DNA from: Octopus bimaculoides
Lineage: Eukaryota
DNA length: 32,051 bases
Assembly: GCF_001194135.2 (NCBI RefSeq)
Contig: NC_069008.1
Coordinates: 12,267,035 to 12,299,085 of the forward strand
Direction of reading: 5' to 3'
Below are positions 1 through 32,051 of this stretch, piece by piece (within the stretch, counting starts at the first letter, position 1; every line of letters begins with the position of its first letter). The translations under genes and the position numbers were made by a program. Under the pieces are notes generated by a model. It ran no database searches, was not told where the DNA came from, and was given only the letters and a program-made list of their open reading frames with translations.

Positions 1-330
1 TTCAACAACGTGGGTTGATGAACCGTAAGACGTGTGACCAGAACCTCCTGGAAAATAACCATAGCGAGGGACATTCCACAGTTGAATTAGAACAGTCACA
101 AACAGTGAAAGAAGACATGCACCCAACACCAGAGCTGAAGACACCTCCGAAAGGGGGTGGCCCCGCCACGTCAAAACGGTAGAGGAGTAGGGGCCGAAAC
201 CGGACGTGGTTCCTCCTGATGATGTCTTCAGCTAACTGGATCCTATAAAGGAGCTGTTGTGGTAGCAGACCACGAAACATGGTTGAAATTCCTGTCTGAC
301 CAACGGGAATTATTGTCTTACTCAGAATCA

Positions 331-450
331 GGTGACAGCTGGCGACAGGAAGGGCATCCAGCAGTAGAAAATCTGCCACAATGAATTCTGTCTAACAGCA
401 TTCATTGTGGCAAGCAAAGAAATACGGACATTAAAACATTGATGTGATAA
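331..450 (+). mobile_element. RTE-clade LINE-like 3' tail (retroposon 3' end)
   Basis: GCTGGCGACAGGAAGGGCATCCAGCAGTAGAAAATCTGCC...GGACATTAAAAC matches the other tail copies in the window and resembles the Rex3/Expander-type RTE 3' UTR. Confidence 0.6.
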
Positions 451-510
451 AGTGTGCAATAAAGCTGTAACTCTTAAATTGCAAGTAGAATCCATTTGAC
501 AAGCCTCTGT

Positions 511-620
511 AAAGTTTCCATCTACCCAGTTTCACTCACAATGTACAGGTCATCCCAAGGCTGCAGAAACTAACATTTGCCCAAAATGACACACAACAGG
601 AACAAGCCTGAAACGTCATA
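511..620 (-). mobile_element. Degenerate SINE family I 5' fragment
   Basis: The reverse complement resembles ...TTGTGAGTG..GGTAGATGGAAACT of the intact copy at 5235-5644. Confidence 0.5.
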
Positions 621-861
621 GTTCTGCTATACTATGCCTCATATTCAGGGTAGTATTGAAAGAAAAGAAGGACAATATTTAATAATGAGAAAATTTAAGA
701 CCAAATTTATGCAATAAATAATTTACATCTTTGGTTATGTCCTCAATAGCATATCTCTGCAATACACTTTTAATTACATTTTAAGTAAATAATAAGTTTC
801 TCAAATTTCAGTTTCTGTCAAGCAAACTGAATAACAAGACTTGGGGCAATAGGACAAAACA

Positions 862-945
862 AACTGCCCAGGTGCTGCACAGTGGGATTGAACCTAAAAC
901 CATGTGGTTGGGAAGGTAATTTCTTAAGTACATAGCCATGCCCAT
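862..945 (-). mobile_element. SINE family I tRNA-like head fragment
   Basis: The reverse complement has A-box-like and B-box-like motifs (GGTTCAATCCCACTGTGCAGCACCTGGGCAG) matching the family I head. Confidence 0.55.
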
Positions 946-952
946 AGAAAAC

Positions 953-1110
953 TATCATCATCATCATCACCATCATTGTTTAACATCTTCCTGCCATGCT
1001 AGCATGGGTGGAACGGTTTCACAAGAGCCAACCAGGCAGAAGCCTGCACCAGACTTCTGTAACTGTTTTTGAAAGGATTTTTACAGCTGGATGCCCTTCC
1101 TAACACCAAC
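953..1110 (-). mobile_element. RTE-like 3' tail ending in (GAT)n
   Basis: Reverse complement reads GTTGGTGTTAGGAAGGGCATCCAGCTGTAAAA...CATGCTAGCATGGCAGG...TTAAAC followed by (GAT)n. Confidence 0.7.
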
Positions 1111-1139
1111 AATTCAATTCATAAAGTTATGACTTATTA

Positions 1140-1365
1140 TTATCATTTTAATGTTCCATTTTCCATGTTTGTTTGTTTGGGTTAGACAGTGTTTACCGGG
1201 GCAAATTTTCTACAGCCAGATGTCTTTCCAGTGGTCAAACATTACTTCCACATGGCCAGACATGTTTCCAAAGAATACTGAATATGAATGACACTCCTCG
1301 TATAACAGTGACCCTTTTGCAATTGTCACACAATGTCAAGACAAACACAAACATACTCGTGACAC
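1140..1365 (-). mobile_element. Non-autonomous retroposon with RTE-like tail
   Basis: Reverse complement is homologous to 15062-15310 (GAAAACATGTCTGGCCATG... followed by the tail). Confidence 0.5.
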
Positions 1366-1597
1366 ATCTAACAAGATTTGAAGACATGAAGGAAATCCAA
1401 GAGAATGCAACAAGGCAGCTACTCACTATCCAAAAAACGGAGTTCCATGAATGCTTCCATCAATGTAAACAATACAGGGTAAAGTGTTTAGCTTCAGAAA
1501 GAGATGACTTGAAAAGAGATTAAATGCTGAATTGATATGTGTTGTATTTTTTTCATTTTATAGCACCAGTCCTGATACATTTTGATCTGACCTCATA
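1366..1597 (+). mobile_element. Mariner transposase C-terminus plus right TIR (remnant)
   Basis: Translates as RFEDMKEIQENATRQLLTIQKTEFHECFHQCKQYRVKCLASERDDLKRD*, like a mariner C-terminus. It is followed by the TIR-like CCAGTCCTGATACATTTTGATCTGACCTCA and a TA dinucleotide (1596-1597). Confidence 0.75.
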
Positions 1598-1973
1598 GGA
1601 GTGGCTGTGGTAAGAAGCTTGCTTCCAAACCACATGGTTCTGGGTTCAGTTCCACTGTGTGGAACCTTGGGCAAGTGTCTTCTACTAAAGCCTCAGGCTG
1701 ACCAAAGCTTTGTGAGTGGATCTGGTAGGAGGAAACTGGAAGAAGCCCGTTGTGTATAAGTATGTATTTGAGTGTCTGTGTTTGTCCCCTCCCCCACCAT
1801 TGCTTGACAACCATTGTTGATGTTTCTATAACCAAGCAGTTCGGCAAAAAAGACCGATAGAATAAGTATTAGGCTTGCAAAGAATAAGTCCTGATGTCGA
1901 TTTATTCGACTGAAGGCGGTGCTCCAGTATGGCCACAGCCAAATGACTGAAACAAGTAAAAGAATAACAGAAT
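1596..1973 (+). mobile_element. tRNA-derived SINE family I, near full length
   Basis: A box TGGCTGTGG, B box GGTTCAGTTCC, CORE-like ACCTTGGGCAAGTG, and tail GACTGAAACAAGTAAAAGAATA; homologous to 5235-5644. Confidence 0.85.
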
Positions 1974-2064
1974 ATAGTCAATTCAAATACACAAACAATA
2001 AAATTAGCAATAACAGACAATAAGAGAATGTGCACAAGGAATGTATTTGATGCTCAGTAAAAAG

Positions 2065-2150
2065 AGAGAGTTTTTGACGTTTTGAGCATAGCTCTTCATT
2101 GGAAAGGAGGAAGGGAAAAGTTCAAAGAAGAAAAAGAAGTAACCAACAGC
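2065..2150 (+). mobile_element. Possible Penelope-like terminal repeat fragment
   Basis: GACGTTTTGAGCATAGCTCTTCATTGGAAAG resembles the GACGTTTCG...CTCTTC.TCAG motif typical of Penelope-type termini; short and degenerate. Confidence 0.3.
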
Positions 2151-2189
2151 ACCATATATATGTATATATACATATGAAGACGACCCATC

Positions 2190-2421
2190 AGGCCAAGTAA
2201 AATTGCAGTCATGGCAGATACTGGTGTCACGCAATTGGCACCTGTGCTAGGGCACGTAAAAGCATCCATTACACTCTCAGAGTGGTTGGCATTAGGAAGG
2301 ACATCCATTTGTAGAAACTGTGCCAAATCAAACTGGAGTCTGGTGCAGCCTTCCAGCATGCCAGCCCTGGTCAAACCATCCAACCCATGCCAGCATAGAC
2401 AATGGACATTAAATGATGATG
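2190..2421 (+). mobile_element. Retroposon with RTE-like 3' tail
   Basis: GCACGTAAAAGCATCCATTACACTCTCAGAGTGGTTGGCATTAGGAAGG...ACCCATGCCAGCAT...ATTAAATGATGATGAG; homologous to 19606-19835. Confidence 0.75.
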
Positions 2422-2451
2422 AGAATATACATATACAAATATATATATACA

Positions 2452-2777
2452 TGTGAAGGTGCATGGCTTAGTGGTTAGGGTATTCATCTCATGATCGCAA
2501 GGTTGTGAGTTTAATTTCCAGTTATGTGTTGTGTCCATGGGCAAGAAACTTTATTTTATGTTGCTCCAGTCCACTCAGCTGGCAAATGCGAGTAGTACCT
2601 GTATTTCAAAGGACCAACCCTGTCACACTGTGTCACGTTGAATCTCCCTGAGAACTGCATTAAGGGTGCACATTTTCTGTGGAGTACTCAACCACATGTA
2701 TGCTAACTTCACAAGCAGGCTGTTCCGTTGATTGGATCAACTGGAACCCTTGTCATCATAACCAATGGAGTGCCAAC
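2452..2777 (+). mobile_element. tRNA-derived SINE family III with tail type X
   Basis: Head GAAGGTGCATGGCTTAGTGGTTAGGG, core GCTCCAGTCCACTCAGCTGG, and tail GTATTTCAAAGG...GGAGTGCCAAC shared with 8736-9123. Confidence 0.8.
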
Positions 2778-2790
2778 TATACATGAATAT

Positions 2791-2941
2791 GTGGTTGGTA
2801 TTAGGAAGGGCGTCCAGTTGTAGATATCTTGCCAAATCAGATTGGAACCTGGTGCAGCTCCCCACCCCCACGTTTACTAGTTTTCAGTCAAACTGTCCAA
2901 CTCATGCTAGCATGGAAAGTGGACGTTAAATGATGATAATG
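2791..2941 (+). mobile_element. RTE-like 3' tail
   Basis: GTGGTTGGTATTAGGAAGGGCGTCCAG...CATGCTAGCATGGAAAGTGGACGTTAAATGATGAT. Confidence 0.75.
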
Positions 2942-2944
2942 GGC

Positions 2945-3092
2945 TATCAGTTTCCACCAACAAAATCTGCTCACAAGGCTTTGGTTGACCCAAAGTAATT
3001 GTAGAAGGAACTTACCCAAGGTACCACACAGAAGGATTGAATATGAAACTCTGTGATTGAGAAAAGAAACTTGTCAACCACAAACCTATGCC
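2945..3092 (-). mobile_element. Degenerate SINE family I 5' half
   Basis: Reverse complement matches the family I head and core (ACCTTGGGTAAGTTCC...AAAGCCTTGTGAGCAGATTT). Confidence 0.65.
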
Positions 3093-3185
3093 AGTGAGAG
3101 AAATGGAATAATTTGATCAACAAATACAAAGTCAAACCTTTGCTCTATTTTATTTACTCCAATCTAAATTTTGCCAACAATACAT

Positions 3186-3905
3186 TTACTTTTCTGTTTG
3201 AATACCTACGTGTGAATAAGATTTCTCGTCTGTATGAAAACATCTGTGAAACATTAAGTCACTACTTCCAGAGAATGATTTACCACAGTTGTCACAGTAA
3301 TGTGGTTTCTCTCCTGTATGAATACGTTTATGAGAAGTCAACACACCACTCTGAGAGAATGATTTACCACAGATATCACAGTGATATGGTCTCTCTCCTG
3401 TGTGAATACGTCCATGTATAGTTAAGACACTTTTTTCACAAAATGATTTACCACAGATTTCACAATGATATGGTTTCTCTCCTGTATGAATTCGTTTGTG
3501 TGTAACTAAGGTATTTCCATAAGAGAAAGATTTACCACAGATATCACACTGATACGGTGTCTCTCCTGTATGGATGCGTTTATGTGTAGTTACATGTTCA
3601 TGTCGAGAGAATGATTTACCACAGATATCACAGTGATATGGTTTCTCTCCTGTATGAATGCGTTTATGTGTAGTTACATGTTCATGTCGAGTGAATGATT
3701 TACCACAGATATCACAGTGATATGGTTTATCTCCTGTATGAATACGGTTGTGTCTAATGAGGTTACCTTTTTGAGAAAATATCTTCTTACAGATATCACA
3801 CTTGTATGATGTTTTACTTGTTCCTGTCTTCATACCATCAGGAGAATCAATCCTTTTAGATTGTGTTTTAAAATTAACCTTGTTCTTAGTCAATTTATTT
3901 TCCAT
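3186..3905 (-). CDS. C2H2 zinc-finger protein, 7 tandem fingers (ZF1), single coding exon
   Basis: 239-aa ORF: 33-aa leader plus 7 C-x2-C-x12-H-x3-H fingers with TGEKP-type linkers. AATAAA lies on the minus strand at 3149-3154. Candidate acceptors are at 4032-4033 (TTTTCAG) and 4163-4164 (TTCTACAG). Confidence 0.92.
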   Translation of the reverse strand: MENKLTKNKVNFKTQSKRIDSPDGMKTGTSKTSYKCDICKKIFSQKGNLIRHNRIHTGDKPYHCDICGKSFTRHEHVTTHKRIHTGEKPYHCDICGKSFSRHEHVTTHKRIHTGETPYQCDICGKSFSYGNTLVTHKRIHTGEKPYHCEICGKSFCEKSVLTIHGRIHTGERPYHCDICGKSFSQSGVLTSHKRIHTGEKPHYCDNCGKSFSGSSDLMFHRCFHTDEKSYSHVGIQTEK

Positions 3906-4379
3906 AATTATTCTTCTCTCACCACAATTTATAGATGTTTAGTCTGTTTTATTTTTATAGTTGAACCCCAACAAATATATTTTAATTGCTATATTTCCAT
4001 CAACTGTGTGCATTGTTGCTATTTAAAGATTCTGAAAACTCATTTGTAATCTAAATTTAATAAGAAGGCAAAATCACATTGTAAATATTCCAAACAGTGA
4101 TATAGAGAAATGCTGCAATTAATATCATATATATGTTCAGCGTATAACATCTTCCTTTCAGTCTGTAGAACATGAAAAATTTTGCTGATGAACCAGATGT
4201 AAGAATTCTTTGATGCCAACGTCATATGATAATCTGAAATTATAGAAAGAAAAACAAAAACATTATAAGACATAGAGGATACATAAAAAGTAGAGGTACA
4301 GTCTCTACTCCCTTACCTTTCATCCAACTTATATCAAAAAAAAGAAATTAAGAAATGAAAAACACGATATATACATAAT

Positions 4380-4670
4380 TTAATTTTTCGTCTTCTTGTT
4401 CATGAGATGCATGTTGCCCTTCATGAAAATTAGCATGTCAAACTTTTCATCGACAGGGATGATCTCTTGGCCTTCATGATGTTCTCCTTGCCCATAGAGA
4501 ACAAATGCTCCACTGTAGCACTGGAGGGGATGGCTGTGTTGAACTTGATAAATAAGTCCACCAACACTTGCTCACCCAAGAAGGCAGCATCTATCAGCAA
4601 GTCCTTGGAGTTGGTCTCCAACCAGGTCTTGACCAAATTCTGAGCCTTGTCCATGCTGCTCTCTGTATAT
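4380..4670 (-). pseudogene. hAT transposase C-terminal dimerisation domain remnant (frameshifted)
   Basis: LFIKFNTAIPSSATVEHLFSMGK...AKRSSLS, then after a 1-nt shift DEKFDMLIFMKGN...*; matches the hAT pattern PSSAxVERLFS...LSDxxFExLLFLKxN. Confidence 0.8.
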
Positions 4671-4911
4671 TTGTAGAGGATTTCATTAAAAAATAATAAT
4701 TTTCTTGGAAGTTAAGACGGATTGAAGTGGACTCCGGTGAATTTTCCGAAATCCCCCACCCAAAACACTTTCCTCCCCTAAATTTTGTATATTCGGAATC
4801 TACATGATATAGTACATATTCGTAGAAAAATTCATTAAAAAATATCCATTTTTCTGAAAGTTATGATCATCCAAAGTTGTGGGGGAGGGGAGGCAGAAAT
4901 CTGTAGCTATA

Positions 4912-4982
4912 CCCTTAAAAGTTAAATCATTAACGAAAATGTTAACTTCGTTAATTAACGATTAACGGTTTGGTGCCCAGGT
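4912..4982 (-). mobile_element. Putative hAT terminus with TTAACG subterminal repeats
   Basis: Reverse complement CCTGGGCACCAAACCGTTAATCGTTAATTAACGAAGTTAAC; same orientation as the transposase remnant and upstream of it. Confidence 0.45.
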
Positions 4983-5063
4983 TTGATAGATACATTGTCA
5001 GATATGAAAAGAAGATTCGTTGTTTGACGGTGTTGTTGATCGTAATATAGAGCAATATAAATA

Positions 5064-5233
5064 ATAATAATATTTATAAGTTTAAAGCTTACAAGCGATC
5101 ACCGTGTATGGACAAATGAAAACAAAACCCACTTTTTCTTCCACTGAGGGCTTATATGCCCCGATATTAGACTATTTTCTTTAGTCACTGCACGGCGATC
5201 GCTTGTAAGCTTTAAGCTTATAAATATTATTAT
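5064..5233. repeat. 170-bp foldback / MITE-like element with 45-bp inverted arms
   Basis: 5064-5108 (ATAATAATATTTATAAGTTTAAAGCTTACAAGCGATCACCGTGTA) pairs with 5189-5233 with 3 mismatches. Confidence 0.85.
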
Positions 5234-5234
5234 A

Positions 5235-5644
5235 GGCGTAGGAGTGGCTGTGTGGTAAGTAGCTTGCTTACCAACCACATGGTCCCGGGTTCAGTCCCAC
5301 TGCGTGGCATCTTGGGCAAGTGCCTTCTACTATAGCCTCGGGCCGACCAAAGCCTTGTGAGTGGATTTGGTAGACGGAAACTGAAAGAAGCCCGTCGTAT
5401 ATGTGTATATATATATGTATGTGTGTGTGTGTTTGTATGTCTGTGTTTGTCCCCCCAACATCGCTTGACAACCGATGCTGGTGTGTTTATGTCCCCGTAA
5501 CTTAGCGGTTCGGCAAAAGAGACCGATAGAATAAGTACTAGGCTTCCAAAGAATAAGTCCTGGGGTCGATTTCTTCAACTAAAGGCGGTGCTCCAGCATG
5601 GCCGCAGTCAAAAGACTGAAACAAGTAAAAGAGTAAAAGAGTAT
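5235..5644 (+). mobile_element. tRNA-derived SINE family I, full-length and apparently young copy
   Basis: Intact A box (TGGCTGTGTGG) and B box (GGTTCAGTCCC), internal (TA)/(TG) microsatellite, many intact CpGs, and tail (AAAAGAGT)2. Confidence 0.9.
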
Positions 5645-5649
5645 TTACA

Positions 5650-6110
5650 AAATTGTCACCCGTCACCGCTTCTCAAAATATCGCAGAGAACAGAGTAATC
5701 TGTTAATTTTCATAATTTCAGCAGATTTAGAAAGTTATGGATGATAGGTAAAATGTTTTAAAAAACCTTGTACATTGTTAAGATTTCCGACTGGATCATA
5801 ATTACAGTTTATCATAAGAGGTTTGGATAAAGAGAAAACGAACTTTAAAAGAAACAGATACAATAGAAATTATTGCTCTACTTACAATTCAATCGAGCTT
5901 GTTATCTTCGAAATAGTCTCTTCACAGCAGTTTCGATATACAAACCATTTAGAAAAGTCGCTAATTTCAGGCGAGAGAAGAGATCAAAGAAAATTTGCTA
6001 CGAGAACTAGCCTTGAAAACAAGTTCCCGGAAGAATTCCAAACTAAGGAAATTGGGGAATGTATAAAATCAAATGGTTTGCTTTAAAAACCGAAACGAAA
6101 TTGTTGGACT
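5650..6110 (-). promoter_or_regulatory. Possible promoter region of ZF1
   Basis: Unique sequence with more CpG than its flanks and an ETS-like CCGGAAG near 6026; analogous in character to 20570-21260. Inference only. Confidence 0.3.
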
Positions 6111-7060
6111 TTTGCTAAAATTCACAGCGTTAATTTTGCAGCATTTCTTCAGGTTTTACGTTCTGTTCTCAAATCCTGACGAGGTCAATTTTTCTTTTCA
6201 TCTCAATAAAATAAAGAACAAATAAATTACAGAGATCGAAGGTGTCGACTAATTACTTTACCTTCCATTGTCAATACTTGTTAGAAACTATTATTAATCA
6301 CTTCCCTCTCTCGGATAATTTGAGCAAAATAAGTCCTATCAGGGGGGACAATTTGCACAAGTGACTAACCTAATAATGATTTCTTTATTTACCTAATAAT
6401 AATATGTTAATGTGATAAGAAGAACACGGAAATAAGAGTGAACAATTCATCAGCAGAGAAAAGGTATAAAAGGTGTTGGGAATAGACTGGGAGATATCTA
6501 GACACACAACTAAATAGAAACAAATGTTGCATAGAAACACCACTGTATATATAATGGTAGGGGTGCAAAATCAGGTGTTTTTACTGCATTTTTGACTTTG
6601 ATACAAAATATATTTTTTACAAATGATCACTTCTTTACAAAAACTATATCAGCTCAGCAAATGGCCTTTCCTAAATGCATTAAAAGCATTATAACATAAT
6701 CTGATAACTATTTCATAAAAGCATCAGTGTTCTTTTTGAGCATATAAAATGGATACAACTAGATAATGTAAATTTGCCACTTCAATTCTCCAGAAAATGA
6801 CTTATACACATCAATATCCACCCCTAGGCATCAGAAAGGCAAAAATAAGAAAGAATTAAATATCTAGGTCAAATGAAAGAAGATCATAGGAAAATGGTAC
6901 ATGATATGAAATAAACAAAACTTGATCAAATGAAAAACTCAACATAATTACAATGATGAGAATATCAACAAGAATTATAGATTCTGTAGAAGAAAACAAA
7001 GAAACAAGAAATAAAGAAAAGAAGCAAACAATTGAGGTGTAAAAAAAAAAAGGCACCATA

Positions 7061-7908
7061 GGCATAGGAGTGGCTGTAAGTAGCTTGCTTACCAGCCACA
7101 TGGTTCTGGGTTCAGTCCCACTGCGTGGCACCTTGGGCAAGTGTCTTCTACTATAGCCTCGGGCTGACCAAAGCCTTGTGAGTGGATTTGGTAGACGGAA
7201 ACTGAAAGAAGCCCGTTGTATATNNNNNNNNNNNNNNNNNNNNNNNNNNNNNNNNNNNNNNNNNNNNNNNNNNNNNNNNNNNNNNNNNNNNNNNNNNNNN
7301 NNNNNNNNNNNNNNNNNNNNNNNNNNNNNNNNNNNNNNNNNNNNNNNNNNNNNNNNNNNNNNNNNNNNNNNNNNNNNNNNNNNNNNNNNNNNNNNNNNNN
7401 NNNNNNNNNNNNNNNNNNNNNNNNNNNNNNNNNNNNNNNNNNNNNNNNNNNNNNNNNNNNNNNNNNNNNNNNNNNNNNNNNNNNNNNNNNNNNNNNNNNN
7501 NNNNNNNNNNNNNNNNNNNNNNNNNNNNNNNNNNNNNNNNNNNNNNNNNNNNNNNNNNNNNNNNNNNNNNNNNNNNNNNNNNNNNNNNNNNNNNNNNNNN
7601 NNNNNNNNNNNNNNNNNNNNNNNNNNNNNNNNNNNNNNNNNNNNNNNNNNNNNNNNNNNNNNNNNNNNNNNNNNNNNNNNNNNNNNNNNNNNNNNNNNNN
7701 NNNNNNNNNNNNNNNNNNNNNNNNNNNNNNNNNNNNNNNNNNNNNNNNNNNNNNNNNNNNNNNNNNNNNNNNNNNNNNNNNNNNNNNNNNNNNNNNNNNN
7801 NNNNNNNNNNNNNNNNNNNNNNNNNNNNNNNNNNNNNNNNNNNNNNNNNNNNNNNNNNNTTTCTAGCGCATTAATTGTCCACGTTAGTGGTCGACGTTAT
7901 TTTTTAAA

Positions 7909-7948
<40 letters not shown>

Positions 7949-8169
7949 ATGTTTGTGTGTCTGTGTTTGTCCCCCCAACATCGCTTGACAACCGATGCTG
8001 GTGTGTTTACGTCCCCGTAACTTAGCGGTTTGGCAAAAAGAGACCGATAGAATAAGTACTAGGCTTACAAAGAATAAGTCCTGGGGTCGATTTGCTTGAC
8101 TAAAAAAAAGGCGGTGCTCCAGCATGGCCACAGTCAAATGACTGAAACAAGTAAAAGAGTAAAAGAGTA
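7061..8169 (+). mobile_element. SINE family I spanning an assembly gap
   Basis: Head at 7061-7223, N gap, then microsatellite and 3' half at ~7910-8169 ending in (AAAAGAGT)2. Confidence 0.8.
7224..7859. other. Assembly gap (636 N)
   Basis: Run of N. Confidence 1.
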
Positions 8170-8269
8170 ATGATGTTAAGAATCACCTCTACCTGCTGAC
8201 ATGAATTGAAAGGAAGAAAGAAGGAAGCTTAATCTCCAATTCCAGTTTGTCCCCTCTTCAACTCCCCTG

Positions 8270-9365
8270 TTCTGCACTGACTTCCCTTATGTCCATGTAA
8301 TTTGTACACTGGCAGCAGGCCAATCAGGGTTTTATTTTCTCAGTACCTGCAGGAAGCCATCTTGTTGATATTAAAGGTAGGGTTGGATGGTAGGCATTCC
8401 AACAGAGCTGTATCATGCTTGGGCGAGTTTAAAAGGCTTTGTCACTCATGTATGATTGTTTGCAGTGTTGTGTCTGAATATTGTTCAATTTGGCCCTGTA
8501 ATCTAATTTGTACATCACTGTCAGTATGTGACCCTATACCCCAAATAAAAATCAAGCAGTTGAACTGTACTGCCATAGATGACAACTTGAACTGTTAGCC
8601 TTCGAAATTGATTCTATCTGCATAAGTAATATAGTCTTCATCTTCTTGTTTAACCAGTTGCATGCACGAATATCAAATATTGAACAGCAATGAACACTTG
8701 CCAAAGGTTTCTCACAGTTGTTATACAGTCTAGTTGTGGAGGCGCAATTGCCCAGTGGTTAGAGCAGCAGACTCGCAGTCATAGGATCGTGGTTTCGATT
8801 CCCAGACCAGGCGTTGTGAGTGTTTATTGAGTGAAAACACCTAAAGCTCCACAAGGCTCCGGCAGGGTATGGTGGTGAACCCTGCTGAACTCTTTCACCA
8901 CAACTTTCTCTCACTCTTACTTCCTGTTTCTGTTCTGCCTGTATTTCAAAGGGTCAGCCTTGTCACACTGTCACGCTGAATATCCCCGAGAACTACATTA
9001 AGGGTACACGTGTCTGTGGAGTGCTCAGCCACTTGCACATTAATTTCATGAGCAGGCTGTTCCGTTGATCGGATCAACTGGAACCCTTGACATCGTAAGC
9101 GACGGAGTGCCAACAAACAAAACATACAGTCTAGTTAAAAGTTTCTTTCTCTTAGATTCTTTGGCAGAATAAAATTACATTATCATGTGTGTTCTGCTGT
9201 GCCAAATTTCGTCAAATGTAACCTGGCCTGTCATGCATCTTTCTTGTGCTTCAGCTCGATTTTGAAAATATCTTTGAATTATTTGAACCAAAAGAAGAAA
9301 AAAACAATCCTGCACCAGGGTCATAATGGAACTCCATAATGCTGTTTGTAATGTATTGATGGAAA
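8270..9365 (-). pseudogene. Ty3/gypsy-type LTR retrotransposon gag remnant, split by a SINE
   Basis: Minus-strand translation with stops and shifts gives ITNSIMEFHYDPGAGL...KFGTAEH..CNFILPKN...CMQLVKQEDEDYITYADRIN...FNCLIFIWG...DVQIRL...TLQTIIHE...KHDTALLE, plus a CCHC-knuckle-like CCQC...GHKGSQC at ~8274-8317. Confidence 0.7.
8736..9123 (+). mobile_element. tRNA-derived SINE family II with tail X and a 13-bp TSD
   Basis: Head GTGGAGGCGCAATTGCCCAGTGGTTAGAGC...GGTTTCGATTCCC; TSD ATACAGTCTAGTT at 8723-8735 and 9124-9136. Confidence 0.9.
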
Positions 9366-9387
9366 CTGATTCAGTGACTTGATGCCG

Positions 9388-9595
9388 TACCCAGCACAGA
9401 TCCACAGCTCAAGAAGATATACAGTGTCTCCATCTAGTACAGGTATGATTCACAGATCCATAGCTGAAGATGTACAGTGTATCTATCTAACTGATGTACT
9501 ACCCACAGATGTATTGCTCAGATTATGTAGTGTCTCCACCTACCTGAGCTATGATCCATAGCTCAAAGAATACAGTGTCTCAACATAGCTGATCA
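9388..9595. repeat. Diverged minisatellite, ~4 copies of ~50 bp
   Basis: Recurring CACAGATCCATAGCT..AAGA..TACAGTGTCTCCA.CTA. Confidence 0.65.
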
Positions 9596-9619
9596 GTTGA
9601 CTGCTCGTTCCAATAATGC

Positions 9620-9880
9620 AGGGTTAAGAACATTCAGCTATTGTTGGATTCTTGGGGACAGTATCAGAAGGCATCAAGAGGAATATAAAGGAAATCAGAA
9701 TAGAGACCCCAGTAGAGCTGTTACAAAAGGTTTGTCACTTTGGCATGGCCAGAATCATCAGGAAAGTATTTGAGAGTTGAAAAGAACAGATAACATGGTT
9801 ACCATAAGCTGTAAATAACCAGCTTGCAATGCATGCAAGATTTCAGGAGTTGCAACAAAACCTTAATACTTAATACTTAA
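9620..9880 (+). mobile_element. R4/Dong-clade LINE 3' end (restriction-like endonuclease C-terminus)
   Basis: 9640-9780 translates as IVGFLGTVSEGIKRNIKEIRIETPVELLQKVCHFGMARIIRKVFES*, followed by a short (TAATACT)n tail. Confidence 0.7.
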
Positions 9881-10040
9881 GAAAAACTGAAGTTTCCAAT
9901 TTTCATGTTATTTTGTGAGATAAGAACATATCTTCTGTATAGTGTTTACCTCATTATAGAAGTTTGTTTTTTTTAAACTTTATTTTTGTTTCTTTCTATT
10001 TCTAGCACCATCTCAACAGCTGATCCTAGATATGGAATTT

Positions 10041-10610
10041 GATGAAGGATTCTGTCATACTTAGGTGACTAAATTAGCATCGGAGGAGGGTGTTCTGAAA
10101 GTGTAAATGCTAGAAGAATAATTGGAGGAAGAAAATTCAGAGAACTTTTTCCTCTTTTGGCAACAAAAGGTCTCTCTCAGAGTGAAAGGCAAATTGAATG
10201 ATGCTTGTTTATGAACAGCAATGCGACATGGTAGTGAGAAGTGGGCCCTGAATGCAGAGGATATGTGAAGACTAAAGAATGAAGCTAGTAAGCTCTGTTG
10301 GATGTGCAATGTCAGTGTGCATGTCCAATAAAGTGCAAATGTGTTGAGAAAAACATTAGGAATAAAAGGAATCAGATATAGTGTACAAGAGTGAAAACTA
10401 TATTGGTTTGGTCATGTGATGCATATGGATGAGAACAGCTATGTAAAGAAATGACAATTGCTTTAAGTGGATGCAATTTGTAGAGGAGTGAGACCCAAGA
10501 AGACATGGGACGAAATAGTGAAGGCAGATCCTTATAGAAGAGATGAGAAAGAATTGAGATGATTGGTGATTTGATGTGCTTGAAAAAACCCATCTTGTGC
10601 GTGTAAGGGC
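10041..10610 (+). mobile_element. RTE-clade LINE ORF2 3' fragment (decayed)
   Basis: LGD*ISIGGGCSESVNAR..GGRKFRELFPLLATKG..RVKGKL..AC..HGSEKW...WMCNV...WFGHVM.MDE...RPKKTWDEIVKAD with stops and shifts. Confidence 0.8.
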
Positions 10611-10749
10611 CCTGCCCCACTCTTTTTTTCTACTCTCAAGCATTTCCCCCATATCGCACCCCACTAACAATTATCATTCCTCTAGAATGTCACTCAGGTG
10701 CTATCATCACCTGAGAGCACAATGAGCACATATTACATTCTCTACCCTT

Positions 10750-11005
10750 GTGGAGGTGCATGGCTTAGTGGTTAGGGTGTTGGATTCATGATTGAAAGAT
10801 TGTGGTTTCAATTCCTGGACCGGGCAACGCATTGTGTTCTTGAACAAAACATTTTATTTCGCATTGTTCCAATCCACTCAGCTGGTAAAAATAAGGAATC
10901 CTGTAACAGATTAGTGTCCCATTCAGGTGAGGAATTTATATGCCATGAAACCAGCCTTTATGAGTTGGTACAACTCAAGACGGTAACTTTACCTAACTTT
11001 TACTT
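10750..11005 (+). mobile_element. tRNA-derived SINE family III with tail type Y
   Basis: Same head and core as 2452-2777 (GGTGCATGGCTTAGTGG; TCCACTCAGCTGG) but a different tail (GTCCCATTCAGGTGAGG..ATATGCCATGAAACC). Confidence 0.75.
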
Positions 11006-11044
11006 TTTTTCCTTCCTTGTTTACCTACCCCACAGGAATCTGTG

Positions 11045-11190
11045 GTGTTGAGAAGGGCATCCAACCATAAAACCTCTTCCAAAATAGACAGTGAAGCCTG
11101 GTGCAATCTTTTGCCTTGCCAGCCCCTGTCAAACCATCTAACCCATGCCAGCTGGGAAAGCAGACATTAAGTGTTAATGATGATGATGAT
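11045..11190 (+). mobile_element. RTE-like 3' tail
   Basis: GGTGTTGAGAAGGGCATCC...ACCCATGCCAGC...ATTAAG...(GAT)4. Confidence 0.7.
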
Positions 11191-11310
11191 CCCTGCCTAC
11201 ACTATTTTCACCAATCACCTCCTATCAATACCTTCAGTTATCTCTTGGTCTCCTCTGCCATACTCCACTTTAAACACCACTCTTATCTGCTATCATTATT
11301 GATACCCTCT

Positions 11311-11516
11311 GAAGGCAGTGATCTCGCAGAATCATTAGCACACTGGGCAAAATGCTTAGCAGTATTTTTTGTTTGCCCCTACGTTCTGAGTTCAAATTCT
11401 GCCCTGGTTGACTTTGCCTTTCTTCCTCTTGGGGTCGATAAACTAAGTACCAGTGAAACATTTGGGTCGATCTAATTGACTAGTCTCCACCCCCCAAATT
11501 TCTTATAGTAGAAAGG
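11311..11516 (+). mobile_element. SINE family IV (GCCTTTC..CC...GGGGTCGATAAA core) with a 16-bp TSD
   Basis: B box GAGTTCAAATTC; TSD ATTATTGATACCCTCT (11295-11310) and ATTATCAATACCCTCT (11517-11532). Confidence 0.8.
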
Positions 11517-12079
11517 ATTATCAATACCCTCTCATATCTACCATCTACCCCCGCCTCTATATCTGTCTCCACTATTCCTACACCTTGCACATTATTCATC
11601 AACTTTCTGATTTAATCTCCTCCCTGGACCATTCATCTTTCTCACTTTACTTCTCTCCATACTGGTATCTCCCATCAACCACATCTTCACTCTTATAAAC
11701 CACTTGCTACATTCACCTCTACCCTGCATCTATTACTCTCCCCGCACACTCTTATGAAATTACCCCTCTACCCCAAGATTCGGTCTGTATCCTCTCTTAT
11801 ACCCACCTTCCTGTATCCTAAGATGCTCTGGCATCCCACCACCACCACCATCACCACATCTATCTTCTTTCCTGCTTCTCCCACCCACCCTTATATAATG
11901 TAGGGCAGCCTTGTATCCCCTCTTTATTAAGACTCCTGGGTTTGTCCTTCTATCACACTTAAGCCTCTCAACCCCTGACATAGAGGCAGAAAGTCACTGG
12001 CCCTAATCCTTTCACATACTAACCCCATTTCCACATTTAGCTGAGGAGGCTTTTTCCTTCTGGTTTTTGTCTTACAAGT

Positions 12080-12270
12080 TAGTTGGTGCTCCCCGTCCAC
12101 TTGTGCAGCAGCACGAAAAAAAAAAGCACCTTGTAAAGTGTAAATTAATAAGGGCATCCAGGTGTAGAAACCCTACCAAAGCTGACATAGGAACTTACGT
12201 GGCTCACCAGATTCTTGTAAACTTGTTCAACCCATGCCAGCATGGAAAATGAGTGTTAAATTAAGATGAT
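12080..12270 (+). mobile_element. RTE-like 3' tail element
   Basis: GCACG(A)nGCACC...AAGGGCATCCAGGTGTAGAAAC...AACCCATGCCAGCATGGAAAATG..GTTAAA; preceded by a long pyrimidine-rich stretch. Confidence 0.65.
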
Positions 12271-12282
12271 TTTATATATAAA

Positions 12283-12470
12283 TATATTACATACACAACA
12301 CACATTTATGTATATATCTATATATTACATGCACAACACACATTTATGTATATATATATATATATATATTACATGCACAACACACATTTATGTATATATA
12401 TATATATTACATACACAATACACATTTATGTATATATATATATTGCATACACAATACACATTTATGCACA
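12283..12470. repeat. Minisatellite, ~5 copies of ~36-42 bp
   Basis: Unit TATATTACAT(A/G)CACAA(C/T)ACACATTTATG(TA)n. Confidence 0.85.
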
Positions 12471-12524
12471 TATGCCTAAAGGAGGGTAAACATGAACACA
12501 GCACTCATACATATGTAATGGTCT

Positions 12525-12675
12525 TCTTTCTGTTTTCCTCCACTCACAAGACTTTCATCAGTCCAATGCTATAGTAGAAGACATTTGCCCAAGATGTGCT
12601 TCTGCAATGGGACTGAATTTGAACCAACATGGCTGGCAAGCAAGATTGTTAACCACACAACTAAACCTGCACCTA
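12525..12675 (-). mobile_element. Degenerate SINE family I head
   Basis: Reverse complement contains GGTTCAAATTCAGTCCCA...TCTTGGGCAAATGTCTTCTACTATAGC. Confidence 0.6.
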
Positions 12676-12699
12676 ACCAATGTTAGAAATTAATGCATG

Positions 12700-13275
12700 A
12701 GCAAAAGGACCATTTCTATGAAGTTCCTCAATAGAAAGCATACCTCTATAACAAATGACTGTAATCTTGTTCTGATGGTTGGCAGCATTATTGGAGATGT
12801 TGAGCAATGCCACGATGGATAGTTGTTGGCACTCCATCGCTTACGACGTCGAGGGTTCCAGTTGATCCGATCAACGGAACAGCCTGCTCGTGAAATTAAC
12901 GTGCAAGTGGCTGAGCACTCCACAGACATGTGTACCCTTAACGTAGTTCTCGGGGATATTCAGCGTGACACAGTGTGACAAGGTTGGCCCCTTTGAATTA
13001 CAGGCACAACAGAAACAGGAAGTAAGAGTGAGAGAAAGTTGTGGTGAAAGTGTACAGCAGGGTTCGCCACCATCCCCTGCCGGAGCCTCGTGGAGCTTTA
13101 GGTGTTTTCGCTCAATAAACACTCACAACATCCGGTCTGGGAATCGAAACCGTGATCCTATGACTGTGAGTCCGCTGCCCTAACCACTGGGCCAATTGTG
13201 CCTCCACCGAGATGGATAGTATGTTGTAGACAAAGGATATGGTACAAGGAACAAAGAGGTGTGAAGAATCTTAGA
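12700..13275 (+). mobile_element. RTE LINE apurinic-endonuclease fragment interrupted by a SINE
   Basis: After removing the SINE the flanks translate as EQKDHFYEV...NDCNLVLMVG..IGDVEQCHDG*YVVDKGYGTRNKEV*RIL. Confidence 0.6.
12824..13207 (-). mobile_element. SINE family II with tail X and a 10-bp TSD
   Basis: Reverse complement closely matches 8736-9123; TSD GATGGATAGT at 12814-12823 and 13211-13220. Confidence 0.9.
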
Positions 13276-13689
13276 ATTAATTTTTTGATACAAATAATCT
13301 AAACATTTGCATCACTAATTTCTGGAAACTGCTTTGATACTCGATAATTTGAGCAAACATGCAAGCAAAGTCAGTTTTGTACTCATCAAAAATGTAAGGG
13401 ACAATTTTGTTGTAAACACTGTTTTTGATGGCGAAGAATGAATGTAGCACTCAATATAGACTAGTGAGTAATGAATTAGCATTAGGTGGACCCAGACAAA
13501 CAAAACTATCTGGGGGTGGGGGAAGAGGATTTTGAAACTGAATGGTGCCACTGCTAGAAATAGGTCAAGAGATGTCCTAATGAGCATATATGTTGACAAA
13601 GAGGAGGAGGAGGAGGAGGCAGAGACAGTAATATAAGAGAACTGGGTCTTTGTACAAGACAACCTGCTGTAAGCCACAAAACAGATTCA

Positions 13690-14100
13690 TAATGACAAAG
13701 GTATTTTATTAGATTCTTCATGATTATCTAAATCAGTTGAAGTAAAAGCTGTGTATGGTAACAAAAGGGCTAAAGTGATCTAAATTAAAACTTTCCATCA
13801 AGATTTCAAGTTAATTTGTTCCAAACACCAACTTAATAATGACAAAGTTTTTTTTTTCTTTTTTTAACTAAAGTCTTCATTATTTTCAAACTTAACTGAA
13901 ACAAAACCAGTGTAATTCAATAGAAATACAGTAACAAAAGGGTTAGTGATCTAAATTTAAACTTTCCAACAAAATTTCACGTTATGTTCCAGACACCAAC
14001 TTGTTTTATGGCAATTTATTTTATTAGATTCTTCTTTATTTTCAAAAGTAACAAACAAAAGTAATGCATTTCAATAGAAATAAAGTAACAAAAGTGTAAA
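13690..14100. repeat. Tandem array, ~2.6 copies of a ~150-170-bp unit
   Basis: Recurring TAATGACAAAG..., GGTAACAAAAGGG(C/T)TA, GTGATCTAAATT.AAACTTTCCA and TTCCA.ACACCAACTT. Confidence 0.75.
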
Positions 14101-14774
14101 AGAAACTTAATCCAAATATATTTCAATTAACTTCAGCCAGACTGAGATTTATTTCTCCTTAACATGGTTACATAACAAAGCCCAAACTCCTTATTTACAA
14201 TTGTAGATGTTAGAGTGTTCAGTTTTCAACTGAAAATTTTCTCGGTGTTTGTCAATGAATGAGGAATACTGAGAAAATTATCTTCCACACAATGGTAACA
14301 GCATTACCCAGAACATCAACAATTAATTTCCCTATTTATAAAACTTGAAATATCTTTTATTTGCCTTGTGTTGTCAGGTTATTAGTTCTAGACATCAAAA
14401 TTAATACACTATCACACATGTAAATGTTCATTTGTGGATTTGATAAATGGAAACTTAAAGAAGCCCAATTATGTGTGTGAAGCAGTGATAGAAAGCAAAC
14501 AAACTGAAGACCAGTTCAAATATGTTGGGAAGATACTTGAACCTTTAAAAGCTTTTCACTGCTGATTGTCATGGAGAAAAAATCCTCACTTAAAACAAAA
14601 GAAGGTATAAAAAATACCACAGTTAGCAAAGAGCTCCTTCTGAAAGCATTTCAAAGTTGTTCATTCTCTTCAGCAGCAGATACCAAGAGAGACAACACTA
14701 CACTGATTTCACGACCAACTGTAGGGAAAAGCCTTAATATCTCTTAAACATATTTGAACTGATCCCCATTTTAA

Positions 14775-14993
14775 CCCTTTAGCATTCAGATTATTCTATC
14801 AAATGCAATACTTATTCACCCATATTGTTTTAACCTAATCATTCGTTATTTCGTAGCTTCAAGGTTTCGACAATGTTATCACTTATTTTTAAATTGACAT
14901 TATAGGTTGGTGTGAGATACCAAATCTGGGCAGTTTTAACATAAAACAGGTAGATTATTTGGGCCAGATATGGCCAGTTTAAACACTAAAGGG
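14775..14993. mobile_element. piggyBac-type MITE
   Basis: TTAA|CCCTTTAG ... CTAAAGGG|TTAA; TTAA TSDs at 14771-14774 and 14994-14997. Confidence 0.8.
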
Positions 14994-14997
14994 TTAA

Positions 14998-15040
<43 letters not shown>

Positions 15041-15061
15041 TACACACGCACATACATATCC

Positions 15062-15310
15062 ATGTGTGTGTGTTTGTCTCTCTTAGTTTGTGACATCATG
15101 TGAGGATTATAAACAATTGTCAATATCATGCAATCAGTGTCCTTCTTTTCCAATCTTCTATGAAAATATGTCCAGTCATGGAGAAATATTACCTTGCTTG
15201 GAAACCGGGTTGGTGACAGGTAGAGAACCTGGCCAGAGACAACCTACCTCAATGAATTCCATTTGACCCACTCAAGTGCAAAAAAAGGAATGTTACAGCA
15301 ATGATGATGT
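15062..15310 (+). mobile_element. Non-autonomous retroposon with RTE-like tail
   Basis: GAAAATATGTCCAGTCATGGAGAAATATTACCTTGCTTGGAAAC..GGTTGGTGACAGG...GATGATG; homologous to 331-450 and 1140-1365. Confidence 0.6.
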
Positions 15311-16129
15311 TGTTATATTACTTTTTCGGATCTAACAGGGTAGAATTTACCTTCGGTACAAATACATTTCTATCTAGTTATGGTATTTGTCAAAGCGAAT
15401 AATTTAGTGCTCAGGGTTTTTCACTCACAGTTGCAAGATTGTGGTTTTGATTCCTGGACTGAGCAATCACTTTGTAGTGGTAGATATATAGTTGAATGAT
15501 CTCCCTTGCAAGAAAGACCAGAAAATAACCTCCCTTTCTAAGTTTCTCGAAGCATCGATGTCATGAAACTTAATTATTCAAGAAGTTTGGCATTTCTTTT
15601 GGCAGGTCCTAGAATGTCTAGCATTCCATTAATAAAAACACCTTGCTAACCCAGCTTTTTGTTTCTTAGTCGATTAGACTTAGAGCAGCCATTCATGTCA
15701 TTGCTATGTCAGTCTATTTCTCTATGCTTCGTAGCTGATATAACTGAGAGCCACCACTTCACTGTTTTACATTTCCTATCTCTACACTTTCTTGCATAAG
15801 ATTACTTCATTCAACTAATTTCTACAATTTGATTCCATGTATTATCACCGAAAGCAGAATCAAATTTATTTTTATGTAGTAAATATATAAATCTTGCATT
15901 TATTCTTTCATCTCTGTATGAACTCCTGTGATAACATACACGCAGCCACATCAAACACATTGTACTATATATATTTCACTACAACTTCGACAACTGATGA
16001 GTGACACACCTTGCATTTGTATCTGTAATATTGATTTGATGGAGGGAATAAACAAACGTACAGTACAAACATTTGATCATAATAAACGAATCCTCTGTGT
16101 AGGCTGTTCAGCAAGAAATTTACAGAACT

Positions 16130-16268
16130 TTCATGTTGTTTACAATGGGTAAGTCCACCAGGTATGGTATGTTTCTGAGAGAATGCTAAACCAGATATCA
16201 CAGGGGCATGGTTTCTCTCCTGTAAGAATTCATTTGTGTTTAGTTAATCACCTCTTTCCATCAATGAT
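16130..16268 (-). pseudogene. Decayed zinc fingers 13-14 downstream of the ZF2 stop
   Basis: After the TAA the minus strand continues ...*LTKHK*ILTGEKPCPCDIW..., followed by GLAFSQ in a shifted frame. Confidence 0.8.
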
Positions 16269-17321
16269 TTACAATGTATCACAATGAGATGGCTTCCTTC
16301 CTGTATGAGTATGATTGTGTCTAGTTAAGTTACCTCTCTGCGAAAAAGATTTACCACAAATATTACAGTGATATGGCTTTTCTCCTGTATGAATACGCTT
16401 GTGCCTAATTAAGACATTACTTTCAGAGAACGATATACCACAGATATCACAGCGATGTGGCTTCTCTCCTGTATGTGCACGTTTGTGTATAGTTAAAGTA
16501 TTTCTCCGAGAGAATGATTTACTACAGATATCACAATAATATGGTTTTTCTCCTCTATGAATACGTTTGTGTGTAGTTAGGTTACAACTTAGAGAGAAGG
16601 ATTTACCACAGATATCACAGTGATATGGCTTCTCTCCTGTATGACTACGTTTGTGAGAAGCTAAGCAACTGGTTCCAGAGAAAGATTTACCACAGATATC
16701 ACAGTGATATGGTTTCTCTCCAGTATGAATACGTTTGTGAGAAGCTAAACAACCTGTTTCAGAGAATGAATTACCACAGATTTCACATTGATATGGTTTC
16801 TCTCCTGTATGAATGCGTTTGTGTTTAGTTAAGCTATCACATCGAGAGAATGATTTACCACAGATATCACAGTGATATGGTTTTTCTCCTGTGTGACTAC
16901 GCTTATGAGAAGTTAAGTTACTACATTGAAAGAATGATTTACCACAGACATCACAATAATATGCTTTCTCTCCTGTATGAATACATTTGTGTTTAACCAA
17001 GTCACTACTTCCAGCAAATGATACATCACAGACATCACACTGGTATGGTTTCTCTCCTGTATGAATACGTTTATGTCTAGTTATGTGATGTCTCTGAGAA
17101 AATGACTTACCACATATATCACAGCAGTATGGCTTCTCTCCTGTATGACTATGCTTGTGAGAAGTTAAGCTATGACTTTGAGAGAATGATTTACCACAGA
17201 TATCACATTGATATGGTTTCTCTCCTGTATGAGTACGTTTGTGTATAGTTAATACAGCACTTTGAGAAAACAATCTACCACAGATATCACAGTGATATGA
17301 TTTTCTCATTCCTTTTGACAT
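16269..17321 (-). CDS. C2H2 zinc-finger protein, 12 tandem fingers (ZF2)
   Basis: 350-aa ORF: MSKGMRKS, then 12 x 28-aa C2H2 units with TGEKP-type linkers, then a truncated 13th finger (SHCDTL*). Confidence 0.9.
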
Positions 17322-17362
17322 TTTTCAGGAAAAATTAAACTTTCATGTCTCTAACATGGTTC

Positions 17363-17666
17363 TTCTTCTTTTGCGCTGTTTTAAAGTCTAGCCAGGCTCA
17401 TGGGCCCGGTTTCCTGGTTTCTATGGCATATGTGTTCCCCACCAGTTGGACAGGATGCCAGTCCATCGCAGCTTTACTCAAGAAACAGGAAGAAAGAGTG
17501 AGAGAAAATTGGGGTGAAAGAGTACAGCAGGAGTCACCACCACCCCACTGCTGGAGCTTTAGACATTTTTGCTCAATAAGCACACAAAACGCCCAGTCTG
17601 GGAATTGAAACCGCAATCTCCGACCGTGAGTCCACTGCCCTAACTACTGGGCCATTGCGCCTCCAC
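17363..17666 (-). mobile_element. SINE family II with tail type Y and a 10-bp TSD, inserted ~30-40 bp upstream of the ZF2 ATG
   Basis: Head GTGGAGGCGCAATGGCCCAG on the minus strand, (AAG)n end, and TSD AACATGGTTC at 17353-17362 and 17667-17676. Confidence 0.9.
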
Positions 17667-17884
17667 AACATGGTTCATTTTCGTATTATTTTCCTTCTCT
17701 GACCACAATATGCAGACAATTTTCTTGGTTCCAAATTTTTAATACTTTATTTATGACAACTTTTATTTCAACTTTCTATATTTCCATCATTTGTGGTCTT
17801 CACTGATGCCTGAAGATTCAGTAAGATTCTTTTGTAAGTCAAACTAACTGTAATTTGCAGAAATTGTAGATAGTGAGAAAGAGA

Positions 17885-18088
17885 AATATTGGTTTCAAAT
17901 TTAGGCACAAGGCCAGCAATTTCAAGGGAAGGGGGTTAAGTCGATTAATTGGTACTTATTTAATTGACCCCGAAAGGGTGAAAGGCAAAGTTGACCTCAG
18001 CAGAATTTGAACTCAGAATGTAAAGATGGATGAAATACTGCAAAGCATTTTGCCCGGCTTGCTAACAATTCTGCCAGCATGCTGTGCT
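17885..18088 (-). mobile_element. SINE family IV
   Basis: Reverse complement GAGTTCAAATTCTGCTGAGGTCAACTTTGCCTTTCACCCTTTCGGGGTCAATTAAATAAGTACC; matches 11311-11516. Confidence 0.8.
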
Positions 18089-18360
18089 AGTGTGATAGAG
18101 AAATATTGCTATTATTTTAAGTTCAGAAGCAATATCTTACAAGAATTTATAAAAAAAAAAGGTTTATATCTGTTTCGTCTAACATTTTCCTTCAGTTTTT
18201 AAAAGATGATCAATGTTGATGATGATGTATCTGATGTAAATAATTCCTTTGGGCCAATGTCTTTTTATAATCTGAAATAATAGAGAAACAACAGTGTGAA
18301 ACAGAGAAGATACTGAAGAAAGATAGGCATGAGACGTTTTACGAAATTTCTATAAAGATG

Positions 18361-18546
18361 GGTGCAGACATAGCTGTGTAGTTAAGAAATTTGATTCACA
18401 AGCGTGTGGTCTTGGGTTCAGTCCTACTGTGCAGTACCTTGAATCTTCTACTTTAGCTCTGGGATAACCAAAGCCTTTTGAGTGGATTTGGTAGATGGAA
18501 ACTGAAAGAAGCCTGTCATGTAGTCATACATATAAATATATATATA
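18361..18546 (+). mobile_element. SINE family I 5' half running into a gap
   Basis: GGGTTCAGTCCTACTGTGC...AAAGCCTTTTGAGTGGATTTGGTAGATGGAAACTGAAAGAAGCC. Confidence 0.75.
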
Positions 18547-18841
18547 NNNNNNNNNNNNNNNNNNNNNNNNNNNNNNNNNNNNNNNNNNNNNNNNNNNNNN
18601 NNNNNNNNNNNNNNNNNNNNNNNNNNNNNNNNNNNNNNNNNNNNNNNNNNNNNNNNNNNNNNNNNNNNNNNNNNNNNNNNNNNNNNNNNNNNNNNNNNNN
18701 NNNNNNNNNNNNNNNNNNNNNNNNNNNNNNNNNNNNNNNNNNNNNNNNNNNNNNNNNNNNNNNNNNNNNNNNNNNNNNNNNNNNNNNNNNNNNNNNNNNN
18801 NNNNNNNNNNNNNNNNNNNNNNNNNNNNNNNNNNNNNNNNN
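18547..18841. other. Assembly gap (295 N)
   Basis: Run of N. Confidence 1.
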
Positions 18842-18950
18842 TATATATATGCATATATTTATGTGCTACCTGTGCAGGTGGCACATAAAAAACACCATTT
18901 GAGCATGAACCAAAAGGTTCATGTCACTCTGTTCGGAGACTTTTAGAATA

Positions 18951-19155
18951 TTCTTTTGTTTCATTCATTTGACTGTAGCCATGCTGGAGCACCACCTTAA
19001 AAGGTTTTTACTCTGGGACTTATTCTTTGTAAGCTTAGCACTTATTCTATCAGTCTCTTTCACCAAACCACTAAGTTACAGGGATATAAACACACCAACA
19101 TTGGTTGTCAAGTGATGTTGGGACAAATACAGACCCACACACATAAATATATATG
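18951..19155 (-). mobile_element. SINE family I 3' half
   Basis: Reverse complement matches TTTGTCCCAACATCACTTGACAACC...GAATAAGT..GGTGCTCCAGCATGGC...GAAACAAAAGAATA. Confidence 0.8.
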
Positions 19156-19161
19156 TATGAC

Positions 19162-19535
19162 ATATAGTCGTGGCTGCGAAGAAGATGCTTGCTTTCCAAC
19201 CACGTTTCTGGGTTCAGTCCCACTGTGTGGCACCTTGGGCAAGTACCTTCTACTATAGCCTCGAGCAGATCAAATCCTTGTGAGTAGATTTGGTAGACGG
19301 AAACTGGAAGAAGCCCATCATATACATGTATATAATTGTGTGTGTATGTGTTTTTCCCCAGCAGCGCTTGACAATTGATGCTGATGTGTTTATGTCCCTG
19401 TAACTTAGCGGTTTGGCAAAAGAGACCAATAGAATAAGTACTAGGCTTACAAAGAATAAGTCCTGGATTCGATTTCTTCAACTAACACCCATGGCCGCAG
19501 TCAAATGACTGAAACGAGTAAAAGAACAAAAGAAT
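19162..19535 (+). mobile_element. SINE family I, near full length
   Basis: Head, core and tail match 5235-5644. Confidence 0.85.
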
Positions 19536-19605
19536 ATGTATGTATATGAATATATGGACGAATGCAACAGCGTTAAGAGTGACCTACTGTTTATCCCTGT
19601 TACAA

Positions 19606-19835
19606 GTGCTGCGTGGCCGTTGCCAGTACCGTGTGACTGGCCCTAGTGCCGGTGGCACGTAAAAGAACCCACTACACTCTCTGAGTGGTTGGCGTTAGGA
19701 AGGGCATCCAGCTGTAGAAACTCTGCCAGATCAGATTGGAGCCTGGTGCAGCCTTCTGACTTGCCAGTCCTCAGTCAAATCGTCCAATCCATGCTAGCAT
19801 GGAAAGTGGACGTTAAACGATGATGATGATGATGA
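19606..19835 (+). mobile_element. Retroposon with RTE-like tail, well preserved
   Basis: GGCACGTAAAAGAACCCACTACACTCTCTGAGTGGTTGGCGTTAGGAAGGGCATCCAGCTGTAGAAAC...GGACGTTAAAC(GAT)5. Confidence 0.8.
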
Positions 19836-19838
19836 ATC

Positions 19839-19974
19839 TCTAATCATATGTGGTGATTGCTAATAAAACCTAATGACTACAAAGTTTAGTGTGAGTTAAA
19901 GAAATTTTCAAGAGATATATATATATTTTCGATGGTAACTTGACAATCATTAGCAATCACCACATATGGTTAGA
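19839..19974. repeat. 136-bp foldback with 26-bp arms
   Basis: 19839-19864 (TCTAATCATATGTGGTGATTGCTAAT) pairs with 19949-19974 with 1 mismatch. Confidence 0.85.
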
Positions 19975-20226
19975 AGTTATTGATAATATCACAGCACTTG
20001 TATCAAGTACTAACAGAAGGCCACTCTTAATGTTGCATTCGTCCATGCCAAGAGCAAAGTAAACATCTAATTATTTGTGGTGCATGAATTTACATTCATT
20101 TATCTCTACGATGACGTTTCTTCCAGTTTCTGCAGAATGGTTGATAGATCACCGAAACATTTTTGAAACAATTTCGGAGTAAACTTTCCGTTTCATTCTC
20201 AAGTTTAGTCGAATTCTAACGAAAAT

Positions 20227-20409
20227 AGCTATCTTTCGATTTGATGTGAAGAAATGTCAAGTAAAAGCACATGGGTTTTGTTTACATCTAATGGGCCTGT
20301 TAGGGTTAGGGTTAGGTTTAGGGCGAGGGTTAGGGTTAGCTGATTAGATGTAAACAAAACCCCATGTGCTTTTACTTGTCGTTTCTTCACATCAAATCGA
20401 AAGATAGCC
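20227..20409. mobile_element. 183-bp MITE-like foldback with ~66-bp TIRs, an 8-bp TSD and a telomeric-repeat loop
   Basis: Arms 20228-20292 and 20343-20408 differ by 2 mismatches and 1 indel. The TSD ACGAAAAT is at 20219-20226 and 20410-20417. The loop 20300-20339 reads TTAGGG TTAGGG TTAGGT TTAGGG CGAGGG TTAGGG TTAG. Confidence 0.88.
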
Positions 20410-20569
20410 ACGAAAATTATTTTACTTTCGTTTTCTTAGAGAAGATTGCCTTATGTTGTATGCAGACGCTGAAGATGCAACAACTAAAGGGTTTCATTCA
20501 ATGTTAAGAACAACCCAAATTGATTAAGCTAAGAAATTATATATCGTGGTAGGTAGTGATACAGAAATG

Positions 20570-21260
20570 AATGAAGACCGGAAGTACAGCACCGCAGTGA
20601 ATACGGGGTTACAAATGTCAATACAACACCTTAATTATTAATTTTGGATCATCAGTGATAGTAAGTAGAATGTCGATCAGAAAACTCTAAAAGTTTTCAG
20701 TTATCGAAGTTCACCATGATTTTACTAAATAATATGTAATATTGTATACATCTTACCTTTTATTGGTATATAAACCGGTATTTACAGCAATTCTACTAAA
20801 TATCTTTGTAGAATTACAAAAGATAAATCACATAGTTTATGGTGCGATGAAACCGGAAGTATCACTTAGAAATGGAAATTCTAAAAACCGACTCGGAAAC
20901 ACAAACAATGAAATAGACTGTTGGAGTTATTTCTCTTTTTCCAGAAAAATGTTTTTAAAAAGTCATAAAGGTTTAAAGTTTGATCATTTTCACCGAGTCC
21001 GGAAATATGGCGTTGACTGCTTGTGCCGATACAAATATTTGGAAGTTGTCATTTTGTGCGTGACTGCATATTCTGTCGTAAACATCCGAAAAATAGCATG
21101 TGTTGTCAAGAAAGAGTAAACAACACGTTTTTAGAGTACTATGCCAACTTACTGAGGCAGTTCCATGCGAGGAAGACAGTCTGTGCATCTGAAAAGGAGG
21201 AATACCAGTAACAGGCAGAGGTTCAGCTTGTAACAAATCAGCGTCTCGTTTAGTGGTAAG
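20570..21260. promoter_or_regulatory. Putative bidirectional promoter / first-exon region
   Basis: ETS motifs CCGGAAGT at 20578-20585 and 20853-20860, CCGGAAATATGGCG (ETS/YY1-like) at 20999-21012, and raised CpG. There is a minus-strand donor AAAG|GTAAGA at 20756 and a plus-strand donor AGTG|GTAAGT at 21256. Confidence 0.5.
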
Positions 21261-22648
21261 TTTTGTACAAACAGGTATCAAAATACATCGGAAATTGGGG
21301 TATATTCTCGTGTAAGGAATCTGTAGATCGGGGAGAGAATTTGATTTATATAATATATCAGTGTAGATATCCAGGCATGCATGCGCAGTCTTATATTTGT
21401 GTAATGTTTATGGACGTGAGGTAGACGTGAATATATAAAAGATAGAATTCGTACACTTCTTTGATTGGAATGTAACTTTCTGTGAAAATTACTTACTGGG
21501 TTAAGAATGACATGACAATTGAAAGACCTCATCATACTAATTAGATAAACTATTATAAATATAATCAGTTAAATATTTTTGTCTTGTAAGATTTCACACT
21601 TTTAGTGCAGTTTTTAGTAACTGATAATATCTCCCTCTCACTTACTCTCATTCTCCATGCAGTATTTGAACTTAGATTGCAGCATTCTAGTATTTCAAAT
21701 CAAAAACAGATTGCAGTAACGAACCTGATTAAATCTTTTTATTTAGAAACTTTAAAGATTACATTTCAATAAGTTAATTGTGAAATTAGTAGAGAAAATA
21801 TTTATAGAATTTACAATTAAATGACATTTTCAAGATTTCTGTGTTGCAGTAAAATAACCAGGTACTGAAACTTGTTTTAATTACATCATTGCGAATTATA
21901 CAGTCTCTCAGTTCCATAGTATTGTATTTATAAGTAAAAATAAAGTTTCTTAATATAGAAATATGTTTAATGTATTATAAGAAAATTAGTTTTATGACGA
22001 AAAAATACAATCATAGGCGATTGTCAAAGACATTTTATGGACTTCTGCTGTTTTAACTTGTTTCACCATTCGATCTTTAACCTGGAAATGGAATGAGAAA
22101 TATAATAAATATCAATTTTTAAACTCAATAATCCCAGGCCCTTATAATTTATACATAGCCTCAATTGTCATCTATTGTTTTCGCAAACGTGAGAAGATGC
22201 CTCTACAGAAGAAACAGGGATGAGCAATACAACTTATATTCAAATCATTAGTCACACGAACTAACGGTGAGGTATTAATTATCAGGAATATATTGTAAAA
22301 TATTGGCAACAGAACAACTGAACAACTTTATATGAAAAAAAAAGGACTGTTTAGTTCTATTCTGCTTAAGGTGTGCATGGTTGTATGTACATTTTATATG
22401 TAAATGGCTGTATATATATTTTATATATACCTTTATTGCTATATGAATATTTTACAAGGGTCTTTAATGGCCGTGTGGATATAATTTACAAAGACCTGTC
22501 TATGGCTGTATGTGTATACAACATGGGATTATCCACAGCTGTATGTATATGATCTACATGGATTTACCTATGGCTGTATGAATATTTTACATATGTCCGT
22601 CTTTGGTTATGTGTACTGCAACAAATATTTATATATTTGTGCATATCT

Positions 22649-23090
22649 TTATTCAACCATATATGCCTCGTTTTGTTCCATTACATTTCGCTTCATTTGA
22701 GGTAGCTTCATGATTCCATCCTCTCAGAACTAGGCATCTTTCTGGGCCATGAACTGGTCTAAGTGGTTTTTAAGTCTTTCAAAGAATTGAAGTTCTTCCC
22801 ATGAAGAGAATTTTGCGGGGTCCTAATAAATGGTAATCCGAAGGTGCAAGGTCCCGTGAGTATGATGGGTGTCATAGGATATCCCAACCTGGCTGGGATA
22901 TCCTATCACACCTCGGGTCTCCGAGGAAAAATTGAGGTCTAGTTTTATCCCGAAAGAAAGCGACACCCTTCCGATTAGCCAGTCCTTGACGTTTTTCATT
23001 GATGGTCTAACTGACAACAAATTGTCTGAATTGTACGTATGATTTTCGGAAGGAGGCGTTTCGAAGATGAGGCAAAACTTAGTTGTGATC
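22649..23090 (-). pseudogene. Mariner transposase C-terminal remnant
   Basis: Decayed translation TINEKRQGLANRKGVAFFRDKTRP...HPSYSRDLAPSDYHL...QNSLHGKNFNS..DL.NHLDQFMAQKD..GIMKLP...EQN.AYMVE*, containing the YSPDLAPSD motif. Confidence 0.85.
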
Positions 23091-23364
23091 TGAACATAAC
23101 CGCTTCTGACACAGAGAATTGGGAGCCCTTTTGGGCATTCTATTTTCCTTGCTGGAAGGGTTCCCAACCCATGGGCAAAGAGGGGTTAGATGATGGGTAT
23201 GGTGCTTTCAAAGGGCTGGCATGTGTAACCTTATCACCTCCACAGATCAAACTCCCAACTCATGCGCTCCCGTCGCGACACTGATTCTGCCGAAATTTGA
23301 CGTCGATGTTACTCAGTTTGGCTTGAACTAAAGAACTTGATTAGATTAATAATCCCAACTTAAT

Positions 23365-23392
23365 CCCGGGCAAAGCCGGGCTATACTGCTAG
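23365..23392 (+). mobile_element. Helitron-like 3' terminus
   Basis: GC-rich hairpin CCCGG-GCAAAG-CCGGG followed 8 nt later by CTAG|T. Confidence 0.55.
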
Positions 23393-23517
23393 TATTTTAT
23401 AAATCCATGATCGAAACTGCATTTACTGCGTTCTCAACACACATGAGTGGCTGTATATTTTTATGAGTGTGGATAGATATCGGACATACGATGACGCTGA
23501 TCGCGTGCATATTTTGA

Positions 23518-23617
23518 NNNNNNNNNNNNNNNNNNNNNNNNNNNNNNNNNNNNNNNNNNNNNNNNNNNNNNNNNNNNNNNNNNNNNNNNNNNNNNNNNNN
23601 NNNNNNNNNNNNNNNNN
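23518..23617. other. Assembly gap (100 N, probably of unknown size)
   Basis: Exactly 100 N. Confidence 0.95.
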
Positions 23618-23843
23618 GAAGAAAAAGACGACGGGAAGGAAAGGGGAAAGAAGTAGTATAGGGGAAGCAAGAAACAGGAGAAAGATTAAGACTAGGAGAA
23701 AGACAAGAAGAATATAAATGAGACAGAGACAAACATCCTCACACATACATTTGCGTAGAAAGTAAAGAGAGTGAGAAAGCGAAGTAGTAGGGAAAGATAT
23801 TTAATACGCAAGATATTTAATTAGCAAGTCTGATTCAACTTAC

Positions 23844-23915
23844 AAATTCTCTAAACTGGTAAGGTCTTGGAAGGTGTGTTCTAGAATATTCGTGAATTTG
23901 TTAGTACTCAATTCT
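23844..23915 (-). CDS. LRR exon A (72 nt, phase 2-2)
   Basis: TTGCAG|A GAA TTG AGT ACT AAC...GAG AAT TT|GTAAGT, encoding ELSTNKFTNILEHTFQDLTSLEN. Confidence 0.88.
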
Positions 23916-24258
23916 CTGCAACATAAAGGTAAGTTTATAAGAAATTCATAGGGAAAGACGTGTGATAAGATATCAAATATTACGGCTAGAAATTAAATTT
24001 GACATTAAAGAGTGAATTAAATGATATATAAAATAAGAAATTGCAACGAATATTCATATTAATAGGATTACTTGTGGGTCTATAAAAGTGTGTACTACTA
24101 AACAGATATAATTTGCATCCGTCAGTTATGTATATATAGTTATATGGGAATGGGGAAAATAGTAGTGGAGGAAAAACAACATTGCAAGGAGAGGAAGACA
24201 TTGACATATAGAGATACATCGTTTATGAAATAGCATCAACGAGACTAAACCAACTTAC

Positions 24259-24330
24259 ATTATCTTTAAATTGGTAAGGTCCTTGAATGTTCCTTGTTCA
24301 ATGGTCATAATTTTATTATTAGCCAGCCAA
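24259..24330 (-). CDS. LRR exon B (72 nt, phase 2-2)
   Basis: TTACAG|T TGG CTG GCT AAT AAT...AAG ATA AT|GTAAGT, encoding WLANNKIMTIEQGTFKDLTNLKI. Confidence 0.88.
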
Positions 24331-25169
24331 CTGTAACATGAAGCGGGGTTTATAAGAAATATCAGAGGCAAATTTGAGATAAAATATAAACTTTAAGAAT
24401 AAACTATTATGTTTAACATGAAAGTGATAATTAGAGAGAAGTAAGTAATAATTATATAAAATAAGAAATTGTGATGAATGTTGATCGCTATAGGAGTTAC
24501 AATGGATCAACTCCTAAAAAATATATATTGTATTCCTCTTATTTGTGTCTACTTGTTCCAGAGATTTTTAATTTGACATCCCATAAATTATTCTGTGGAT
24601 TTATATTTTACAGCATTGGATAATTTATTTGTAATTTTTGTTATGTAGATTATTTATCACACATTATTATATAATGACAATATCCATTGGGGAGGCTAAA
24701 AAGTTGGAGTAAGTCTGTTGTACAAAACCATTATTTGTTTTTCTGGTGTTTAGTCACATGAATTGTGATGATGCGTATAAACATCTGAGTGTCATACTCG
24801 GTGAATTATGACCTAATGAGAAGTTAGATTTTCCTGAAAACTTTCAATGCAACATTATTCGTTTGTATTCATTTATGCTTTATTTATATGTATTTATATA
24901 TACGTATACACAGAAGGAAAACTGGGAAGCTAAAGAAAAGAGAAAGAGTAGGACAAAAATGAAGAAAGAAAGACTATGACAAAAAATGAAAAGGGAAACA
25001 AGAAAGAAAGGGAGAAAAAAGAAAAGAAGTGAATTGTGAAGAGAAGGAAGAACGAAGGGGAAATATATGGTGGATGAAGTGGTGGAGAAGAAGAGAAAAA
25101 ATAGGATGAGGAGAAAAAGAAAAAGAAAGGTTGGAAAAATTCTGAAGGAAAAGGAATAGGGAGGAGAAG

Positions 25170-25171
<2 letters not shown>

Positions 25172-25243
<72 letters not shown>
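25172..25243. repeat. (AGT)24 microsatellite within a purine-rich tract (~24915-25330)
   Basis: Perfect trinucleotide run. Confidence 0.95.
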
Positions 25244-25506
25244 TGAAGAAGAGAATGATATAAAAGAAGGGGAATAAAAGAAAACGAAAATGAGGGAACA
25301 GTATGGTAGAGGTATTAATAGCGGAAAGACAGGAAAAAGAAGAGTATAAAAGATAGAAGAAAGACTGTATGTAGTACTGTATGTAGTAGAGAGAAATAGA
25401 CCCCATACACAGTCTTACATACAGATAGTGAGAACGAGAGGAAGACATTTAATATATAGAAATATATCATCAATAAAACAGTATCAACAAGACTGATCCA
25501 ACTCAC

Positions 25507-25578
25507 AGTTCCTTTAAATTGGTCAGGTTTCGTAAGGTACGTTCTTTAATTTCTTTGACTTGGTTATTATTCAGGGAT
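25507..25578 (-). CDS. LRR exon C (72 nt, phase 2-2)
   Basis: TTACAG|A TCC CTG AAT AAT AAC...AAG GAA CT|GTGAGT, encoding SLNNNQVKEIKERTLRNLTNLKE. Confidence 0.88.
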
Positions 25579-26234
25579 CTGTAACAGGAAAAGGATTTGA
25601 AAAGAAATTGTATGGGGGAAAATTTGTGATAAAATATCATGTATAATGTATAATCATAAAATATCGTATATAATCATGAAATATCATATATGATCATAAA
25701 CTATCATGTATAATCATAAAATAAAGAGATATTTATAGAAAATCAGAGATTGTGATGAATGTTGATATTAATAGGAGTAGTGATATACAAGAGTATACTT
25801 CTGAAAAATATTGTAATTGTACTGTATGTGTATTTAGTTTTCCCAGAAGTTTTAAATCGTATATTCCGTTAATTATTTCATGGCTTGTGGATTTTTATAT
25901 TCTATTGTGATTTGCCTGAAATTATTGTCATGTAAGATTATTTATTTCACACTTTCTTTTTGCGACGTTGGGCAAAGTAAGCCTGCTGTATAAAACCATT
26001 GTTTTTCTCGTATTAATTCACATATGGATTGTGGTGGTGTGTATGAACATCTGAGTAGTATCAGATGTCATACTTCCGGTGATTTGATTTAGCTGTGAGA
26101 CTTTCCTGAAAATTTGCTATACCACACTATTATGCTTTATGTATATACATCTCTATGTCGTCATTGTCGCAGGCGTCGGCGGCGGCGGCAGCGGCTGCTT
26201 TATCTCATATCCGTGAATTTAGTTTCTTCTTAGC

Positions 26235-26550
26235 TAAATGACTTTATGGTGCTGATGGCTCTGTAGATCAATTATTGCATAGAAAAGTCGATGATATTGA
26301 CTGTTTGGTAATGTTGATGGACGAAGTGGTTGATTTTGTTGAACTTTCCTTTCCTGTCATTTGATTTCTTCCTTTTCTCGTCTGGTGGCTTCGAAGATTT
26401 TGCTTCCGATGGTGATAGAACACCACCATTTGGTACGGTTTCAGGTTTATGTTTCAAACGATTTAGGCTCAATTCCAGTGACTTTCAGTGTTGTTTTGAG
26501 TTGGCCCTTGCATCTTTTCCCTAACTCGAGCTTCTGCGTTGAAGGACAAA
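26235..26550 (-). mobile_element. RTE/BovB-like LINE ORF2 C-terminus
   Basis: GKRCKGQLKTTLKVTGIEPKSFET*T*NRTKWWCSITIGSKIFEATRREKEEIK*QERK...RLFYAIIDLQSHQ. Confidence 0.75.
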
Positions 26551-26879
26551 TGGGAAAACAAAGAAAGGAATAGGAGTAGGAGGACAATTAAACAAATAAC
26601 GAGAAGTCGAAAAAGAATGAAAAGAAGGAGAAAAGGAAACTGAAAGAGAATAATGAGAATGGTGAGAAGGAGGAAGAGGTGATGGACGAGTAGGTGGATG
26701 AGGAAGAGGAGGCAATGATTGAAGAGGTGGAGAAGGAAGAGAAAAACAAAACAAATGTAGGAAAAAGAAAAGGATAGAAGTAGAAAGTAAAAGCTTTTTA
26801 AAATGAGGATATTGTGAAGAAGAGAAGAGAAGGAGGATGAAGATATCTTAACTTTTCTCTCCAAAAACTCAACGCCAGT

Positions 26880-27300
26880 TTTTGAAAAAATAGACTTAAA
26901 TTGGACTTAAAGCCATGGTTTTTAGCGTAACATTCCCAGAAATGCAAGAAGTTATTTAAACTATCCTGTGATCCTTCCCAATCAAAAAGACGTCATCAAT
27001 GAACCGTAACCAGAGTGCTGGTTCCTGACCATGTAAGGATTTGAATGTCTTCAGTAACTGTGTCTCGAATTTCGTATTGATGATATTAGCGAAATTAACT
27101 GCCATGGGGGTACCCATGGCACCCCACCCCCTCGTCTAGTGGTAAAAATTTTGTCCAAACTTCATTGTGTTACTTCACAAACTTTAATAACTTACAGAGA
27201 AAATTAGATTGGAAAACTCTTGTTTGACCGTTTTTCAAAGGGATTCATGCATGCTTCAACCCCTTCATCGTAGTCAGTATTGGCATATAGTGAAGACCTC
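26880..27300 (-). mobile_element. Penelope-like element reverse-transcriptase fragment
   Basis: SLYANTDYDEGVEAC...GAMGTPMAVNFANI..KFETQLL...PALWLRFIDDVF, i.e. the GxAMG and WxRFIDD motifs. Confidence 0.8.
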
Positions 27301-27309
27301 TCATCGTGG

Positions 27310-28690
27310 TCATCCATGAATGACTACCTGCAACCTTTGATTTTCGCATCTTTTCAAAAAGACATCAAGTGCTAAGAACCTTTCTGATGAACTTATCTGT
27401 TCCGAAGAGGCCAACCTTCTGTGGAAGTTATACAGGACATTCATTCCAGCCTTCTTTAACCATTTGCCTGTGTCATTACTCACAGTTCTTAATGTATCAA
27501 TTATCACAGGTACAATGTTTATACATTTCATATTCCAAATCCTCACAATCTCGAATTTTAAGGGGTTGTTTCTTTTAAACATTTCTTCTTTCTTCACAAT
27601 CCTAGTATCAGCTGGACATGATCGTCCTCTCAGTAAATTCGTTGTTTTTCTTGTCAATTGTTGTTATATTTGATTTGTCATTTTTTTTTATCCGTTTGTA
27701 ATTTTCCCACTCAGGCACCCTTTTTACCTGATAATTATACAAAATATTCCCAGCTTCAAATCTCCATTTCTGACAAAACTTCCAGTGCAAAGCTTTCACT
27801 TGGTCTTGCTTTCATTTTTTAAAATTCTCCCTTTGCCAACTTGGAGCATTCTGCAACAATGTGTGCCATTCTTTTATCCCAAATTCCACATGCTCTACAC
27901 TTTGCTGACACCTCCTCATATACATACTTTCTCAAGTTGTTTGCAGCGCTTGCTCATGAGCTGCTGTAATAAGATCCTGCGTCTTTTTCAATTCCCCTTT
28001 TATCAGCCAAACCCAGGTTTTCGTTCCACATACATCCTCAGTGGTTTTCCAAAACGGACCATGCGAAGGTCTTTCTTCAATCTGTTTAATATGCTCTCTT
28101 TAAATTTCAACCTTATCCTTTTCTCGTATTCCACACTTGATCATTTGTTCATTATCATTTCTTACCGTTAGTAACTTCTTCGCTGTTCTGTAGATAATCT
28201 ACTAAGCCGTTTTGTTCCATCTGCACACACTCTTCCACAACAATGAAACCTCTGCCACCCTCGGTTCTCTTCAATTACAACTGTCTTTCGGGTTGCGGGA
28301 TTCATACATAGTCGACAGCTTTATAATTTTTCGAGTTTCTGTATTACGTTTTTTGTCCAATCTACAGTTCCAGTTCTACATCTGATGACGGGCGCTTCTC
28401 TTGAATTTATTGTTTCAATACCATTTTTCAAATACAACTTTGGCAGTAATATTTTTTCATTCACCTTGTATACTCCCTTTTTGTAATTTGTTCCATCTCT
28501 TCATGTTTTATCTCATCTACCTTCAGTATTCTCAAATACTTATAAAACTATCCCTTTTCAACAGCTATCATTGACATTTCAATTCTCTGGCTTTTTTTAG
28601 AATCTTCTCCGTTTCATTAACAATATAGAACACTTCAATCCCGAATCTCATGCCTACATCTTTTGAGAGAATGCAAACAATATGTATAGT
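27310..28690 (-). mobile_element. R4/Dong-clade LINE ORF (RT thumb, CCHC and RLE), decayed
   Basis: ILSKDVGMRFGIE...YKYLRIL.VDEIKHEEM...INSR..PVIR...VDWTK...EGGRGFIVVEECV...KCRACG...HIVAECSKLA...KALHWK...LKFEIVRIWNMK..IVPVII...QKVGLFGT.KFIRKVL*. Confidence 0.85.
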
Positions 28691-28699
28691 ACAAAACTT

Positions 28700-29110
28700 T
28701 CTAGCTAATTCGTATTTTTCGCATAGACAGAAGATAAACAAAATTGAAGTATATCTCTCTTTAGCCAGCCAGGTTCTAACGTTGAAGTAATGATAAAACA
28801 AAATCGAAATATATCTATAAGTTGCCAAGAAGCTTTAAACTTTAAAGAAAAATAATCAAAATATATCTATCCTTGGCCAACATGATTCACACGTCAAAGA
28901 AACAAATAAAAACATTAGCCAACAGGATTCGGGCGTTGATGAAACAAATAAAACAAAATCGAAATATGTCTGTCATTATCCAGGAAGTTTCCAACGTTAA
29001 AGAAACAAATAAAGCAAAATCGAAATATATCTGTCGTTAGCAAAAAGATTCTGAAAATTAAAGACAACAAAACAGAATATCTTTCATTAGCTAACAAGAA
29101 ACGTTGAAGG
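28700..29110. repeat. Diverged minisatellite, ~7 copies of ~55-65 bp
   Basis: Recurring AAACAAAATCGAAATATATCT.TC.TTAGCCA...AACGTT(G/A)AAG. Confidence 0.75.
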
Positions 29111-29624
29111 TGGACAAAATGAAGACGAATATAATGAAGAAAATAGGAATTAGAAGAAATGATAATATATGGAGATTAAGAAGGAGGAGGAGGAGAGGAG
29201 GAGGGGAGAAGGAAAAGGAGAAAAAGTAGATGATGATGAGCAGGAAGAGGATGTTATTGATGATGATAAAGAAAGAAGGAGAATTAAAAGATTATAATGA
29301 AGAAACAAAGGTGGAGAAAGAATGAAAAGAAGTATATATGATAACAAAGAACAAGAAAATGATTAAGGAAGAGGAGAACAAAGATAATGAGAAAAATAAG
29401 AATAGATTGAAGGAAAAAGAGAATGATATAAACGAAAGAGAATAAAAGGGATGAGAAGATGAGGCAAAAGAAGGAGAAATGTAGAGGAAAGAAATGAAGC
29501 ACAATGCTTGGATGTTGTAGAGGCGAGAAATCAGGGAGAAAAGAGAGAGAGAGGAGGGTAAGACATTTAATATTTAGAAGTACACTGTCATTGAAATAGT
29601 ACCAACAAGCTTAATCCAACATAC

Positions 29625-29696
29625 AATATCTCTAAGCTGGTAAGGTTTTCGAAGGCTCTCTCAGCAATATTCGTGATGCTATTTCCATTCAGATTT
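29625..29696 (-). CDS. LRR exon D (72 nt, phase 2-2)
   Basis: TTACAG|A AAT CTG AAT GGA AAT...GAG ATA TT|GTATGT, encoding NLNGNSITNIAERAFENLTSLEI. Confidence 0.9.
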
Positions 29697-31300
29697 CTGT
29701 AACATGAAAGTAACTTTATAAGAAATTCTATAGAGCAGATTTGTGGTAAAGTATAAAATGATATGGATAAACATGTAAAATATAGAATTAAATTACATTT
29801 ATATAAATAAGAAATTGTGATGAATGCTCATATTAATAGGATCACCAGTGGATCGATACAAGTTCGTACTCTAAAAAAAATATAAATTGTATCTGTCAGT
29901 TATGTGTAATATAGTGGTGCTAGTTTTTTAAATCTTCATTTTTTAAAATTATTTTCTGGTTTGCGGATTTTATATTTTATATGGTTGTAATGTAGATTAT
30001 TTATCAAATAATATTTTATAAAGACAATATCTGTTTCGGAAGCAAAACAAATAAAGTATATCTGATGCATAAACACCATTATTTGTTTCTCTGACTTGTA
30101 GTCTCACATTAATTAAGACGTAGTGTGAAAATATCTTAGAAGTAGTGGCTGTCATTTTCTTGTGACTTATGATGCATTGAGCTATGGTACTTTCTTAGAA
30201 AATCTGGATGGAAATATTATATACATATAATTCTGCTTGTTCGTTCGTTCACACGTTACGGTTTACCTAGTTAGAAAGAAGAGTGAGAGACGGAGGGAAG
30301 AAGAGTGAAAGAAAGAAGGAAGATGTATACATACGTATGTATGTATGCAAGTATATATATATGTGTGTGTGTACGCTAGATGGCGAAGAGGCGAAGAACG
30401 AGAGAAAAAGAGGGAGATAATGGTGTTAACAACGTGAGGTAGGGGAAAGTAATAATTATCATGCTAAGATCGAATGTGTAATGTTATTGCATGGTTAGTT
30501 GAAGGGAGAGGCGAAAAGAGAGAGTCGGTGTGTGTTAACGCTGAGAAGTGAGTGACATTGCTGTTACGTTGTGTGGTTAGTTAGAAAGAGGTAGAGAGTA
30601 GAAATAAAGATATAAACATGTTACGTGAATGGGCATGTATAATAGTTTAAGTGAGAGGCAAAGAAAAAGTTAGAGTGAGTGAAAGAGAAAGTGAACGTAA
30701 GTGAGGGAGAGCGTGTGAGTGATTATTGACTGAAAGGAACGCAATAGTGGAAAGCAGTTACATTTTATACGTGGTATGGTAGAATATTGTGACAGCCAAC
30801 ACAAATAAAAGTTTAGTTGTTATAGTTTTTAATGTTCAACTGTTTCTATACTTTTAATCCATCAATGTATCTATGTGGATAGATAGATTCATTGACGGAT
30901 AGAAGATAGAAAGACCGATGGCCAGATATACCGACACATAGTTAGATCAAAGTGAAATAATCTTAGCAAATAGCTGCTGTGGATGTTACTTTCATCTACT
31001 TATGTGTGGCAGCCGAAAGGCTGAAGCTATGTTGGAGTACCTCAATTATTTAGGTTTCTTCAAATTATTTGGTTTTAATGTTTGTCTATATTTTTAGAGT
31101 AAGCAGCTACATACATCAACAAAAATATGCGTAGAATATGATAAATAGATAGATAGATACATAAATACACTAGTAAGTAGATAAGTCGGTAAGTTGAGGC
31201 ATTGATTGATCGCTTCTTCAATACTGCCTATTTTGAATTGTACATCTTCTAAGAATCAAATGTTTCAGAAAAATACAATTTCGTCACACAATTTTCGAAA

Positions 31301-31323
31301 TACCCGTGGAATTTCCACGGGTA
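31301..31323. other. Perfect GC-rich hairpin (possible decayed Helitron 3' end)
   Basis: TACCCGTGGAA-T-TTCCACGGGTA; no intact CTAG follows. Confidence 0.5.
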
Positions 31324-31401
31324 CTGTTTGTATATGTAGGTTTTTAATACATAGAAATATATCATCAATGAAATAGTATGAACAAGACTGGTCCAACTTA
31401 C

Positions 31402-31473
31402 AGTTCCTTTAGACTGGCAAGATTCTGGAAAGGTCCTTCTTCAATATTTGTAATTTCATTATAATACAGATTT
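31402..31473 (-). CDS. LRR exon E (72 nt, phase 2-2)
   Basis: TTATAG|A AAT CTG TAT TAT AAT...AAG GAA CT|GTAAGT, encoding NLYYNEITNIEEGPFQNLASLKE. Confidence 0.9.
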
Positions 31474-32014
31474 CTATAATATGAAAATGAGTTAAGATCG
31501 TATGGAGCAGATTTGTGATACACTATATAATATTACGGATAAACAATAATGTTTAACATCGATATAAAAAATAAGAAATTGTGATGAATCTTGATACCAA
31601 TATGATTTCTGATTGGTCGATACACGTGTGTACTGAACAAAATATAAATTGTATCCGTCATCTATGGGCATCTTACATTTCGTTAACTATTTTCTGGTTA
31701 GTGGATTCTATATTATATTTATACTCTGTTGAATAACTTGCCAGTAGTTTTTGTACTGTAGAGTTTTTTTTACACTCCTTTATGAAGACAATATTTATTT
31801 AGGAGGCAGGAGAGTTCGAGCATGTCTGATGTAGAAAACTATTATTTCTTTTTTTATGTTTAGTCTCAGGTGAATTGTGGTGATGTATTTGAACATCTAA
31901 GTAACAGTGGCTGCTATACCCCAGGGGATTTATGGTTTGAACAATGGTACTCTCCAAGAAAACCTGCTGTTTTCTTGTGTCAAAAACGACACAATTTAAT
32001 GGTTTGTAATTGTG

Positions 32015-32017
<3 letters not shown>

Positions 32018-32051
<34 letters not shown>
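32018..32051. repeat. (TA)n microsatellite
   Basis: Dinucleotide run at the window end. Confidence 0.95.

What the first reader, a model, noticed from the sequence alone, without database searches (positions are those of the whole stretch)
23790..32010. Hidden array of five interchangeable 72-nt LRR exons built by exon+intron unit duplication
Seen: five exons of exactly 72 nt lie on the minus strand, each with a canonical AG/GT. All introns are phase 2 and the exons splice without stops: NLYYNEITNIEEGPFQNLASLKEL-NLNGNSITNIAERAFENLTSLEIL-SLNNNQVKEIKERTLRNLTNLKEL-WLANNKIMTIEQGTFKDLTNLKII-ELSTNKFTNILEHTFQDLTSLEN. Each exon sits in a recognisably paralogous intron block (about 23790-24170, 24200-24900, 25440-26140, 29560-30240, 31340-32010), so the repeat unit is exon plus intron. 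Known: 24-aa 'typical' LRRs encoded one per 72-nt exon occur in LGR/RXFP/GRL101-type GPCRs and other extracellular LRR proteins; detectable homology between their introns is unusual. Inference: this is a recently expanding LRR solenoid. Because every exon is symmetric, any subset can be skipped in frame, so isoforms or alleles could differ in repeat number and binding surface. The concave-face residues vary strongly between copies (YY, NG, NN, AN, ST). The ORF track misses the array completely.
Basis: partly seen in the sequence, partly recalled or inferred. Interest (0 to 1): 0.85.

Follow-up and report, generated by a model that had tools for sequence, protein, structure and literature searches.

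The report
Part of a 29-exon octopus LRR gene
The five 72-base exons are real and kept by selection, but they are only repeats 2-6 of an old gene for a secreted leucine-rich-repeat protein of about 29 repeats, shared by two octopus species, and the rest of it falls at an assembly gap, so this is an ordinary, badly annotated member of a known gene architecture and not a recently expanding array.

Summary
Five 72-nt, phase-2, AG/GT exons on the minus strand (31473-31402, 29696-29625, 25578-25507, 24330-24259, 23915-23844) splice into an open LRR peptide (LRR_8 E=1e-36). Each sits in paralogous intron sequence, about 550 nt upstream and 70 nt downstream.

The window is Octopus bimaculoides chromosome CM046628.1. 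The orthologous Octopus vulgaris locus changes the picture:
- It holds a signal-peptide/LRRNT exon, 29 single-LRR exons (26 of 72 nt, one of 75, two of 63; all phase 2), two dead relics and a cysteine cap exon.
- The window's exons are one-to-one orthologues of LRR 2-6: 95% nt identity, dN/dS 0.31, introns 90-94%.
- Collinearity stops exactly at the 100-N gap, 226 nt past exon 5, and resumes 47 kb later in O. vulgaris. "Five" therefore reflects the gap and the window edge.

The duplications are old. Paralogous units are 60-70% identical, at most 79%, against about 91% for orthologous introns, so "recently expanding" is refuted. In-frame skipping is formally possible for every junction but untested. 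The nearest paralogues are the LRR ectodomains of octopus adhesion GPCRs. Both species' gene models (212 and 247 aa) are truncated.

The parts
31402..31473 (-). E1, a 72-nt phase-2 exon encoding NLYYNEITNIEEGPFQNLASLKEL. It is LRR 2 of the gene and the orthologue of O. vulgaris L082:22105-22176.
29625..29696 (-). E2, a 72-nt phase-2 exon encoding NLNGNSITNIAERAFENLTSLEIL. It is LRR 3 and the orthologue of L082:22540-22611.
25507..25578 (-). E3, a 72-nt phase-2 exon encoding SLNNNQVKEIKERTLRNLTNLKEL. It is LRR 4 and the orthologue of L082:25170-25241.
24259..24330 (-). E4, a 72-nt phase-2 exon encoding WLANNKIMTIEQGTFKDLTNLKII. It is LRR 5 and the orthologue of L082:25607-25678.
23844..23915 (-). 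E5, a 72-nt phase-2 exon encoding ELSTNKFTNILEHTFQDLTSLEN(L). It is LRR 6 and the orthologue of L082:26021-26092.
31343..31966 (-). Unit U1: upstream intron block, E1 and downstream block, paralogous to U2-U5.
29542..30206 (-). Unit U2.
25423..26131 (-). Unit U3. The stretch 25448-25516 is 91% identical to 31343-31411 of U1, against 67% for the rest of the two units, which marks a conversion or recombination tract.
24186..24859 (-). Unit U4.
23825..24140 (-). Unit U5. It is short because it directly abuts U4, and intron 4 is only 343 nt.
23518..23617 (.). A run of exactly 100 N, an assembly gap 226 nt downstream of the E5 donor. Collinearity with O. vulgaris ends at 23618 and resumes at 22969, and 47 kb of O. 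vulgaris with 23 more LRR exons and the cap exon has no counterpart.
22063..22081 (-). The 19-nt last coding exon of the called 212-aa gene model (ag|G TTA AAG ATC GAA TGG TGA). It is in frame with E5 and is probably a predictor's closure forced by the gap.
   Evidence: the arithmetic uses
22382..22969 (-). The first stretch after the gap that is again collinear with O. vulgaris (L082:73389-73977, 92%).
26800..28500 (-). Decayed retroelement debris inside intron 2. It explains that intron's length of 4046 nt against 2558 nt in O. vulgaris.
   Evidence: the 'RFIDDVF' reverse-transcriptase-like motif was recognised by eye only

Best explanation
The five exons are LRR 2-6 of a conserved octopus gene for a secreted, heavily N-glycosylated protein of the 'typical' LRR class. 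The architecture is read from the orthologous O. vulgaris locus: a signal peptide and cysteine N-cap in one exon, then about 29 repeats each on its own symmetric phase-2 exon, then a cysteine C-cap exon that ends in a stop. Each 72-nt exon adds one 24-residue turn (xLxxNxIxxIxxxxFxxLxxLxxL). The intron splits the codon of a scaffold leucine, so every junction recreates L, I or F. The array grew long ago by tandem duplication of exon-plus-intron units of about 0.7-1.2 kb, most simply by unequal crossing-over, with some later gene conversion between units. Since then the scaffold residues and splice sites have been held by purifying selection, the solvent-exposed positions have drifted or diversified, and the introns have gained and lost kilobases. 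In the O. bimaculoides assembly the remainder of the array falls into a 100-N gap. That is why only five exons appear here and why the called gene model stops after them with an artefactual 19-nt exon. Shown: the exons, their phases, the unit paralogy, orthology and synteny, and the selection statistics. Inferred: secretion, constitutive inclusion of all exons, the mechanism of duplication, and that the missing 47 kb exists in the animal.
For: Exon anatomy and LRR identity. Unit paralogy. Species and locus. Orthologous locus and 1:1 exons. The synteny break coincides with the N run. O. vulgaris architecture: searches show 29 in-frame LRR exons, two relics, an SP/LRRNT exon of 188 nt from its ATG and a cap exon; one search gives an 811-aa conceptual product with LRR_8 E=1.8e-228; one search counts 29 N-x-S/T sequons. 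Model arithmetic: 188+72+360+19 = 639 nt is exactly 212 codons plus a stop, the size of the O. bimaculoides called product. Purifying selection between species: exons 95.3% identical, pS 0.10, pN 0.033, dN/dS 0.31, against intron flanks 90-94%. Among paralogues, scaffold codons give dN/dS about 0.10 against 0.61 for variable codons. A neutral-decay simulation at the observed divergence gives P(no stop in all five)=0.03, P(all 35 scaffold residues kept)<1e-4 and P(all 20 AG/GT bases kept)=0.009. Old age: paralogue identity is 0.60-0.70, at most 0.79. Conversion tract between U1 and U3. Paralogy to adhesion-GPCR ectodomains.
Against: No transcript evidence could be examined, so neither inclusion of all exons nor the protein's ends are verified. 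The O. vulgaris annotated model (CAI9742651.1) joins only 5 of the 29 LRR exons and ends in two unrelated exons, so even there the true mRNA is unknown. The upstream part of the O. bimaculoides gene lies outside the window and could not be fetched. The 47 kb could be truly deleted in O. bimaculoides rather than unassembled. The cap exon in O. vulgaris ends in TAG, but a weak GTTAGT donor sits just before it, so further exons cannot be ruled out, although no GAIN or 7TM homology was found up to 93.6 kb.
Confidence: 0.8

Rival explanations
1. Cassette reading (the reader's idea; it is compatible with the best explanation as an added layer). Because all 29 exons are symmetric and junction-neutral, transcripts include varying subsets, giving secreted LRR proteins of different length and binding face from one gene.
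For: Every forward junction among E1-E5 encodes L, I or F. All O. vulgaris LRR exons are multiples of 3 nt and phase 2. The evidence-combining O. vulgaris annotation joins only V03, V04, V08, V17 and V21 (annotation method in PMC10700109). A paralogue is listed by RefSeq as 'isoform X4'. In brown-alga ROCO genes with the same 72-nt phase-2 design, alternative splicing of LRR exons is reported (PMC11378527).
Against: No junction reads were seen here. The O. vulgaris model also carries two non-LRR tail exons and looks like a mis-join in a repetitive array. Splice sites are uniformly strong (ttacag|A ... |gtaagttg), as expected for constitutive exons. No docking/selector-type RNA structure was found. 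Purifying selection acts on each of E1-E5, which says nothing either way.
Confidence: 0.2
2. O. bimaculoides really has a truncated gene. A 47-kb deletion removed LRR 7-29 and the C-cap, leaving a short protein of six LRRs that ends in a new 19-nt exon.
For: The called model closes in frame at 22063. No other LRR unit exists in the 23.5 kb beyond the gap.
Against: The break coincides to the base with a conventional 100-N scaffold gap. This assembly comes from Hi-C scaffolding of an older assembly (Albertin et al. 2022, as cited), and that the older assembly was short-read based is my own knowledge. The 19-nt exon has no counterpart in the O. vulgaris model. dN/dS of 0.31 shows continued constraint but cannot separate the two cases.
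Confidence: 0.15
3. Dead fragment: a decaying relic of an LRR gene that is no longer spliced or translated.
For: Both annotated models are short and odd. Dead units do occur in the O. vulgaris array, at L082 31517-31612 and 62737-62807.
Against: Orthologous exons are more conserved than introns, with dN/dS 0.31. All 10 splice sites and all 35 scaffold residues are intact, which is very improbable under neutral decay.
Confidence: 0.03
4. The paralogous intron blocks are kept for a function, for example an exon-bracketing RNA helix or a splicing control element, and not only by descent.
For: A 21-nt box lies 95-161 nt upstream of each of the five exons (5 matches against 0 expected). Its core can pair with positions +17..+24 of the next intron, with two compensatory changes in U5. 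In the five units the flanks (0.70) are better kept than the variable codons (0.54).
Against: In O. vulgaris the box survives in only 6 of 29 units and is deleted at the orthologues of E1 and E4, whose exons are intact, and the pairing is not maintained. Orthologous introns diverge at about the synonymous rate, 6-10% against pS 0.10. Over the whole array the flanks (0.595) are not better kept than the exons (0.635). Only 25/500 shuffles matched the observed helix, so the evidence from five sequences was weak from the start. Rfam finds nothing.
Confidence: 0.03
5. Mutually exclusive alternative exons: only one of the tandem paralogous exons enters each mRNA.
For: The exons are tandem, homologous, and of equal length and phase.
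Against: 72 is a multiple of 3, so double inclusion is in frame. The introns are at least 343 nt, so there is no steric block. No docking or selector structure was found. LRRs work as stacked arrays, and paralogous proteins carry 12-18 consecutive repeats.
Confidence: 0.01

Closest known systems
Octopus vulgaris CAI9742651.1, 'leucine-rich repeat and transmembrane domain-containing protein 2-like' (locus OX597841.1:5.62-5.72 Mb)
   Same: It is the orthologous gene. Flanks are collinear, E1-E5 have 1:1 counterparts (95.3% nt), and the splice sites and phases are the same.
   Different: The deposited 247-aa model uses only 5 of the 29 LRR exons and two unrelated tail exons. The locus itself supports an 811-aa SP-LRRNT-29xLRR-cap product. 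No transmembrane segment was found, despite the name.
LRR ectodomains of octopus adhesion GPCRs: XP_052821851.1 / XP_014788728.1 (LOC106882527, 'GPR126-like') and XP_052833921.1 ('chaoptin isoform X4'). This is the octopus-specific adhesion-GPCR expansion with LRR and Death domains described in PMC6408891.
   Same: Identity is 43% over the first 481 residues, starting at the signal peptide and the CxCxC N-cap. The repeat class is the same, and the C-cap is homologous (48%, E=8e-17).
   Different: Those proteins continue into a cysteine-rich module, GPS, 7tm_2 and a Death domain. None of these was found in the orthologous locus. This gene therefore looks like an LRR-only, secreted paralogue with more repeats (29 against 12-18).
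Gonadotropin-receptor / LGR gene structure (one LRR per ~72-bp exon, all introns phase 2; Koo et al. 1991 as cited in PMC11378527)
   Same: One repeat per exon, 72 nt, uniform phase 2, and in-frame skipping is formally possible. LGR4/5 are among the best PDB sequence matches.
   Different: There is no rhodopsin-type 7TM, LDLa or hinge region here. PDB matches to IGFALS, LRRC15, LRIG1 and TLRs are as good, so the similarity is at the level of repeat class. Whether the intron sits at the same residue of the repeat was not testable.
Brown-alga (Ectocarpus, Saccharina) ROCO genes with shuffled 72-nt LRR exons (PMC3341825, PMC11378527)
   Same: 72-nt single-LRR exons, phase 2, inactivated relic exons inside the array, variable residues on the ligand face, and proposed alternative splicing.
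   Different: The origin is independent. The exon starts at a different residue of the repeat (GxxP...LxLxxNxLx there, xLxxNxI...LxxL here). There are no antisense relic exons, no ROC-COR domain, and no near-identical recently shuffled copies.
Tetrahymena young LRR genes with arrays of exactly 90-bp phase-2 exons (PMC6564038)
   Same: Long arrays of equal-length exons with an extreme phase-2 bias, explained by clonal exon-unit amplification through unequal crossing-over.
   Different: The exons are 90 bp and not 72, it is a protist, it involves thousands of genes, and the expansion there is recent and lineage-specific. Here it is one old array that is stable between two species.

Membership tests
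'Typical' extracellular LRR class (Pfam LRR_8 / LRR clan) | A 24-residue period with LxxLxLxxNxLxxLxxxxFxxLxx | tested here: met
   LRR_8 E=1.3e-36 for the 5-exon peptide. All 35 scaffold residues are present. Per-position entropy in 26 O. vulgaris repeats shows L, L, N, I, I, F and L nearly invariant.
'Typical' extracellular LRR class (Pfam LRR_8 / LRR clan) | Cysteine-rich N- and C-terminal caps and a signal peptide flanking the repeats | tested here: inconclusive
   These are absent from the window. They are present in the orthologous O. vulgaris locus: SP plus a CxCxC cap exon at L082:16333-16520 and a C-cap exon at 68779-68953 homologous to paralogue caps. Pfam LRRNT and LRRCT did not reach threshold on the conceptual protein.
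Single-LRR symmetric-exon gene architecture (as in gonadotropin receptors/LGRs) | One repeat per exon of about 72 nt, with all introns in the same phase (2) | tested here: met
   5 of 5 exons in the window. In O. vulgaris, all 29 LRR exons are phase 2 and 26 of them are 72 nt.
LGR / RXFP / GRL101-type GPCR | A rhodopsin-family 7TM domain downstream of the LRRs | tested here: not met
   No 7TM-like ORF or Pfam hit in the window's ORFs. tblastn with a 7TM-bearing paralogue finds only the LRR and cap regions in the 93.6-kb orthologous locus. The cap exon ends in a stop.
LGR / RXFP / GRL101-type GPCR | LDLa modules N-terminal to the LRRs (RXFP/GRL101 subtype) | tested here: not met
   No LDLa motif in the window. 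In O. vulgaris the repeats follow directly on the SP/LRRNT exon.
Octopus LRR-containing adhesion GPCRs (PMC6408891 group) | GPS/GAIN plus 7tm_2 | tested here: not met
   The paralogue P0134 has GPS, 7tm_2 and Death domains. No homologous exons are present in L082 beyond the cap. The gene is related to the family by descent of the ectodomain only.
Brown-alga-type shuffled LRR exon system | Near-identical, recently moved LRR exons, including copies on the non-coding strand | tested here: not met
   No unit on the opposite strand. The best paralogue pair is 79% identical. Two same-strand relics exist.
Mutually exclusive exon cluster | A mechanism that forbids joint inclusion: a frame shift, an intron too short to splice, or competing RNA pairing | tested here: not met
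   72 nt is in frame. The introns are at least 343 nt. No conserved pairing was found.
Functional (expressed) gene | Spliced transcripts across the junctions | not testable with these tools
   No read or transcript data were available. The indirect evidence is dN/dS 0.31 and the intact splice sites.

The most novel reading that the evidence does not exclude
The 29 symmetric, junction-neutral single-LRR exons act as a cassette repertoire. Individual transcripts, or cell types, would include different subsets, as the O. vulgaris model that joins 5 of 29 might hint. One gene would then yield a large set of secreted LRR proteins that differ in length and concave-face residues. That would be a Dscam-like diversity device in a cephalopod, in a gene family tied to the octopus-specific adhesion-GPCR expansion.
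Probability: 0.08. Interest if true: 0.8.

Novelty: new member of a known kind. Interest (0 to 1): 0.35.

Why it matters
The value is mostly curation. A roughly 800-residue secreted LRR protein of octopuses is represented in two reference annotations by 212- and 247-residue fragments. The O. bimaculoides chromosome assembly appears to lack about 47 kb of it at a scaffold gap. The locus is also a clean animal example of intragenic growth by exon-plus-intron unit duplication in which intron homology is still readable. Orthologues show that the array has been stable since before the O. bimaculoides/O. vulgaris split, and the intron similarity can be attributed to descent and not to function. It adds an LRR-only relative to the octopus-specific LRR/adhesion-GPCR family. 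If the cassette-splicing reading proved true it would matter much more, and the public Iso-Seq data make that directly testable.

Tried and rejected
- **Word-indexed protein search with the spliced peptide.** It gave only microbial LRR proteins of at most 45% identity. It even missed the O. vulgaris orthologue, so its silence means nothing. Later searches with the ZNF and with P0173 showed that the database holds eukaryotes, and the cluster look-up showed that it holds octopus proteins too, though the window's own ZNF is absent.
- **Representative search with the spliced peptide.** The workaround was a profile of five contiguous 30-aa window translations.
- **Walking upstream of the window via called genes.** This reached only window coordinate 27321. 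Paralogues P0134 and P0131 are not on record as gene positions.
- **Metagenome scan for the intron box.** It returned 78 chance hits, none homologous.
- **Non-coding RNA searches.** Rfam gave none and ARAGORN gave none.
- **RNA pairing between flanks.** RNAduplex z-scores were inconsistent. The RNAalifold energy was -5.6 kcal/mol. The 5' splice-site hairpin shows no covariation. The exon-bracketing 7-bp helix looked promising in five units but fails in the 29 O. vulgaris units.
- **"Exons evolve faster than introns" as a sign of positive selection.** It holds for the five units (0.63 against 0.70; variable columns 0.54, p=2e-4). It does not hold for the whole array (0.635 against 0.595) or between species, so I do not claim positive selection.
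- **Other domain searches.** Pfam on the other ORFs of the window found only C2H2 zinc fingers. LRRCT and LDLa regular expressions found nothing.
- **Antisense ORF in the upstream blocks ('EIVMNVD...').** Only the first residues are conserved, so I rejected it by eye.

Full report
**1. The observation**

On the minus strand the window holds five exons of exactly 72 nt:

| Exon | Coordinates |
|---|---|
| E1 | 31473-31402 |
| E2 | 29696-29625 |
| E3 | 25578-25507 |
| E4 | 24330-24259 |
| E5 | 23915-23844 |

Each follows a pyrimidine tract plus YAG and precedes GTAAGT, GTATGT or GTGAGT. Every exon starts with the third base of a codon and ends with two bases of the next, so all introns are phase 2.

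The bare shape is common. The window has 227 AG-N72-GT segments, 51 of them open in that frame, but only these five carry the LRR scaffold. An HMM of the five repeats finds nothing else in any frame of the window. Pfam scores the spliced peptide at LRR_8 E=1.3e-36.

The intron paralogy is real. Alignments run about 550-620 nt upstream and about 70 nt downstream of each exon at 64-76% identity. The five copies lie in register with spacings of 415, 1248, 4118 and 1777 nt.

**2. Where the window comes from**

A zinc-finger ORF of the window is a called gene on CM046628.1 of GCA_001194135.2. That assembly is Octopus bimaculoides (PMC10700109). Window coordinate x corresponds to record position x + 12,267,034.

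In the same record a called gene with a 212-aa product runs on the window's minus strand, from beyond 27321 down to 22063. Position 22063 is the last base of a TGA in 'ttccag|G TTA AAG ATC GAA TGG TGA', which is in frame with E5. So the array is covered by a gene model.

An exact run of 100 N lies at 23518-23617, only 226 nt beyond the E5 donor.

**3. Selection, from the window alone**

- The five exons are 63% identical to each other. Scaffold codons are 83% identical (dN/dS about 0.10) and the remaining codons 54% (dN/dS about 0.61).
- A neutral-decay simulation at the observed divergence gives P=0.03 for no stop in all five exons, below 1e-4 for keeping all 35 scaffold residues, and 0.009 for keeping all 20 AG/GT bases. 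The copies therefore diverged under selection for coding and for splicing.
- In these five units the flanking introns (about 70%) are better kept than the exons, and much better than the variable columns (p=2e-4).
- One tract crossing the exon-intron border is 91% identical between U1 and U3, against 67% elsewhere. That points to conversion or recombination between units.

**4. The orthologous locus**

A profile of five contiguous window translations was accepted. Among its hits was P0173, 67% identical to the peptide over 96 residues.

P0173 is CAI9742651.1 of Octopus vulgaris. Its locus, L082, was fetched as 93.6 kb of OX597841.1.

The window's minus strand is collinear with L082. E1-E5 correspond one-to-one to exons at 22105, 22540, 25170, 25607 and 26021, with 22-23 of 24 residues identical.

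Collinearity runs exactly up to the N run (window 23618 = L082 26302). It resumes at window 22969 = L082 73389. The 47 kb of O. vulgaris in between has no counterpart in the O. bimaculoides assembly.

**5. What the gene is**

In L082 there is a first coding exon with a signal-peptide-like start and a CxCxC cap. It is 188 nt from its ATG at 16333 to a phase-2 GTAAGT donor.

It is followed by 29 single-LRR exons between 19807 and 67135. Twenty-six are 72 nt, one is 75 nt and two are 63 nt. All are flanked by AG/GT and all are phase 2, nearly all in the context ttacag|A ... |gtaagttg.

Two dead relics sit on the same strand: a 70-nt unit with a weak donor at 31517-31612, and a 5'-truncated unit at 62737-62807.

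A cysteine cap exon at 68779-68953 ends in TAG. It is 48% identical to the C-cap of an O. bimaculoides paralogue.

Joined, these exons give an open 811-residue product with LRR_8 E=1.8e-228 and 29 N-x-S/T sequons.

The arithmetic 188 + 72 + 5x72 + 19 = 639 nt equals 212 codons plus a stop. The O. bimaculoides model is therefore best read as SP/LRRNT exon + orthologue of V01 + E1-E5 + a 19-nt closure forced by the gap. This is an inference.

The window's five exons are thus LRR 2-6 of about 29.

**6. Age and constraint**

- Between the two species the five exons are 95.3% identical (pS 0.10, pN 0.033, dN/dS 0.31). Seven of the eight amino-acid changes fall at non-scaffold positions. The flanking introns are 90-94% identical.
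Introns diverge at about the synonymous rate, so there is no sign of special constraint on them.
- Among the 28 O. vulgaris units compared (the 63-nt exon at 60083 was found afterwards), exon identity averages 0.635 and flank identity 0.595. The closest pair, V26/V27, is 79% in both.
- Paralogue divergence is several times the orthologue divergence, and the unit count in the shared part is the same in both species. "Recently expanding" is refuted for what can be seen.
- Intron lengths are fluid. O. vulgaris lacks the upstream blocks of the E1 and E4 orthologues, and O. bimaculoides has extra retroelement debris and low-complexity sequence.

**7. The intron box**

A 21-nt box lies 95-161 nt upstream of each window exon. 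It can pair with +17..+24 of the following intron, with compensatory changes in U5.

With 29 more units the idea fails. The box survives in 6 of 29 units. It is deleted at the orthologues of E1 and E4, although those exons are intact. The pairing is not kept. The intron similarity is shared descent plus some conversion.

**8. Family**

PDB sequence matches (IGFALS, LGR4/5, LRRC15, LRIG1, TLRs) only place the repeats in the "typical" class.

The informative relatives are octopus proteins:
- XP_052821851.1 / XP_014788728.1 (LOC106882527, "GPR126-like") has LRR + GPS + 7tm_2 + Death domains. It is 43% identical over the first 481 residues, beginning at the signal peptide.
- XP_052833921.1 is listed as "chaoptin isoform X4".

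This is the octopus-specific adhesion-GPCR group with LRR and Death domains described in PMC6408891.

No GAIN, GPS or 7TM homology exists in L082 after the cap exon. None, and no LDLa, exists in the window. The gene is best described as an LRR-only, probably secreted paralogue of that ectodomain. The LGR/RXFP/GRL101 suggestion fails its defining features.

**9. Comparison with known architectures**

One LRR per 72-nt phase-2 exon is the classical gonadotropin-receptor design (cited in PMC11378527). It recurs independently in brown-alga ROCO genes, where shuffling, relic exons, positive selection and alternative splicing are reported (PMC3341825, PMC11378527). A 90-bp version occurs in Tetrahymena (PMC6564038).

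The octopus array shares the design and has same-strand relics. It lacks antisense copies and young copies.

In-frame skipping is possible for every junction. The O. vulgaris annotation, built from transcripts, proteins and ab initio calls, joins only 5 of the 29 exons. I treat that as a lead and not as evidence, because the same model ends in two unrelated exons.

**10. Verdict**

The unit-duplication inference is right.

The number five, the recency and the receptor family are wrong or unsupported. The diversity idea is open.

This is a new, poorly annotated member of a known kind of gene architecture. Its practical consequences are a probable 47-kb hole in the O. bimaculoides assembly and truncated models in two annotations.

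Noticed in passing
window 16269-17321 (-) and 3186-3905 (-): Two intact C2H2 zinc-finger ORFs (350 aa with 12 fingers; 239 aa with 7 fingers) with an 84-nt finger period. The first is a called gene in GCA_001194135.2. The second is collinear with the start of a 2053-aa multi-finger gene downstream of the LRR gene in O. vulgaris, while the first lies in about 15 kb that has no collinear counterpart there.
   Followed up: partly
window 7224-7859, 18547-18841, 23518-23617: Three runs of N (636, 295 and exactly 100), which are assembly gaps. The third coincides with the loss of 47 kb relative to O. vulgaris.
   Followed up: yes
window ~1606-1975, 5222-5644, 7072-8170, 18445-18541, 19157-19547; many sites in L082: An abundant interspersed repeat of about 400 nt, with 4-5 copies in the window and more than 20 copies in the O. 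vulgaris locus at 84-96% identity. It often sits inside the LRR introns. tRNA-like heads (GGCTTAGTGGTTAGGG) lie at 2451, 10748 and 15387, and ARAGORN calls no tRNA. It is probably a SINE family.
   Followed up: no
window 8750-9116 vs 12823-13192: An inverted repeat, 92-94% complementary, with arms about 3.7-4 kb apart. The same element occurs several times in L082 (10983-11354, 65000-65652), so these are two inverted copies of a dispersed element.
   Followed up: partly
window ~26800-28500 (-), inside LRR intron 2: Stop-riddled retroelement debris with a reverse-transcriptase-like 'RFIDDVF' motif (26959-27135). Pfam gives no hit on the pieces.
   Followed up: partly
window 25172-25243; 24920-25450; 29100-29560; 30270-30750; 32018-32051: A perfect (AGT)24 microsatellite. 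Long CT-rich low-complexity tails directly follow the downstream block of the units, and TA-rich tracts lie at their 5' edges. These are possible substrates for unequal crossing-over.
   Followed up: no
window 4430-4654 (-): A 74-aa ORF whose end (…SSATVEHLFSMGKENIMKAKRSSLSMKSL…) looks like the C-terminal dimerisation region of a hAT transposase. This is by eye only, with no Pfam hit at E<=0.01.
   Followed up: partly
L082 31517-31612 and 62737-62807 (O. vulgaris): Two dead LRR units inside the array: one of 70 nt with a shifted acceptor and a weak GTTCGT donor, and one lacking its 5' third and its acceptor. They show that units die as well as duplicate.
   Followed up: yes
L082 10001-83576 (O. 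vulgaris gene model CAI9742651.1): The deposited model joins the SP/LRRNT exon to only five of the 29 LRR exons (V03, V04, V08, V17, V21) and then to two non-LRR exons at 79481-79555 and 83502-83573. This is either a mis-join in a repetitive array or a hint of extensive exon skipping.
   Followed up: partly
window 31343-31411 vs 25448-25516: A 69-nt tract spanning the last 9 nt of the exon and 60 nt of intron is 91% identical between units U1 and U3, against 67% for the rest of the units (permutation p<0.01). This marks gene conversion or a recombination breakpoint inside the exon.
   Followed up: partly
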